Source of the DNA: an uncultured Collinsella sp.
Lineage (GTDB): Bacteria > Actinomycetota > Coriobacteriia > Coriobacteriales > Coriobacteriaceae
DNA length: 64,000 bases
Direction: 5' to 3'
Assembly: GCA_959023295.1 (NCBI GenBank)
Contig: CAUFBM010000009.1
Coordinates: 7,405 to 71,404, forward strand
Shown here: one piece after another, positions 1-64,000 of the stretch
Layout: each line of letters begins with the position of its first letter
Position numbering within the stretch: the stretch's first letter is position 1
Notes under the pieces: model-generated
Seen by the model: only the letters and a program-made list of their open reading frames with translations
What the model was told of the DNA's origin: nothing
The model's database searches: none
Program-made: the position numbers and the translations under genes

Positions 1-202
1 CGGTGATGTCGGCGTCGAGAATGCCAACCTTGTTGCCGCGGCGGGCGAGCTCGGTTGCGATGGCGCCCGTCACAAACGACTTGCCGACGCCTCCCTTGCC
101 GGAAAGCACAGCGATAACGCGCTTGACCTCCGACAGCGTATTCTCTTCAAATTGCGACGGCGTTGATTGTCCGCCGGCTGCTTGTGCGTGCTCGCAACCC
201 AT
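1..202 (-). CDS. Mrp/NBP35 (ApbC) Fe-S carrier P-loop ATPase, 5' part (runs off the window)
   Basis: Manual translation MGCEHAQ...[20 protein letters not shown]...[10 protein letters not shown], which has the deviant Walker A of the Mrp family; AAGGAG RBS upstream. Not in the ORF track. Confidence 0.88.
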
Positions 203-347
203 GTATGACTCCTTTGTATATGTTGGGGCCGGAGCCCCGCGGTGTGACACGAGCGTCATTGTACCCTCGTTTGCGAGCGGGAGTCATTTGCGATGCATTT
301 GGGCCGAGCGTGCTTGCAATACGATGGGTCCAAGCGAATGGGCGGGC

Positions 348-2501
348 TTACTGAACTTTGCTGGCGAACTCGAGGTATTGCATGCGCTGCAGCTTGTCGA
401 TCGTCGAGGCGTATGGGCTGTCTTCAGATTCCAAGTCGTAGCGCAGCCCGTCGGCACCAATATAGCCGGCGACATTGATGGTGGGCACATCTGACCTTGT
501 TGCAAGCAGGGCCTTTTGATAGTCAGTGAGCGGGGCGCCGATCTTATTAAGGGTAATAGCTGCAATCTCGTTTGCCCCGACGGTGTCGTAGACGTTGAGC
601 TCGGTATTGCCGGCGATTTCATAGTTGGCCCAGACGAAATAGGTCGACTGATAGATACGGAAAGCGTGGCTTGCCGTATCTTCCTGAGGGTACAGCTCGT
701 CGTTGAGAGTCGTTGCGGCGCTCGGCTGATGGTCGCCAAAAAAGACAAGAACAACCGGTCTGCCGATATTGCGGAGCTCATTGATAAAGTACTCGAGGTC
801 CCGGTCGGATGCATTGATGCAGGTGAGATAGGTATTGAGCGCGCTATTGGCGCCCTCGCTGGCTCCCTCGACCCAATAGTTTGTCAGCTCTTCGGCGGGA
901 ACGGTGCCATAGTCGTAGCCGCCGTGATTTTGCATCGTGACGTCAAAGATGAACTGCGGGGCTTCGTCGGTTCTGAGCAGGTCGAGTATCTTGTCGTAGG
1001 TGGCGTAGTCGCATACGCCGGCATGGTAATAGGGCGCACCTTCGAAATCGCCGATTGAAAGAAAGTCTCCAAAACCCAGCTGCTGATAGATTTTATCTCG
1101 ATGGTAGTTGACGGGGTTTTGCGGGTGCATAGCAGTAGTAGTATACCCAAGCTCTTTAAGGTCCTTTGCCAGGCTGTTGACACTATTCATCTGATACAGC
1201 TGATAGGGGATTTTGCCTAATCCGACAAAGGCCGTTGTCGCTCCGGTCAAAAATTCGAATTCGGAGTTCGCCGTTCCGCCACCGGTGACCGAAGCGAGCA
1301 TGGTGCCGCGAACAAGTGTGTCGGGAAGCGAGTTGTAGAATGCGGGACCGGTGTACCCGGCCGCCTGGAGCTGCTCAAAGCACGAAAGGTCGCTAAAACT
1401 CTCGTTCATGACGGCAACAATCGTCGGCTTGATTTCATTGAACTGGGCAACGGCCGCCGCGCGCTGCTCGCTCGAGCCATACGTGCTGTCGTAGGCGGCG
1501 GCGAGCTCCTGTTCGATGCTCTGCGCCTCATCGGGCGTATAGTCTTCGGGCTTTTCAATGGGCAACTCGTTGACCATTTCGGTGAACGAAGTGATAAAAC
1601 CCTGAGACGCATACGTGGTGATGGGCTGCCAACGGTCAAATCCAAAATCCAGCGACTGCTCCAAGTCGATGTTGGAAAAGCCCAAGAGCCCCACAACGGT
1701 CACTAGCAGAAAAGCGCAGAGGTTAGCGGCGATTGCGGGGAAGACATGGGCGGGCGTACGGAGCTTTCGCGGTCGGATAAGCGAAAGAAGCCCCAGGGAA
1801 ATCTCCAGCAGGGCGAGTGAGGTTACGATTCCTGCAGTGAAGGTGAACTCATATCCCTCACTTACTTCCATTGCGGTGCCCAATGCCAAAATGTCGCTCG
1901 GCAGGATGGCCTCGCCTTTAAACGTTATGACGAAGTGCTCGGCAATGCCAAGGGTGCAACAGACGACGGGCACGAGGGCCATGACGCCTCCATGACGCTG
2001 TCCCAGCAAATAAAGGGAGAGCAGAACCGTCGCGAGCAGCCCAACGGAAAACCCGAATGAGTTGGCGGGAATGCGATAGAACGTTTCGTTGCAGGCAATT
2101 TCGAGTGAAACGAACGAGAGCGCTGAAACAGCGGCGACGACAAGGATGTCGCGGCAAATACAGGCAACCGTTCCCGTCGCAAGATCGGTTTGGTCGATAA
2201 GTCCCGAAACCAAGGGCTCGACAAGAAGTATGACGGCGGCAGCACCGAGCGCCGAATAAGAAAGGACCCATAGGGAACAGTCCTCATTTACGAGCAATTG
2301 ATTCGTAATCCATGCAGCTACCATGCCGAGCGGGATGAGGAGCATCGCGCACCAAAAGACGCGGGCAATGGGCGGTTTTTCGTTGTGTCTGATTGAAAAA
2401 TACACGCGCACGACGACGGCGGCCACGATAAGGACGGCGATGAATATGGGCAGATTGGCCATGCCACTCGAAGTGATTTCAAGGGGGATATCTTCGGTCA
2501 T
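348..2501 (-). CDS. LTA synthase-family / sulfatase-domain membrane protein
   Basis: Multiple N-terminal TM helices followed by MNESF, GGGTANSEFEFLTG, TMQNHG and FFGDHQP motifs of the LtaS/alkaline phosphatase superfamily. Confidence 0.85.
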   Translation of the reverse strand: MTEDIPLEITSSGMANLPIFIAVLIVAAVVVRVYFSIRHNEKPPIARVFWCAMLLIPLGMVAAWITNQLLVNEDCSLWVLSYSALGAAAVILLVEPLVSGLIDQTDLATGTVACICRDILVVAAVSALSFVSLEIACNETFYRIPANSFGFSVGLLATVLLSLYLLGQRHGGVMALVPVVCCTLGIAEHFVITFKGEAILPSDILALGTAMEVSEGYEFTFTAGIVTSLALLEISLGLLSLIRPRKLRTPAHVFPAIAANLCAFLLVTVVGLLGFSNIDLEQSLDFGFDRWQPITTYASQGFITSFTEMVNELPIEKPEDYTPDEAQSIEQELAAAYDSTYGSSEQRAAAVAQFNEIKPTIVAVMNESFSDLSCFEQLQAAGYTGPAFYNSLPDTLVRGTMLASVTGGGTANSEFEFLTGATTAFVGLGKIPYQLYQMNSVNSLAKDLKELGYTTTAMHPQNPVNYHRDKIYQQLGFGDFLSIGDFEGAPYYHAGVCDYATYDKILDLLRTDEAPQFIFDVTMQNHGGYDYGTVPAEELTNYWVEGASEGANSALNTYLTCINASDRDLEYFINELRNIGRPVVLVFFGDHQPSAATTLNDELYPQEDTASHAFRIYQSTYFVWANYEIAGNTELNVYDTVGANEIAAITLNKIGAPLTDYQKALLATRSDVPTINVAGYIGADGLRYDLESEDSPYASTIDKLQRMQYLEFASKVQ

Positions 2502-2619
2502 GGACGTTCCTCTGTTACAGCAAATTAAGTTCAGTTTTAGATTACTCTAACCTTTCCACGGCATTTCGAGAAACAAAGCACCCGACACGCAAAGCAAAAG
2601 GTCTGCGAATCTTGTATTA

Positions 2620-2633
2620 CGAACATCTGTGCG
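2620..2633 (+). promoter_or_regulatory. putative LexA (SOS) box upstream of uvrA
   Basis: CGAACATCTGTGCG versus the Gram-positive consensus CGAAC-N4-GTTCG (1 mismatch), about 60 bp before uvrA. Confidence 0.6.
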
Positions 2634-2694
2634 CGTTGAGTGCGTTAAACTCATCGACAGTGTGATTTGAGGTTATAGGAGGCAAGGAGCTTCC

Positions 2695-5571
2695 ATGTCT
2701 GATTCTTCTATCGTTATCCGTGGTGCGCGCGAACACAACCTGGGCAATATCGATGTTTCCATCCCGCGCGACGAGCTCGTGGTCATTACCGGTCTTTCGG
2801 GCTCGGGCAAGAGCTCGCTGGCGTTTGACACGATCTATGCCGAGGGTCAGCGTCGCTACGTGGAAAGCCTGTCGAGTTATGCGCGCCAGTTTTTAGGCCA
2901 GATGGACAAGCCCGATCTAGACTCGATCGACGGCCTTTCGCCAGCCGTCTCGATCGATCAGAAGACGACGTCCAAGAATCCGCGCTCGACGGTGGGTACT
3001 GTAACTGAGATTTATGACTACCTTCGCTTGCTTTTTGCACGCGTGGGCACGCCACACTGCCCCGAGTGCGGTCGCGTTATCGAACGCCAGACCACCGACC
3101 AGGTCGCCGATAAGGTCCTGGCAGCGGGAGAGGGTCGTCGTGCGTTTGTGCTGGCACCGGTGGTGCGCGGGCGCAAAGGCGAGTACGCAAAATTGTTCGA
3201 GGATCTTCGGGCTGAGGGCTTTAGCCGCGTGCGTGTCGACGGCGAAGTACGCTCGCTCGACGACCCCATCGATCTGGACAAAAAGTTCAAGCACGATATC
3301 GAGGTCGTAGTCGACCGCATCGTGATTCGGGAAAACTCTCTGGGCCGTATCGCCGAGTCGGTTGAACAGGCGACTGCCTTGGCACACGGCAATGTGAACG
3401 TGTACATGCTGCCCGATCGCGATGCTCCCGAGGGAACCGAGGGCGAGCTGCTGGAGTATTCGTTGGCTCTGGCGTGCCCGGAGCACGGGCACTCCATCGA
3501 CGACCTACAACCCCGCGACTTTTCGTTCAACGCGCCCTATGGTGCGTGTCCCGAGTGCGATGGTCTGGGCTTTAAGAAAACGGTCGATGCCGAGGCGCTG
3601 ATTGATGACCCGTCGAAGTCGATTGCCGATGGGGTCTTTGGAAGCCTGTTCGGCAATTCGAACTACTACCCCCAGATCTTCGCCGCGGTCTGTAAGCACT
3701 TTAAGGTGAGCGCGGATACACCGTGGGAAGACCTACCTCCGCGAGTGCGCCGTGCATTTTTGGATGGCATGGGCGACAAGAAGATTTCGGTGGACTATCA
3801 AAAGCTCGACGGTCGTCGCAGCCAGTGGGACACCAAGTTTTCGGGCGTGCGCAATATCCTGTACGAGCGCTATACCGAGACGACCAACGAGAACACTAAG
3901 GCGCGCCTGGAGAAGTACATTCGCGAGGAGCCGTGTTCGAGCTGCCATGGTGCTCGCCTGCGCCCCGAGATGCTCGCCGTCACCGTGGGCGGCAAGTCCA
4001 TTTATGAGGTTTGTTGCCTGTCGTGCCGCGAGTCGCTCGAGTTTTTTGAGGACCTTGAGCTCACCGAGCGTCAACAATTCATCGGCGGTCGTATCGTCAA
4101 GGAAATCCTGGAACGCTTGCGTTTTCTGGTTGATGTCGGCCTTGATTATCTGACGCTCGATCGTGCTTCGGCGACGCTTTCCGGCGGTGAGGCGCAGCGC
4201 ATTCGCCTGGCTACGCAGATCGGTGCGGGCCTCATGGGCGTTCTCTATATTCTGGACGAGCCTTCGATTGGTCTTCACCAGCGCGACAACGAGCGGCTGA
4301 TTAAGACACTCGAGCGCCTGCGCGATATCGGCAACACCGTTATCGTCGTTGAACACGATGAGGACACGATTCGCGCTGCCGACTATGTGATCGATATGGG
4401 GCCAGGCGCGGGCGTCAACGGCGGGCACGTGGTCGCCGCGGGAACGCCTGCCGATATCATGGCGTGCCCCGATTCCATGACGGGTGCTTATTTGACCGGC
4501 AAGCGGATGATCCGCGTGCCAGACGAGCGCCGCAAGCCCGGCCGCGGCTGCCTTAAGATCACGGGCGCCCGCGCCAACAACCTCAAAAACGTTACCGCCA
4601 AGATTGAGTTCGGTACGCTCACAGTCGTTACCGGTGTTTCGGGATCGGGCAAGAGCTCCCTGGTCACCGATACGATTGCGCCCGCGCTTACGAATGCCAT
4701 CCACCGTTCGACGCGTCCCGTGGGTCCGTACAAGAAGATTGAGGGCATCGAGTGCATCGATAAGGTGATCGACATTGACCAGTCGCCGATCGGTCGCACG
4801 CCGCGTTCGAACCCTGCGACCTATATTGGCCTGTGGGATGATCTGCGCGCGCTGTTTGCGAGCACGCCGGAGTCGAAGGCGCGTGGCTACTCGCCGGGAC
4901 GCTTCTCCTTTAATGTGAGCGGCGGACGCTGCGAGGCGTGCAAGGGCGACGGCCAGATCAAGATTGAGATGCACTTTCTTCCCGATATTTATGTTCCCTG
5001 CGAGGCTTGTGGCGGCAAGCGCTATAACCGCGAGACGCTCGAGGTTACCTATCGTGGCAAGACTATCTCGGACGTACTTGACATGAGCGTGGCCGAGGCA
5101 CTGGCTTTCTTTGGGAATATTCCGCAGATCAAGCGAAAGCTTCAAACCCTGTATGACGTCGGCCTAGGTTATGTGAGCTTGGGCCAGCCCGCCACGACGC
5201 TCTCGGGTGGTGAGGCGCAGCGCGTAAAGCTCGCCAAGGAGCTTCATCGCCGTCAGACGGGTAAGACGTTCTATATTTTGGACGAGCCTACGACCGGTCT
5301 TCATTTTGAGGACGTTCGCCAGTTACTTGATGTGTTGCAGCGTCTAGTCGATGCGGGCAATACGGTGTTGGTGATCGAGCACAACCTCGATGTCATCAAG
5401 GTCGCCGACCGTCTGATCGATATGGGTCCCGAGGGTGGCAACGGTGGCGGAACTGTCGTGGTCTCGGGTACGCCAGAGCAGGTTGCGGCATGCCCGCAGA
5501 GCTATACCGGCAAGTTCTTGGCGCCGTTGCTCAAACGCGATAAGGAGCGTCAAGCGCAACTCGATGCCTAA
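2695..5571 (+). CDS. uvrA: excinuclease ABC subunit A
   Basis: Two ABC modules ([24 protein letters not shown]) and zinc fingers; 958 aa. Confidence 0.99.
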
Positions 5572-5593
5572 TACATAGGTGTTTTTGAAACAT

Positions 5594-5633
5594 GAGCGCC
5601 GCCGATTCCTTGCGATTCGGTGGCGCTCTCTTT
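5594..5633 (+). terminator. putative intrinsic terminator after uvrA
   Basis: GAGCGCCGCCGA...TCGGTGGCGCTC stem followed by a short T-rich tail. Confidence 0.55.
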
Positions 5634-5707
5634 GTCGAGATAGCGTATGCCGCGCAAATGGACATATACTTAAAAATTGCGTTCTTATATGAGGGAAAGG
5701 ATATGCC

Positions 5708-6208
5708 ATGCCGAAGGCCGTGAAGACGCCAAAGACCAACGCCATGCGTGAGCTGGAAAGCGCCGGCATCCCCTATGTTCTCCATACGTACGAAGACGAT
5801 GACGACGAATCGTCGGGGCTGGGCGTCGCGATTTCCGAGCAGCTTGGCGAGGAGCCCGGTCAGGGATTTAAGACCCTGGTCTGCACGACGCCGTCCAACG
5901 ACCATGTCGTGTGCTGCATTCCCGTTGCCGACGAGCTCGACCTCAAGGCCGCCGCGCGCGCCGCAGGCGAAAAGTCGCTGACCATGATGCATGTCAAAGA
6001 TTTGCTTGCCGCGACGGGGTATGTCCGCGGCGGTTGCAGTCCGGTCGGTATGAAAAAACGCTTCCGGACTCTGATCGATGAGACATGTGTCCTTTGGGAT
6101 ACCATTTTTATCTCGGGAGGCAAGCGCGGCTACCAGCTTGAGGTTGCACCCGACGACTTAGTTGCATTTTGCGGGGCCACGGTCGCCCCGATCACGAGAG
6201 AGGACTGA
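5708..6208 (+). CDS. ybaK: Cys-tRNA(Pro) deacylase, YbaK/EbsC family
   Basis: KTNAMR, FKTLV, TGYVRGGCSPVG and SGGKRG motifs. Confidence 0.92.
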   Translation: MPKAVKTPKTNAMRELESAGIPYVLHTYEDDDDESSGLGVAISEQLGEEPGQGFKTLVCTTPSNDHVVCCIPVADELDLKAAARAAGEKSLTMMHVKDLLAATGYVRGGCSPVGMKKRFRTLIDETCVLWDTIFISGGKRGYQLEVAPDDLVAFCGATVAPITRED

Positions 6209-6211
6209 GCG

Positions 6212-8461
6212 ATGCCGCAGGAAGAATCAAAACGCGGGGCTCATTTTGCAAAGGGGCCGACCCTCTCAGCATCTTCGCCTGAGTTGGCTTCGGTCGAACA
6301 AGAGATTCGTAAAGCCTGGTCGGCTGCCACCGACCCGGGTGAGACAGCGGTGTATTTGCGTGCCGCCGGTGCCGGTTCGGTGCCTTCTCGTTCGCCTCTT
6401 TCCTCGACTCGACCCGACGAGACGGCAGTGTTTTTGGCCGCTGCTCGTGCAGGCGTGGATCGGGCGTCCAGCACTTTGGATACGCCTCATGCCCCGAGTC
6501 CCGATGAGACTGCGGTGTTTTTGATGGCCGCACAAGGGAAAAGTTCGCATCAGGGCGCGGCCGCCGTTAGCCCTGCAACGCAGGATGCTCCCGATGACGG
6601 CGAACCGTTGCTTTCTGATGATGAATGGTCACCGCTCGGTTCAGTGGATCTCGTCGAAGGCGTGACGGTCGACGACGATGACGATTGGGATCCCTTGTCG
6701 TTTTCTGGTCGAGGTGCTGTCGCGCAGGAAGTCGATACGGTGTTTGGGGATCATGCCGCGTCTGGCGACAATGTGATCTTAGTCGATGATCCCTTTGTGG
6801 CGGATGCCCCTCTTTCCTCTGAGGATGAGATTGAGTCGCAGCCCGAGTCACACGTGGAATCTCAGGACGACGTAGACGATATGGGCTCGTCCGACTATTC
6901 CACGGTGGGTCGATCTGCTGGCCTTATGACCGTGCTGACCATTGTGTCGCGTGTCACCGGTTTTATCCGCACTTGGGCTATGGCTGCCGCTATCGGCATG
7001 TCGCTGCTCTCGTCTTCCTATCAGGTTGCCAACAACCTGCCCAACATGCTCTACGAGCTTGTGATGGGCGGTATGTTGGTTACCGCCTTTTTGCCGGTGT
7101 ACATGGGCGTTCGCCGCGAGCAGGGGCGCGAAGCCTCAAATGAATATGTGGGCAACCTGCTTGGCATCCTGCTCTTGCTGCTGGGCGGCATTTCGGTCTT
7201 GGGCACCGTGTTCGCTCCGGGCTTTATTTGGACGCAGTCTTTCCTTTCGGGCGACGGCGGGAGCATGGATACCGCCGCATTCATGTTCCGTTTCTTTGCC
7301 ATCCAGATATTGTTTTATGGTCTGGGCTCAGTGTTCTCGGGCGTTCTCAACGCACATCGCGATTACTTTTGGTCGACGTTTGCCCCCGTTTTGAATAACG
7401 TGATCGTCATCGCCAGCTTTATGGGGTTCGATCCCGTCTCCGCGCAGTTCGGCGAGCATGCTGGCGTTATCTTGATTTCGCTGGGAACGACCCTTGGCGT
7501 CTTTGTTCAGATGGCGTGCCAGATTCCCGCGCTGGGCAAGCACGGCGTGCATCCCCATATCCATATCGACTATAAGCACCCCGCACTGCGCCAGACGATT
7601 ACGCTGGGCATTCCGACGCTGCTCGCCACGGTGTGCATGTTTGTCTCGACCTCCATCACTAATGCCGCCGCACTGGTGGTGCAGCCCGAGACCGGACCTT
7701 CCGTCATTGCGTATGCTCGCCTGTGGTATACGCTACCTTATGCGCTGATCGCCGCCTCGCTTTCGACGGCACTCTATACCGAGCTATCGCATGATGCCCA
7801 GGAACAGGACTACGATAGCGTTCGCACTGGCATCTCGAGTGGCGTTGCCCAGATGCTCTTCTTCCTGATTCCGTTCGCGTTGTATCTGATTGTCTTCGCC
7901 CGCCCGCTCAATATGATTTACTGCGCCGGCAAGTTCGATGAGTCCGGCGTGGCGTTGGTGTCGGAGTTCCTTATTTACCTGGCGCTTTCGCTGCCGCTCT
8001 ACGGCGTGGTCGTGCTCATGCAGAAGAGCTTCTCGGCCTTGCTCGATATGAAGCCCTACGGTCGTTATTGCCTTTACTCTGCCATCGGACAGGCCGGTTC
8101 GGTGCTGTTGTTTGGTGTGGTGCTGGGCTACGGCATGCCTGCGATTGCGCTTTCGTATGTTGTCGACTATGTGATTTTGGTCGGCTGTTCGCTGTGGTGG
8201 CTGCGTCGTCGTCTGCAGGGTCTTCAGATTAAATCTATTCTGCACGGCTGCTTCTTTGGTCTTTTGCTCGGCGGCCTGGGTGCCGCAGTGGGTGCCGGCG
8301 TTTTGTGGGCGCTCGAGAACTATGTCGGTGCGCTCGGCGGGTCAATTCTGATTACGTTGGGTTACGTATGCATCGCGGGCATGGCTTCGCTTGCCGTGAC
8401 CTTTGGGCTCGCTATTGTCTTTAAGATGCCCGAGGTCTCTGCATTGCTTCGCCGCAAGTAG
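6212..8461 (+). CDS. murJ: lipid II flippase MurJ/MviN with a long acidic N-terminal extension
   Basis: SRVTGFIR and YQVANNLPNMLYEL motifs, many TM helices from about aa 230. Confidence 0.88.
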   Translation: MPQEESKRGAHFAKGPTLSASSPELASVEQEIRKAWSAATDPGETAVYLRAAGAGSVPSRSPLSSTRPDETAVFLAAARAGVDRASSTLDTPHAPSPDETAVFLMAAQGKSSHQGAAAVSPATQDAPDDGEPLLSDDEWSPLGSVDLVEGVTVDDDDDWDPLSFSGRGAVAQEVDTVFGDHAASGDNVILVDDPFVADAPLSSEDEIESQPESHVESQDDVDDMGSSDYSTVGRSAGLMTVLTIVSRVTGFIRTWAMAAAIGMSLLSSSYQVANNLPNMLYELVMGGMLVTAFLPVYMGVRREQGREASNEYVGNLLGILLLLLGGISVLGTVFAPGFIWTQSFLSGDGGSMDTAAFMFRFFAIQILFYGLGSVFSGVLNAHRDYFWSTFAPVLNNVIVIASFMGFDPVSAQFGEHAGVILISLGTTLGVFVQMACQIPALGKHGVHPHIHIDYKHPALRQTITLGIPTLLATVCMFVSTSITNAAALVVQPETGPSVIAYARLWYTLPYALIAASLSTALYTELSHDAQEQDYDSVRTGISSGVAQMLFFLIPFALYLIVFARPLNMIYCAGKFDESGVALVSEFLIYLALSLPLYGVVVLMQKSFSALLDMKPYGRYCLYSAIGQAGSVLLFGVVLGYGMPAIALSYVVDYVILVGCSLWWLRRRLQGLQIKSILHGCFFGLLLGGLGAAVGAGVLWALENYVGALGGSILITLGYVCIAGMASLAVTFGLAIVFKMPEVSALLRRK

Positions 8462-10432
8462 GTGCGTGTGGCCGGCCACGACAACATACCAACACTCGCC
8501 GAGCAGGTTTCGCGCGTTCCCACGCAGCCCGGATGTTACCTTTGGAAAGATGCCAAGGGCGATGTCATCTACGTTGGCAAGGCGAAAAACTTGCGTTCCC
8601 GTATGCGCCAGTACGTGACGCTGCAGGATGAGCGCCAAAAAATACCGCTCATGATGCAATTGGTTGCGAGCTTTGACTACATCGTCGTCGAAACCGAGCA
8701 TGAGGCGCTTGTGCTCGAGCGTAACCTGATCGGCCAGTACCATCCGTACTTTAATGTGGACCTTAAGGACGACAAGAGCTATCCCTTTATCGCTATCACC
8801 AAGAGCGATCTGTTCCCGGCTATTAAATATACGCGTGAGCGCCATAAGCCGGGAACGCGCTATTTTGGTCCCTATACTGACAGCCGTGCGGCGCGTGAGA
8901 CCATTGATACGCTGCGCAAGGTGATCCCGATCTGCTCGGCTTCTTGTGCGGAGTGGCGTCGATGCCGCCGTATTGTCGAGTCCCACAAGGGCGAAGAAGA
9001 TATCGTCAATATGATTTGCGCGCAAAACGGGCGGCCTTGCTTTGACTATCATGTCGGCCGTGGGCCGGGGGCGTGTGTTGGTGCGATTTCTCCCGCCGAC
9101 TATGCCAAGAACGTTAAGCGCGTCGAGCGCTTTTTGTCTGGCCATCGCAAGGATGTCGTCGACGAGCTCACGGCCGAGATGGCAGAGGCTGCCGAGGCGC
9201 TCGATTTTGAGCGTGCGGCACGCGTCAAGCGTCGCCTAGATGTCATCAGGGGCCTGGATGATCGTCAGCAGGTCGTATTTCCGTCCAGTGTCGATATCGA
9301 TGTCATTGGTTTTTATCGCGAGGAGACCATCTCGGCTGCCTGCGTCTTTGTCGTGCGCGAGGGTCGAACGGTTCGAACCTGTGAGTTTATCCTCGATAAG
9401 GGCCTTGATGTCGACGAGGAAGAACTCCAGTCGGGTTTTCTTAAGCGCTATTACGACGAGACGGCTGATATTCCAGCTGAGATCAACCTTTCTATTGAGC
9501 TTGAGGACGCAGAGGCGCTGGGGGAGTGGCTTGCGGCCAAGCGTGAGCGCTCCTGCCATCTCCATAGACCTCAGCGCGGCGAAAAGCATCGATTACTCGA
9601 TATGGCATCCAAAAATGCCCGTCATGCCCTTATGCGCTACATGATGCGCACGGGTTATGCCGACGATCGCACCAATCAGGCACTTTTGGAGCTCGAGAGT
9701 GCCCTGGCACTGCCCGAGCCTCCGATGCGTATCGAGTGCTTCGATATTTCCACGCTGCATGGCACCTTCACGGTTGCGTCGATGGTGGTGTTTACCAACG
9801 GTCGTGCCGACAAGAGCCAGTACCGACGCTTTAAAATCCAGACCGAACTGGACGAGGCGAACGACTTCGTGTCGATGTCCGAGGTCCTTGGTCGGCGCTA
9901 CGCTCCCGAGCGCATGGCCGACGAGCGTTTTGGCTCGCGCCCCGATTTGCTTGTTGTCGACGGCGGCAAGCCGCAATTGACGGCGGCCATCAAACAACTT
10001 GAGGCCCTTGGACTCGATATACCAGTTTGCGGCTTGGCGAAGGCCGATGAGGAGGTTTTTGTGCCTTGGGACGAGACGCCTGTCGTGCTGCCGACAGGGT
10101 CCGCTTCGCTCTACCTGATCAAACAGGTGCGAGACGAATCGCACCGTTTTGCCATTACATTCCATCGCGAGCTGCGCGATAAGGCAATGACGGTCTCGGT
10201 GCTCGACGATGTTCCAGGCGTGGGACCCACCAGAAAACGTGCTATTATGCGCCATTTTGGCTCGATGAAACGGTTGCGCGCGGCGAGCGAGAAAGAGATT
10301 GCAGAAGTTCGAGGCGTTCCTGCCGATGTCGCAAGATCGGTCCATGAGGCTCTTGCTGCCTGGAATGAAGAGCGAGACAAGGCCACCACAAGCCGATCCG
10401 AAAACCAAACACACCCTAAACAACTGATATAA
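8462..10432 (+). CDS. uvrC: excinuclease ABC subunit C
   Basis: GIY-YIG (PGCYLW...IYVGKAKNL), RIECFDIS, VDGGKPQ and C-terminal HhH motifs. Confidence 0.97.
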   Translation: MRVAGHDNIPTLAEQVSRVPTQPGCYLWKDAKGDVIYVGKAKNLRSRMRQYVTLQDERQKIPLMMQLVASFDYIVVETEHEALVLERNLIGQYHPYFNVDLKDDKSYPFIAITKSDLFPAIKYTRERHKPGTRYFGPYTDSRAARETIDTLRKVIPICSASCAEWRRCRRIVESHKGEEDIVNMICAQNGRPCFDYHVGRGPGACVGAISPADYAKNVKRVERFLSGHRKDVVDELTAEMAEAAEALDFERAARVKRRLDVIRGLDDRQQVVFPSSVDIDVIGFYREETISAACVFVVREGRTVRTCEFILDKGLDVDEEELQSGFLKRYYDETADIPAEINLSIELEDAEALGEWLAAKRERSCHLHRPQRGEKHRLLDMASKNARHALMRYMMRTGYADDRTNQALLELESALALPEPPMRIECFDISTLHGTFTVASMVVFTNGRADKSQYRRFKIQTELDEANDFVSMSEVLGRRYAPERMADERFGSRPDLLVVDGGKPQLTAAIKQLEALGLDIPVCGLAKADEEVFVPWDETPVVLPTGSASLYLIKQVRDESHRFAITFHRELRDKAMTVSVLDDVPGVGPTRKRAIMRHFGSMKRLRAASEKEIAEVRGVPADVARSVHEALAAWNEERDKATTSRSENQTHPKQLI

Positions 10433-10611
10433 AAGCGTTGTTATCCTGCAGATTGACGATGACTGATGTCTCACCTCGTCGATGCATACTGTCTGCCATT
10501 GTGTTTGTCAACGATTTCGGTGAACGGTAGCAAATACCGTTCAAGCGGATGTGCGTATCGGTCGCCGAGCGCAGCGCCCAAGTTGGGTTTGTTGGCGGGT
10601 AAGGTATATCG

Positions 10612-10765
10612 TCCGCAAGTTGCGCGTGGGCCGTTGTCGTCGGCACCGCCATCACGCACCTCACGAGTATTACGAGTTGGTTCAAAGCCGCGCTTGAGGC
10701 GTAAGACGGACCTCGTATCCGCTTGGGGCGGTATACTCAATAAAGGCAATTGATCGCGCGGGATC
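10612..10765 (+). ncRNA. candidate 6S-like RNA (long rod with internal bubbles)
   Basis: Nested pairings 10622-26/10755-59, 10633-38/10745-50, 10645-50/10727-32 and 10671-76/10712-17; -10-like TAAGGT at 10600; terminator immediately downstream. Confidence 0.55.
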
Positions 10766-10790
10766 CGCTGGCCGGGTCCCGCGTTTATTT
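10757..10790 (+). terminator. intrinsic terminator upstream of rapZ
   Basis: CGCGGGATCCG/CGGGTCCCGCG stem followed by TTTATTT. Confidence 0.65.
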
Positions 10791-10802
10791 TAGGAGGCAC
10801 AC

Positions 10803-11723
10803 ATGCAAAAGGGAGATGCCATGGATGCGGCGGAGCGCTCGGAGCGTATCCCCGATATCGTTATCATCACCGGAATGTCCGGATCGGGCCGAACGCAAGC
10901 CATGCATGTGTTTGAGGACATGGGCTATTTTTGTATCGACAATCTGCCCCCGCGCCTGATTGCCCAGCTCGCAGAGCTCGTTGGCATCAATACGGGCGTT
11001 GGCAGACACCTTGCCGTTACTTGCGACCTTCGTAGCCAGGGCTTGTTCGATGAACTGCTCGATGCTGTTGCCGCACTGGAAGAGCGCGAGATGAGCTGCG
11101 ACATCGTGTTTCTCGAGGCGTCTGACGAGGTGCTGATTCGCCGGTATAGCGAAAACCGTCGCCGCCATCCCATTGCAAAGCCGGGGGAGACCACGGCCGA
11201 CGCTATTCAGCGTGAACGTCTGCAGCTGAAGGGCGTTCGCGATCGAGCGGATATGATTATCGACACGAGCCGCTTGCGCACTTCTGCCTTACGTAACAAG
11301 CTTCGCATGGCTTTTTCCGAGCTGTCCGACCAGCAGCTTATGGATGTCCACGTGTTCTCGTTTGGCTTTAAGCATGGCATGCCCGTTGAGGCGGATATCA
11401 TGATCGATGTTCGCTTCTTGCCCAATCCTTTCTACGATCCCGAGATGCGTACCATGACCGGTCTCGATAAGAAGGTCTCCGATTTTGTCTTGGACCACCC
11501 CAAGACTCAGGAGTTCTGGAAGGCCTGGACCCAGCTGCTCGATACGGTCATGCCGGGTTATATCGCAGAGGGCAAGCCGCAGCTTTCCATTGCCATCGGT
11601 TGCACGGGCGGTCAACACCGCAGCGTTGCCATCGCCGAGGCCACGGCCCGCTATCTGGAGGGTGCTCAGTATCATGTGAGCATCTCCCACCGCGACTTGT
11701 CGCGTGCCAACACAAAGGCATAG
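10803..11723 (+). CDS. rapZ: RNase adapter RapZ / YvcJ P-loop protein
   Basis: ITGMSGSGRT, GYFCIDNLP, SFGFKHG, DVRFLPNP and GCTGGQHRSV motifs; AGGAGG RBS. Confidence 0.95.
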   Translation: MQKGDAMDAAERSERIPDIVIITGMSGSGRTQAMHVFEDMGYFCIDNLPPRLIAQLAELVGINTGVGRHLAVTCDLRSQGLFDELLDAVAALEEREMSCDIVFLEASDEVLIRRYSENRRRHPIAKPGETTADAIQRERLQLKGVRDRADMIIDTSRLRTSALRNKLRMAFSELSDQQLMDVHVFSFGFKHGMPVEADIMIDVRFLPNPFYDPEMRTMTGLDKKVSDFVLDHPKTQEFWKAWTQLLDTVMPGYIAEGKPQLSIAIGCTGGQHRSVAIAEATARYLEGAQYHVSISHRDLSRANTKA

Positions 11724-11729
11724 GTTTAC

Positions 11730-12659
11730 ATGTCGTTTACCGCTGAGGTGCGTGACGAGCTTGCGCGCTGCGAACCGGAATGCGAATACTGCGATTTGTC
11801 GACGCTTGCTGCGCTAACGCGTGTGAGCGGCACGCTTTCGTTGGCGGGCTCGGGACGGTACCGCTTGACGGTCGCGACCGAGACGGGTGCTGTGGCGCGT
11901 ACGATGATTGCGCTGACGCATCGCATCCTTAAGCTCAAGACCGAATTCACCGTTCGTAAATCGGTCTTGCATAAGGTCCGTAACTATCTCATTACCCTGC
12001 CCGATCAACCCGACCTGGACAAGGCTCTGGTGCTGCTGGGCATTCTAGACCGCAGGGGAGGGCTCGTCGCCGGTGTTCCCCGACACATCGTTGCCCGTCC
12101 CTGCTGCAGGCTTGCCTACATCCGCGGCGCGCTCATCGCGGGCGGCTTCGTGGCCGATCCACGCGGCGATTTTCATTTGGAGATCGCCGTGCAGGGCGAG
12201 CAATATGCTAAGGGGCTTTGCGACCTGTTGGGGCAGATTGGGGTCCATGCTCGTGTTAATGCACGGCGGGGGTCATATGCCGTGTACATTAAGAGCGCCG
12301 AGGAAATCGAGCATTTGTTAAAGCTGATTGGTGCCAAGCGCAGCGTTGCCGAGATTGAGGAGGCGCGCGCGGTCAAGTTGGTTAAGAACGATGTGAACCG
12401 TCGCGTGAACGCCGAGCTCGCCAACCAGACCAGAAGCGCCGGTGCTGCCCAACATCAGCTTGCGCTTATCGATGAGCTCGAGCAGTGCGGCCTTCGCGAT
12501 GCGCTTCCGGATGCCTTGGCGGTCTTTTGCGACCTGCGCGAGCGCTATCCCGATCTGTCGCTGCGTGATTTAGGGGAGATGGCTGACCCTCCCTTGTCGA
12601 AGTCGGCCCTCTACCATCGTGTTTTACGTCTTGAAAAGCTCATTGAAGCAAACAAGTAG
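11730..12659 (+). CDS. whiA: DNA-binding protein WhiA
   Basis: MSFTAEVRDEL start, NRRVNAELAN, C-terminal HTH with SKSALYHR; usual position after rapZ. Confidence 0.93.
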   Translation: MSFTAEVRDELARCEPECEYCDLSTLAALTRVSGTLSLAGSGRYRLTVATETGAVARTMIALTHRILKLKTEFTVRKSVLHKVRNYLITLPDQPDLDKALVLLGILDRRGGLVAGVPRHIVARPCCRLAYIRGALIAGGFVADPRGDFHLEIAVQGEQYAKGLCDLLGQIGVHARVNARRGSYAVYIKSAEEIEHLLKLIGAKRSVAEIEEARAVKLVKNDVNRRVNAELANQTRSAGAAQHQLALIDELEQCGLRDALPDALAVFCDLRERYPDLSLRDLGEMADPPLSKSALYHRVLRLEKLIEANK

Positions 12660-12704
12660 TTTAAAGTATTGACGTATATACGGATTTAGCTGCTATTTTA
12701 TTCT

Positions 12705-12718
12705 TTAAAACGTTTTAA
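12705..12718. promoter_or_regulatory. perfect palindromic operator, LacI/cre-like, in the gap promoter region
   Basis: TTAAAACGTTTTAA just downstream of an extended -10-like TGCTATTTT (12691-99). Confidence 0.5.
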
Positions 12719-12852
12719 CGTAAATTTGATTTTCAATTTCGAGCATTCTCGTGAAATTCAAGTCAAAAAAAAGGTATATTAGGCGAGTGGTTAGTTTGTG
12801 GGCCTCAACGGCGGGCGCTGTAGCTTGCGGGGGCCTTACGAAAGGAGACACA

Positions 12853-13878
12853 ATGGCAGTAAAGGTTGCTATTAACGGCTTCGGTCGCATCGGTCGTCTG
12901 GCTTTCCGTCAGATGTTCGGTCATGAGGGCTCCGAGATTGTCGCTATCAACGACCTCACCTCTCCCGATATGCTCGCTTACCTGCTGAAGTACGACTCCA
13001 CGCAGGGCAACTACGCTCGCGATCACGAGGTCGTTGCTGGCGAGGATTCCATCACCGTTGACGGCAAGGAGATCAAGATCTACAAGGAGGCCGACGCCAA
13101 CAACCTGCCTTGGGGCGACCTCGACGTCGACGTCGTTCTCGAGTGCACCGGCTTCTACACCAGCAAGGCTAAGGCTCAGGCCCACATCAACGCTGGCGCC
13201 AAGAAGGTCGTCATCTCCGCTCCGGCCGGCAGCGATCTGCCCACCATCGTGTACAACGTCAACCACGAGACGCTGACCGCTGAGGACAACATCATCTCCG
13301 CTGCTTCCTGCACCACCAACTGCCTCGCCCCGATGGCCAAGGGTCTGAACGACTTCGCTCCCATCGTGTCCGGCATCATGACCACCATTCACGCCTGGAC
13401 CGGCGACCAGATGCCGCTCGACGGCCCGCAGCGCAAGGGCAACAAGCGTCGTAGCCGCGCCTGCGCCGTCAACATCGTCCCCAACACCACCGGTGCTGCC
13501 AAGGCTATCGGCCTGGTTCTCCCCGAGCTCAACGGTAAGCTCATCGGTGCCGCCCAGCGCGTCCCGACGCCGACCGGCTCCATCACCAACCTCTACGCTG
13601 TTGTTGACAAGAAGGTCACCGTCGACGAGGTCAACGCCGCTATGAAGGCCTACGCTTCCACCATCTCCGAGACCTTCGGTTACAACGAGGACGACATCGT
13701 CTCCACCGACATCATCGGCGAGACCCACGGCTCCATCTTCGACGCCACTCAGACCATGTGCTCTGACCTCGGCAACGGCCAGACCCTCGTTCAGGTCACC
13801 TCTTGGTACGACAACGAGAACTCCTACACCTCTCAGATGGTCCGCACCATCAAGTACTTCGAGAAGTTCGTTGCTTAA
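12853..13878 (+). CDS. gap: glyceraldehyde-3-phosphate dehydrogenase, type I
   Basis: INGFGRIGR and [10 protein letters not shown] motifs; AAAGGAG RBS before ATG 12853. Confidence 0.99.
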
Positions 13879-13915
13879 TTTAGCTTTTAGCGAATAGCTC
13901 GTTGAGCGTCTAAAG

Positions 13916-13963
13916 AAGGGCGCGGCCTCATAGGGCTTACACCCTAGGGTCGCGCCCTTTTTA
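13916..13963 (+). terminator. terminator or mRNA-stabilising hairpin after gap
   Basis: AAGGGCGCGGCC...GGTCGCGCCCTT followed by a T-run. Confidence 0.7.
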
Positions 13964-14018
13964 TAGGAAATCGTCTGCCGTAATGGGAGGCAGACACGTA
14001 CGAAAGGTAGAAGCAAAC

Positions 14019-15209
14019 ATGGCCTTTACCAAGAAGACCGTCCGCGACATCGATGTCGACGGCAAGCGCGTTCTCGTCCGCGTTGACTTCAACGTGCCTA
14101 TCAAGGATGGCGTCGTTGGCGATACCACCCGCATCAAGGCTGCCCTGCCCACCATCAACTACCTCGTTGAGCACAACGCTCGCGTCATCCTCATGAGCCA
14201 CCTCGGCCGTCCCGATGGCACCGGCTTCCAGCCCGAGCTCTCCCTTGAGCCTGTCGCCAAGAAGCTCGCTGAGCTCTCTGGTCTCGATGTTGCCTTTGTC
14301 GCCGACACCTACGGCGAGAAGGCTGCTGAGGCTGTTGCCGCCGTCGAGCCGGGCAAGGTCCTCGTTCTCGAGAACGTCCGTTTTGACAAGCGCGAGAAGA
14401 AGAACGATCCCGAGATCGCCAAGAAGCTCGCTTCCTATGGTGACGTCTTCGTTCTCGATGCTTTCGGTACCGCTCACCGCGCCCAGGGTTCCGTCGTGGG
14501 TCCCGCCGCTTACCTGCCTGCCGTCGCCGGCTTCCTGCTCGAGAAGGAGGTCGACACGCTGACCGGCATCTTCGCCGAGCCCGAGCGCCCCTTCGTCGCT
14601 ATCGTCGGCGGTTCCAAGGTTTCCTCCAAGATCGGCGTTCTCGATCACCTCATCGACTCCGCTGACACCCTGATCATCGGTGGCGGCATGGCCTACACCT
14701 TCTTCCTGGCTCAGGGCCTGACCGTCGGTCAGTCCCTCAAGGAAGAGGACTGGGTCGAGCGCGCCGGCGAGATGCTCAAGAAGGCCGAGGAGAAGGGCGT
14801 CAAGATCCTGCTCCCCATCGACAACCGCGTTGCTGATCACTTTGGCGAGGATGCTGTCCCCGAGGTTGTCGCTTCCGACGCTATCCCCGACGACCGTGAG
14901 GGTATGGACATCGGCCCCAAGACCGAGGAGCTCTACGCCGAGGCTGTCAAGGGTGCCAAGACTGTGTTCTGGAATGGCCCCATGGGCGTCTTCGAGTTCG
15001 ATAACTTCGCTCACGGCACCCAGGCTATCGCCGAGGCTGTCGCCGAGGCTGATTGCACCTCGATCATCGGTGGTGGCGACTCTGTCGCAGCCGTCAACAA
15101 GTTCAACCTGGCCGACAAGATGAGCTGGATCTCTACCGGTGGTGGCGCTTCCATGGAGCTCGTCGAGGGTAAGGCCCTGCCCGGAGTGGAGGCGCTTCTC
15201 GATGCCTAA
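14019..15209 (+). CDS. pgk: phosphoglycerate kinase
   Basis: RVDFNVP, SHLGRP, DAFGTAHR, WNGPMGVFE and STGGGAS motifs. Confidence 0.99.
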   Translation: MAFTKKTVRDIDVDGKRVLVRVDFNVPIKDGVVGDTTRIKAALPTINYLVEHNARVILMSHLGRPDGTGFQPELSLEPVAKKLAELSGLDVAFVADTYGEKAAEAVAAVEPGKVLVLENVRFDKREKKNDPEIAKKLASYGDVFVLDAFGTAHRAQGSVVGPAAYLPAVAGFLLEKEVDTLTGIFAEPERPFVAIVGGSKVSSKIGVLDHLIDSADTLIIGGGMAYTFFLAQGLTVGQSLKEEDWVERAGEMLKKAEEKGVKILLPIDNRVADHFGEDAVPEVVASDAIPDDREGMDIGPKTEELYAEAVKGAKTVFWNGPMGVFEFDNFAHGTQAIAEAVAEADCTSIIGGGDSVAAVNKFNLADKMSWISTGGGASMELVEGKALPGVEALLDA

Positions 15210-15969
15210 TCGCACCCTTCTTATCGCTGGTAACTGGAAGATGAACAACGACGTCGCCGAGGCCGCCAAGCTCGCCGACGAGCTGGCTCAGGCTCTGCCC
15301 GAGGTTCCGGCTGGCGTCGAGGTGCTCGTCTGCCCTCCGACCATCGACATCACCACGGTTCATGACCGTATTCAGGCTGCCCCCATCGCCCTCGGTGCAC
15401 AGAACGTGTACTGGGAGGCCAAGGGTGCCTTCACCGGTGAGTCTTCTTGCGACATGCTCAAGTCCGCTGGCTGCACCTACTGCATCATCGGTCACTCCGA
15501 GCGTCGTGATTACTTCCACGAGACCGACGAGGATCAGAACAAGAAGGCCAAGGCCCTCGTTGCCGCCGGTCTTGTTCCTGTCTTCTGCTGCGGCGAGTCC
15601 CTTGAGGTCCGCGAGGCCGGCACCTATGTCGAGCACGTCGTGAACCAGGTCAAGGCTGGTCTCGAGGGTCTCGAGATCACTTGCCCCAAGCAGGTCGTCG
15701 TCGCCTACGAGCCCATCTGGGCCATCGGCACCGGCAAGACCGCTACCGCCGAGGACGCTCAGGAGGTCTGCGGCGCTATCCGTGAGACCCTCAAGGAGAT
15801 GTTCGGTGAGGAGCTCGCCGACGGCATCCGCGTTCTCTATGGTGGCTCTGCCAAGCCCGGCAACATCGCCGAGCTCGTCGCCAAGCCCGACGTCGACGGC
15901 GCCCTCGTGGGCGGCGCTTCGCTCAAGGCTGCCGACTTCGCCTCTATGGTCGTCAAGGCAGGCGAGTAG
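15202..15969 (+). CDS. tpiA: triosephosphate isomerase
   Basis: AGNWKMN, GHSERR, AYEPIWAIGTG and LVGGASL motifs; start overlaps the pgk stop. Confidence 0.99.
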   Translation: MPNRTLLIAGNWKMNNDVAEAAKLADELAQALPEVPAGVEVLVCPPTIDITTVHDRIQAAPIALGAQNVYWEAKGAFTGESSCDMLKSAGCTYCIIGHSERRDYFHETDEDQNKKAKALVAAGLVPVFCCGESLEVREAGTYVEHVVNQVKAGLEGLEITCPKQVVVAYEPIWAIGTGKTATAEDAQEVCGAIRETLKEMFGEELADGIRVLYGGSAKPGNIAELVAKPDVDGALVGGASLKAADFASMVVKAGE

Positions 15970-15974
15970 GACAT

Positions 15975-17528
15975 ATGGCACAGCGTCATCTTCCTGCACT
16001 CCTGATCATCATGGATGGTTGCGGCCTGGCTCCGGCCGATGGCGAGAACGCCGTCGCCGCTGCCAAGACGCCCTTCCTCGATAGCCTGTACGAGAAGTAC
16101 CCCCACACCACGCTCGGCGCTTCGGGCGAGGACGTGGGTCTTCCCGATGGCCAGATGGGCAACTCCGAGGTGGGTCACCTCAACATCGGTGCCGGCCGCA
16201 TCGTGTTCCAGGAGCTTTCGCGCATCAACAATGCCATCAAGGACGGCTCCATCGCCAAGAACGAGGTCTTCGTCAAGGCTATGGACGACGTCAAGGCTGA
16301 CGGCAAGACTCTCCACCTCATGGGCCTTATGAGCCCTGGCGGTGTTCATTCTCATATGAGCCACGTCGAGGCTCTGGTCAAGATGGCTGCCGAGCACGGT
16401 GTCAAGACCGTTCGCGTCCACGCCTTCATGGATGGTCGCGACGTTGACCCGCAGTCCGGTGCCGGTTACATGAGTGAGTTCTGCGCCTTCCTGGCTAAGA
16501 TCTCCGAGGAGACCGGTTGCGACGCTCGCGTTGCCACCGTCTCGGGCCGTTATTGGGCCATGGACCGCGACAACCGTTGGGAGCGCATCCAGCGCGCCTA
16601 CGATGTCATGGTCAACGCATCCGATGCCGATACCGACCCTGTTGCCGGTATCAAGGCCTACTACGAGAAGGATCCGCGCGGCGACGAGTTCGTCGAGCCC
16701 TTCGCTGCCCACAACGAGGGCATCCACGAGGGCGACGCGGCCATCTTCTTCAACTTCCGTCCCGACCGCGCTCGTCAGATGACTCGCGTGTTCACGGACA
16801 AGGAGTTCGACGGCTTTGAGCGCGAGCAGATCAAGCTTTCGCACTTTGTGACGATGACCGAGTACGACCCGACGTTTGACGTCGAGGTCGCCTTCCCCAA
16901 GACGTTCCCCGAGAACGTTCTGGCCGACGTTATCGCCGCCAATGGCCTGAAGCAGCTGCACACCGCCGAGACCGAGAAGTACGCCCACGTGACGTTCTTC
17001 CTCAACGGCGGCATCGAGGAGCCCAAGGAGGGCGAGGAGCGCGTGCTCGTCGCTTCTCCCAAGGTCGCTACCTACGACCTGCAACCTGAGATGAGCGCTC
17101 CCGAGGTTACCGAGAAGCTTGTCGCCGCCATCAACGAGGATCGCGCTGATTTCTACATCGTGAACTTCGCAAACTGCGACATGGTTGGTCACACCGGTGT
17201 CTTCGACGCTGCCGTTAAGGCCGTCGAGGCTGTTGACGATGCCCTGTCCAAGGTTGTCCCGGCGATTCTCGCTAAGGGCGGCTTTGCGCTGATTACCGCC
17301 GATCACGGCAACGCCGATCACATGTTTGACGTTGCTTCCGACGGTTCCAAGCATCCGTTCACGGCTCACACCACCAACCGCGTGCCGTTCATCATCGTTG
17401 ATGAGAAGGCACAGCTCACCGGTATCGAGGACGGCCGTCTTTCCGATATCGCTCCGACCATGCTCACCATGGCTGGTATTGAGCCTTCCGCCGAGATGAC
17501 GGGTCGCGTACTCGCCACCGAGGCCTAA
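15975..17528 (+). CDS. gpmI: 2,3-bisphosphoglycerate-independent phosphoglycerate mutase
   Basis: GQMGNSEVGH, GRYWAMDRD, ETEKYAHVT, DMVGHTG and TADHGNA motifs. Confidence 0.98.
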   Translation: MAQRHLPALLIIMDGCGLAPADGENAVAAAKTPFLDSLYEKYPHTTLGASGEDVGLPDGQMGNSEVGHLNIGAGRIVFQELSRINNAIKDGSIAKNEVFVKAMDDVKADGKTLHLMGLMSPGGVHSHMSHVEALVKMAAEHGVKTVRVHAFMDGRDVDPQSGAGYMSEFCAFLAKISEETGCDARVATVSGRYWAMDRDNRWERIQRAYDVMVNASDADTDPVAGIKAYYEKDPRGDEFVEPFAAHNEGIHEGDAAIFFNFRPDRARQMTRVFTDKEFDGFEREQIKLSHFVTMTEYDPTFDVEVAFPKTFPENVLADVIAANGLKQLHTAETEKYAHVTFFLNGGIEEPKEGEERVLVASPKVATYDLQPEMSAPEVTEKLVAAINEDRADFYIVNFANCDMVGHTGVFDAAVKAVEAVDDALSKVVPAILAKGGFALITADHGNADHMFDVASDGSKHPFTAHTTNRVPFIIVDEKAQLTGIEDGRLSDIAPTMLTMAGIEPSAEMTGRVLATEA

Positions 17529-17553
17529 TAGAAAACAAATACCGTTTTCTAGT

Positions 17554-17590
17554 AAGGGGGTTGTCCACAACCGGACAACCCTCTTTTTTT
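17554..17590 (+). terminator. intrinsic terminator after gpmI
   Basis: GGGGGTTGTCC/GGACAACCCTC stem followed by T7. Confidence 0.8.
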
Positions 17591-17687
17591 GCGCTATTTC
17601 TACCTCGTCACCAAATGGCTGATGGGGGAGTGCTGGGGGTTGTGGTACAGTACTGGAGTTTGAATTGTTCTATTAAGGAGCTTATCT

Positions 17688-17942
17688 ATGGGTCCGTTTC
17701 AGATTCTTCTGTTTGTCGTTTGGGCTGTCTCTGCCGTGGCGCTGACGATTCTCGTCCTGATGCACTCTGGTAAGGGCACCGGCGTTTCGGATATGATCGC
17801 TAGCTCGCTGTATAACTCCAGCTCTGCCACGGGCGTCATGGAGCAGAACCTCGATCGCCTGACGGTAATTATGGCCGTCGTTTTTGCCGTGTGTGTCGTC
17901 CTGTGCATGTTCTTCTTCCCGCAGGGTATCGTCGGCTACTAA
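17688..17942 (+). CDS. secG: preprotein translocase subunit SecG
   Basis: 84 aa, two TM helices, HSGKGTGVSD and EQNLDRLT; conserved position after the glycolytic cluster. Confidence 0.92.
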   Translation: MGPFQILLFVVWAVSAVALTILVLMHSGKGTGVSDMIASSLYNSSSATGVMEQNLDRLTVIMAVVFAVCVVLCMFFFPQGIVGY

Positions 17943-17964
17943 GCACGAGCCACATAAATACTTG

Positions 17965-17996
17965 AAAAGGGTTCCGCAAGTGCGGGACCCTTTTTG
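17965..17996 (+). terminator. intrinsic terminator after secG
   Basis: AAAAGGGTTCCGC/GCGGGACCCTTTT stem. Confidence 0.8.
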
Positions 17997-18236
17997 TTTA
18001 CATATTTGTAACAGAGCCAAAATATCCCCACATACTTCGCCCAACTAAAGAAATTCTCGACCGTTGACCGGAATTAGCCCCAAATCGTGCATAAAATGCG
18101 CTACTGTATTGAGAAACGTTGGTTCGTTGTGCATAACCAGCCATAGCAACGGGCGGCGTTTTGATGGTTCGGATCGGATTGTCTCGACATGTGTCCGACT
18201 GAACATTTCTTTGTCCTATCTCATAAGGAGGATGGC

Positions 18237-19913
18237 ATGGCTGATTCTATGTTCCACCAGCCCGTTATGGGTCGTCGCGCCTTTGTCGGCGGTACCCTTG
18301 CTGCGAGCTCCATGGCTTTTCTTGCCGCATGCGGCAAGAAGGGCGGCGACGCTTCCGGTTCTGAGTCCGGTTCGAAGCTGAACTTCTACATCAACAACCC
18401 GGTCTGCATCGACCCCTACAATGTCCAGGAGGACCAGGGCACTCAGGTCGAGTACCAGCTCTTTGATGCTCTGACCTCTTATGACGCCGAGAAGGGCGAG
18501 ATCGTTCCGCTGGCTTGCGAGTCCTTCGAGGCCAACGACGACGCCACCGAGTTCACCTTCAAGATCAAGAAGGCCAAGTTCCACAACGGTGACGACGTTA
18601 CCTCCAAGTCCTTCAAGCTCGGTTGGGAGCGTCTGGTCAACACCAAGTCGGCTGTCGCTACCGAGTACGGCCCTTCCGAGGTCTCCTATCACCTTTCCAT
18701 GGTCGAGGGCTATGACGATCTGCTTGCCGGTAACGCTACCGAGCTCAGCGGTGTTACCTGCCCCGACGATGAGACCCTCGTCGTCAAGCTGGCTTCCGCT
18801 TACGCCGACTTCCCCTTCGTCGCCTCTCACCCGGCTCTGGCCCCGGTTCCCGAGTGCGCCGAGTCCGATGTCAAGAGCTTCTACCTCGCCCCGGTCGGTA
18901 ACGGCCCGTTCATGATGGACGGCAAGTGGGAGGATGGCCAGGAGATCAACGTCAAGAAGTTCGACGATTACTATGGCGACAAGGCCAAGATCGATGGCAT
19001 CCACTTCCAGGTCATCAAGGACATGGAGACCGCCTACAAGGAGTTCCAGGCCGGTAACCTCGATGTCTGCGACGTTCCCGTCGCTCAGATCGACGCCGCC
19101 AAGAAGGATCGCGGCGTGTCCAAGGACGGCTACACCATGGGTGACGGCGAGCGCATGCTGCTCGGCGCCGAGCCTTCCACGTACTATCTGACCTGCAACA
19201 CCACGGCCGAGCCGTTCAGCAACGCCGACCTGCGCAGGGGTATCTCCCTGGCCATCAACCGTGAGGCCATCTGCAAGACCATCTTCAAGGGTACCCGTAC
19301 TCCTGCCGACGGCATTGTTCCTCCGGGCATCGATGGCTACAAGGAGGGCGCATGGGAGTTCTGCGCCTACGATGTCGACAAGGCTAACGAGTACCTCGAC
19401 AAGGTTGCTCCCGCTGGCGCTAACGGGGATCGTGGCATTAGCGTGACCCTGTCCTACAACCAGGACGGCGGTCACAAGGAGATCATGGAGTCCATCATCG
19501 GTGACCTCGCCAAGGTTGGCGTTACCGCTGTCTCCGATACCCCTGAGTGGTCTGCCCTGCTCGAGCAGTATCAGAACTTTAACTATCAGTTCGGTCGTCT
19601 GGGTTGGATTGCCGACTACCCGATCATGGACAACTTCCTGTATCCGCTGTTCCACTCCGACTCCCTCGGTGGCGACAACCGCTCCGGTTACAACAACCCC
19701 GAGTTCGACGCCAAGGTCGACGAGGCTCGTACTATTGTTGACGACGAGGAGCGCGTCGCTAAGATGCAGGAGGCCGACGCAATGGTCGCTGCCGACTGCC
19801 CGGTCATCCCGATTATGTTCTACACGCACACCATCGCCGGCTCCGATCGCATTAAGCACCTCTATGTCGATCCGCAGAAGCACGCCGATCTGGGTACCGC
19901 TGAGCTCGCCTAA
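18237..19913 (+). CDS. peptide ABC transporter substrate-binding lipoprotein (family 5) with Tat-type signal
   Basis: GRRAFVGG...FLAAC (twin arginine plus lipobox), PVGNGPF and GWIADYP motifs; AAGGAGG RBS. Confidence 0.92.
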   Translation: MADSMFHQPVMGRRAFVGGTLAASSMAFLAACGKKGGDASGSESGSKLNFYINNPVCIDPYNVQEDQGTQVEYQLFDALTSYDAEKGEIVPLACESFEANDDATEFTFKIKKAKFHNGDDVTSKSFKLGWERLVNTKSAVATEYGPSEVSYHLSMVEGYDDLLAGNATELSGVTCPDDETLVVKLASAYADFPFVASHPALAPVPECAESDVKSFYLAPVGNGPFMMDGKWEDGQEINVKKFDDYYGDKAKIDGIHFQVIKDMETAYKEFQAGNLDVCDVPVAQIDAAKKDRGVSKDGYTMGDGERMLLGAEPSTYYLTCNTTAEPFSNADLRRGISLAINREAICKTIFKGTRTPADGIVPPGIDGYKEGAWEFCAYDVDKANEYLDKVAPAGANGDRGISVTLSYNQDGGHKEIMESIIGDLAKVGVTAVSDTPEWSALLEQYQNFNYQFGRLGWIADYPIMDNFLYPLFHSDSLGGDNRSGYNNPEFDAKVDEARTIVDDEERVAKMQEADAMVAADCPVIPIMFYTHTIAGSDRIKHLYVDPQKHADLGTAELA

Positions 19914-20069
19914 GAGTTTGCAGCTTCCGTGAGGGTCAAGTATTTACGTAGACCTCATGGGAAACATACAGTTCTCCCTAACCTGGGGTAAACTGGCTGA
20001 TGGTAATTTTGGGATGCCGGTCTGGCGATCGGCATCCCATTTAGGTTAATCCCTAGATAGGGGAGTGGT

Positions 20070-21107
20070 ATGGGTAAGTACATCGTTAAACGTGTGCTTC
20101 AGTTCATCCCGGTGTTTTTGGGCGTTACGCTGATTCTGTTCGCCCTCCAGAATATCGTGCCGGGAGATCCGATCAAGCTGATCGGTGGAGACAAGGCTCT
20201 GTCCCCCGAGGTGGAGCTTCAGCTTCGCGTTCGCTATCACCTGGTCCAGACGGACGATGACGGCAACGCGATCCTTGACGAGAACGGCGACCCCGTTCAA
20301 ACGTCGCTCGTGGACCGTTACTTGTATTACATGAACGGCCTGCTTCATGGCGATCTGGGCAATTCGTATCAGCGCAAGCTGCCGGTTACGGAAATCTTTG
20401 CCCAGAAGTATCCGTATACGGTCAAACTTGCCGCGTGCGCCATCGTGCTCGAGGCAATTATGGGTATCGGTGCGGGTATCATTTCGGCGGTAAAGCGTTA
20501 TTCCTTCTGGGATATTTTGGTAACGCTCACCACGTCGATCCTCGTTGCGGTCCCGGCCTTCTGGCTCGGTATGTTGCTGCAGCTGTTCTTTGGCGTCATC
20601 CTCAAGGACGCCACGGGCGGTGCAATCTCCATGCCGATCTCGGGTGCCGGCGGTTCCAGCTCTCAGTATCAGGATTGGATGCACTATGTGCTTCCGACCA
20701 TTACGCTGGCTTCGGTTTCGACCGCTTATGCTGCGCGCATTATGCGCTCGCAGCTGCTTGACGTCATGAACCAGGATTACATCCGTACGGCAAAGGCCAA
20801 GGGTCTCTCCAATCGTGCGATCATCGTCAAGCATGCGCTTAAGAATGCACTCATCCCCGTCGTTACCTATATTGGTGTCGACTTTGGCGGCATGCTTTCG
20901 GGCGCCATCCTGACCGAGACGGTCTTCAACTGGCCCGGTATCGGCTATGAGGTCTATCGCGCCATTAGCATGCGTGACTGGCCCATCGTTATGGGCGGCG
21001 TTACGCTCATCGTTGTCGTCGTCATGGTGATCAACCTGCTCGTCGACATTAGCTATGCATTCCTCGACCCGCGCATCCGCCTTGGCGGTCCGTCGGATAA
21101 GGCCTAA
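20070..21107 (+). CDS. peptide ABC transporter permease (OppB/DppB-like)
   Basis: PGDP, DYIRTAKAKG, TETVFNWPGIG and LDPRIR motifs. Confidence 0.95.
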   Translation: MGKYIVKRVLQFIPVFLGVTLILFALQNIVPGDPIKLIGGDKALSPEVELQLRVRYHLVQTDDDGNAILDENGDPVQTSLVDRYLYYMNGLLHGDLGNSYQRKLPVTEIFAQKYPYTVKLAACAIVLEAIMGIGAGIISAVKRYSFWDILVTLTTSILVAVPAFWLGMLLQLFFGVILKDATGGAISMPISGAGGSSSQYQDWMHYVLPTITLASVSTAYAARIMRSQLLDVMNQDYIRTAKAKGLSNRAIIVKHALKNALIPVVTYIGVDFGGMLSGAILTETVFNWPGIGYEVYRAISMRDWPIVMGGVTLIVVVVMVINLLVDISYAFLDPRIRLGGPSDKA

Positions 21108-21121
21108 GGGAGGTACGTCTC

Positions 21122-22057
21122 ATGCAGGAAACTGATTCTCAGTCTCAGGAGCAGGCTACCGCCACCAAGGTCGCATCTGCTCCCGCCAAGTCCCGCACGC
21201 TGTGGGGCGACGCTTTTAAGCGTCTTCGTAAGAACAAGCTCGCCGTTATCGGTGTCTGCTGGATCATCATCGTCGTTGTGGTTGCCCTGACCGCAGATCT
21301 GTGGGCTAAGCCCTGGCTCGGTTCGCCGACGGCTTCCGATTCGACCACCATGGCCGAGACATCGCTACTGGCTCCGTGTGCCGAGCACCCGTTTGGCACC
21401 GATGCCCTCGGTCGCGACATTCTCGTCCGCGTTATCTACGGTGCACGCGTTTCGCTTTCTGTCGGTATCATGGCCACCGCCATCTCCACATTGATCGGCC
21501 TGGTCATGGGCGCCCTGGCCGGTTTCTACGGCGGCATTTGGGATACGATCATCATGCGCTGTGCGGACATCTTCCTGGCGTTCCCGTACGTGCTGTTCGT
21601 TGTCGCCATGATCGCCGTTATCGGCCGTGGTCTTCAGAACGTCTTTATCGCCATCGGCATTCTTGGCTGGCCTTCGATTGCGCGCGTCTTCCGCTCTGCA
21701 ATCTTGACGGTCAAGGAAAACGACTATGTTGATGCAGCGCGCGCGATGGGTGCATCTGATGCTCGTATCGTCGTGCGTCACATCTTCCCGAACTCCGTCG
21801 CCTCCATCGTGGTCTACGCGACCATGAACATTGGTGGCGCCATTCTGACCGAGTCCGCTCTGTCCTTCCTCGGCATGGGCGTTATTCCGCCTACGCCTTC
21901 GTGGGGCTCCATGATTCAGGACGGTCAGCAGTATCTTCTGACCGCTCCCTGGATGATGATCATGCCCGGTCTGGCAATTCTCTCGACGGTGCTCGCCTTC
22001 ACCCTGCTGGGTGACGGTCTGCGCGACGCCCTCGACGTCAAGATGAAGGACGCATAA
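21122..22057 (+). CDS. peptide ABC transporter permease (OppC/DppC-like)
   Basis: HPFGTDALGRD, ESALSFLG, PSWG and GDGLRDALD motifs. Confidence 0.95.
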   Translation: MQETDSQSQEQATATKVASAPAKSRTLWGDAFKRLRKNKLAVIGVCWIIIVVVVALTADLWAKPWLGSPTASDSTTMAETSLLAPCAEHPFGTDALGRDILVRVIYGARVSLSVGIMATAISTLIGLVMGALAGFYGGIWDTIIMRCADIFLAFPYVLFVVAMIAVIGRGLQNVFIAIGILGWPSIARVFRSAILTVKENDYVDAARAMGASDARIVVRHIFPNSVASIVVYATMNIGGAILTESALSFLGMGVIPPTPSWGSMIQDGQQYLLTAPWMMIMPGLAILSTVLAFTLLGDGLRDALDVKMKDA

Positions 22058-22059
22058 GG

Positions 22060-23151
22060 ATGAAGAAGAACAAGAACTATGTGGACCTGAAGGATCAGCC
22101 GGTTCCTGAGGGCCAGCATCTGCTCGAGGTCGATGACCTTAAGATGTATTTCCACACCGAGGATGGCGTTGTTCGCGCTGTCGACGGTGTCTCCTACACG
22201 CTCGATCGCGGCGAAACCCTGGGCGTCGTCGGTGAGTCCGGCTCCGGTAAGTCCGTGACCGCCATGACCATCATGGGCCTCATCTCGATGCCTCCGGGAA
22301 AGATCGAGGGCGGTGACGTTCGCTATCGCGGCCGCTCCATCCTCGAAATGACCGAGGAAGAGATGCAGCACATTCGCGGCAACGATATCGCGATGATCTT
22401 CCAGGATCCTATGACCTCCTTGAACCCGGTCTATAAGATCGGCAGGCAGGTGGGCGAGGGTCTTCGTCTGCACCGTGGCTACTCCAAGCAGGAGGCGCTC
22501 AAGCGTGCCACCGAGCTTTTGGACCTCGTGGGTATCCCCGAGCCCGAGAAGCGCGTCAATGAGTATCCGCACCAGTTCTCTGGCGGTATGCGTCAGCGAG
22601 TCATGATTGCCATGGCCCTTGCCTGCGATCCCGATATTCTGATTGCCGACGAGCCCACGACTGCCCTGGACGTTACCATCCAGGCTCAGATTATCGAGCT
22701 CATGCAGGAGATGCAGGAGAAGAACGGCAACGCCATCATCATGATTACCCATGACCTGGGTGTTGTCGCCGATATGGCCGATAAGATCATGGTTATGTAC
22801 GCCGGCCGCCCCGTTGAGTTCGGTACTGCTGAGGAAATCTTCTACGAGAGCCGCCACCCCTACACCTGGGGTCTTATCCGCTCCATCCCGGAGCAGGCAA
22901 TCGAAGAGAAGAAGCCGCTGACGCCGATTCACGGCAACCCGCCTTCGCTCATGAACCTGCCTGAGGGCTGCGTCTTCTCTCCTCGTTGCCCCTACGCGAC
23001 GGACAAGTGCCGCAAGCAGCGCCCTGAGCGCGTTGTCACCGAGTCCGGTCACTATTCTGCGTGCCACTATTCCGGTGACCCCGAGTTCCTCAAGAACGCT
23101 CCTGAGACGTCCCGTACGCGCAAGGATTCCAAGAAGGGAGGCGAGGCGTAA
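22060..23151 (+). CDS. peptide ABC transporter ATP-binding protein (OppD/DppD-like)
   Basis: [26 protein letters not shown] and C-terminal Cys motif. Confidence 0.95.
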
Positions 23152-24180
23152 ATGGCAGACAATAACGAGCGCACTCCACTGCTGAAGGTCGAGCACCTCT
23201 CCAAGGAGTTTCCCGCAGAGTCCGGCATGTTCGCCAAGCGTTTTTCCAAGCGCGTCGTCTCTGCTGTAAACGACATCTCTTTTGAGATTTATCCTGGCGA
23301 GACCTTTGGTCTGGTTGGCGAGTCTGGTTGCGGTAAATCCACCACGGGCCGCACTATCATGCGTCTGACCAAGCCGACCGCCGGCAAGGTGTTCTTCCAG
23401 GGCAAAGATGTTGCCGAGATGAGCAAGCATGAGATCAAGGACATGCGTCGTGAGATGCAGTTTATCTTCCAGGATCCTTATGCTTCGCTCAACCCTCGTA
23501 TGACCATCGGTGAGATTGTCTCCGAGCCCATGACCATTCATGGTGTGGGTACCAAGGGGGAGCGCATTGAGCGCGTCCGTGAGCTTCTCGACGTCGTTGG
23601 ACTGAACCCCGAGCATATCAACCGCTATCCGCATGAGTTCTCGGGCGGCCAGCGTCAGCGTGTCGGTATTGCCCGCGCTTTTGCGCTGAAGCCCAAGCTG
23701 ATTATCTGTGACGAGCCGGTATCCGCTCTGGATGTGTCCATTCAGGCCCAGGTTCTGAACCTGCTCAAGGAACTGCAGGACAAGTTCGGTACCGCGTATC
23801 TGTTTATCGCACACGACCTGTCCGTCGTACAGCACATCTCCGATCGCGTTGCCGTTATGTATCTGGGTAAGATGGTCGAGGTTTCGGACTGGAAGACGCT
23901 CTATAGCGAGCCTCACCATCCGTACACGCAGTCGCTGCTGTCTGCCGTGCCGGTTCCCGATCCTGATATCCAGAAGACCCGCAAGCGCATCATCCTCGCT
24001 GGCGATCCGCCGTCGCCGCTGGATCCGCCGACCGGCTGCCGTTTCCATACGCGTTGCCCGATCGCGCAGGGTATCTGCTCCGAGAAGCTCCCCGAGTTTA
24101 AGGAAGTTGCACCGGGTCACTGCTGCGCCTGTCACTTCGCGGAGCCGTTCCCGATCAAGGAATCGCACATCGACCTGTAG
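23152..24180 (+). CDS. peptide ABC transporter ATP-binding protein (OppF/DppF-like)
   Basis: GESGCGKST, FQDPYASLNP, FSGGQRQR and GCRFHTRCP motifs. Confidence 0.95.
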   Translation: MADNNERTPLLKVEHLSKEFPAESGMFAKRFSKRVVSAVNDISFEIYPGETFGLVGESGCGKSTTGRTIMRLTKPTAGKVFFQGKDVAEMSKHEIKDMRREMQFIFQDPYASLNPRMTIGEIVSEPMTIHGVGTKGERIERVRELLDVVGLNPEHINRYPHEFSGGQRQRVGIARAFALKPKLIICDEPVSALDVSIQAQVLNLLKELQDKFGTAYLFIAHDLSVVQHISDRVAVMYLGKMVEVSDWKTLYSEPHHPYTQSLLSAVPVPDPDIQKTRKRIILAGDPPSPLDPPTGCRFHTRCPIAQGICSEKLPEFKEVAPGHCCACHFAEPFPIKESHIDL

Positions 24181-24196
24181 TTGTTTGTTCTCGTCC

Positions 24197-24323
24197 GGGC
24201 CCGCCCTGTTGTTACTTTTCAGAACGTCCTCGGACATGCAAGAAACCCCCGCTGCGCACTTCGTGCGGCGGGGGTTTCTTGCGTCCTGCGGAGTGTTCTG
24301 AAAAGTAACACCAGGGCGGGCCC
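24197..24323 (+). repeat. long imperfect palindrome, family copy A
   Basis: GGGCCCGCCCTG...CAGGGCGGGCCC arms; core CGTCCTCGGACATGC / GCACTTCGTGC loop / CCTGCGG. Confidence 0.9.
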
Positions 24324-24504
24324 TACGTTAACTCGGCAAGGGGAGTGCGATTCCCTGATCGCTCGCTTAATCTGATAGGGAATTGTGTGAGGCCGGAGCC
24401 TTGGCTCCGGCCTCCCCATATAAGGGCTCGGCAAAGCAGAGCCACTAAATTTGCATCAGCCCTCAAAACATGTTTGAGAACGGTGCCTGGAGTACGTGCC
24501 CCTA

Positions 24505-24629
24505 GGGCAGGAATGAGGTTGCTTTCCAACGCATTCCGCAGGGGGCGGCATTATTTTGTAGCGCGAAGCGCGGATCAAAATAATGCCGCATGCCCGAGGA
24601 CGCGTTGGAAAGCAACCTCATTCCTGCCC
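24505..24629 (-). repeat. long imperfect palindrome, family copy B
   Basis: GGGCAGGAATGAGGTTGCTTTCCAACGC arms; minus-strand core CGTCCTCGGGCATGC / GCGCTTCGCGC loop / CCTGCGG. Confidence 0.9.
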
Positions 24630-24665
24630 GAACAGGTCAGTCTACCTGCGCATTTACAAATTCGT

Positions 24666-24716
24666 AAACTTTTTTCAAAAAAGTGCTTGCGCAGTTCTCG
24701 AAACATAGGTTATTAT
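24666..24716 (+). promoter_or_regulatory. tRNA-Leu promoter with upstream T/A palindrome
   Basis: AACTTTTTTCAAAAAAGT, then TTGCGC-N18-TATTAT. Confidence 0.7.
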
Positions 24717-24773
24717 CTTCCTCGTTGAACGCGCGGGTTCAACAAAGCGAACCGCGAATCAACAACATAGCAT

Positions 24774-24863
24774 GTCGGAGTGGCGGAATTGGCAGACGCG
24801 CTAGCTTGAGGTGCTAGTGACCGCTTTTTGGTCATGCGGGTTCAAGTCCCGCCTCCGACACCA
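24774..24863 (+). tRNA. tRNA-Leu(GAG)
   Basis: GTCGGAG/CTCCGAC acceptor stem, CTAGC-TTGAGGT-GCTAG anticodon arm, long variable arm, GGTTCAAGTCC, encoded CCA. Confidence 0.97.
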
Positions 24864-24874
24864 TCGCATTTGAG

Positions 24875-24896
24875 AAGCCTCTTCGGAGGCTTTTTT
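24875..24896 (+). terminator. terminator after tRNA-Leu
   Basis: AAGCCTC-TTCG-GAGGCTTTTTT. Confidence 0.85.
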
Positions 24897-24910
24897 GTTA
24901 CCGATAGACG

Positions 24911-27268
24911 GTGAGGTTCACGATGGAAACGCTTGAGCGCAATGAGTGGGCGGACGTTGCCCAATTGGTCGAGATCACGAGCGATGCTGTCATTATCTGC
25001 GAGCTCGACGGAACCATTTTGCATGTAAATAATCGCTTGCTCGACTTGATGTGCGAGGAGCGTTCCGATGTGATCAACGGGGACGTTAAAGACCTCTTGT
25101 ACTCGTCGGCTTTTGAACGCGCGACAGAGCATCGGCTTCCTTTTGAGACCAATGGAACAAAGAGCGAGTTGATGCTCAAGTTAAGTGACGGATCGTTTAT
25201 TCCCGTCCTGGTTTGTGCCGGCTCGGTTACGCCGCCTCGAATCTTTGGCCGCCGTGCGCCGCGCGTTCTGGTGGCACTCCATAGCATCGAAGAACAGTAT
25301 TCGCACGACCGTCAGCTCAAGCGTGCGCTTTCGGAGCTTAGAGTGGCGAATAAGCGTCTCTCGGGTACATTGTCGGTCATTATGAGCACGGTGGGCTCCG
25401 ATGAGCTGCCCAGTTTGTTAGATATCGTTTTGAACCAGCTTGTAGGAACGCTCGATGCTTCGGGTGCCGCTATCTATTTTTCTGAGAGCGGCGGTTTTAA
25501 GCTTCGCGGTGTCTCCAAGGAGCTGCACGACAGCTACCTGCCCGAGTTTTTGCCGTATGGCGCTGGCATTCCGACGTATGTTCTTCGCGAGTCGCGTGCC
25601 TGTCGCTTGTCGATTCAACAGGACCTTGAGGGTGATAGGGCTGCCTCCGGTATGTTCATGGACCTGGACAATCGTTCTAAGCACCTGTTGCGCGTGCAGG
25701 ATATGCCTCCGTACCGCAGCGAGATCTGTCTTCCCGTTTTTTACGGTACGCAGATCCTTGGCGTGCTGGAAGTTGGTTGGAAGCGCCCTCAGGCACCGCT
25801 CGCCTATGACGTTAATGTACTCGAGGTCATTTGCGATTACCTGTCTATCCAGCTGGTCGGCATGGCATCGAGCCTTCGCTCTCGTCGCACGGCCGAGCTT
25901 GGCCGCTCGCTCAATGTCTTACGTGATGAGTTGTTTACCTTTCTAGACGATTCCGCCGCGGCTACCCAGGCTATATCGTCCGAGATTTGCAATATGCTCA
26001 ACTGTCATTTTTGCCCTGTTGAGTATGACGCCAGTCTGGGCTCCTATGTCATAGATTTTGAAGGCGGCAGTCGCGTTGCTTTGCCGGACGATCCCGAGAA
26101 ACTTTTCTTTTCCACGACGGCGCCAGCGGCACGTTTGGGGGTTGGCTCTGATGGCTTTGAGGCGTCTGTTTTGGGCGGCACGAGTGCCGAGGATCTTAAA
26201 CACGTCCGTATAACTCGCGTTGACGAATCGATGCCTATGGGAGGCTGGCTTAGGGCGCATGGTCTGCCTTGCCAGGGTCTCTACGTCGACACCGGCATCG
26301 AGGCGGGGCGCCCGCGCTCTGAGGGTGATGGCAAACACAGCAACGACGCGATCGTTCCTGCTTCTGTTGCGAAAGGCCCGACGACGCGCGCGCTTCTGCT
26401 TCGTGACGGTAGTCAAGAGCCGATTGATGACCTTGAATATGACTACTTGGTGCACTTGGCGCATGACTTTGAACTGATCTACGAGGGCGAATCTCAAAAG
26501 CGCGAGGAGCGCCATATCGCTCAGACCCTCCAGATTGGCATGAGAAATTCGCTTGGTGACGTTCCGGGTATCGCGACCGATTCGGTATACCTTTCGGCAA
26601 CGAATTCGGCGTTGGTTGGCGGCGACTTCTATACTCTTGTCCGTCTTCCCGACGATTGCGCCGTTATGATTTTGGGCGATGTATCCGGCAAAGGAATCGA
26701 GGCGGCGTCGATGTCAGCGCTCGTCAAGACGGCGCTGACGGCCTATGCCTGGGAGGGTGCTGGGCCCGCCCGTATGGCCCGCTCGCTCAATAGCATGCTC
26801 ATGGGCTTTTCGAGGGTCGAGACGTTCGTGACGGCGTTTATCGCCAAGATTGATCTTAAAGCGGGTCGCGCTACCTACTGCTCTGCGGGACATCCTCCCA
26901 CTATGGTCATTAGACCGTCGTCGACGCCGCTTGGCGGCGGAGAAACCCGAGGGGGAGAAGTGGAGCTCCTTGGGTGCCAATCGGGCGTGATCGGTGCCTT
27001 TGAGAGCATGGTGTACGAGACAGGCGTGTTTACGTTCGCTCCTGGTGACATGCTATTCATGTATACCGACGGAGCAATCGAAGCACGTGATCGCTCGGGT
27101 GCTTTCTTTGGCGAGCAGCGCCTTCGTGACCTTTTGCTCTCTGTCTCGGGTGAGGGTGTATCGGGAATCTGCGGTAAGGTCTTGGGAGAGCTTGACCGCT
27201 TTACCGAGTCGGCGCTGGACGATGACATTGCGCTGGTTTCCCTTGAGTTTTTACGGGGTCGATCGTAG
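24911..27268 (+). CDS. PAS-GAF-PP2C (SpoIIE/RsbU-like) serine phosphatase; start may be ATG 24923
   Basis: N-terminal PAS-like and GAF-like segments; VGGDFY, GDVSGKG, SAGHPP, YTDGAIEAR and DDIA motifs of SpoIIE-type PP2C. Confidence 0.88.
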   Translation: MRFTMETLERNEWADVAQLVEITSDAVIICELDGTILHVNNRLLDLMCEERSDVINGDVKDLLYSSAFERATEHRLPFETNGTKSELMLKLSDGSFIPVLVCAGSVTPPRIFGRRAPRVLVALHSIEEQYSHDRQLKRALSELRVANKRLSGTLSVIMSTVGSDELPSLLDIVLNQLVGTLDASGAAIYFSESGGFKLRGVSKELHDSYLPEFLPYGAGIPTYVLRESRACRLSIQQDLEGDRAASGMFMDLDNRSKHLLRVQDMPPYRSEICLPVFYGTQILGVLEVGWKRPQAPLAYDVNVLEVICDYLSIQLVGMASSLRSRRTAELGRSLNVLRDELFTFLDDSAAATQAISSEICNMLNCHFCPVEYDASLGSYVIDFEGGSRVALPDDPEKLFFSTTAPAARLGVGSDGFEASVLGGTSAEDLKHVRITRVDESMPMGGWLRAHGLPCQGLYVDTGIEAGRPRSEGDGKHSNDAIVPASVAKGPTTRALLLRDGSQEPIDDLEYDYLVHLAHDFELIYEGESQKREERHIAQTLQIGMRNSLGDVPGIATDSVYLSATNSALVGGDFYTLVRLPDDCAVMILGDVSGKGIEAASMSALVKTALTAYAWEGAGPARMARSLNSMLMGFSRVETFVTAFIAKIDLKAGRATYCSAGHPPTMVIRPSSTPLGGGETRGGEVELLGCQSGVIGAFESMVYETGVFTFAPGDMLFMYTDGAIEARDRSGAFFGEQRLRDLLLSVSGEGVSGICGKVLGELDRFTESALDDDIALVSLEFLRGRS

Positions 27269-27349
27269 ACCGCGATACTTGACGGGCAAAATCTGCGCAG
27301 CTGCAGATATGTATGCATCGAGCGAGCTCTTTTGGGGAACCATGGTCGT

Positions 27350-28096
27350 ATGAATGAGTGGAATGACATAGCGGTTTTGACGCCACCGGGTGATGTCGAC
27401 ATCGCCTCGGTGTCCGTGCTGCGCCGACGGTTGGATAATCTGATCGACCGGGGCGTGCGTCGCGTTGTCATCAATTGCCAGGCCGTGGGCTTTATCGACT
27501 CGACGGGTTTGGCGTTTTTGCTTACACGTGCCAGAGAGCTCATGAGGCGAGAGGGCCTGCTTTCGCTCGTTAACGCCTCCGATGAGGTCATTCGCTTTTT
27601 GGAGATTGCCCGACTTGTCGACATCCTTCATGTTGCGGGTCCGGCGCGTGAGTCGATTCCCGCTATTCCGGTGGGAGAGTTGCCACGATGGAGCAAGAGC
27701 GTCGAGGTCCGACAGGGTATCGAGAATCTTCCATACTATCGACATCGCATCGCCGAACTCCTTGAATCGCTTCCGTTGCGCCGCGACGAGCGCTACGATG
27801 TCGCGTTGGCGTCGGGGGAGGCGCTGGGTAATGCCTATGACCATGCGGGCGGTATCGGGTGCGTCCTGACGGTTCAGGCCTATGGCGATCGCGTCGTGGT
27901 TGAGGTGCTTGATCGGGGTGCCGGCTATTCTATCGATGGAGCGAGCGAACCGGTCGCATCTGAGGAACGCGGCCGTGGTATCAAGCTTATGCGTATGCTT
28001 GTCGATAACGTGGAGGTTGCTCGTCGCACAGACGGCACCGGCACGCGCGTGCAGATGGTGAAGCTATTTAGCGGAGCACTGGAATCGCGTGCCTAG
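27350..28096 (+). CDS. STAS (anti-anti-sigma) fused to an RsbW-like HATPase
   Basis: GDVDIAS and FIDSTGL (STAS phosphoserine motif); EALGNAYDH, DRGAGY and GRGIKLM (RsbW-type N/G boxes). Confidence 0.85.
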   Translation: MNEWNDIAVLTPPGDVDIASVSVLRRRLDNLIDRGVRRVVINCQAVGFIDSTGLAFLLTRARELMRREGLLSLVNASDEVIRFLEIARLVDILHVAGPARESIPAIPVGELPRWSKSVEVRQGIENLPYYRHRIAELLESLPLRRDERYDVALASGEALGNAYDHAGGIGCVLTVQAYGDRVVVEVLDRGAGYSIDGASEPVASEERGRGIKLMRMLVDNVEVARRTDGTGTRVQMVKLFSGALESRA

Positions 28097-28140
28097 CCAA
28101 TCGCTTTAGCGCGTTTAGCCACCAAGAACACGCGGCCGGC

Positions 28141-28190
28141 AACTTTTTTGAAAAAAGTACTTGCGTCTTTTGGATAACTCGCGTAAATTA
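28141..28190 (+). promoter_or_regulatory. promoter of the tRNA-Gly-Cys-Gly cluster
   Basis: AACTTTTTTGAAAAAAGT, then TTGCGT...TAAATT. Confidence 0.65.
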
Positions 28191-28201
28191 ATAACCCGCA
28201 A

Positions 28202-28277
28202 GCGGACATGGCTCAGTTGGTAGAGCACAACCTTGCCAAGGTTGGGGTCGCGGGTTCGAGCCCCGTTGTCCGCTCCA
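28202..28277 (+). tRNA. tRNA-Gly(GCC)
   Basis: 76-nt cloverleaf, CAACC-TTGCCAA-GGTTG anticodon arm, CCA end. Confidence 0.98.
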
Positions 28278-28311
28278 TTGCATTTCCGGACCGTTTAGGC
28301 GGTCCTTTTTC

Positions 28312-28385
28312 GGCGAAGTGGCCAAGTGGTAAGGCAGAGGCCTGCAAAGCCTTTACCCCCGGTTCGAATCCGGGCTTCGCCTCCA
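28312..28385 (+). tRNA. tRNA-Cys(GCA)
   Basis: GGCGAAG/CTTCGCC acceptor stem, CTGCAAA anticodon loop, T discriminator, CCA. Confidence 0.97.
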
Positions 28386-28427
28386 GGCAACATCCGGGCG
28401 CTCCGGCGCCCGTTTTGTTTTACATAT

Positions 28428-28503
28428 GCGGACATGGCTCAGTTGGTAGAGCACAACCTTGCCAAGGTTGGGGTCGCGGGTTCGAGCCCCGTTGTCCGCT
28501 CCA
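28428..28503 (+). tRNA. tRNA-Gly(GCC), second identical copy
   Basis: Identical to 28202-28277. Confidence 0.98.
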
Positions 28504-28511
28504 ACTATCTT

Positions 28512-28538
28512 ACGCGGTTCTAACGAACCGCGTTTTTT
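28512..28538 (+). terminator. terminator after the tRNA cluster
   Basis: ACGCGGTTC-TAAC-GAACCGCGT followed by a T-run. Confidence 0.85.
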
Positions 28539-28547
28539 GTTGACGCT

Positions 28548-28654
28548 GCGCGAGCCCCGGGCACCCCATCTTGCCCCCTCAATCGTCGGTCGCGTACATA
28601 AAGTACGCTTCCCTCCTCTTTCGCGGCAACCTGGGGCACCCGGAGCCCGCTCGC
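28548..28654. repeat. imperfect palindromic intergenic element with GCGTAC-N5-GTACGC apical hairpin
   Basis: CCGGGCACCCCA..TTGCC / GGCAA..TGGGGCACCCGG arms. Confidence 0.6.
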
Positions 28655-28840
28655 TGTTGTGGCCGGGGGAGTGAGTCTTCCGTTCTTTTCACTAATCGAT
28701 CGATTCGTCCCAGGAGGCTCGAGCCCGAGAGGGAGCGAGCGTTTTGGGGTGTGGCTGTGGCGTTGTTTGCCTCGAATGACAGCTTTGGGCGTATCATCGT
28801 GGGCATCTCGCAAAACCTCGTTGCAAGGGAGGCTCACCCC

Positions 28841-30574
28841 ATGGCTGCAGAAAAGTCCTCTTCGCGCTCATGGATGTCCGATGCCGCGATCTATCAGATC
28901 TACCCGCGTTCGTTTAAGGATTCGACCGGTTCGGGTCTGGGCGATATCGCGGGCATTACCCAGCAGATGGACTATCTTGAGCGGCTGGGCATCGAGGCCA
29001 TCTGGCTGAGCCCGTTTTACCCTTCGCCTCTTGTCGATGGCGGCTATGATGTGGCGGACTACTGCGATGTCGACCCACGTCTCGGCTCGCTTGACGACTT
29101 CGATGACATGATCGCTGCGGCTCACGCGCGCGGCATCAAGGTCATCGTCGATATCGTGCCCAACCATTCATCCAACCAGCACCCCTGGTTCAAAGCCGCT
29201 CTTGCCGCCGGCCCCGGATCGCCCGAGCGCGCCCGTTATATCTTTCGCGATGGTCGCGGCGAGCATGGCGAGCTGCCTCCCACCAATTGGAATGCCAACT
29301 TTGGCGGCCCCGCCTGGACGCGTGTTGCGGACGGTCAATGGTATCTGCACATGTTTACGCCCGAGCAGCCGGACTTTGACTGGTCATGCCCCGAGGTTCA
29401 CGCGTTCTTTTGCGACGTCCTGGCGTTTTGGAGCGATCGAGGCGTCGATGGCTTTCGCATCGATGTGGCGCACGGTCTCGCCAAGGATCTCGACCGCGAT
29501 GACCTCGACCGGTGGCATCTCGCCGAGGGCGATGACATGGTTGACGACGGCGCCCATCCGCTGTGGGACCGCAACGAGGTCCACGAGATCTATCGCGAGT
29601 GGCGCCGCGTGTTCGACCGCTATAATCCGCCGCGCAGCGCCGTTGCCGAGGCGTGGGTGCTGCCTGAGCGCCAGTATCTCTATGCGCGTCCCAGCGAGCT
29701 TGGCCAGACATTCAACTTTGAGTTTGCCAAGGCCACTTGGACCTATGATGACATGCACGCTGCAATCGAGGAGGGCTTGAAGGCAGCTATCGAATCCGAT
29801 TCCGCCTCGACCTGGGTACTCTCCAACCACGACGTGCCGCGCGTGGCGACGCGCTATGCCCTGCCGCAAATCAAGGCGACGCGCTACCACCAGATTGCGC
29901 TCGACTGGCTCTTACGCGACGGGTCGTCTTATGACGAGGACCGTGAACTCGGCGAGCGCCGCGCGCGGGCGGCTCTTTTGCTTGAACTGGCGCTTCCGGG
30001 CTCGGCATACGTGTATCAGGGTGAGGAGCTCGGTCTTTTTGAGGTGGCTGATATCCCGTGGACTGCACTCGAAGATCCCAGTGCAACCAATACGCGCGGA
30101 CCGAAGCGCGAGAAGGGGCGCGACGGCTGTCGTGTGCCCCTGCCGTGGGTAGCGGCGGACGATCCCGCGCAGGGCGGATCGTTTGGGTTTTCGCCGGCGG
30201 ACGCTGATGCGGCGCCCCATCTGCCGCAGCCTGCATGGTTTTCCGATTATGCTGCCGATAGGGAAGAAACGGACCCGACATCGATGCTTGCGCTCTATCG
30301 TGACGCCCTCTGGCTGCGGCGCAAGCTGCGCGGGTGCGCCAACGATCTTGCGTGGCTCGATCTTGACGGGCGCACCGGTCTTGCGGATGGTGCCGAGGGC
30401 GCTGAGGGCGGCGTCATCGCCTATCGCCGCGATAACGGCTGGGCGTGCGTGACGAACTTCGGTGCAGCACCCGTGGAGCTGCCGGCGGGCAGGGTCCTGC
30501 TCACCTCATCAGCGCTTGCAGACGGCAGACTCGCGCAGGACAGCTCTGCCTGGATCATGCTCGGTGAGATGTAA
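28841..30574 (+). CDS. GH13 alpha-glucosidase / oligo-1,6-glucosidase family
   Basis: YQIYPRSF, DIVPNH, GFRIDVAH, AEAW, SNHD, YQGEELG and GRDGCRVP motifs; GGAGG RBS before ATG 28841. Confidence 0.93.
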   Translation: MAAEKSSSRSWMSDAAIYQIYPRSFKDSTGSGLGDIAGITQQMDYLERLGIEAIWLSPFYPSPLVDGGYDVADYCDVDPRLGSLDDFDDMIAAAHARGIKVIVDIVPNHSSNQHPWFKAALAAGPGSPERARYIFRDGRGEHGELPPTNWNANFGGPAWTRVADGQWYLHMFTPEQPDFDWSCPEVHAFFCDVLAFWSDRGVDGFRIDVAHGLAKDLDRDDLDRWHLAEGDDMVDDGAHPLWDRNEVHEIYREWRRVFDRYNPPRSAVAEAWVLPERQYLYARPSELGQTFNFEFAKATWTYDDMHAAIEEGLKAAIESDSASTWVLSNHDVPRVATRYALPQIKATRYHQIALDWLLRDGSSYDEDRELGERRARAALLLELALPGSAYVYQGEELGLFEVADIPWTALEDPSATNTRGPKREKGRDGCRVPLPWVAADDPAQGGSFGFSPADADAAPHLPQPAWFSDYAADREETDPTSMLALYRDALWLRRKLRGCANDLAWLDLDGRTGLADGAEGAEGGVIAYRRDNGWACVTNFGAAPVELPAGRVLLTSSALADGRLAQDSSAWIMLGEM

Positions 30575-30653
30575 GGGCCTCTTGCGGCGAGTTTGCGTTT
30601 GCCTGCGCCTTCCGTGGTGGCTGATGTCTTCGCGAGGTTCGCGAGGGCGTCGC

Positions 30654-30704
30654 AAAACTTTTCAAAAAAAGTTCTTGCATAGGATGCGGGCATCACGTAA
30701 GATT
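30654..30704 (+). promoter_or_regulatory. promoter of the tRNA-Gly-Val pair
   Basis: AACTTTTCAAAAAAAGT, then TTGCAT...TAAGAT. Confidence 0.65.
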
Positions 30705-30715
30705 AATCCTCGTAA

Positions 30716-30791
30716 GCGGACATGGCTCAGTTGGTAGAGCACAACCTTGCCAAGGTTGGGGTCGCGGGTTCGAGCCCCGTTGTCCGCTCCA
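30716..30791 (+). tRNA. tRNA-Gly(GCC), third identical copy
   Basis: Identical to 28202-28277. Confidence 0.98.
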
Positions 30792-30794
30792 TTT

Positions 30795-30869
30795 GGGCGT
30801 TTAGCTCAGGGGGAGAGCGCTTCCCTGACACGGAAGAGGTCAGAAGTTCAAATCTTCTAACGCCCACCA
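30795..30869 (+). tRNA. tRNA-Val(GAC)
   Basis: GGGCGTT/AACGCCC acceptor stem, CTTCC-CTGACAC-GGAAG anticodon arm, CCA. Confidence 0.96.
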
Positions 30870-30877
30870 AATGTTCG

Positions 30878-30916
30878 CAGCTCAGAGGCTATGTCCTCTG
30901 GGCTGTTTTGTTTTTT
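30878..30916 (+). terminator. terminator after tRNA-Val
   Basis: CAGCTCAGAGG/CCTCTGGGCTG stem followed by a T-rich tail. Confidence 0.75.
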
Positions 30917-31231
30917 GTCACCAAGCGCGCCGCCAAATAAGTCATCAAATATTGATCCAAGGTCCGTACGCGATGGTCTTTGTATCCCGTAGGGGTGCCG
31001 GCAGATTGCATGTGTCCTGGCCCATCATGACCGCAACATGTTGGTCAAGGACAATCTTTTGGATTCTTTTGGCGCGAGCAGCTTGGTTTTGGTGCTATTT
31101 GGCGGCGGCACGGTTGAGGGGGTTTCAAAACTGCTGTGCAGGTAGTTGGGTTGATAACGTTTTAGCAGTCTGCCAAGAGGCCTTCATTTATAATGCGTCT
31201 GCAAATTGACCAATTGCTTTGACCTGCTGAA

Positions 31232-31279
31232 ACACTATATGTTGTGTTTGACCTAAAAAAAGAATACAGGATATAGATG
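31232..31279 (+). promoter_or_regulatory. tandem NrdR boxes upstream of nrdD
   Basis: ACACTATATGTTGTGT (31232-47) and ATACAGGATATAGATG (31264-79), 32 bp apart, matching acaCwAtATaTwGtgt. Confidence 0.8.
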
Positions 31280-31505
31280 CCTCTTTGTCGTATGATAGAT
31301 GGCGGACAGAGAACGAGAACCTTATTCGCCCCATTATTTGGATGGATCTTTGAGCCCCTTGATTGGCTGCGAGGATTGTCCGCATGAGGGCCTATGGTTA
31401 TCGAAAACACAGATTGCGCGACGGCGCCGCAAGACAGGGTAAGCCCTGCCGGGCATCGTTTGGCTCTGAAGCGCAATGAGGCTACGATGCGAAAGAGGCA
31501 AGAGG

Positions 31506-33728
31506 ATGAAGATCATCAAGCGCAGCGGCACCGAGGTTACCTTTGACATCGATAAGATCGTCAATGCGATCCGCGCCGCAAACTTGGAGGTCGAGGAAGG
31601 CTCTCGCCTTACCGACCGCCAGGTGATCTATGCGGCACAAAACGTCGCCGAGGCATGTGAGAAGGCCGGCCACACCGTATCGGTCGAGGAGATCCAGGAT
31701 CTGGTCGAGGACGAGATTATGCGTCTCGACTGCTACGAGGTCGCTCGCCACTACATCATCTACCGCTATGTTCAGAGCCTGAAGCGCCAAAAGAACACGA
31801 CCGATGACAAGATTCTGTCGCTGATTGAGTGCAATAACGAAGAGGTCAAGCAGGAGAACTCCAACAAGAATCCGACCGTCAACTCCGTTCAGCGTGACTA
31901 CATGGCCGGCGAGATCTCCAAGGATCTGACCCAGCGCGTGCTGCTGCCCCAGGAGATCGTGGATGCGCACAACGAGGGCCTGATTCACTTCCATGATTCG
32001 GATTACTTTGCCCAGCACATGCATAACTGCGACCTGGTGAACCTGGAGGACATGCTCCAGAACGGTACTGTTATCTCGGGCACGCTGATTGAGAAGCCGC
32101 ATAGCTTCTCGACTGCCTGCAACATTGCGACGCAGATCATCGCCCAGGTTGCTTCCTCCCAGTACGGCGGCCAGTCGATTTCGCTGACCCATCTTGCCCC
32201 GTTCGTCGAGGTGAGCCGCCAGAAGATTCGCGGCGAGGTTGCCCGCGAGCTTGAGGAGCTCGGTGTTTCCGCTCCCGCAGAGAAGGTGCGTGAGGTCGTA
32301 GAGGACCGTCTGCGTGATGAGATCCGTCGCGGTGTCCAGACGATTCAGTATCAGGTCGTGACCCTTATGACCACCAACGGCCAGGCACCATTCGTGACGG
32401 TCTTCATGTACCTCAACGAGGCCCGCTCGGTCCAGGAGAAGCACGATCTTGCCATGATCGTGGAGGAGACGCTTCGCCAGCGCTATGAGGGCGTTAAGAA
32501 CGAGGCGGGCGTGTGGATCACCCCGGCGTTCCCCAAGCTTATCTATGTGCTCGAGGACGATAACGTTTACGAGGATTCCCCGTACTTCTATCTGACTCAG
32601 CTGGCCGCCAAGTGCACCGCCAAGCGCATGGTGCCCGACTACATCTCCGAGAAGAAGATGCGCGAGCTTAAGCTTTCGAAGGGTGAGACCGCGGGCAATG
32701 GCGATTGCTACACCTGCATGGGTTGTCGCAGCTTCCTGACGCCCGACCGCTCGGGCAACGGCTTTAATAACGTTGCAAACGCGCTGAACTATGACCCGAG
32801 CAAGCCCAAGTATTACGGTCGCTTTAACCAGGGTGTTGTGACCATTAACCTGCCCGATGTCGCACTGAGCTCGCACCAGGACATGGACAAGTTCTGGAAG
32901 ATCTTCGACGAGCGCCTTGAGCTGTGTCACCGCGCTCTGCTGTGCCGCCATGAGCGCCTGATGGGCACGCTTTCGGATGCCGCGCCGATTCTTTGGCAGT
33001 ACGGCGCCCTGGCACGCCTTAAGAAGGGCGAGACGATCGATAAGCTGCTCGTGGGCGGCTATTCCACCATCAGCCTGGGTTACGCCGGTCTGTATGAGTG
33101 CGTCAAGTACATGACGGGCCACAGCCACACCGAGAAGGAGGGTACGCCCTTTGCCATGGCAGTTATGCAGCGTATGAACGACAAGTGCGCGGAGTGGAAG
33201 GCCGCGAGCGATATCGATTTCTCGCTGTACGGTACGCCGCTGGAGTCGACGACGTACAAGTTCGCCAAGTGCCTGCAGCGCCGTTTTGGCATTATTCCGG
33301 GCGTGACGGACAAGGGCTATATCACCAATAGCTACCATGTTCACGTGTCCGAGGAGATCGATGCCTTCGATAAGCTTAAGTTTGAGGGCATGTTCCAGCA
33401 GCTTTCGCCGGGCGGCGCCATCTCCTACGTCGAGGTTCCCAACATGCAGGACAACCTTAAGGCTGTCATTCGCGTGATGCAGTACATCTACGACAACATC
33501 ATGTACGCCGAGCTCAACACCAAGAGCGACTACTGCCAGGTGTGCGGCTACGACGGTGAGATCAAGATTGTCGAGGATGACGGTAAGCTAGTGTGGGAGT
33601 GCCCCAATTGCGGCAATCGTGACCAAGAGAAGATGAACGTCGCCCGTCGTACGTGCGGCTACATCGGCACCCAGTTCTGGAACCAGGGTCGAACCGAGGA
33701 GATCCGCGACCGCGTGCTGCATCTCTAA
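31506..33728 (+). CDS. nrdD: anaerobic (class III) ribonucleoside-triphosphate reductase
   Basis: N-terminal ATP-cone (IIKRSG), MGCRSFL, C-terminal CxxC...CxxC and RRTCGY glycyl-radical motif. Confidence 0.98.
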   Translation: MKIIKRSGTEVTFDIDKIVNAIRAANLEVEEGSRLTDRQVIYAAQNVAEACEKAGHTVSVEEIQDLVEDEIMRLDCYEVARHYIIYRYVQSLKRQKNTTDDKILSLIECNNEEVKQENSNKNPTVNSVQRDYMAGEISKDLTQRVLLPQEIVDAHNEGLIHFHDSDYFAQHMHNCDLVNLEDMLQNGTVISGTLIEKPHSFSTACNIATQIIAQVASSQYGGQSISLTHLAPFVEVSRQKIRGEVARELEELGVSAPAEKVREVVEDRLRDEIRRGVQTIQYQVVTLMTTNGQAPFVTVFMYLNEARSVQEKHDLAMIVEETLRQRYEGVKNEAGVWITPAFPKLIYVLEDDNVYEDSPYFYLTQLAAKCTAKRMVPDYISEKKMRELKLSKGETAGNGDCYTCMGCRSFLTPDRSGNGFNNVANALNYDPSKPKYYGRFNQGVVTINLPDVALSSHQDMDKFWKIFDERLELCHRALLCRHERLMGTLSDAAPILWQYGALARLKKGETIDKLLVGGYSTISLGYAGLYECVKYMTGHSHTEKEGTPFAMAVMQRMNDKCAEWKAASDIDFSLYGTPLESTTYKFAKCLQRRFGIIPGVTDKGYITNSYHVHVSEEIDAFDKLKFEGMFQQLSPGGAISYVEVPNMQDNLKAVIRVMQYIYDNIMYAELNTKSDYCQVCGYDGEIKIVEDDGKLVWECPNCGNRDQEKMNVARRTCGYIGTQFWNQGRTEEIRDRVLHL

Positions 33729-33910
33729 TACCGCTCCGGGGCTGAGCCGAGAGGGCCGCTTGGGCATTTGCTCGCTATTTCGGACAGTCCTGCGCAAGAC
33801 GAAGGCCACATTAAGTGGCCTTCTTTGCGTGCGGAACTCATATCGAGCAAAAGCCCAAGCGGCCCTCTCGGCTCAGCCAAGTTGACGTAGCTGAGATGCA
33901 GCATGCGGTC
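33708..33910. repeat. long imperfect palindrome, copy C, whose outer arm includes the nrdD 3' end
   Basis: Inner IR 33740-33878 (GGCTGAGCCGAGAGGGCCGCTTGGGC arms); outer 18-bp IR 33708-25 / 33893-910 with 1 mismatch; core TCGGACA...TGCGGAACTC. Confidence 0.88.
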
Positions 33911-34056
33911 TGCTCGCTTCTCGAAGTTCTTAGCGGAAATGAGTTGAGCTGCAATGACGATCTGCTTGCAATGGCGGTTGAGCTGCAGCTGAGTATTTAT
34001 TGGACCGCGAACCCTATACTCAATGTTCGCTTCGTTCATTGAGTTACCCTTTGCAT

Positions 34057-34140
34057 GAGGCCGGGACATATCGTCCCGCCCGCAGTTTCGCAGGCCGAAG
34101 GCCGAGAATGTTTGAGGACGGGATGATATGTCCCGGCCTC
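34057..34140 (-). repeat. imperfect palindrome, family copy D
   Basis: GAGGCCGGGACATATC arms; minus-strand core CGTCCTCAAACAT / GGCCTTCGGCC loop / CTGCGG. Confidence 0.88.
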
Positions 34141-34155
34141 CCGGGAGAGTTACCT

Positions 34156-34737
34156 ATGAACTACGCGAACATTAAGTATTTCGATATTGCTGATGGGGAA
34201 GGCGTCCGTACTTCTCTGTTTGTGAGTGGGTGCCGTCGTGGGTGCAAGAACTGCTTTAACTCTGTTGCGTGGGACTTTGCTGCGGGTGAGCCGTTCGATC
34301 GCGCCGTCGAGGACAAGATTATCGAGAGTCTCGACCATCCCTTTATCGATGGCCTGACGATTCTGGGCGGGGAGCCTATGGAACCCGAGAACCAGGTGGG
34401 GCTCGTTGACTTTGTCGAACGCGTGCGTGCGGCCTATCCTGTGGAGTCGGGGAAGACCATTTGGTGCTTTACCGGCGACGTGCTCGAGGAGCTTGTGCCG
34501 GGCGGCCGTCATCATACCGAGGTGACGGACCGTATCCTTGCCTGCCTCGACATGTTGGTGGATGGTCCGTTCGTTCAAGACCTGTACGATATCTCGTTGC
34601 GTTTTAGGGGCTCGAGTAATCAGCGCGTGATCGACATGAACGCCACGCGCGCTCGTGCTGCGCGTGAGGGCGTTGCGCTTTGCGATGCTGTGGAGCTTTG
34701 GCGAGACGATCCGGTCTATTCGACCCATACTATGTAG
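34156..34737 (+). CDS. nrdG: anaerobic RNR activating enzyme (radical SAM)
   Basis: GEGVRTSLFVSGCRRGCKNCFN, LGGEPM and FRGSSNQR motifs. Confidence 0.96.
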   Translation: MNYANIKYFDIADGEGVRTSLFVSGCRRGCKNCFNSVAWDFAAGEPFDRAVEDKIIESLDHPFIDGLTILGGEPMEPENQVGLVDFVERVRAAYPVESGKTIWCFTGDVLEELVPGGRHHTEVTDRILACLDMLVDGPFVQDLYDISLRFRGSSNQRVIDMNATRARAAREGVALCDAVELWRDDPVYSTHTM

Positions 34738-34804
34738 CTGGCAGAGGCTGCGTGCCGGCGTGGTACCATAGCGCGAACGCGAAATCGAAAAAAGTGAGGC
34801 CCAG

Positions 34805-35362
34805 ATGGTCGATCAGGAAAAAGTCGAGACTGCCATTAAGCTGCTGCTTGAAGGTATAGGCGAGGACCCAACTCGTGAGGGCCTGCTGGAGACGCCGGCA
34901 CGCGTCGCCCGTATGTATGGCGAGATTGCCGGCGGTATGGACCAGAGTGCCGAGGAACACCTGTCCAAAACTTTTGCCGTCGCTTCGAACGATTTGGTTA
35001 TCGAGCGCGACATTACGTTTTACTCGCTGTGCGAGCACCATCTGCTGCCGTTTTATGGCAAGGCTGCGATCGGTTATATCCCTAACGGTCGCGTGGCGGG
35101 TCTGTCTAAGCTTGCTCGCACGGTTGAGGTCTATGCCCGTCGTCTGCAGCTGCAGGAGCAGTTGTGTGCACAGGTTGCCGATGCCCTCATGGAATATCTA
35201 GCTCCCCAAGGGGCGATTGTGCTGATGGAAGCCGAGCATATGTGCATGACCATGCGCGGCGTGCAAAAGCCCGGCACCAAGACCGTGACGCTCGCTCGCC
35301 GCGGCGTCTTTGAGACCGATCCCGCGCTCGAGGAGCGGTTCTTTAGGATGTTGGGCCGTTAG
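34805..35362 (+). CDS. folE: GTP cyclohydrolase I
   Basis: [26 protein letters not shown] and HMCMTMRG motifs. Confidence 0.97.
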
Positions 35363-35363
35363 C

Positions 35364-35945
35364 ATGGGGGCCGTCAACGACTTTACATCGAAGACCGATG
35401 AGGGGACGCCGCGTCGCGGCTTTATGGCTTCGGGCCTGACTCCCTTTGGCGCCATGCCTCGCATTGATTACATTTGTGCCAACGGGCTGTTCCGGCGGCA
35501 TCTGGGCAATATTGCACAGTTGGAATCGGGGCGCATCTTTTGCCGCCACGGTATTGACCATCTGCTTGATGTCGCGCGCATTATGTGGATTAAGAATCTC
35601 GAGGAACAGCTCGAATTTGACCGCGAGGTCATCTACGCTACGGCACTTCTTCACGATATCGGCAAAGATGAACAGTATGAATCGGGTATATCCCATGATG
35701 TTGCAAGCGAGCGCGTCGCTGATGCGATTCTCGGCGGCATGCCCGATGACGTGGCGTTTGAGCCGGCCGATGCCGCAGCTATTAAGACGGCCATTCTGGG
35801 CCATCGAAAGCTGCGCGTGAACAGCCAGCCGCTCGAGCGTCTGCTTTATGCAGCCGACAAAGCGTCGCGCGCCTGCTTTGCATGCCCCGCGCGCAATGCT
35901 TGCAACTGGAGCGATGATAAAAAGAACCTGTCGATTCGCGTGTAG
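35364..35945 (+). CDS. HD-domain phosphohydrolase (start uncertain)
   Basis: FCRHGIDHLLDVAR, ALLHDIGK, ILGHR and ADKASR motifs. Confidence 0.8.
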   Translation: MGAVNDFTSKTDEGTPRRGFMASGLTPFGAMPRIDYICANGLFRRHLGNIAQLESGRIFCRHGIDHLLDVARIMWIKNLEEQLEFDREVIYATALLHDIGKDEQYESGISHDVASERVADAILGGMPDDVAFEPADAAAIKTAILGHRKLRVNSQPLERLLYAADKASRACFACPARNACNWSDDKKNLSIRV

Positions 35946-35988
35946 TTAGTTTGCGCGGTCGGGGTTCTAAACGAAGGAGACGATCGCG

Positions 35989-36474
35989 ATGAGTAACAAG
36001 AAACTGCCCGAGAATGCAACTAAGACTGAAGGCGCCGAACTCGCCCGCCGTGGAAGGGGCGAAATATCCACTGCAACGGCGGTGCCCCACGTGAGCTATG
36101 ACGATCTGCGCCATGCCGATCGCATTACTATCGACGGTCTCGAGGTCTTTGCCAACCACGGCGTGTATCCCGAAGAGAACGCGCTGGGCCAGAAGTTCAT
36201 CGTGTCCCTGGTGCTCTATGCCGACCTGCGTGCAGCGGGGGAGCACGATAACCTGGACGCCTCGATTGACTACGGCTCGGTGTGCCACGATGTCGATGGC
36301 TATCTGCGTGAGCATACCTTTAAGCTTATCGAGGCTGCAGCCGAGGGTGTGGCCCAGATGCTGCTACGTCGTTACCCCCTGCTGCTTGGCGTGCGTGTTA
36401 AGCTCGATAAGCCTTGGGCGCCCGTCGGTCTTCCCCTGGCAAGCTGCGGTGTTGAGATCGAGCGCGTGCGTTAA
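35989..36474 (+). CDS. folB: dihydroneopterin aldolase
   Basis: HGVYPEE..LGQKF, SIDY, LIEA and KLDKP motifs. Confidence 0.9.
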   Translation: MSNKKLPENATKTEGAELARRGRGEISTATAVPHVSYDDLRHADRITIDGLEVFANHGVYPEENALGQKFIVSLVLYADLRAAGEHDNLDASIDYGSVCHDVDGYLREHTFKLIEAAAEGVAQMLLRRYPLLLGVRVKLDKPWAPVGLPLASCGVEIERVR

Positions 36475-36480
36475 CCGGTT

Positions 36481-37257
36481 CTAATACGTCTCTATGGGTG
36501 GTTGCTTGAGCCGCTGCGACAAAACTCTATTGTTGGGACAGTACGTGTCGAGCAAGGCGTGAAACCGCTGATTGTGGCTTGGCTCGAGCAAGTGGACGAG
36601 CTCGTGGGCGATAACCATGTCGAGGCATTCGACGGGGTAGGCGGCAAGTTCTCGTGCGATGCGAACGGTGCCGGATTTGGGCGTGCATGAGCCCCAACGC
36701 GTTTTCATGCTGCGTACGGAAACGCGGGAAACGGCGACACCCATTGCGATTTCGTATGCGTGCACCATATCGCGCAGCGCCGATGTGACTTCGGACGTAT
36801 AAAGCTGGTCGATGTGGGCTTGGAGCTCGTCGGACGTTAGACCGTCGAGGATTGCGAGCCGCTTGGCCTGTGGGCCTTCGTCCGATTCGTCGGTACCCAT
36901 AAAACTTGCGAAGGTGGCCTGCTGGGGTCGCGGTGCGGGTGATGCAAAGTTGTGATCGAGTGCGTCCTGTACCGTGATGGGCTTGCCCCAAAGCGCAATG
37001 ATGGACGAGGGGCTGAGCGGCTCCTGTGCCGTCGTCTGACGTTGCTCGCGCTGGGCAAGTCGGCTGATAATCCAGGCGCTGTTGCGCTTCACAAACGCTT
37101 CGATACGCTCGCGGCTGGCGCCGAGCGGTGCGCTGGCGTGGACCTCACCGCTCGATGTGACGCGTAGGTTGAAGTTCTTGACGCGCTTTTTGGTAACGAC
37201 GACGGGGATGGGCATCCCATCCGGTCGGGGTAGGAAAATCGTAAACTGCTGCGTCAA
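36481..37257 (-). CDS. YgjP-like / M48-family metal-dependent hydrolase
   Basis: MKTRWGSC and HELVHLLEPSHNQRF (HExxH) motifs. Confidence 0.85.
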   Translation of the reverse strand: MTQQFTIFLPRPDGMPIPVVVTKKRVKNFNLRVTSSGEVHASAPLGASRERIEAFVKRNSAWIISRLAQREQRQTTAQEPLSPSSIIALWGKPITVQDALDHNFASPAPRPQQATFASFMGTDESDEGPQAKRLAILDGLTSDELQAHIDQLYTSEVTSALRDMVHAYEIAMGVAVSRVSVRSMKTRWGSCTPKSGTVRIARELAAYPVECLDMVIAHELVHLLEPSHNQRFHALLDTYCPNNRVLSQRLKQPPIETY

Positions 37258-37331
37258 AAGTTATCCTTTGGATTGGGGACGGGCCGGCATTTCGACCGTT
37301 CGGTATGCCGGCCCGCTCAAGGAATGTGAAA

Positions 37332-38345
37332 TTAATAACGCTCGAAGAAGGCAAGGGCGTTATCGCTGCAGAGCTTCTGCATCACGGTCTTGCCAAAGTG
37401 CTTGGAGAGCATGTTCTGGAATTCGGGCATCTTGCTGGCATCGGAGAGGAAAGCGGGCACCTTGGCGCCGTCCCAGTCGCCGCCGAGTGCGATGACGTCC
37501 TCGCCGCCCAGGTCGAGCCAGTGCTCGATATGTGCCGCTAGCTGGTCGAAGGTGACGTCTGCGGTGGTCTTGTCGGTCGCATCGTTGGATAGGAACTCGC
37601 TGCAGTAGTTGAGGCCGACGATGCCGCCCATGTCGCGAATGGTGCGGAACTGGTCGTCGGTGAGGTTGCGCTTGACGCCGCAAACCGCACGGGAGTTGGA
37701 GTGGCTGGCGACGAAGGGGCGCGTGGCGTGGGCGACAACCTCGTCAAAGCACTCATCGTTGAGGTGGGAGACGTCGAGTATCATGCCGGCGTGCTCCATC
37801 TGCGTAAGTGCCTCGATGCCGGCGGCGGTGAGGCCGGCGTGGGTGTCGTGGCCGCTCGCGAGCGGTCCCTGCGCGTTCCAGCTGAGTGACGACATAAGCA
37901 CGCCCAAGCTCTTGAGCACCTCGATCAGCGCGGGGTCCTCGGCAAAGAACGTGGCGTTTTCGATGGTGTGGATGCAGGCGACCTTGCCGTCTTTGAGCGC
38001 AGGGCGAATATCAGCGGCGCTGCGCACGTTGACCATGCGGTCGTGGTTGAGCATTGCCTGGCCGCTCATATGCGCCATGATCTGCGCCTGGAAGCGCGCG
38101 GCGTGGGCGGTGGGAATCTCGTCGGGGACAAACGTAGCGAAGCACTGCGCCCACGGCGTGTTGCCGATCTTTGCGAGCGAGATGGCGCAGGCGTTGCCCT
38201 CGATAAGGTCGAAATCCTGCGGATGCGTTTCGTCGCCGGGGAAATAACCGTCGGTGCCGGCGGTAAAGCGCAGGTCAAGATCGAGTGTGGCCCAGCCGAT
38301 ACGGTCGGCGGTGTCGCAGTGTAGGTCAAATACGGGATATGCCAT
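37332..38345 (-). CDS. membrane (renal) dipeptidase family M19
   Basis: DLHCDT, DVSHLN, ASHSNSRAV, RNLTDDQ and GGDWDG motifs; GGAGG RBS. Confidence 0.9.
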   Translation of the reverse strand: MAYPVFDLHCDTADRIGWATLDLDLRFTAGTDGYFPGDETHPQDFDLIEGNACAISLAKIGNTPWAQCFATFVPDEIPTAHAARFQAQIMAHMSGQAMLNHDRMVNVRSAADIRPALKDGKVACIHTIENATFFAEDPALIEVLKSLGVLMSSLSWNAQGPLASGHDTHAGLTAAGIEALTQMEHAGMILDVSHLNDECFDEVVAHATRPFVASHSNSRAVCGVKRNLTDDQFRTIRDMGGIVGLNYCSEFLSNDATDKTTADVTFDQLAAHIEHWLDLGGEDVIALGGDWDGAKVPAFLSDASKMPEFQNMLSKHFGKTVMQKLCSDNALAFFERY

Positions 38346-38465
38346 GGTTCCTCCGGTTGCAGCGTTTCTTTGCAAACTGTCAATGAATTGTATGACTAGG
38401 GTATAGTTAGCGCCATATGTTCACGGCGGCCCGCGTTGTGCGCCGCCCTTATCACGGAGGTTACC

Positions 38466-38894
38466 ATGTCCAACCAGGGCAAGAAGGTCAAGACCCATTA
38501 TCGTGGCACGCTCGATGACGGCACGCAGTTCGATAGCTCCTACGATCGCGGTGAGCCGCTGGAGTTCACCTGCGGTGCCGGTCAGATGATCAAGGGCTTC
38601 GACGCCGCCGTTATCGATATGCAGGTGGGCGAGAAGAAGTCCGTGCACATTCCTGCTGCCGATGCCTACGGCGAGCACAACCCCGAGATGGTCCTGACCT
38701 TCCCGGCCGAGCAGGTTCCCAACATCGAGCAGATCGAGAAGGGCATGAAGCTCTTCCTGTCCACGCCGAGCGGCATGCCTGTCCCCGCTGTCGTCATCGA
38801 TGTGACGTCCGAGGCCGTGACGCTCGATGCCAACCACGAGCTTGCCGGCAAGGATCTCAACTTTGATATCGAGCTCGTTGAGGTCGAGGACTAG
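38466..38894 (+). CDS. FKBP-type peptidyl-prolyl isomerase with IF domain (SlyD/SlpA-like)
   Basis: HYRGTLDDGTQFDSS, AYG and DANHELAGKDLNF motifs; no His-rich tail. Confidence 0.92.
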   Translation: MSNQGKKVKTHYRGTLDDGTQFDSSYDRGEPLEFTCGAGQMIKGFDAAVIDMQVGEKKSVHIPAADAYGEHNPEMVLTFPAEQVPNIEQIEKGMKLFLSTPSGMPVPAVVIDVTSEAVTLDANHELAGKDLNFDIELVEVED

Positions 38895-38897
38895 TTG

Positions 38898-39476
38898 ATG
38901 TCCGTGGACCTGGTAGCTACGGAGCGCTTGGGAAATCTCAACGACCCGTCCTATGAACTCCTGCTTCGTCGGGAGCTGGGTGGCGTCTTTGAGGTTGACG
39001 AGCTGCTACTCGATTGGGACCAGGCTGATGCGCGCCTGTTTGTGGGCGTGACGGAGCTGGGGCGCACGGTGAATGCCCGGCTGGATGCCACTGATGGCGA
39101 GCGTCTTGCCGACGGTGACGTGCTCGCTGTCGACCGCACGGACACGGTGCCCGTAGCGGTTGTCGTACGCCTGCGCAGCGCCGAGGTCTATTTGGTCGAA
39201 GTCGACCGCATGGATCCGATTGTGCTCGCACATGCGTGCTGGGAGATCGGCAACATGCATGCGCCGCTCTTCCGGGGTGACTCGGACGAGCATACCGTGC
39301 GCATGTATACGCCGGTGCAACCGGTTTTGGGTCGTATGCTCCGGGGCATTGGGGGCGTTCGGCTCTCGGTGGTCGCACGCGAGCTCGATGCCAGTCGACG
39401 CTTTGCATCGAGCGCGGCGGATGTTGTTGTGAGCATGGCTTCAGACTTTACGATCGTAAAAAAGACGCGCGGCTAA
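38898..39476 (+). CDS. ureE: urease accessory protein UreE-like nickel chaperone
   Basis: LADGDVL and CWEIGNMH (UreE GNxH metal motif); C-terminus recalls Helicobacter-type UreE. Confidence 0.7.
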   Translation: MSVDLVATERLGNLNDPSYELLLRRELGGVFEVDELLLDWDQADARLFVGVTELGRTVNARLDATDGERLADGDVLAVDRTDTVPVAVVVRLRSAEVYLVEVDRMDPIVLAHACWEIGNMHAPLFRGDSDEHTVRMYTPVQPVLGRMLRGIGGVRLSVVARELDASRRFASSAADVVVSMASDFTIVKKTRG

Positions 39477-39559
39477 GCGCGCGTATGCGCAAGACGGGCT
39501 TTGAGGGATTGCCATTCAAAGTCCGTCTTGCTGTTGATGAGAGGCTTTGGGGGAAGCAT

Positions 39560-40357
39560 ATGGGTCTTGAGGGAATCAAGCTGATCGCCTGCGATTTGGA
39601 TGGCACGTTGCTGCATCCGGGGGAGCGCGAGCCACGCCCTGAGGCATTTGAGCTCATTGATGAGCTGCATCGTCGCGGTATTGTGTTTATGCCGGCGAGC
39701 GGCCGTCAATATGCGAGCTTGCGCTCTCTGTTTGCCCCGGTGGCCGATGAGCTCGCCTATGTATGCGAAAACGGAGCCCTGGTGATGAGCGAGGGGCATG
39801 CCGTTGTCAAGCGTTCCATGGAGCGTAGCCTTGCTATGGATATCGCGAATGCCGTGGTCGCCTATCCCCATGCCGACGTAACCCTTTCGTGTGAGGGGCG
39901 CCTCTACACCATGAGCGGCAACGATGCGTTCGTCGATCATTTGCGCTATGAGGTCCACTGCGATGTGGCGGTGGTCGACCGCCCCGAGGACATCGACGAG
40001 GACGTCATTAAGATTGCCTTCCAGACGCCCGAGGTGGATCAGCTGGCGGCCCTGGAGTATTTCGAGCGCCTCTTTAGCGACCGTGTTGACGTGATGACGT
40101 CGGGAACCGAATGGACGGACTTTATCGGTTTCGGTTCGGGCAAGGGCTCCGCGCTTGCCGATTACGGTCGTGCCCTGGGTATTTCGCCCGATGAGATGAT
40201 GGCGTTTGGCGATAACGAAAACGATCGCGACATGCTCAACGCGGTGGGCCATCCTTATCTAATGGAGAGCTGCAATCCCAGCATGCGCGGCATCAATGAC
40301 CGCGTCCGCTACGTGCGCACGGTCGAAGAAGAACTGCGTCGCCTGCTTGCTGAGTAG
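39560..40357 (+). CDS. Cof-type HAD-IIB hydrolase
   Basis: DLDGTLL, ASGR, ENGA and FGDNEND motifs. Confidence 0.9.
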   Translation: MGLEGIKLIACDLDGTLLHPGEREPRPEAFELIDELHRRGIVFMPASGRQYASLRSLFAPVADELAYVCENGALVMSEGHAVVKRSMERSLAMDIANAVVAYPHADVTLSCEGRLYTMSGNDAFVDHLRYEVHCDVAVVDRPEDIDEDVIKIAFQTPEVDQLAALEYFERLFSDRVDVMTSGTEWTDFIGFGSGKGSALADYGRALGISPDEMMAFGDNENDRDMLNAVGHPYLMESCNPSMRGINDRVRYVRTVEEELRRLLAE

Positions 40358-40371
40358 GCATGTCCCAAAAT

Positions 40372-40752
40372 CTACCTACAGTTGGGGCAGAGGCCCTCGA
40401 AGATGGTGTAGTGCGACGTGACGTTCCAGCCGATTTGCTCGGACGCCTTTGCGTCGAGCTGGGCGTCGAAGGGGAGCGGCACATCGATGACGCGGCTGCA
40501 CGAGGTGCAGCTGATATGCGCATGCGGCTCGATCGTGCGATCGAAGCGGCTGCCGCCCGGCGTCTTGATTGAGAGGATCTCGCCGGCGTCGGCCAAGAGA
40601 TTGAGGTTGCGGTAGACCGTACCGCGGCTGATTTTGTCATCCTGCGCGCGCACGACGTTGTAGATTTCGTCAGCGGTGGGATGGTTATAGCTTTGGCGCA
40701 CGGCGTCAAGAACCAGCTTTCGCTGCCTGGTATTCCTTCTTTGCACCGCCAT
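40372..40752 (-). CDS. Fur/PerR-family transcriptional repressor
   Basis: TRQR, HPTADEIY, TVYRNL, HAHISCTSC and CPNC motifs. Confidence 0.92.
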   Translation of the reverse strand: MAVQRRNTRQRKLVLDAVRQSYNHPTADEIYNVVRAQDDKISRGTVYRNLNLLADAGEILSIKTPGGSRFDRTIEPHAHISCTSCSRVIDVPLPFDAQLDAKASEQIGWNVTSHYTIFEGLCPNCR

Positions 40753-40813
40753 GCGCCTCGCCTCTTTTCTATTAACGGTCGTAGGTAAATGATACCTTAT
40801 TTAGCACACAATA

Positions 40814-41224
40814 CTAATAATGAGGACTGAAGCCGTCTTCATTGGTAAGTGGGGCTCGGACCTGGGCGTCTACGAGGCGAAAACGCGTTCCCATGCGCTC
40901 GTAGGAGGCATGAAGCGCCTCGAGATGAGATAGGATGTTTGCCGGAGCTCCCTGTATCTCCATCTCGACTGAGCCGTCTTCCATGTTACGCACCCAGCCG
41001 GTGAGTGCGCGTGCCTGCGCGAGGTTGGTGTTGGTAAAGCGAAAACCAACGCCTTGGACTTGCCCCGCCCAGCGCAGGAAATAGCGCAGGGGAGTGTCTT
41101 GAGTGGCCTCGTCGCTTGCGAGTACGGTAAGCCTGCGGCGCAGCTCGAACTCGACGTTTGATGGTTTTTGAGGCTCTCGACTGCCGCCGGTGACGCTGGA
41201 GAAGAACGTATCGAAGAGGCCCAT
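40814..41224 (-). CDS. acylphosphatase
   Basis: GQVQGVGFR and GWVRN motifs. Confidence 0.88.
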   Translation of the reverse strand: MGLFDTFFSSVTGGSREPQKPSNVEFELRRRLTVLASDEATQDTPLRYFLRWAGQVQGVGFRFTNTNLAQARALTGWVRNMEDGSVEMEIQGAPANILSHLEALHASYERMGTRFRLVDAQVRAPLTNEDGFSPHY

Positions 41225-41226
41225 CG

Positions 41227-42333
41227 CTATGCCTGCTTGACTGAATCGGCGGGGAAGGTAATGCCGGCCTGCTGACGCACGGCATCCATGATGCGCAGCG
41301 AGACGAGCGTGACATCGCGGTAGTGGCCGAGATCATGGCGTCCCGCCGGGGTCTCCCAGATCTCTTCCTTAACGTTATCGATGCCTCCGATGGCGGTGAT
41401 AAAGTCTGCGAGTTCGTATTCCATGGTGTTGCTTGACTTGGGAAGGTCGAGCGCGCGGCCGTTGTCGTCCTGTTCGCGCGGCGCCTCGGTCGCCGAGCCG
41501 CGTACGACGTCGCCGCGATAGTCGATGCGGACGTTGCGGGGCGTGGACAGATGGTCGATCTGGATAGTGCCACGCTCGCCTTCGATCTGCGAGGGCAGCA
41601 GGTCATTCGTAATTTTGGAGTGCGCGAGCTCGACGGAGATACGGCCACCGCCATAGCTGGCGAGAATGGAACCGCAACCGTCGATGGGGCCATGGGTGAG
41701 CTCTTGCGTTGAGGGGTCGAGCAGCGTGGCCATGCTGGTGAGACCGGAGGGCATGCCGAAGATCTCGACCATGGGCTCGACGGTATAGACGCCGATGTCC
41801 ATGAGGGAACCCGAGGCCATGTGGCAGTCGAAGATATTGGTGGCGCGTCCAGCGAGGATTTCGTTGTAGCGTGAGGAATACTTGCCAAAGCGCAGCGAGG
41901 CGCGGCGAATGGGCGCAATTTCGCCCAGAGCGTCCTCAACGACGTGGAAAGCGGGGTCATGGAGCGGGCGCATGGCCTCGAGAGCCACGACGCCTGCTGC
42001 CTCGGCAGCGCGAAAGACCTCGAGTGCCTGCGCCTCGGTGGCGCAGAAGGGCTTCTCGACGATAACGTGCTTGCCGCCGGCGATGCAGGCGAGCGCCTGC
42101 TCGTAGTGGAGCGCATTGGGGCTGCCGATATAGACGGCGTCGACGTCGTCGGCGGACGCAAGCTCGTCAAGCGCGGTGAAGTTGCGTTCGCCGCTGTGTT
42201 CGGCGGTAAAGGCGGCGCCGCGATCTGCATCGCGCGAGAGCGTGCCTACGAATGTAGTCTGGTCGTTGGCGTTGACGACCTGGATAAAGTCGTCGGTAAT
42301 CATGGATGTGCCGATGGTCGCTATACGCAGCAT
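41227..42333 (-). CDS. Gfo/Idh/MocA-family oxidoreductase
   Basis: IGTSMI, YIGSPNALH, EKP and GSLMDIGVY motifs. Confidence 0.9.
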   Translation of the reverse strand: MLRIATIGTSMITDDFIQVVNANDQTTFVGTLSRDADRGAAFTAEHSGERNFTALDELASADDVDAVYIGSPNALHYEQALACIAGGKHVIVEKPFCATEAQALEVFRAAEAAGVVALEAMRPLHDPAFHVVEDALGEIAPIRRASLRFGKYSSRYNEILAGRATNIFDCHMASGSLMDIGVYTVEPMVEIFGMPSGLTSMATLLDPSTQELTHGPIDGCGSILASYGGGRISVELAHSKITNDLLPSQIEGERGTIQIDHLSTPRNVRIDYRGDVVRGSATEAPREQDDNGRALDLPKSSNTMEYELADFITAIGGIDNVKEEIWETPAGRHDLGHYRDVTLVSLRIMDAVRQQAGITFPADSVKQA

Positions 42334-42408
42334 GTGTCCCCCTCGTGCCGTTCGGTTTACAGGATGAGTGTAGCGCGAGGGGGCAGGAAATAGCGTGCGA
42401 AAACGCCG

Positions 42409-42894
42409 TTACAGGTCGCTCTCGCTAAAGCCGGTGTCGATATCGAGGTTGGCTCCGTCGGCCGCGGTGGTGGCGAGCTCGTCGCAGCGCTCATTGAGCT
42501 CGTGGCCGGCATGCCCCTTAACCCAGATGAACTCCACCTTATGCTTGCTCTTTGCGGCAAGCAGGCGCTCCCACAGGTCGCGGTTCTTGACGGGCTGCTT
42601 GTTGGCAGTTTTCCACCCGCGCTTTTTCCAGCCGTCGATCCAGTGTTTGTTGAAGGCGTTGACGACGTATTGCGAATCGGAATGGACCTCGACCTCGCAG
42701 GGGCGGTTAAGTGCCTCGAGCGCCACGATGACCGCCATGAGCTCCATGCGGTTGTTAGTGGTCTTGGCGTAGCCACGCGAAAGCTCGGAGGTGAAGGTCT
42801 TGCCGGCGGGGTTGGTGTACTTGAGCACGGCGCCGTAGCCGCCGCGTCCCGGATTTGATCGGGCCGAGCCGTCGGTATAGATGATGACCTTCAC
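42409..42894 (-). CDS. rnhA: ribonuclease HI
   Basis: [18 protein letters not shown] and WVKGHAG..NERCD motifs; GTG start after GAAAGGA. Confidence 0.96.
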
Positions 42895-42993
42895 ATGGTT
42901 CCTTTCGTTGGGTACGCTTCGTGTGAGTGACCATTGTAGCGCCATGCCTGCCGGGGGCTAGCAATTTACGATTTCTATCCCGTCTTCCGACAG

Positions 42994-43896
42994 TTAGTTG
43001 GCATGGATGATGCGGTTGAGCTCGTCGAGGTATTGCCGCAAGAGAGGAGAGGGCTTGCGCTCGTCGTGCATGATATATCCTACGTGCATCGTTGGGGCGT
43101 CTGCTAACGGGATCGATGCCATACCCCACTGCATTTCATTGGAAAGGACACCGGTCGACAGGGTGTAACCGTTCGACGTGATAAGTAAGTTAGTAAGTGT
43201 TCCGCGGTCCGAGATTCGTATGTTGCGGTCGCAAGGGATATAGCTAAAAGGTTCCTCGGCGTAATAGAAGGAGTTTGAGGTTCCCTGCTCAAAGCTGTAG
43301 CGCGTATAGGGCGTGAGGTCGGCAAGGGACAGCTGAGGGCGGCGTGCGAGCGGGTGGCGTTCGCTAACGAAGACGTGGACCGTCGCGTCGAAGAGGGGAT
43401 GGAAGCTTGCGCGGGCATCGGCGAAGGCCTTCTGCAGAACGCGGGCGTTAAAGTCATCCAGGTACAGAATGCCGATATCGCTGCGAAATGCGCGGACGTC
43501 GTCGATGATCTGCGAGGTGGTGGTCTCGCGCATGATGAACTCAAACTTACTGTCGCGGCAGCGCTCGACGACGTTGACAAAGGCCTTGACCGAAAAAGCG
43601 TAGTGCTGGGCCGAGACGGCAAGGCGCGCCTGGGGTGTGCCGCCGTCCTCGTAGCGTGCCTCGAGCATGTCGGCCTGCTCTACGACCTGGCGCGCATAGC
43701 CCAATAGCTCGGTGCCGTCGTTGGTGAGCGTGACGCCGCGGCTGGAGCGCGTAAAGATCTCCAGATGGAGCTCCTGTTCCAGGCTTTTGACAGCGTTTGA
43801 GATGTTGGACTGTGCCGTATAAAGGCGCTGGGCTGCGGCGTTGATCGATCCGGACTCTGCCACGGCGATCAAAAAACGAAGTTGCTGGAGGGTCAT
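42994..43896 (-). CDS. LysR-family regulator divergent from metY
   Basis: MTLQQLRF...GSINAAA...QSNIS..VKSLEQEL HTH; 300 aa. Confidence 0.93.
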   Translation of the reverse strand: MTLQQLRFLIAVAESGSINAAAQRLYTAQSNISNAVKSLEQELHLEIFTRSSRGVTLTNDGTELLGYARQVVEQADMLEARYEDGGTPQARLAVSAQHYAFSVKAFVNVVERCRDSKFEFIMRETTTSQIIDDVRAFRSDIGILYLDDFNARVLQKAFADARASFHPLFDATVHVFVSERHPLARRPQLSLADLTPYTRYSFEQGTSNSFYYAEEPFSYIPCDRNIRISDRGTLTNLLITSNGYTLSTGVLSNEMQWGMASIPLADAPTMHVGYIMHDERKPSPLLRQYLDELNRIIHAN

Positions 43897-43918
43897 CGGC
43901 GCCCATCCTTTCGATAGC

Positions 43919-43935
43919 TATCTAAAAAACCGATA
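43919..43935. promoter_or_regulatory. LysR-type T-N11-A box
   Basis: TATC-N9-GATA dyad between the divergent lysR and metY. Confidence 0.55.
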
Positions 43936-44054
43936 ACAAGTTAGCGCTTTTAAGTGATTGACCGAGCAAAACAATGCTCGTACTATTCAAAACACACAAA
44001 GGCGGTAGGTAATTAAGCCGACCAAGGAACCGGGATGCGAAAGGAGGCCCGCAT

Positions 44055-44108
44055 ATGAATTGCTTACCAAGACGAATGCCGGGCTCCTGTTTGCGCCCGT
44101 CGGCGTGA
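44055..44108 (+). other. putative leader peptide MNCLPRRMPGSCLRPSA upstream of metY
   Basis: AAAGGAGG RBS 7 nt before the ATG; 17 codons including 2 Cys and 2 Met. Confidence 0.45.
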
Positions 44109-44168
44109 TCAGGAGACAGCGACTTACTTCTCTTACTCTTATTACTTTCTTCGATCAAGGAGATCATC

Positions 44169-45479
44169 ATGAGCCAGTTTATCAACAACCCCGAGCACAC
44201 CTTTGGTTTCGATACCCTGCAGCTGCACGTTGGCCAGGAGAGCGCCGATCCTGCATCCGACTCCCGTGCTGTGCCTATCTATCAAACCACGAGCTATGTG
44301 TTCCGCAACTCCCAGCACGCCGCCGACCGCTTTGGTCTTGCCGACGCCGGTAACATCTACGGCCGTCTGACCAACTCCACCCAGGGCGTCTTCGAGGACC
44401 GTATCGCTGCGCTCGAGGGCGGCGTTGCTGGCCTCGCCGTCGCCTCTGGCGCCGCCGCCATCACCTATACCCTGCAGGCCCTCGCCCAGACCGGTGACCA
44501 CGTGGTCGCCCAGAAGACCATCTACGGCGGTTCCTACAACCTGCTGGAGCACACGCTCTCCCAGTTTGGTGTCGAGACCACCTTCGTCGATGCCCATAAC
44601 CTGGACGAGGTCGAGGGCGCCATCAAGGACAGCACCACGGTCATCTATCTCGAGACGCTCGGTAACCCCAACTCCGACATCCCCAACATCGACGCCATCT
44701 CCGAGATCGCCAAGAAGCATGGCCTGCCGGTTGTCGTCGACAACACCTTCGGCACCCCGTATCTGTTCCGTCCGCTGGAGCATGGTGCCAACATCGTCGT
44801 CCACTCTGCAACCAAGTTCATCGGCGGCCACGGTACCTCGCTGGGCGGTGTGATCGTCGACGGCGGTAACTTCGATTGGAAGGCGAGTGGCAAGTACGCC
44901 CAGATCGCTGAGCCCAACCCCTCCTACCACGGTGTTTCGTTTGCCGAGGCTGCCGGCCCTGCCGCCTTCGCGACCTATGTCCGCGCTATCCTGCTGCGTG
45001 ACGAGGGTGCCTGCATCAGCCCGTTCAACGCCTGGGTCCTGCTCCAGGGCACCGAGACTCTGTCGCTGCGCGTTGACCGTCATGTCGAGAACACCAAGAA
45101 GGTCGTTGAGTTCCTGGCTGGTGACAGCCACGTCGCCAAGGTGAACCACCCGAGCCTGACTGAGCACCCCGATCATGAGCTTTACAAGCAATATTTCCCC
45201 AACGGCGGTGCCTCGATCTTCACCTTCGAGATCAAGGGCGGCCAGGAAGCTGCATGGAAGTTCATCGATCATCTGCAGGTGTTCTCGCTGCTCGCCAACG
45301 TGGCCGACGTCAAGTCGCTCGTCGTGCACCCGGCTACCACCACGCACTCCCAGCTCTCTGCCGAGGAGCTCGCCGAGCAGAACATCACGCCCTCCACGAT
45401 CCGTCTTTCTATCGGTACCGAGAACGCCGAGGATATCATTTGGGATCTGAAGCAGGCCTTCGCCGCGCTGGACGAGTAA
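44169..45479 (+). CDS. metY: O-acetylhomoserine aminocarboxypropyltransferase / sulfhydrylase
   Basis: PIYQTTSY, IYGRLTN, HSATKFIGGHG (PLP Lys), LANVADVKSL and HPATTTHSQL motifs. Confidence 0.93.
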   Translation: MSQFINNPEHTFGFDTLQLHVGQESADPASDSRAVPIYQTTSYVFRNSQHAADRFGLADAGNIYGRLTNSTQGVFEDRIAALEGGVAGLAVASGAAAITYTLQALAQTGDHVVAQKTIYGGSYNLLEHTLSQFGVETTFVDAHNLDEVEGAIKDSTTVIYLETLGNPNSDIPNIDAISEIAKKHGLPVVVDNTFGTPYLFRPLEHGANIVVHSATKFIGGHGTSLGGVIVDGGNFDWKASGKYAQIAEPNPSYHGVSFAEAAGPAAFATYVRAILLRDEGACISPFNAWVLLQGTETLSLRVDRHVENTKKVVEFLAGDSHVAKVNHPSLTEHPDHELYKQYFPNGGASIFTFEIKGGQEAAWKFIDHLQVFSLLANVADVKSLVVHPATTTHSQLSAEELAEQNITPSTIRLSIGTENAEDIIWDLKQAFAALDE

Positions 45480-45539
45480 GGCGACTTGTGCAAGGACCCC
45501 TTGCGACTCGATAGGTATAACTGCATAAAATGCCTGCTC

Positions 45540-45580
45540 AAGGCGTCTGTGCGAACAATGTTTGCGCAGACGCCTTTTTG
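45540..45580 (+). terminator. terminator after metY
   Basis: AAGGCGTCTGTGCGAACA/TGTTTGCGCAGACGCCTT stem followed by a T-run. Confidence 0.75.
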
Positions 45581-45790
45581 CATAGGAATGCCTAAAAAAC
45601 AGGTCTTTTAGCGTCGAATATCCAATCTAGATATGGAAAACTCCTGTTAAGTGAATGTGAGTTTTACGCAAATGACGTGCACCTTTTGAGAAAAACCGCA
45701 GGTCGCGAATTGCTCGGGGTACTATGCAGCGCGATCGAATCACACGCAGCTTAAACGCAGCAAAAACGCACTACGGAGGTTTCCAGCTAC

Positions 45791-46564
45791 ATGAGGATCG
45801 ATTCACGAAAACCGAAGGCCGCCGCCCTTTCTGCCACGCTTGCTGTGGCGCTTTTGGTGGGTGCCGGCGCAACCGAGGCCCACGCGGCCACGCTGTCCGA
45901 CGCGGTCGGGTCCCCGTCCTCCGAGACGACGCTGATGCAGCCCGTCGATTATCGCGGCGACGGTTTTGGCTCCATGCAGGAGTGGAACGCCTCTATGGAG
46001 GCCAAGCGCGACTCTTTGGAAGTTCGCGCCCAAATTATCATGAACATGTATGGCGACTACGCCACCGATGACGAGCGTGCCGTGCTTAATGAGTGCATTG
46101 ACGGCACGGGCAGCCTTTTGACGATGGAGGAGGTCGACGCCAAGTCGACCGGGCTCGATGAGTTGCGCGCCACGCTCGAGGATGCTAAGCGCGAGGCGCT
46201 TGAGCTTGAGGCCGCCGAGGCCGCGGCCGCGGCCGCTCAGGCTTCGTATTACAACGCCGGTTACGGTTCGTCTTACGTTGCCGCTGCTTTCTATGCGAAC
46301 GGCTCGGGCCTGACGCGCTCCGGTGGCGTTAACAACTACAATGGCCGCCGTGAGACCTACTACAGCAGCAATGTGTTGTACCATCACCGCACGGGCGAGT
46401 GGACGCAGGATTCCGAGGGCTTTTGGCGTGATTCTGACGGCTACTACGTCGTGGCTGCGGGCGATAAGGCCCAGGGCTCGACTTTTACGGGCTCTAAGGG
46501 CGAGTGCAAGGTCTACGATTCGGGCTGCGCAGCCGGAACTACCGATTACTACACCGGTTGGTAA
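45791..46564 (+). CDS. secreted protein with coiled coil and C-terminal 3D-like (MltA-type) domain
   Basis: Signal peptide ending AHA, Ala-rich linker, C-terminal VVAAGD..GS..YDSGCA.GTTDYY pattern. Confidence 0.6.
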   Translation: MRIDSRKPKAAALSATLAVALLVGAGATEAHAATLSDAVGSPSSETTLMQPVDYRGDGFGSMQEWNASMEAKRDSLEVRAQIIMNMYGDYATDDERAVLNECIDGTGSLLTMEEVDAKSTGLDELRATLEDAKREALELEAAEAAAAAAQASYYNAGYGSSYVAAAFYANGSGLTRSGGVNNYNGRRETYYSSNVLYHHRTGEWTQDSEGFWRDSDGYYVVAAGDKAQGSTFTGSKGECKVYDSGCAAGTTDYYTGW

Positions 46565-46750
46565 TCTTTCGGCACCGATTTGATGCGACTGACGGGCGTC
46601 TTTACCGAGCTTTCGGGCAACGTAAAGGCGCCTGTTTTATATATGCGCTTGGGTTAACAGAGCCCTTACCGTGGCACTACGTTGGGCATATGGGCGCGGG
46701 GCACACTAAGTCATGAGAAACAAGGTCTTTCCCGTGGAGGAAGTGGTCCC

Positions 46751-46951
46751 ATGAACGCTCGAGATATCGCTATTGCCGCCGTCGCACTTGCACTGGGTTG
46801 TCTTGGTCCTACGGCCGCGCTTGTCGCGGGCATGCAGGGCTCGTGCGGAGCTGCTCCTGTCGTTGTGGGGGCTCTGATTGCTGTCGCTGCGCTGGGAAGC
46901 GCCGGCGTCGTCCTTTGTCGCGATGATGAGGACGAGATCGTGGGGTCTTAA
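46751..46951 (+). CDS. small two-TM hypothetical membrane protein
   Basis: GGAGG RBS, two hydrophobic segments, acidic tail. Confidence 0.55.
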   Translation: MNARDIAIAAVALALGCLGPTAALVAGMQGSCGAAPVVVGALIAVAALGSAGVVLCRDDEDEIVGS

Positions 46952-47031
46952 AGTTAGCCTCAACTCTGGTGTTGCCGGAGCATGTTGCGTGTGCCGGATA
47001 GCCGTATTTAGAAAAACAAACGCATGGGAAC

Positions 47032-47151
47032 TCACGGCTCAAAGCCAAACCAGTGCGGGGTGTCGCACGAGAGCGTGTGGGTGAGGTCAACCCAGCGATA
47101 ATCGGTACTTTTGAGCTGGGATGCGAGGTTCCAAAGGTCGAGCGCGGGCAT
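47032..47151 (-). pseudogene. truncated cyclase/kynurenine-formamidase-family gene remnant
   Basis: GAAAGGAG RBS, then MPALDLWNLASQLKSTDYRWVDLTHTLSCDTPHWFGFEP*; VDLTH..TP.W resembles cyclase N-termini. Not in the ORF track. Confidence 0.55.
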
Positions 47152-47313
47152 GGGTGGCTCCTTTCATCGGGCTTTTTGCTGATGTTAATGCGGTGCCGTG
47201 ACAGCTCGATTTCTGCTGCGTTACGATACGTTCTCGATTGCGATTCCACGATGTTTCGGCCGCGTGACCATTGTGTTTCGCCTTGCCGAGCGCTGATGGC
47301 GAAGGGAGGGTCC

Positions 47314-48504
47314 GTGCAATACCGCGTTGACTCCAAAAGTGGTAACCGAATATCTGCTCTGGGCCTGGGCTGTATGAGGTTTCCCGGTGCGCCGGGCCAT
47401 CCGGATGCGAAGACAGCCGATGCCATCATCTCCCGTGCGGTGGAGCAGGGGATTAATTATCTGGATACCGCGTACCTCTATCCCGGTAATGAGGTGTGCG
47501 TGGGCGCCTCACTTGAGCGCTTGGGGCTGCGCGACCGGGTGTTGCTGGCGACTAAGTTGCCGCACGCCTCGTGTGTATGCACGGGGGATTTCGACCGTTT
47601 CTTTGATGAGCAGCTGCGTCGGCTGCGGACCGACCATATCGACTATTACCTTATGCACAACATCACCTCGCCCGCTCAGTGGGAACGTGTGGTGGCGCTG
47701 GGCATCGAGGACTGGATTGCGCGTCAAAAGGCGGCGGGGCGCATTCGCCAGATTGGTTTTTCGTATCACGGCAGCGCGGCGGATTTTCTGACGATGCTTG
47801 ACGCGTACGATTGGGATTTTTGCCAGATCCAGTACAACTATGCCGGCGAGCGCTACCAAGCGGGAACGGCAGGGCTCATGGCGGCTGCGGAGCGCGGGCT
47901 CGCGGTGTTTGTGATGGAGCCGCTGCTGGGCGGTCGTCTAGCGGGCAAGTTACCGCCGCGGGCCCGCGCCGTGCTCGATGGCGCCCGTGACCCGCATTTG
48001 CGCACTCCTGCCGCCTGGGGGCTTTCGTGGGTGTGGAATCATCCTCAGGTGACGATGCTGCTTTCGGGTATGACCGATACCGCGCAAGTGGATGAGAACG
48101 CGGCGCTGGCTGACCGAGCCCTGCCGGATTCGATGACAGCTACTCAGCTCGATGCCATCGCGCACGTGCTGACGGAGTTTGAAAAATCGAATCGCGTGCC
48201 CTGCACGGGATGTGGCTATTGCATGCCGTGCCCTAAAGGCATCAATATCCCTGGGTGTTTTGCCGCCTACAACGCAAGCTATGCGCACAGCTGGTTTACG
48301 GGTCTATCGCAGTACTTTACGGCGAGCGCGGTGCGCACAAGCGAGCCCAAGTTGGTGAGCAATTGCGTCAAATGCGGCAAATGCGCGCGGCATTGTCCGC
48401 AGCACATCGATATCCCCGGGCGCTTGGACGCCGTACGCCGCCGTTTTCAGCCCGGCCCCGTGACGGCGGCGCTTAAGGCCTTCGGCAAAACGCGCTCCTC
48501 ATGA
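47314..48504 (+). CDS. aldo/keto reductase with C-terminal 4Fe-4S dicluster
   Basis: GLGCMRFP, DTAYLY, MEPLLGG, CTGCGYCMPCP and CVKCGKCARHCPQ motifs; GTG start after GGGAGG. Confidence 0.9.
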   Translation: MQYRVDSKSGNRISALGLGCMRFPGAPGHPDAKTADAIISRAVEQGINYLDTAYLYPGNEVCVGASLERLGLRDRVLLATKLPHASCVCTGDFDRFFDEQLRRLRTDHIDYYLMHNITSPAQWERVVALGIEDWIARQKAAGRIRQIGFSYHGSAADFLTMLDAYDWDFCQIQYNYAGERYQAGTAGLMAAAERGLAVFVMEPLLGGRLAGKLPPRARAVLDGARDPHLRTPAAWGLSWVWNHPQVTMLLSGMTDTAQVDENAALADRALPDSMTATQLDAIAHVLTEFEKSNRVPCTGCGYCMPCPKGINIPGCFAAYNASYAHSWFTGLSQYFTASAVRTSEPKLVSNCVKCGKCARHCPQHIDIPGRLDAVRRRFQPGPVTAALKAFGKTRSS

Positions 48505-48516
48505 CCCTTTTATAAC

Positions 48517-48579
48517 TTGCGGTGGAATAGTTCCTGTTTGCGGCAGAATAGGGCATCGACAGGAACTATTTCACCGCAA
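48517..48579. repeat. 21-bp inverted repeat with 21-nt spacer upstream of nfo
   Basis: TTGCGGTGGAATAGTTCCTGT ... ACAGGAACTATTTCACCGCAA (1 mismatch). Confidence 0.85.
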
Positions 48580-48599
48580 CAGATGAGGGGGAGCTGGGG

Positions 48600-49466
48600 A
48601 TGCTGACGATCGGGTGTCACCTATCCACGACGAAGGGCTATCGGGCGATGGGGGAGACGGCGCTGTCCATTGGCGCCAATACCTTTGCATTCTTTACGCG
48701 CAACCCGCGCGGCGGCAAGGCGAAAGACCTTGACATGGATGACGTGGCAGCCCTGCGCGAGCTTATGGAGCAAAACGATTTTGGTCCGCTCGTGGCTCAT
48801 GCTCCGTATACCTATAACCCCTGCTCGGCCAAAGAGCGGGCGCGCGAGTTTGCCCTGGAGGCCATGGCAGAGGACCTGCGGCGCATGGAGGCACTGCCCG
48901 GCAACTACTACAACTTCCATCCCGGTGCGCATGTGGGGCAGGGCTCCGACGCTGGCATTCAGATGATCGTCGAAACTCTGTGCAAGGTGATGTTTGAGGG
49001 CCAGCAGACGACGGTGCTGCTCGAGACCATGGCCGGCAAGGGCACCGAGGTGGGCCGCAGCTTTGAGGAGCTGGCGCTCATCATCGAGGGCGTTTGCGAC
49101 AAGCGTCCTGAGCTTTCGGGCAAGCTGGGCGTTTGCCTGGACACCTGCCATGTGAATGATGCTGGCTATGACATCGTCCACGATCTTGACGGCATGCTCG
49201 ACGAGTTTGATCGGGTGGTGGGTATCGAGCGCCTGCGCGCTGTGCATATCAATGATTCCAAGAACCCCTGCGGCGCCCACAAGGATCGCCACGAGTGCAT
49301 CGGTAAGGGCTACCTGGGTAGTGAAGAATTTGGCGGCGGTATGCGAGTTATGCAGAATATTGTATCGAATGGCCGCTTGCGCGCATTGCCATTCATTTTG
49401 GAGACACCGAACGAACTTGCAGGTTATGCGGCTGAAATCAAACTGTTAAGGTCGTTGCAGCAGTAA
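48600..49466 (+). CDS. nfo: endonuclease IV
   Basis: [30 protein letters not shown] and LETP motifs. Confidence 0.95.
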
Positions 49467-49613
49467 TGGTTGCCATAAAGTGGAGTGCTTCATTCACGTT
49501 ATGGGTTTGTTTCAATCAGTTTTCTAATTGCAGATTCTTCCAAGCGGGTGCATAATAACCCACAGTTTTTGCAGACCTCTGAATCACGTGGGGTCATTGG
49601 AAGGAGACTGATT

Positions 49614-50474
49614 ATGAAGCTGAAGAAGCTTGGCGCATTTGCCGCCACGGGTGCTATGGCGCTCGCCCTCGCTCTGACGGGCTGCGGCTCGTCCAACGCC
49701 ACCTCTGGTTCCGATGCCGGTTCCAACGGCTCTGACGACGTGAAGGTCGAGAAGGTCGACGGCTCCAAGGAGTACGCGCTCGTCAAGGACGGTACGCTGA
49801 CCGTCGGCACCTCTGCCGAATACGCTCCGTTTGAGTATAAGGACGGCAACGGCGACTATCAGGGCTTTGACCTTGAGCTCATCAAGGCTATCGCCGACAA
49901 GCTGGGCCTGGATGTCGAGTATGTCAACAATGACTTCGACACGCTGGTTCCGGGCGTTGCCTCGGGCGCCAAGTATGACGTCTCCATCGCGGCTATCACC
50001 AACACGCCCGAGCGCGAGAAGGAAGTCGCTTTCTCCGACTCCTACTACATGGACGATCAGGCTATCGTGACCAAGGTTGATAACACCGACATCACGGCCG
50101 ACAACTACAGCGAGAAGCTCAACAACGCCGACGCTACCATCATCGTCCAGTCTGGCTCAACCGCTGAGGCCTTTGCCCAGGAGAACTTCCCCAAGGCTAA
50201 GATCGTTCCCTACAAGGACGCTACTGAGTGCTTCAGCGCCCTGCAGTCCGATAAGGGCGACGCCGTAGTCACCAACCGCTCCGTCGCCAGCCAGCTGACC
50301 GCCGAGCAGTTCAACACTTGCCAGACCATCAAGCAGGTCAGCACCGGCGAAGAGTACGCCATCGCCATCAACCAGGGCAACACCAAGCTCAAGGACGACA
50401 TCAACCAGGCCATCAAGGACCTGACCGATGACGGTACCGTCGACGCCCTCATGGCTAAGTACAGCATCAAGTAA
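49614..50474 (+). CDS. polar amino-acid ABC transporter substrate-binding lipoprotein
   Basis: LTGC lipobox, YAPFEY, GFDLEL and PEREK..FSDSY motifs. Confidence 0.92.
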   Translation: MKLKKLGAFAATGAMALALALTGCGSSNATSGSDAGSNGSDDVKVEKVDGSKEYALVKDGTLTVGTSAEYAPFEYKDGNGDYQGFDLELIKAIADKLGLDVEYVNNDFDTLVPGVASGAKYDVSIAAITNTPEREKEVAFSDSYYMDDQAIVTKVDNTDITADNYSEKLNNADATIIVQSGSTAEAFAQENFPKAKIVPYKDATECFSALQSDKGDAVVTNRSVASQLTAEQFNTCQTIKQVSTGEEYAIAINQGNTKLKDDINQAIKDLTDDGTVDALMAKYSIK

Positions 50475-50590
50475 ATTAATGCTTGATTGCGCGCGGGCCC
50501 TTTCCGTTTTGCGGAGAGGGCCTTTGCGCTTCTCTTGACGGAGAGCGTTTCCGTCTCGTTTTGCCGGCAACTTCTACGATAGGAGCCACC

Positions 50591-51952
50591 TTGTCTCGAC
50601 TGAACAAAGGGGCCGCGGAGCAGCGTTTTCCACTGCCCGCCTTGCTCCAAAAGCTAGTCTGCGTCATGGCCGTGGCGCTCGCGCTGGTGTGCGCGGGGGC
50701 ATATGCGCCCACGACCGCCCAGGCGCTTGAGACCGCAAAGATTACCGCCCGACCCAACACCGGTTCGGGCAGCGATGTGGTCGGCGGCACCGAGACGCGC
50801 ATTACCTGGGAAGTTCAGGCCGATGCCGACGAGGAGCTGAGCGGTCTTTCTTTGACGTTTGTCGACGGCACGACATTTGGTACCGATGACACGCGATTGA
50901 CGATGCTCTCGGGCGAGGACCTCATGGATCGTACGCCCATGAAACCCACGTGCACGGCTGATGGTCAGACGCTCAAGATCGACTTTGGCGAGACGACGCC
51001 TGCCGGCGGCTTTTTCCGTGTCGAGGTTTACGGCGTGACGTTTCCCGTTGAGGGCGGCGATGAGGCCTTTAGCGGCACCTATACGCTCGCCGACGGTTCG
51101 ACCAAGAAGATTTCAAAAATTCCTTCCGTCGAGATCAAGGGCGTGACGGCCTTCGATAACTTCCTGGCCGATCTTAAGGAGCAGCCGTGGATCGAGGCCT
51201 GGAACTCCAATATGTTCCTGCGCCTGTTCTTGAACCCGGTCATTTTGGTCCAGAGCCTGCCGATCGTCTTTAAGGGCTTCCTTATGTCGCTTTCGATCGT
51301 GCTTGTGGCGTTTCCGCTGGCAATTCCCTTCGGTTTTGCCCTGTCGCTCATGCGCATCTCCAAGTCGCGCATCCTGCGTTGCCTCGCCGGCATCTACGTG
51401 AATATCATTCGCGGTACGCCGGCGTTCCTGCAGATCTATATCGCGTTCTTCGGTCTGCCGTTGGCCGGCGTCAAGGTGGACGACTATGTCTTGGGCGTTA
51501 TCGTCATGGCCATGAACTCGTCTGCGTACCTGTGCGAGATCTTCCGTGCCGGTATTCAATCGATCCCCAAGGGCCAAAACGAGGCTGCGCGCTCTCTGGG
51601 CATGAATGCCTTCCAGACGCTGCTCTACGTTATGATTCCGCAGACATTCCGCAATGTTTTGCCTACGCTGACCAGCGAGTTTATCTTGCTTTACAAGGAT
51701 ACGTCGCTGCTTGCCGCCGTGGGTGTGGTCGAGATCGTCATGAACGCCCGTACCATCGTGGCCACGACGGGCTCCATCACGCCGTATGTGGTTGCCGCCC
51801 TGTTCTATCTGGTCATCACCCTGCCGCTCGCTCGCTTGGTGAGCGGTCTTGAGGCGAGGCTTTTGGGCACGACCGAGACCAAGAAGAAGCGTCCCGCCAA
51901 GAGCGCCGGACAGGTTGTCGCGACGCCTGCCGATCACATCGCCGGTTTGTAA
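50591..51952 (+). CDS. amino-acid ABC permease with N-terminal extracellular domain (TTG start inferred)
   Basis: AGGAG RBS at 50581; IRGTP, SSAYLCEIFRAG, GQNEAARSLG and KDTSL motifs. Confidence 0.88.
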   Translation: MSRLNKGAAEQRFPLPALLQKLVCVMAVALALVCAGAYAPTTAQALETAKITARPNTGSGSDVVGGTETRITWEVQADADEELSGLSLTFVDGTTFGTDDTRLTMLSGEDLMDRTPMKPTCTADGQTLKIDFGETTPAGGFFRVEVYGVTFPVEGGDEAFSGTYTLADGSTKKISKIPSVEIKGVTAFDNFLADLKEQPWIEAWNSNMFLRLFLNPVILVQSLPIVFKGFLMSLSIVLVAFPLAIPFGFALSLMRISKSRILRCLAGIYVNIIRGTPAFLQIYIAFFGLPLAGVKVDDYVLGVIVMAMNSSAYLCEIFRAGIQSIPKGQNEAARSLGMNAFQTLLYVMIPQTFRNVLPTLTSEFILLYKDTSLLAAVGVVEIVMNARTIVATTGSITPYVVAALFYLVITLPLARLVSGLEARLLGTTETKKKRPAKSAGQVVATPADHIAGL

Positions 51953-51964
51953 GGAGGTCCTATC

Positions 51965-52717
51965 ATGAGCGAAACCAATAACTCGAACGAGGTCGTCGTC
52001 AGTATCAAGAACCTCCAGAAGGCCTTTGGCGATAACGTGGTCCTGCGCGATATCGATCTAGATGTGCACAAGGGTGAGGTCGTTGTGGTCCTGGGCCCTT
52101 CGGGCTCGGGCAAGTCGACGATGCTTCGCTGCATCAATCGTCTGGAGCATCCCACGAGCGGCTCGATCATCGTTGAGGGCGTGGACGTGTGCGCCAAGGG
52201 TGTCGACCTCAACAAAGTGCGCACGCACCTGGGCATGGTGTTTCAGCAGTTCAACCTGTTCCCGCACCTGTCGGTCAAAAAGAACGTCATGCTTGCGCAG
52301 CAAAAGGTGCTCAAGCGCAGCAAGGAAGAGGCCGAGAAGATTGCCATCGAGGAGCTGACCAAGGTCGGCCTGGCCGAGCGCATCGACTTTATGCCGAGCC
52401 AGCTCTCGGGCGGTCAGCAGCAGCGCGTGGCGATCGCCCGCGCCCTGTCGATGAATCCACACGTGATGCTCTTTGACGAGGCTACGTCAGCGCTTGACCC
52501 CGAGCTTGTCCGCGACGTTCTTGGCGTCATGCGCGATCTTGCACGTGACGGTATGACCATGATCGTGGTGACGCACGAGATGGGCTTTGCCCGCGATGTC
52601 GCCGACCGCGTGGTCTTTATGGACGGCGGCGTTATCGTGGAAGAGGGCACGCCGAGCGAGGTCTTCGACCATCCCAAGAGCGAACGCACCAAGGCGTTCT
52701 TGGGCAATATCTCGTAG
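51965..52717 (+). CDS. polar amino-acid ABC ATP-binding protein (GlnQ-like)
   Basis: [23 protein letters not shown] and VTHEMGFA motifs. Confidence 0.95.
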
Positions 52718-52739
52718 CCGGTTGATGTAACTGCCGTTA

Positions 52740-52781
52740 CAAAAGAGCGGGGCTGGACTTGAATCCAGCCCCGCTCTTTTG
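52740..52781. terminator. bidirectional terminator
   Basis: CAAAAGAGCGGGGCTGGA/TCCAGCCCCGCTCTTTTG between convergent genes. Confidence 0.88.
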
Positions 52782-52832
52782 TAGGGATGGGGATGCGCTT
52801 TGACGCAGGCTCTCTTGGAGACCCTGGGCTCG

Positions 52833-53252
52833 TTACGCGAGCTCGGCTCCGAGGGCCTTGCAAGCGGTCTCGCCCTCGTCGTCGGGCGCGTCGTAGCAGA
52901 TGGTGGAGTCCACGACGTTGACGCCGGCCTCGTCGGCGTCGGCCTTCCAGTTATCCATCCACTCGCCCTCGGCCCACGAATAGGAGCCAAAGAGGACGAC
53001 CTTCTTGTCGCCGAGGACTTCCTTGACCTCATCCCACATCGGCTGGAACTCGTCGTACTCGAGCTCCTCGGACCCCATGGCGGGGCAGCCGAAGGCGAAG
53101 GCGTCATAGCCGGTGGCCTTGTCGGCGGAGAAGTCGGCGCAGGAGATGACATCTGTCTCGGCGCCGACTGACGTCGCGCCCTCGGCAACGAGGTTTGCCA
53201 TGGCCTCGGTGTTGCCCGTGCCGCTCCAGTAGACGACCGCGATCTTGCTCAT
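52833..53252 (-). CDS. short-chain flavodoxin
   Basis: YWSGTGNTE, GCPAMG and FGSYSW motifs; GAAAGGA RBS. Confidence 0.95.
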   Translation of the reverse strand: MSKIAVVYWSGTGNTEAMANLVAEGATSVGAETDVISCADFSADKATGYDAFAFGCPAMGSEELEYDEFQPMWDEVKEVLGDKKVVLFGSYSWAEGEWMDNWKADADEAGVNVVDSTICYDAPDDEGETACKALGAELA

Positions 53253-53298
53253 GTGTTGTCCTTTCGGTTGTGCGGCGTGCGGCCGCGGTTTGTATGTT

Positions 53299-54003
53299 CT
53301 ATCGGGTTGCCTGGGCAAGTTTTGCCAGGCTATGGCCCTGCTGATAGACATGGGTGAGGTGTTGCGTGCAAGCGCGGTAGGATTCGAACGTCGCAAGCGC
53401 TTGCCCGACATTCGTGTAGACCTTCCAAGGTCCAAAGACCTTGTAGTTCTCGCCATGCTGGACGATAAATTGACGCACATCTTCGTAGGGATATCCCAAA
53501 AAATAGCCAATTTCGTGAGGAAACTCGCAGGTGCAGCCGTCGCCGCAAGGTTCGCTCTGCGCAAGAACGCATGGTCCGTCGGCGCAGGCGCTTTCCGTGG
53601 CATTGCTGCTTGCCAGCGTGATGCGCGCGGCGAGATGCACCAGGGATGCGGGCAGGTTGTGGACATCGTAACCTTCGGCGGCAAGCGCCGTCGTGGCGCG
53701 GGGGTCGGAGAGGTATCGCATGAGGTCCGCAGGGCGGTACACATAGATGAGCGCTCCGCAGGGGCGCCAGACCAAGACGCTCGTGTGGATGCCGAACGGT
53801 TGGAGTTCTCGGTTGCATTGAGCTATGACGGCAAGGAGATGTGTACGACGCACTTCGATATGGGGGTTGCCGGGCTTGCCGTTTTGACTTGCGTAGACGC
53901 CGGGATAGGTAAAGAGCGATGCCGGCTTGATGCCCGCGAGCGTGGGAGAGCAGTTGCGCACGACCGCTGCCTGAAACGTTGGGATATCTATGGTTCGAGT
54001 CAC
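53299..54003 (-). CDS. DUF3793-family protein
   Basis: CSPTLAGIKPASL, FPHEIGYFLGYPYEDV and WKVY motifs; adjacent to flavodoxin. Confidence 0.85.
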   Translation of the reverse strand: MTRTIDIPTFQAAVVRNCSPTLAGIKPASLFTYPGVYASQNGKPGNPHIEVRRTHLLAVIAQCNRELQPFGIHTSVLVWRPCGALIYVYRPADLMRYLSDPRATTALAAEGYDVHNLPASLVHLAARITLASSNATESACADGPCVLAQSEPCGDGCTCEFPHEIGYFLGYPYEDVRQFIVQHGENYKVFGPWKVYTNVGQALATFESYRACTQHLTHVYQQGHSLAKLAQATR

Positions 54004-54026
54004 GGCGCTCCTTACGGATCTAAACT

Positions 54027-54070
54027 GTTAGCCTAGGAAAACTTATACACGAAAGTAAGCCATGGTCAAC
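54027..54070. promoter_or_regulatory. two related dyads, possible DtxR-type metal-regulator sites
   Basis: GTTAGCCTAGGAAAAC (54027-42) and GTAAGCCATGGTCAAC (54055-70). Confidence 0.45.
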
Positions 54071-54131
54071 AAAAAAGTTTGAAGAGGGAAACTAATTGAC
54101 CGAACAGACATGATTTTGGGTTAAGATGGGG

Positions 54132-54148
54132 ACACCCCATGGGGGTAT
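54132..54148 (+). promoter_or_regulatory. CsoR-type operator
   Basis: ACACCCCATGGGGGTAT C/G-tract dyad about 30 bp upstream of an HMA protein. Confidence 0.65.
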
Positions 54149-54177
54149 CTAGATAGTGCTACTTGAAAGGGGAGCGC

Positions 54178-54561
54178 ATGAGTGACTTGCTCAACCCTGC
54201 GAATCTCATCGTGCTGGCCGTCATTGCCGTCGGCATGTTTTTTGGACTGCGTCGCATTGCCGCTTCGACACACGGGAAGAGTTGCTGCAGCGATGGTACG
54301 AGCGGCAAGAAGGCCAAAAAGGTTGTTGTGGTGGATACCGATGCGTCACACTATCCCTATAGCGATGAGCTGCTCATCGGCGGCATGAGCTGTGACGGCT
54401 GCGCTCAGAACGTAGCCAATGCCCTCAATGCGCTGGATGGCGTGTGGGCAACGGTGACGTATGCGGACCACACGGCACGCGTGCGCTCTAAGCAGCCGGT
54501 TGATCGTGGTGTCCTCGAGACGGCCGTGAAAGACGCGGGCTACTACGTCATGACGCTGTAA
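54178..54561 (+). CDS. membrane-anchored heavy-metal-associated (CopZ-like) protein
   Basis: N-terminal TM helix, SCC motif, GMSCDGC HMA motif. Confidence 0.85.
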   Translation: MSDLLNPANLIVLAVIAVGMFFGLRRIAASTHGKSCCSDGTSGKKAKKVVVVDTDASHYPYSDELLIGGMSCDGCAQNVANALNALDGVWATVTYADHTARVRSKQPVDRGVLETAVKDAGYYVMTL

Positions 54562-54587
54562 GCGCCGCCCTGGATGCGCTTCCTTGG

Positions 54588-55013
54588 CTAGGCTCGTCCG
54601 CGCAGTTCGATGTCTTGGATGTCGTCGAAGTTGATGGCGATGTCTCGGAGCTTGAGGAGCTTGAAGGCGGGGAGCGCCTCGTCGAGGATGCCGGTGCGGC
54701 TGCGATAGCCGTATGTATCGTAATAGTTGACACGAACCAAGTCGCCACGTTTGAGACCCTCGAGCTTTTTAGAAAGTACGAGGGCTTTTTCTTCCGTGAG
54801 CTCACGTTTTGACTCGACGGTGATTTCCTGCTTGCGCACGAGTTCGTAGTATCCCGTGAGGGCGGCAAAGGGCATAAACTGCGCGGCGCGGTTGGCGCGC
54901 ACGGCACCGTTGGCAGTGAGCTTGGGGTCGGCGGCGCGGCGCCTGCCCTCGGGGTCCGCCAGGCGCTCGAAGGCGGTCGGCGGGCGCACGGGCTGTTGTT
55001 TGGGTTTAGGCAC
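54588..55013 (-). CDS. YolD-like protein (partner of the Y-family polymerase)
   Basis: RAAQFMPFAALTGY motif; GTG start after GGAGG, overlapping the polymerase stop. Confidence 0.8.
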   Translation of the reverse strand: MPKPKQQPVRPPTAFERLADPEGRRRAADPKLTANGAVRANRAAQFMPFAALTGYYELVRKQEITVESKRELTEEKALVLSKKLEGLKRGDLVRVNYYDTYGYRSRTGILDEALPAFKLLKLRDIAINFDDIQDIELRGRA

Positions 55014-56511
55014 GGTGTCCTCCAACTTGGTCGTTGCGTTCGCGCGCGGTGGCGCCGGCGGTAAAGCTTAATCCCTTGACGAGCGCGTTCTTGCCGTACT
55101 TGCCTTTCACGGCCAAGACGGCGCGCGCCAGGTCGCGCTCGCGCTCATCGGCCTCGATATCGCTGAACAGATCGATGGTGGTAAATTCCTCGGGCATGAG
55201 GTTGCCAAATCCAAGGTTGATGCGCTTGACCGGTCGTTTGGGATCGACGGTCTGCGCCCAGAGCTCATCGAAATAGCCCATGATTTTCTTAAACGAATTA
55301 GTGCGCTCGGGCAGCTTTCGCGAGGCGTTGGAGTGCGCAAAGAGTGCGGCATAGCCACCACGCGGTTTGCCGCCATGCTCTCCCACAAAGATGCCATCGA
55401 TTGCCTGCGCTTCGCGCACCAGGCGACGCCTTTCGTCATCGCGCTGGACGGGCTTGGGAGCACGGGGCGCGAGCTCGGAGCCGTCGGTCGCTGCGGGTTC
55501 GATGCCCGAGGTACTCGAGCGCAGGTGTCCGCAGCCGTCTATATACTGCGCCGTGCCGCTGGCGTTGAGCCGGCGTATGTCGGCGCGCTCGCTTGCATAG
55601 CCCACAAAGAGCGAGATGCTGTCGCACACCACGTGCTTGTCGATCAAATCCAGCACGGCGGCATCGACCATTTCGCGCAAGACGGTGTAGGCCTGCTCGT
55701 AGGCATAGCCCTTCGAGAGCACCTGCCCCGTGGTGGTCGAGGTCGCTTGCGGGCGATAGGCTTGGATATCGGCGATGGTCGTTGGCTCGCGCCCAAAGGC
55801 GTGGTCGATAAGATATTCGGCATTGACGCCGAGCTCATCGTAAAGCAGGTTTTCGTCGAGCGCGGCGACGCCCATCAGATCGTAGACGCCGTACTTTTCG
55901 AGGCGGGCTGCCACGCCGGGGCCGATGCCCCAGATATCGGTAATGGGACGATGAGGCCAGATCTCCTTGCGAAAGGTCTCGTCGTCGAGTATGCCGATGC
56001 GGCTGGGTACGTGCTTGGCGGTAATGTCGAGCGCTACCTTGGCCTGGAATAGGTTGGGGCCGATGCCGACCGTCGCCGTGATGCCGGTGCGCGCGAGGAC
56101 CTCGTCGCGCAGCGTGCAGGCGAACCCTTCCGCATCTGTGTGATAGAGGTCCAGATAGGGCGTCACGTCGATAAAGCACTCATCGATGGAGTAGACGTGC
56201 ACGTCCTGGGGGCTGACGTATTCCAGATAGATACCGTAGATTTTCGCCGACACCTCCATGTAATGCTGCATGCGCGGTACGGCCGTGATGTAGTCGATGC
56301 CATCGGGAATTTCGAACAGACGGCAGCGATTGCGTATCCCGAGGTCCTTCATGGCCTGTGTGATGGCGAGGCAGATGGTCGTGCGCCCGCGCGATTCGTC
56401 GGCGACGACCAGGTTGGTGGTGAGCGGATCGAGCCCACGGTCGACGCACTCGACGCTGGCATAAAACGTCTTGAGGTCGATGCAGATATAGATGTGCTGC
56501 TCGTGCGCCAT
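55006..56511 (-). CDS. Y-family translesion DNA polymerase (UmuC/ImpB/MucB/SamB-like)
   Basis: IDLKTFYASVE, YSIDECF, DIWGIG, KYGKNA and RERN.QVGGH motifs. Confidence 0.93.
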   Translation of the reverse strand: MAHEQHIYICIDLKTFYASVECVDRGLDPLTTNLVVADESRGRTTICLAITQAMKDLGIRNRCRLFEIPDGIDYITAVPRMQHYMEVSAKIYGIYLEYVSPQDVHVYSIDECFIDVTPYLDLYHTDAEGFACTLRDEVLARTGITATVGIGPNLFQAKVALDITAKHVPSRIGILDDETFRKEIWPHRPITDIWGIGPGVAARLEKYGVYDLMGVAALDENLLYDELGVNAEYLIDHAFGREPTTIADIQAYRPQATSTTTGQVLSKGYAYEQAYTVLREMVDAAVLDLIDKHVVCDSISLFVGYASERADIRRLNASGTAQYIDGCGHLRSSTSGIEPAATDGSELAPRAPKPVQRDDERRRLVREAQAIDGIFVGEHGGKPRGGYAALFAHSNASRKLPERTNSFKKIMGYFDELWAQTVDPKRPVKRINLGFGNLMPEEFTTIDLFSDIEADERERDLARAVLAVKGKYGKNALVKGLSFTAGATARERNDQVGGHRA

Positions 56512-56525
56512 CCGTGTCCTTCCAT

Positions 56526-56557
56526 CAAACACATGTTCTTATCGAATACATGTTCGA
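56526..56557 (-). promoter_or_regulatory. tandem LexA (SOS) boxes
   Basis: CAAACACATGTTCT (56526-39) and TCGAATACATGTTCGA (56542-57) versus TCGAAC-N4-GTTCGA. Confidence 0.8.
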
Positions 56558-56736
56558 TAATACCTGCTTGCACGGACATCGTCAAAACCTGTCCCTCTTT
56601 GGCGGGTATGGTCGTGCGGTTGCATCGGGTTTTTTAACGCAGCTCTAAAGAGCGCGAAACAGCTCGGAAAACCTCGCTTCGTAGCATGAGTCTAACGATT
56701 GATACCGCCTATACGCACGGAAGGGTTGTGGGGATA

Positions 56737-57261
56737 ATGGTCAACTATGGGTTTGGTATGCCGACGCGCTTGGTTGCGGATGGGGATGTGGCTCGCTGGT
56801 GCGGGCGATTGGTTGCCCACTATGGCGGCACCAAGGCACTGGTCGTGCTGGGAGGCGACAAGCGCACGCGTGATGAGCTCGTTTCGGCGGCGCTGGGCTC
56901 GCTCGATCGCGCCCTGCTCGAGCGCGTGCTTTTCCGCTGCGGTTTGGTCGGGGGCGACGGGGGAGACGAGCTGATCGACGAAGCCGTGGCCCTGGCGACC
57001 GACGAAGGCGTGGACTTTGTCCTGGCGATCGGCGATGCCGATACGGCCGGCTTTGCGCGCGAGCTCGCCCGTCGTATGGCGGCGCTCGATGCCGGTGAGG
57101 ACGGCTTTGTGCCTTATGGATGCATCGTCTCCGAGGGAAAAGTGCCCGCCGTTGTGGGTGCCGGCGAGGTTCCCGTTTTCGCCATTATCGCGCCCGAACT
57201 GCTGGAGGGCATTGGGTCTCCTCTGCGTGAGTTGCTCGGCAGCGTGTGCGTCGCGGCCTAA
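56737..57261 (+). CDS. truncated or degenerate iron-containing alcohol dehydrogenase-like N-terminal domain
   Basis: NYGFGMPTRLV, KALVVLGG and VDFVLAIG resemble the Fe-ADH N-domain; GGGS is replaced by GDAD and the metal-binding C-domain is absent. Confidence 0.5.
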   Translation: MVNYGFGMPTRLVADGDVARWCGRLVAHYGGTKALVVLGGDKRTRDELVSAALGSLDRALLERVLFRCGLVGGDGGDELIDEAVALATDEGVDFVLAIGDADTAGFARELARRMAALDAGEDGFVPYGCIVSEGKVPAVVGAGEVPVFAIIAPELLEGIGSPLRELLGSVCVAA

Positions 57262-57460
57262 TATTTACCATAAAGGGATAGGTTCTATTTGATTGGTAAA
57301 GCGTTTGACCTGCCAAAATAAGCCTGTCCCTTTTTGATCGGTTGCCGTTTGGGGGCCGATTGGCAACGCTCGCTGATTGTAGTCTTGACCTGCGCTAGAA
57401 TAGTGGCATCTGAATGTCCGGGCGCATGGAGGCGTGCGCCCGTATGCTGAGGAGGACTCT

Positions 57461-59155
57461 ATGGCAACTGTTGCCGCACCTATCGATGCTACGTCGACTG
57501 CCGCTTGGAAGGCACTCGAGGCTCATCAGGAGAAGCTCGAGGCCGATGGTATCGACCTCAAGGCCTGGTTCGCTGCCGATGCCGAGCGCGTGAACAAGCT
57601 GAGCTTTGACGCCGGTGACCTGCACTTCGATCTGTCGAAGAACCTGGTGACCGATGAGACCGTCAAGCTGCTGTGCGATCTTGCCCGCGAGGTGAAGCTC
57701 GAGGAGCGCCGCGACGCCATGTTCTCCGGCGAGCACATTAACACCACCGAGGACCGCGCCGTCCTGCACACCGCGCTTCGCCGCCCCGCAACCGAGAGGG
57801 GCCAGCTCATCGTCGACGGCCAGGATGTCGTCGCCGACGTGCACGAGGTCCTCGACCGCATGTATGCCTTCGCCGAGCGCGTGCGCTCCGGTGAGTGGAA
57901 GGGCGTTACCGGCAAGAAGATCGAGCACCTGGTGTCCATCGGCATCGGTGGCTCCGATCTGGGCCCGGTCATGGCCTACGAGGCTCTGCGTCCCTATGCC
58001 GACGCCGGTATCGACTGCCGCTATATCTCCAACATCGACCCCAACGACCAGGCCGAGAAGCTTAAGGGCCTGGATCCCGAGACCACGCTCGTGATCATCG
58101 TCTCCAAGACCTTCACCACGCTCGAGACCCTCACCAACGCCCGCGAGGTCAAGACCTGGATGCTCGAGCAGCTCAAGGCCCAGGGCGCCATCGACGGCTC
58201 CGATGAGCAGAACGCCGAGGCCGTGGCAAAGCACTTCGTCGCCGTTTCCACCGCACTCGAGAAGGTTGAGGCCTTCGGTATCGACCCCGCCAACGCCTTC
58301 GGCTTCTGGAACTGGGTCGGCGGCCGCTACTCCGTCGACTCCGCCGTGGGCCTGTCGCTGATCGTCGTGCTCGGTCCCGAGCGCTTCCAGCAGTTCCTCG
58401 AGGGCTTCCACGCTATCGACGAGTACTTCTGCAACACGCCGCTCGAGAACAATGCCGTTGCGCTGATGGGCCTGCTCAACGTCTGGTACGTCAACTTCTT
58501 CGGTTCCAAGAGCCACGCCGTGCTGCCGTACTGCCAGTACCTGCATCGTTTCCCGGCCTACCTGCAGCAGCTCACCATGGAGTCCAACGGCAAGCATGTC
58601 CGCTGGGACGGCAGCGCCGTGACCTCCGACACCGGTGAGATCTTCTGGGGCGAGCCCGGCACCAACGGTCAGCACGCCTTCTACCAGCTGCTGCACCAGG
58701 GCACCGTGGTGGTCCCGGCCGATTTCATTGCCTTCGCCAATACCGCCAACCCTGCGACCGACAGCGGCCAGGACGTGCACGAGCTGTTCCTGGGCAACTT
58801 CCTGGCCCAGACCAAGGCGCTCGCCTTTGGTAAGACGGCCGATGAGGTGCGCGCCGAGGGCACGCCCGAGCAGATCGTCCCGGCCCGCTGCTTTGAGGGC
58901 AACCGTCCGACGACCTCGATCTTTGGCGACACGTTGACCCCGTTCGCACTCGGCGAGCTCATCGCCCTGTACGAGCACATCACGTTTGTCGAGGGCACGG
59001 TCTGGGGCATCGACTCCTACGACCAGTGGGGCGTCGAGCTGGGCAAGCAGCTTGCCAAGCAGATCACCCCTGCCTTCCACGACGATGCCGCCAAGGCCGA
59101 GCAGGACGCTTCGACCCAGGCGCTCATCGAGTTCTACCGCGCTCACCGCAAGTAG
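57461..59155 (+). CDS. pgi: glucose-6-phosphate isomerase
   Basis: [31 protein letters not shown] and DQWGVELGK motifs. Confidence 0.98.
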
Positions 59156-59187
59156 TCGCTGCTGTTAACGCATCGCGCCTTATAGTC

Positions 59188-59222
59188 AGGGGCCCGTATC
59201 CCATCGGATGCGGGCCCCTTTG
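59188..59222 (+). terminator. terminator after pgi
   Basis: AGGGGCCCGTATCC/GGATGCGGGCCCCT stem followed by Ts. Confidence 0.8.
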
Positions 59223-59296
59223 CTTTGCCGTGGCCCCGGGGCGCACGGCCTTTAAGGATCTTCGCCGGAGCGTCGCGTGCTGCGAGGGCCCTGCGT

Positions 59297-60601
59297 CTAG
59301 AGCTCGGCCTCCGCATGGCCTCGCTGCGCCTCGGGCAGCTCCCCGTAGAGCGGATGGTCTTCGAGCCTAAAGCGCTCGACCTGTTCGGGAGTGCAGCCGC
59401 GCACAAAGAGCCACGAGCGATCGATCGGCGTCGCCATGAGCGTGCTGGGCAGCGCGTCGGCGCGGTCGGAAAACACCCGGGCACTCTCGGGATCCTGGAA
59501 CGCCAGCACCAGATGCGTGTCGCAGTTGCCCATGATGGAGCGTGCGCGTGCCTCGCCATAGAGCGCATCGAGCTGGTTGGTCGACTGCAGCAGCAGCGTT
59601 GCCCAGATGTTGCGGCTTCGGATAATCGAGAGCACGTTGTCGATCTGGGGGATCTGCAGATTTGCGAAGTCATCGAGCATAAAGCGCACGGGCACGGGCA
59701 GGCTGCCGTCGGGCTGCCTATCGGCCTCACGAATGAGGCCCATAAACGCCTGCGAAATAAAGAGGCCGGTCAGCGGATCGAGATTGCGGTCAATATCGCT
59801 CACGGTTACAAACAGGGCGCAGGGGGTGTGTCCCATGGAAGCGAAGTCCGCCTGATGGCACTCACGATAGAGCTGTGCCGCACCGTCGAATCCCAGACAC
59901 ATGACCTTTTCGGCAAGGATGCCGACGATGCTCGCGTGCATGCGCTCGGCATTTTGCGTAATGGCGTAGCGCCGCCATAGCGAGAGGGCATAGCTTTGGG
60001 GGTCGGTCGTGATCAGGTCGTCAAACAATCGACCTGTGGCACCGTCCTGCAGGTGCTCGATCAGCTTGATGACCGAGCTGATCGTCTGCTCGTCGGCGGG
60101 TAGCTGTTCGGTGACGTAGGCGATAAGACACGACAGCAGGTTTGCCGCCGCATGATCCCAAAAAGGCTGGTTGTTGTCCTCGATGGGGCAGATGGCCTTT
60201 GCCACCGAGAGGATGTCCTGCTGGTTGGGCCTGCCGTCCGCCTTGCGGCGAATGTGCCTCAGGGGGTTGTAGCCGCAGCGCTCGATGCCGGGCGCAAGGG
60301 CCGGGACGGTGTTGAGGTCGGCGAAGTTGAGACATTGCACGCGGTAACCGTGGGCTGCCAGCACGGGTCCCACTTCGCGACAGAGCGTGCCTTTGGTGTC
60401 GAGCACGATGTAGCTTGCGTTCATTTGCAGCAGGTTGGGCTTGAGGACGTTTCGGGTCTTGCCGGCTCCCGAGGGGCCGATCACAAGTGCATTGTTGTTG
60501 AGTCCCGTTTGGCGGGTGTCGCAGGAAAGCGTTCGATCCTTGGCGAGGATGGTGGACGATGCGGACTCAGATGCGGCGAGACGGCTGGCGAGGTTAGACA
60601 T
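59297..60601 (-). CDS. VirD4/TraG-like P-loop ATPase lacking an N-terminal membrane anchor
   Basis: NNNALVIGPSGAGKT, PNLLQ, DTKG, YNPL, PFW, FMLDDFAN, IRSRNI..LQS.NQL..LYG and GNCD motifs; AAGGAGG RBS inside the clpP 3' end. Confidence 0.85.
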   Translation of the reverse strand: MSNLASRLAASESASSTILAKDRTLSCDTRQTGLNNNALVIGPSGAGKTRNVLKPNLLQMNASYIVLDTKGTLCREVGPVLAAHGYRVQCLNFADLNTVPALAPGIERCGYNPLRHIRRKADGRPNQQDILSVAKAICPIEDNNQPFWDHAAANLLSCLIAYVTEQLPADEQTISSVIKLIEHLQDGATGRLFDDLITTDPQSYALSLWRRYAITQNAERMHASIVGILAEKVMCLGFDGAAQLYRECHQADFASMGHTPCALFVTVSDIDRNLDPLTGLFISQAFMGLIREADRQPDGSLPVPVRFMLDDFANLQIPQIDNVLSIIRSRNIWATLLLQSTNQLDALYGEARARSIMGNCDTHLVLAFQDPESARVFSDRADALPSTLMATPIDRSWLFVRGCTPEQVERFRLEDHPLYGELPEAQRGHAEAEL

Positions 60602-61211
60602 GGGCGACCTCCTTGGTGGTCGAGAGGATTTCGTGGGCAAAGCCGAGCTCGACGGCGCGCTCGGCCGAAAGGTAGGTGTCTTTTGCAGTGAGGGACTGGA
60701 TGCGCTTGGGCGTGAGGCCGCTGCGGTCCGAGAGGATTTGCGTGAGGGTCTTGCGGGTCTGCATGAGACGCCGGCTGGTTTCCTGCAGCGCAAGTGCCGA
60801 GCCGCCTGCCCCCTGGGGGATCAGCGGGTCGTGAATCATGAGCTCTGCATGGGGCGCCATACGGCGATCGTCGCCGCCCATAAAGATCACGGCGCCCATG
60901 GACGCGGCGAATTCCAGGCAGACGGTGCGGATGGGGCACGATGCGAGGCGCATGGCGTCGTAGATCGCAAGGCCCGATCGCACGCTTCCGCCGGCGCTGG
61001 CGACAAATATGGTGATGGGGCGGCTGGGGTCGGTGGCATCGAGCAGGCGGATCTGCTGGCATAGGTCGTGGGCCATCGGGGTTTCGATGTTTCCCATGAC
61101 GGAGAGCTCGCGACGGGCGAGCATCTCATCGTAAATGCTGGTGAGCGTGATGCCTCGGGCGGATTCACGCATGGTGAGGGGGCTGATGATGGGGGAATGA
61201 TTGGTGTCCAT
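60594..61211 (-). CDS. ClpP-family protease with intact catalytic triad
   Basis: SAGGSV..GLAIYD, AASMG (Ser), MIHDP (His), KDTYLSAERAVELGF (Asp); GAAAGGAG RBS. Confidence 0.92.
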   Translation of the reverse strand: MDTNHSPIISPLTMRESARGITLTSIYDEMLARRELSVMGNIETPMAHDLCQQIRLLDATDPSRPITIFVASAGGSVRSGLAIYDAMRLASCPIRTVCLEFAASMGAVIFMGGDDRRMAPHAELMIHDPLIPQGAGGSALALQETSRRLMQTRKTLTQILSDRSGLTPKRIQSLTAKDTYLSAERAVELGFAHEILSTTKEVAHV

Positions 61212-61274
61212 GAGGACTCCTTTCTGTTGGTTGTGTTGTGGAATAGGATTGTTGCCCGCGGAGGGGCTGGCGGG

Positions 61275-62165
61275 CTACAGGGTTCGTCCGAGCCTGAGAT
61301 CGAGCTCGGTTGTGGGGCAGGCTGCCTGTTCGTGCGGCTCGCAAGCGCCAAGGGCTCCAAAGCGATAGAGCGTTGCGGCGGGCGTGGTGTAGGCGAGCCG
61401 CAGCTGATGCTCGACAGGGGCACATCCGTCATTTTTGTAATGAGCCGCGTAGTACTGCGCGATGCTGGCGTTCATCTCGCTGCCATTGCGATGGCGCTCA
61501 AACTGGCGTCTGCAGGTCTCGATGATCTTTGCTACCGACTTGGGTGCCGTCGCGGGAACAAGGGCGAGATAGCCCTCAAATAGCTCGTTGATGCTCAGGA
61601 GGCACAGCAGGTCGATCAGCGTCCTTATGGCTGCTCCCTCGGCGGAAAAGTGCGCGGTCATGCGGTTATATCGGTTGCGGTCGACGATGGCCGCATGGGG
61701 TCTTGGAGTTTTCTGCCCCGTGGTCCCGGGCTTTTGCCGCGCCTGTGTATTGAGCTCGACGTTGCAGCGCTTGAGGCCGTCCAACGGAAGGAACAGTGCG
61801 GTGCGCAGGGTGTTCCGCTTGCTTTCGAGTTCATGACGCTCGTCGGGTTCCCATTCGAGCTTGAGTTTCGTGTCGAGCGCCGTAAGCATATGGGCTAGGC
61901 AGCCTACGGTAAGAACGCACGAATCGTTGTCGCGTTTTGGGGCATAGGGGTCTGTCAGCTTGCGAATGTCGGGGTCGCCCATGATCTTTGTGCAGCGCTT
62001 CAGCAGTTGAGGGTGGTCGGCCAAGATCGTCGCGAGCGGTAGCGACGCGTAGTTCTTGATGGTCGCGGCGGCAAAGGCGGCGTCATATTCGTTTGCATAT
62101 GCTCGCTCAATTCGGGCATCCAGAATGCTTTTCTTATCGCCGTCTTCAGCGTGGTGGTTTGTCAT
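61275..62165 (-). CDS. hypothetical protein (296 aa), first gene of the ClpP/VirD4-like cassette
   Basis: Long ORF, GGAG RBS before ATG 62165, co-oriented 63 bp upstream of clpP; no recognisable motif. Confidence 0.7.
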   Translation of the reverse strand: MTNHHAEDGDKKSILDARIERAYANEYDAAFAAATIKNYASLPLATILADHPQLLKRCTKIMGDPDIRKLTDPYAPKRDNDSCVLTVGCLAHMLTALDTKLKLEWEPDERHELESKRNTLRTALFLPLDGLKRCNVELNTQARQKPGTTGQKTPRPHAAIVDRNRYNRMTAHFSAEGAAIRTLIDLLCLLSINELFEGYLALVPATAPKSVAKIIETCRRQFERHRNGSEMNASIAQYYAAHYKNDGCAPVEHQLRLAYTTPAATLYRFGALGACEPHEQAACPTTELDLRLGRTL

Positions 62166-62507
62166 AGCTTCTCCAATCGGTTGATGTTCGTGCTGTTTGT
62201 TGATGTGTTGGTTGTCGTGAGTGATGTGCTTGCCGTGGGTGATGTGCTGACGTTGGGGTGCTATGCGGTTTTCAATGAGCCCGTGAGGCAGTTGCTGCAG
62301 GGGCGGGATGGAACGGCCCATGCAAGGCGGAAGGCATCGTGCTCAAAATCGAGACAGCAATGCCCTGGGTGCCTCACATGTGGCAGTTACCTCATTAAGT
62401 TGTCATTGCGTTTGGGGTTGTACTTTGCCGATCTTCTTTCTCTTACACGCTGAAAACTGAAACTGAATATGCTCGATCAAACGATGACCACCGGAGCGGT
62501 CATCTTT

Positions 62508-62536
62508 AAAGTACGTTCGTTTTGCTGATTTGACAA
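62508..62536 (-). promoter_or_regulatory. sigma70-type promoter for the cassette
   Basis: Minus strand TTGTCA-N17-TACTTT with an A-rich upstream tract. Confidence 0.6.
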
Positions 62537-62769
62537 GACTAATTTTGAAATTTTTTTCTACGGGGTGAAACGAGGTTCGTGGAACGGTCGCGCTTGGTGT
62601 CGCCAGCTATGTATGTGGTGGCTCAGCGTTTGGCTGGAACGATTGAGCCCCGAGATGGCGTCCCGTTCATGTTCGGGACAATATGACTTTTTACCCGTTG
62701 CAGACAGAGCCGCCGTGGGTGTTCTGTATGATGGCTCAGACAAGGTTACTCAATGACAGGGAGGCATAT

Positions 62770-63612
62770 ATGGCAATCAAAGCCATCGCAATGGATATCG
62801 ACGGTACGCTCACCAACGACCAAAAGGTCATCAGCCCGCGTACGCGCGAGAAGCTGCTCGCGGCGCAGGAGTCGGGAATTAAGCTCATCTTGGCTTCGGG
62901 TCGTCCCGCATGGGGGCTGCACGCCTTGGCGCAGGAGCTCGACCTTCAAAACCATGACGGTCTTCTAGTTGCCTTTAATGGCGCGCATGTGGTCGACGCT
63001 CAGACCGATGAGGTCCTTTTTGACCAGGCCATGCCGGCTGACGAGCTGCATCGCCTGATTGATCACCTGCGTAATTTTGACGTGATCCCTATGATTTCGC
63101 TCGGTCGTAATCTGCACGTCGAGGATTCGTACCATTGCATGATCACGCTGCCTGACGACTCGCAGAAGAATATCGTCAAGTATGAGCGCGATGCGTGCGA
63201 TCTTAAGATTCGCGAGGTCGAGAGCTTGCATGAGGTTGTGGACGCTTATCCCGTGGACAAGCTGCTGACGGCGGGCGATCCGGCCTACCTGCAGGCGCAT
63301 TACGAGGAGATGTATGCGCCCTTTAAGCAGACGCTTTCGGGCATGTTTACGGCCGACTGGTACTTTGAGTACACGGCGCCCGGTATCGACAAGGCCCGCG
63401 CGCTCGAGGGTGCCCTGCCCAAGCTCGGTATCGATGCCAGCGATGTCGTCTCGTTTGGCGACGGCCAGAACGACAAGTCCATGATTGAGTGGGCCGGCAC
63501 CGGTGTTGCCATGGGTAACGCCGTCGATGAGGTTAAGGCTGTGGCCCAGATGGTGACCGCCAATAACAACGAAGACGGTATTGCGGTGGCGCTGGATAAG
63601 CTGCTGGGCTAG
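62770..63612 (+). CDS. Cof-type HAD-IIB hydrolase
   Basis: DIDGTL, ASGRP, FNGA, FGDGQND and AMGNA motifs. Confidence 0.92.
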   Translation: MAIKAIAMDIDGTLTNDQKVISPRTREKLLAAQESGIKLILASGRPAWGLHALAQELDLQNHDGLLVAFNGAHVVDAQTDEVLFDQAMPADELHRLIDHLRNFDVIPMISLGRNLHVEDSYHCMITLPDDSQKNIVKYERDACDLKIREVESLHEVVDAYPVDKLLTAGDPAYLQAHYEEMYAPFKQTLSGMFTADWYFEYTAPGIDKARALEGALPKLGIDASDVVSFGDGQNDKSMIEWAGTGVAMGNAVDEVKAVAQMVTANNNEDGIAVALDKLLG

Positions 63613-63675
63613 AATCGCCGATAATGCATGGTTCGGGCGCCTGCTTACAGGCGCCCTTTTGTTAGGGAGGGTGCC

Positions 63676-64000
63676 GTGTCCGCATTTCCGTTCGACGCCG
63701 TTATCTTTGACATGGACGGTGTCATTGTCGATACCGAGTATTACTACCTGGGCGAGACTGCCGCGTTTGCCAAGGAGCTGGGGCTTAATCTGACTCAAGA
63801 GGAGTTGAATGGGCAGGTCGGTACCTCCCATCAGTTCTTCCTGCATATGCTGGTCGATTGGTTTGAGCGCGCCGGTAAGGGGCATTTCACTGGCGAGGAA
63901 GCGTTGGCCCGTTGGGACGAGTGGGCGCATAAACGTCCGCGCGACTATCAGGCTTTGATTAACCCAGGCGCCGTGGATACGATTCGAGAGCTGCCGCGCC
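63676..64000 (+). CDS. HAD-IA family phosphatase, 5' part (runs off the window)
   Basis: Manual translation MSAFPFDAVIFDMDGVIVDTE; GGGAGG RBS. Not in the ORF track. Confidence 0.85.
   Translation, partial: MSAFPFDAVIFDMDGVIVDTEYYYLGETAAFAKELGLNLTQEELNGQVGTSHQFFLHMLVDWFERAGKGHFTGEEALARWDEWAHKRPRDYQALINPGAVDTIRELPR

Follow-up and report, generated by a model that had tools for sequence, protein, structure and literature searches.

Organization of the locus

Three co-oriented genes occupy the minus strand of a 64,000-nucleotide stretch of Collinsella DNA (the window), between pgi, which ends at 59155 on the plus strand, and a gene encoding a Cof/HAD hydrolase (Pfam Hydrolase_3). This arrangement, described in an earlier note on the same DNA, was confirmed by listing the open reading frames of positions 52000-64000 and scanning five neighbours with Pfam. 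ORF1 (61275..62165) encodes a fast-evolving companion protein of 296 aa, all-helical in its predicted model. It is followed by a cassette-type clpP paralog (60594..61211, 205 aa) and by the gene of an anchorless VirD4/CD1115-type ATPase (59297..60601, 434 aa). The clpP stop and the ATPase start overlap by 8 nt (60594-60601, minus strand), and an AAGGAGG ribosome-binding site for the ATPase lies inside clpP (60608..60614, minus strand), 6 nt before the ATG; both of these features, previously taken to indicate translational coupling, are present in the sequence. All three are genuine, intact genes and are coupled to one another. Each is partly covered by contigs from the RNA libraries of three studies, a kind of evidence that is silent on strand and level.

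Upstream of ORF1 is a promoter-like site, TTGTCA-17-TACTTT (62508..62536, minus strand), that agrees with the sigma-70 consensus at 8/12 positions, and 3' of its -10 hexamer is a short inverted repeat (62483..62504, minus strand) that may act as an operator or form a 5' hairpin. The promoter proposed for the cassette falls below the threshold of a consensus scan, which did not list it, but its TTG..-17 bp-TA...T spacing and the downstream hairpin are kept in the upstream allele of most relatives, which is otherwise quite different in sequence and has a GACCGC hairpin at the equivalent place. No Rfam family was matched at gathering score. A terminator-like hairpin of 14 pairs after pgi (59188..59219, no strand assigned) lies at the head-on meeting point and at the left boundary of the insertion.

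Insertion site, distribution and selection

Genomes with an empty site align to the window up to ~59224 and resume from 62654, and no target-site duplication was found in the window. Next to the cassette, 6/21 genomes carry an old duplicate of the 3' end of pgi. ORF1 was found in 161/261 genomes of the same genus, as alleles of 98% and 44% identity, and in distant Collinsella the upstream gene at the same pgi locus is 19-20% identical to ORF1. A draw of 400 genomes across the phylum gave four positives, all of the window's genus. Values of dN/dS are 0.17-0.31 for ClpP, 0.11-0.35 for the ATPase and 0.32-0.37 for ORF1; clpP and the ATPase gene are under purifying selection, and the relaxed selection named by the earlier note as a sign of decay is not seen at any of these values (0.11-0.37). 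The cassette pN/pS of 0.15-0.41 is higher than that of pgi (0.05). Frameshifts affect 2/53 ORF1 alleles and 1/54 clpP alleles; none of 54 ATPase alleles carries a frameshift or stop, and a separate screen flagged one internal stop each in genomes G239 and G283.

The ATPase

The ATPase scores over the Pfam cut-offs for T4SS-DNA_transf (PF02534), TraG-D_C (PF12696) and TrwB_AAD_bind (PF10412) and passes the CD1115 VirD4-like model NF045973 (254.3 bits, cut-off 250); among solved structures, a sequence-profile comparison places it nearest to Cag5 (8dol, E 8e-12). Walker A spans residues 42-49 (60478-60455, minus strand), and is thus preceded by 41 residues rather than the "about 35" first estimated. 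These 41 residues contain no hydrophobic 19-mer, which bears out the earlier claim that the protein has no transmembrane anchor. Among the best 150 representatives such a 19-mer is seen in one row only, the DE-type one. A small membrane partner is absent beside the ATPase, the neighbours being ORF1 and ClpP.

Walker B reads LDDF (residues 309-312), and the DD form, in place of DE, occurs in 155/156 cassette ATPases, a count partly predetermined by contig scans that had DD in their pattern. In A1, assembled by homology search alone, DD is likewise invariant, and it reaches at least 90% in 63 diverse representatives, whereas the second acid is Glu in 5/6 canonical neighbours with a readable motif. 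Because a Glu-to-Asp change at this position often slows hydrolysis, the DD motif would suit a switch no less than a motor. The 56 cassette ATPases analysed form one clade against 8 canonical proteins (support 0.998); the window ATPase belongs to this separate, anchorless group within the CD1115-type coupling proteins. Its nearest annotated plasmid relatives, at ~30% identity, lie on conjugative plasmids in 490/667 cases, and the 16 loci found on viral contigs all encode canonical DE-type T4CPs without clpP.

The cassette ClpP

The cassette ClpP matches PF00574 (153 bits) and keeps the Ser-His-Asp triad (S104/H127/D178), as had been noted before; the triad is intact in 148/156 cassette ClpPs. 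Against TIGR00493, the housekeeping ClpP equivalog, it scores 122.9 (cut-off 308.6). A housekeeping clpP is encoded elsewhere in the genome, directly upstream of a ClpX-like ATPase gene, and in the tree a long branch leads to a single clade of housekeeping ClpPs, separate from the cassette ClpPs. Six ClpP residues that contact IGF loops and ADEP are named in a preprint (bioRxiv 10.1101/638692). At the positions of Ile29, Leu49, Phe83 and Leu115 the window ClpP has E35, R55, L89 and A119. In the cassette ClpPs as a whole, the Ile29 column is Glu in 107/156, the Leu49 column Arg in 95/156 and the Phe83 column Ala or Gly in 118/156, versus I 12/12, L 12/12 and Y/F 12/12 in 12 housekeeping ClpPs; HQP has become HDP in 146/156 and Arg171 is retained in 9/156. 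Hydrophobic residues of the pocket have thus been replaced, and the cassette pocket is altered away from the residues that bind the IGF loops of ClpX and ClpC. The ATPases contain no conserved IGF-type tripeptide, with at most 4/76 rows at any column. One candidate, LGF at residues 236-238 of the ATPase, was rejected because that column has the tripeptide in 4/76 rows and is not conserved across the wider family.

Conservation of the clpP-ATPase pair

In 162/172 loci chosen on the ATPase alone, drawn from Actinomycetota and Bacillota, a co-oriented clpP lies at most four genes away; the adjacency, on whose conservation the earlier note had made its idea depend, is maintained across two phyla at 30-60% identity. 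Separate counts gave 72/79 and 77/80. Five further anchorless ATPases, four from a random draw of Bacillota genomes and one a second copy in the centre genome, all have clpP directly upstream and a DD Walker B. None of 17 canonical membrane-anchored T4CP loci has a co-oriented clpP within four genes. In 10/172 loci, some of them at contig ends, no clpP lies within four genes.

Nor are the pairs confined to ICE or T4SS loci. VirB4, VirB6, relaxase and PcfB markers were found in 0/172 cassette loci, the sole exception among T4SS markers being a toprim-like gene in 3/172; 84/172 of these loci are at least 12 kb long and most were examined over 7-8 kb. In the canonical loci, from which the marker queries were drawn, the counts were PcfB 15/17, VirB6 5/17, VirB4 4/17 and relaxase 1/17, the relaxase probe being a single family. 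The earlier observation that no relaxase or VirB4 gene lies in the window extends to the whole genome, where tblastn with VirB4, relaxase, PcfB, VirB6, DUF6017 and toprim gave no matches at E<=1e-8.

Distances between ATPases and between ClpPs are correlated (Mantel rho 0.61; maximum 0.28 in 500 permutations). Of the supported splits, 14/19 in the ClpP tree are also present among the ATPases, although only 13/26 in the ATPase tree are present among the ClpPs. The two trees are congruent, a pattern that would also follow if adjacent genes were merely co-transferred. Two apparent ClpP-ATPase fusions of 637 aa (P0005 and P0006) were rejected as clpP frameshifts, since their linker is out of frame and the catalytic Asp is missing, and so are not Rosetta-stone evidence.

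ORF1 and its helical domain

The predicted model of ORF1 (pLDDT 60) contains helices only, with no strand of three or more residues. The Foldseek search of the 296-aa protein that the earlier note had advised returned no match at E<=0.001; the best fold-search score of the full model was Z 3.8, and no AAA+ Pfam family matches ORF1. The protein does contain a domain of ~110 aa (residues ~12-140; 61746..62132, minus strand), which aligned by hhalign with a domain profile lacking ORF1-family rows at 96.6% (E 7e-10, 103 columns), while 61 control families reached at most 2.2%. ORF1 is also the top profile match among the 11,359 ORFs of the genome (E 0.0015; next 0.6). A possible degenerate second copy (residues ~164-198; 61572..61676, minus strand) is a weak match of 64.7% (E 6e-5) over 35 columns only.

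At a profile cut of 1e-3 the domain was detected 161 times among 2,678 locus proteins, always co-oriented with the ATPase gene and -6 to +5 genes from it; several motif-bearing companions, of the L062, L066 and L072 types, have profile E values of 2e-5 to 0.7 and were left uncounted at this cut. It occurs singly, as adjacent duplicates, in tandem copies (18 proteins) and in fusions (39). It was detected in 0/17 canonical T4CP loci and inside no ATPase or ClpP, and was undetected in 52/162 loci with clpP. A domain-led search of 301 genomes gave four matches, three adjoining such an ATPase and the fourth an LRR_5 fusion elsewhere in a cassette-bearing genome. The domain is confined to ATPase-ClpP loci and cassette-bearing genomes.

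The domain begins with a helix of the [PS]L[DE]ER[LI] type. A reading of the N-terminal pattern as a short degron was rejected, because the pattern is helix one of the whole domain. A pre-registered N-terminal regular expression matched 51/174 versus 3/325 proteins in new loci, or 5/43 versus 1/179 families, and 2/27 versus 1/176 when counted in new families only (p=0.047). De novo EM motif discovery was abandoned as overfitted, null sets having scored equally high.

The predicted model of the domain (pLDDT 94) has no PDB or BFVD match at E<=0.001, which does not prove a new fold. Its best VIA score is Z 5.4 (7du0, rmsd 3.0, 63 aligned), with PYD/DD rows at Z 3.4-3.5. Pfam and PHROG gave no match to the domain, none of 92 members matched EAD or Death-like Pfam models, and the ESM Atlas returned unnamed clusters only for ORF1 and no usable domain match. 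The domain was previously unrecognised in Pfam, PHROG and the PDB.

Discussion

We propose, with doubt and confidence about evenly balanced, that the cassette encodes a dedicated ATPase-ClpP protease addressed through the helical domain, probably for conflict or defence. It would be an accessory chromosomal machine of three parts, a soluble ring-type ATPase descended from the coupling proteins of Gram-positive conjugation, a private ClpP and one or more domain-bearing proteins, with the ~110-aa domain serving as address or adaptor. The ATPase would hexamerise like TrwB and Cag5 and capture domain-bearing proteins, or their bound targets, much as coupling proteins take secretion substrates, and the captured proteins would pass to the cognate ClpP where a coupling protein would use a secretion channel. 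Its remodelled pocket may shield this ClpP from housekeeping ClpX. ORF1, probably a tandem of one domain and a bit, would be the only recognisable client or adaptor in the genome. The cassette's scattered occurrence at a fixed site, the rapid divergence of ORF1 and the LRR and Sel1 partners make a role in regulated proteolysis during biological conflict likely, with phage or mobile elements as what is sensed. The earlier idea of a coupling-protein fold repurposed as a ClpP partner has gained co-phylogeny, a remodelled pocket and a shared domain; physical partnership, proteolysis and defence are what we infer beyond these. Some loci lack a detectable domain and others a clpP, so either partner may be dispensable. 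Weighing against the proposal, no coupling protein is known to feed a protease, and the ATPases have no conserved IGF-type tripeptide.

A signalling switch instead of a feeding motor is a rather unlikely alternative. A slow DD ATPase would serve as a nucleotide-gated scaffold on which the domains polymerise or dock homotypically, and a trigger would open ClpP in an ADEP-like manner for effector processing or abortive infection. The domain is indeed small, all-helical and non-enzymatic, with adjacent duplicates, tandem proteins, fusions and one case of fusion to an LRR array, and adjacent copies and fusions of small helical domains are described for EADs (PMC7159879). Yet an EAD system has one of its copies joined to a core component, which the domain never is in any ATPase or ClpP examined, the domain resembles Death-fold structures only at the scores given above, and no enzymatic effector is constant. 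Defence-like neighbours occur in single loci (DdmD/DdmE-like in L063, a KAP NTPase in L066, WYL in L065, MkoC-like helicases in L070, L071 and L081, Cas1 with HNH/RuvC in L072, a PstI-type R-M pair in L294), but these were hand-picked and are anecdotal, without a control set. We regard as improbable a third possibility, that DNA is still the substrate of the ATPase, as it is for TrwB, FtsK and HerA, for instance to restrict conjugative DNA as it enters or to poison T4SS rings already resident in the cell, with ClpP and the companion only tuning its level. HerA-type ATPases do serve in defence, the TrwB_AAD_bind/T4SS-DNA_transf architecture is intact and helicase genes follow the ATPase in some loci; however, no gene for a nuclease or a DNA-binding protein accompanies it constantly, and this reading would leave unexplained why a dedicated ClpP diverges together with it and has a rebuilt docking face.

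That the cassette is a decaying ICE remnant, or a chance set of neighbours with no joint function, is very improbable and largely refuted. The ATPase does pass a conjugal-transfer model, its plasmid relatives are mostly on conjugative plasmids, the old pgi 3'-end copy sits beside some cassettes, and T4CPs without a transmembrane segment exist in real T4SSs such as that of pIP501 (PMC7434980). Against this stand the near-absence of T4SS markers from the 7-8 kb examined in most loci, adjacency across two phyla, purifying selection and the lack of a frameshift or stop in the set of 54 ATPase alleles.

Textbook energy-dependent proteases use AAA+ motors. If the dedicated-protease reading is true, many gut bacteria carry in the ATPase-ClpP-companion cassette what may be a protease with a motor class unknown in that job, and a coupling-protein ring feeding or gating ClpP would be a new architecture. 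Somewhat more tentatively, it would be the first ATP-dependent protease with a RecA-fold conjugation motor, in effect a secretion system facing inwards that delivers domain-tagged substrates to a private ClpP, and LRR sensor fusions would link the detection of invaders to it as an immune pathway of gut Actinomycetota and Bacillota. It would also offer a soluble, membrane-free system in which to ask whether and how T4CPs translocate proteins, and the ClpP with its rebuilt docking face and the portable address domain would make an orthogonal pair for degradation. The genus in which the cassette is common is abundant in the human gut, and because strains either have or lack the cassette at a clean site, natural strain pairs allow a direct test of its phenotype.

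Like T4CPs (CD1115; TrwB, VirD4, Cag5; TraJ of pIP501), the cassette ATPase has a RecA-like NBD, an all-alpha insert and a GxxGxGKT Walker A. TMD-less T4CPs are a recognised subfamily that includes pIP501 TraJ (PMC7434980). The cassette differs from T4CPs in lacking a T4SS, relaxase, PcfB/DUF3801 and a small membrane partner, in its DD Walker B and separate clade, and in the clpP beside it. As in ClpXP, ClpAP and ClpCP, a ClpP with triad and N-terminal pore loop adjoins a ring-type ATPase and an adaptor-like small protein, but the ATPase lies outside the AAA+ class and lacks a conserved IGF loop, and the ClpP pocket residues are mostly replaced. The NTP-dependent ternary conflict systems with EADs (Kaur et al. 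2020, PMC7159879) likewise combine an NTPase, a peptidase and a small helical adaptor in adjacent copies and fusions, and share repeat-protein partners (LRR, Sel1) with the cassette; the cassette domain, however, fits none of the EAD models and stands apart from the core proteins, and ClpP, VirD4 and TraG have no occurrences in the main text of that article.

Titles and abstract openings yielded no paper on this system, in a search that most subscription papers lay outside, and the passages seen of PMC12419801 are unrelated to the cassette. PADLOC (2023 library) has no model matching ORF1 or ClpP, and matches the ATPase only weakly, as with mad8 (E 7e-8). HerA/FtsK-type ATPases form known defence pairs, such as Sir2-HerA and nuclease-HerA, and mad8 belongs to MADS. 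The cassette likewise has a soluble ATPase of the FtsK/HerA superfamily in a compact accessory operon, but its partner is a peptidase in place of an NADase or nuclease.

The cassette in the window

The earlier note placed three minus-strand genes between pgi and a Cof hydrolase gene, and the ORF positions bear this out: ORF1 (62165-61275, 296 aa), clpP (61211-60594, 205 aa) and the ATPase gene (60601-59297, 434 aa). The 8-nt clpP/ATPase overlap and the AAGGAGG that it described are both present in the window sequence. Because a GGAG stands 5' of the ATG at 62165 and a 44%-identical ORF1 allele starts at the same place, ORF1 is likelier to be 296 aa long than to occupy the 348-aa open frame. 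The genome's housekeeping clpP lies on another contig, with a gene for a ClpX-like ATPase after it, and the cassette clpP is therefore a paralog. Named relatives belong to Collinsella, Olsenella and Enorma, and the host is probably a Collinsella. The region 5' of ORF1 (62478-62757) occurs as at least two unrelated alleles, each with a hairpin and a -35/17 bp/-10 arrangement; the window has the rarer one, which is similar to that of the 44% ORF1 type. Two genes from pgi (54588-56532, minus strand), a Y-family (IMS) polymerase gene precedes a 145-aa gene without Pfam match, which we take to be YolD-like; the pair is likely a mutagenesis cassette.

An anchorless ATPase that travels with clpP

The cassette ATPase keeps Walker A and has Asp where the Walker B Glu is expected. 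This Asp is invariant in 30 homologs from a plain search and at least 90% conserved in 63 diverse representatives, in contrast to DEF in five canonical neighbors, and 56 cassette ATPases form one clade against eight canonical ones (FastTree 0.998). Some cassette ATPases (P0068, P0110) have an acidic C-terminal tail ending in IPF, akin to the SSB C-terminal tip; it is not conserved family-wide. The proteins P0005 and P0006 (one cluster with 47 members) are clpP frameshift alleles reading into the ATPase frame. Coupling proteins (T4CPs) lacking a TMD are known, but they act with membrane partners inside a T4SS (PMC7434980). The window's genome has a second, distant T4CP-like gene (G000:C1:182887-183936; 26%, ~640 aa), despite which probes found no VirB4 or relaxase markers in that genome.

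When 1.84 billion representatives were searched with a profile, a large clade came up, made of proteins 400-470 aa long whose N-termini are short and hydrophilic. At class level, an ATPase match at E<=1e-60 occurs in 45/299 genomes; one of these matches (L068) is a canonical TM VirD4 of 602 aa accompanied by relaxase and VirB4-like genes, without clpP. Contig scans of genomes and metagenomes with the ATPase pattern gave mainly gut and rumen Bacillota among the best 80 of at least 579 and the best 80 of at least 551 loci; these, with 13 Coriobacteriia loci and minus the duplicate L151, make up a set of 172. A co-oriented clpP lies within four genes of the ATPase in 162 of the 172 listed loci, a count that, like others from this set, includes near-duplicates and so overstates independence; at 85% ClpP similarity 75 complete pairs are left. 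No clpP was found at 17 canonical T4CP loci, and T4SS markers (VirB4, VirB6, relaxase, PcfB, DUF6017 and toprim probes) were absent from the 172 listed loci save for a toprim-like gene in three. In a Bacillota order sample of 301 genomes (300 drawn plus the center genome) 67 match, mostly with ~600-aa canonical proteins; every short-frame ATPase (in G1142, G1019, G1080, G1181 and two in the center genome) carries DD at Walker B and has clpP as its immediate upstream neighbor.

A private ClpP

The catalytic triad is intact in 148/156 cassette ClpPs, and 12 housekeeping ClpPs of both phyla group together on a branch of 1.59 (SH-aLRT 100, quick tree). ClpP and ATPase distances are correlated (rho 0.61; permutation maximum 0.28), and the ATPase tree reproduces 14 of the 19 supported splits of the ClpP tree (13 of 26 in the reverse direction). 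IGF loops and ADEP touch ClpP at Ile28/29, Leu49, Tyr63, Phe83, Ile90/91 and Leu115, according to 10.1101/638692; PMC8182300 also describes the role of this docking pocket. The private ClpP has an altered pocket: the Ile29 column is Glu in 107/156 (S, Q, K and R being next most frequent), Leu49 is Arg in 95 with Leu retained in 34, and Phe83 is Ala/Gly in 118. Tyr63 (Y/F in 137), Ile91 (V/I in 153) and Leu115 (124) are largely retained. At Arg23 most sequences have Glu, and at Asp/Glu27 most have a basic or polar residue. From the replaced columns we infer that the docking face may have been rebuilt to suit a different partner.

The companion domain

ORF1 has no match in Pfam, NCBIfam, PADLOC or PHROG, and its predicted fold consists only of helices. 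A recurring N-terminal pattern in cassette neighbors was spotted by eye; its regex, fixed before new loci were fetched, was enriched in them, and profile comparison showed the pattern to belong to an entire domain. Against the ~115-aa proteins that Bacillota encode upstream of clpP, the alignment of ORF1 residues ~12-140 scores 91.5%; against a profile without ORF1-family rows it scores 96.6% (E 7e-10, 103 columns), the domain profile reaching at most 2.2% with 61 control families. With a Bacillota-only profile, ORF1 ranks first of 11,359 ORFs in the window's genome.

The domain is confined to these loci. An iterated HMM gave 161 matches among 2,678 proteins of the listed loci, every one co-oriented with the ATPase and at -6 to +5 genes from it, covering 113/172 cassette loci versus 0/17 canonical ones. 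The reciprocal search by the domain matters because that database was built from these same loci: in an insensitive search of the 301 genomes, three of four matches are next to a cassette ATPase. The fourth is the end of a BspA-LRR protein of 1,367 aa, from a genome that also has the cassette (L320:2488-6591, G556:C18); this protein joins a long BspA LRR_5 array to a full domain-bearing companion. Several Lachnospiraceae cassettes have LRR_5 repeats in separate genes, upstream of clpP.

The domain is stand-alone in 104 cases, tandem in 18, N-terminal in 26 and internal or C-terminal in 13; its first helix occurs twice at the N-terminus of two companions (L066:5402-6433 and L194:3714-4154). The predicted model of a stand-alone member (pLDDT 94) gave no clear structural relative in fold searches, the members scanned had no Pfam match, and look-ups for the domain returned nothing relevant. 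In three loci without detected clpP, one of them a 2-kb contig (L208), the domain still accompanies the ATPase, a slight hint that it might address the ATPase.

Turnover at the pgi site

A strong ATPase match occurs in 29 of 36 same-genus genomes (28 of the window's type, one at 53%), the other seven giving weak T4CP matches or none; clpP is directly upstream in all 30 loci cut out. ORF1 is present in 161/261 genus genomes and in none of 22 genomes from other genera of the family. At empty sites (G003, G005, G013, G019, G107) pgi and Cof are joined by ~55 bp, versus 3,430 bp. Because ORF1-like, clpP and ATPase genes also stand beside pgi in distant Collinsella (pgi 84-87% identical), the site must be an old one.

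The last ~95 bp of pgi with its terminator (59126-59221) have a 76%-identical copy beyond the far side of the cassette in 6/21 genomes (beyond ORF1 at L301, L302, L303, L306, L307 and L075); the window lacks this second copy. In relatives, ~930 bp containing a weak DeoC-like gene separate it from Cof. The genome G001 (L073:1-5161, G001:C54) has two divergent cassettes in tandem with a pgi 3' end copy between them, the first at 43% (ORF1), 83% (ClpP) and 79% (ATPase) and the second a near-identical copy; either accretion or a chimeric MAG could account for this. Given the pgi copies and this tandem, modules seem to come and go by recombination at the pgi end.

Selection, mechanism and alternatives

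The cassette is a co-inherited unit under purifying selection, comprising an anchorless T4CP-type ATPase, a private ClpP and a domain-bearing protein. Against four diverged cassettes dN/dS is 0.17-0.31 for ClpP, 0.11-0.35 for the ATPase and 0.32-0.37 for ORF1 (two comparisons), with pgi at 0.02-0.18; within-clade pN/pS is 0.15, 0.18 and 0.41, respectively, versus 0.05 for pgi. Frameshifted alleles number 1/54 for clpP, 0/54 for the ATPase and 2/53 for ORF1. That the cassette is an ICE relic is barely credible. Divergence is much faster in ORF1 than in its partners: its identity is 44% where that of ClpP is 83%, and ~20% where ClpP is 64-68%.

We give an even chance to a mechanism in which a hexameric ATPase would bind domain-bearing proteins and then couple them to the cassette ClpP. 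A rather unlikely alternative is an immune signaling cascade in which the ATPase would serve as a slow switch and ClpP would be activated by the domain, and action of the ATPase on DNA is quite improbable. By context the cassette does not belong among T4SS coupling proteins, yet it borrows from them; it is not a ClpXP/ClpCP, EAD-coupled or PADLOC system, yet borrows parts or grammar from each. No description of it was found in openly available papers. Several features point to a possible role in biological conflict: the cassette is cleanly present or absent, divergent copies sit in tandem, ORF1 evolves fast, LRR and Sel1 partners are seen at cassette loci, and single loci have defense-like neighbors.

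In one Coriobacteriales genome (G200, L063:268-6184) a DdmD-like gene (E 1e-35) is paired with a DdmE-like one (E 3e-6) at a distance of two genes downstream from the cassette. Five loci, drawn from both phyla (L072:6554-7219, L062, L063, L078 and L113), share a conserved protein of ~215 aa that is encoded 3' of the cassette and matches nothing in Pfam.
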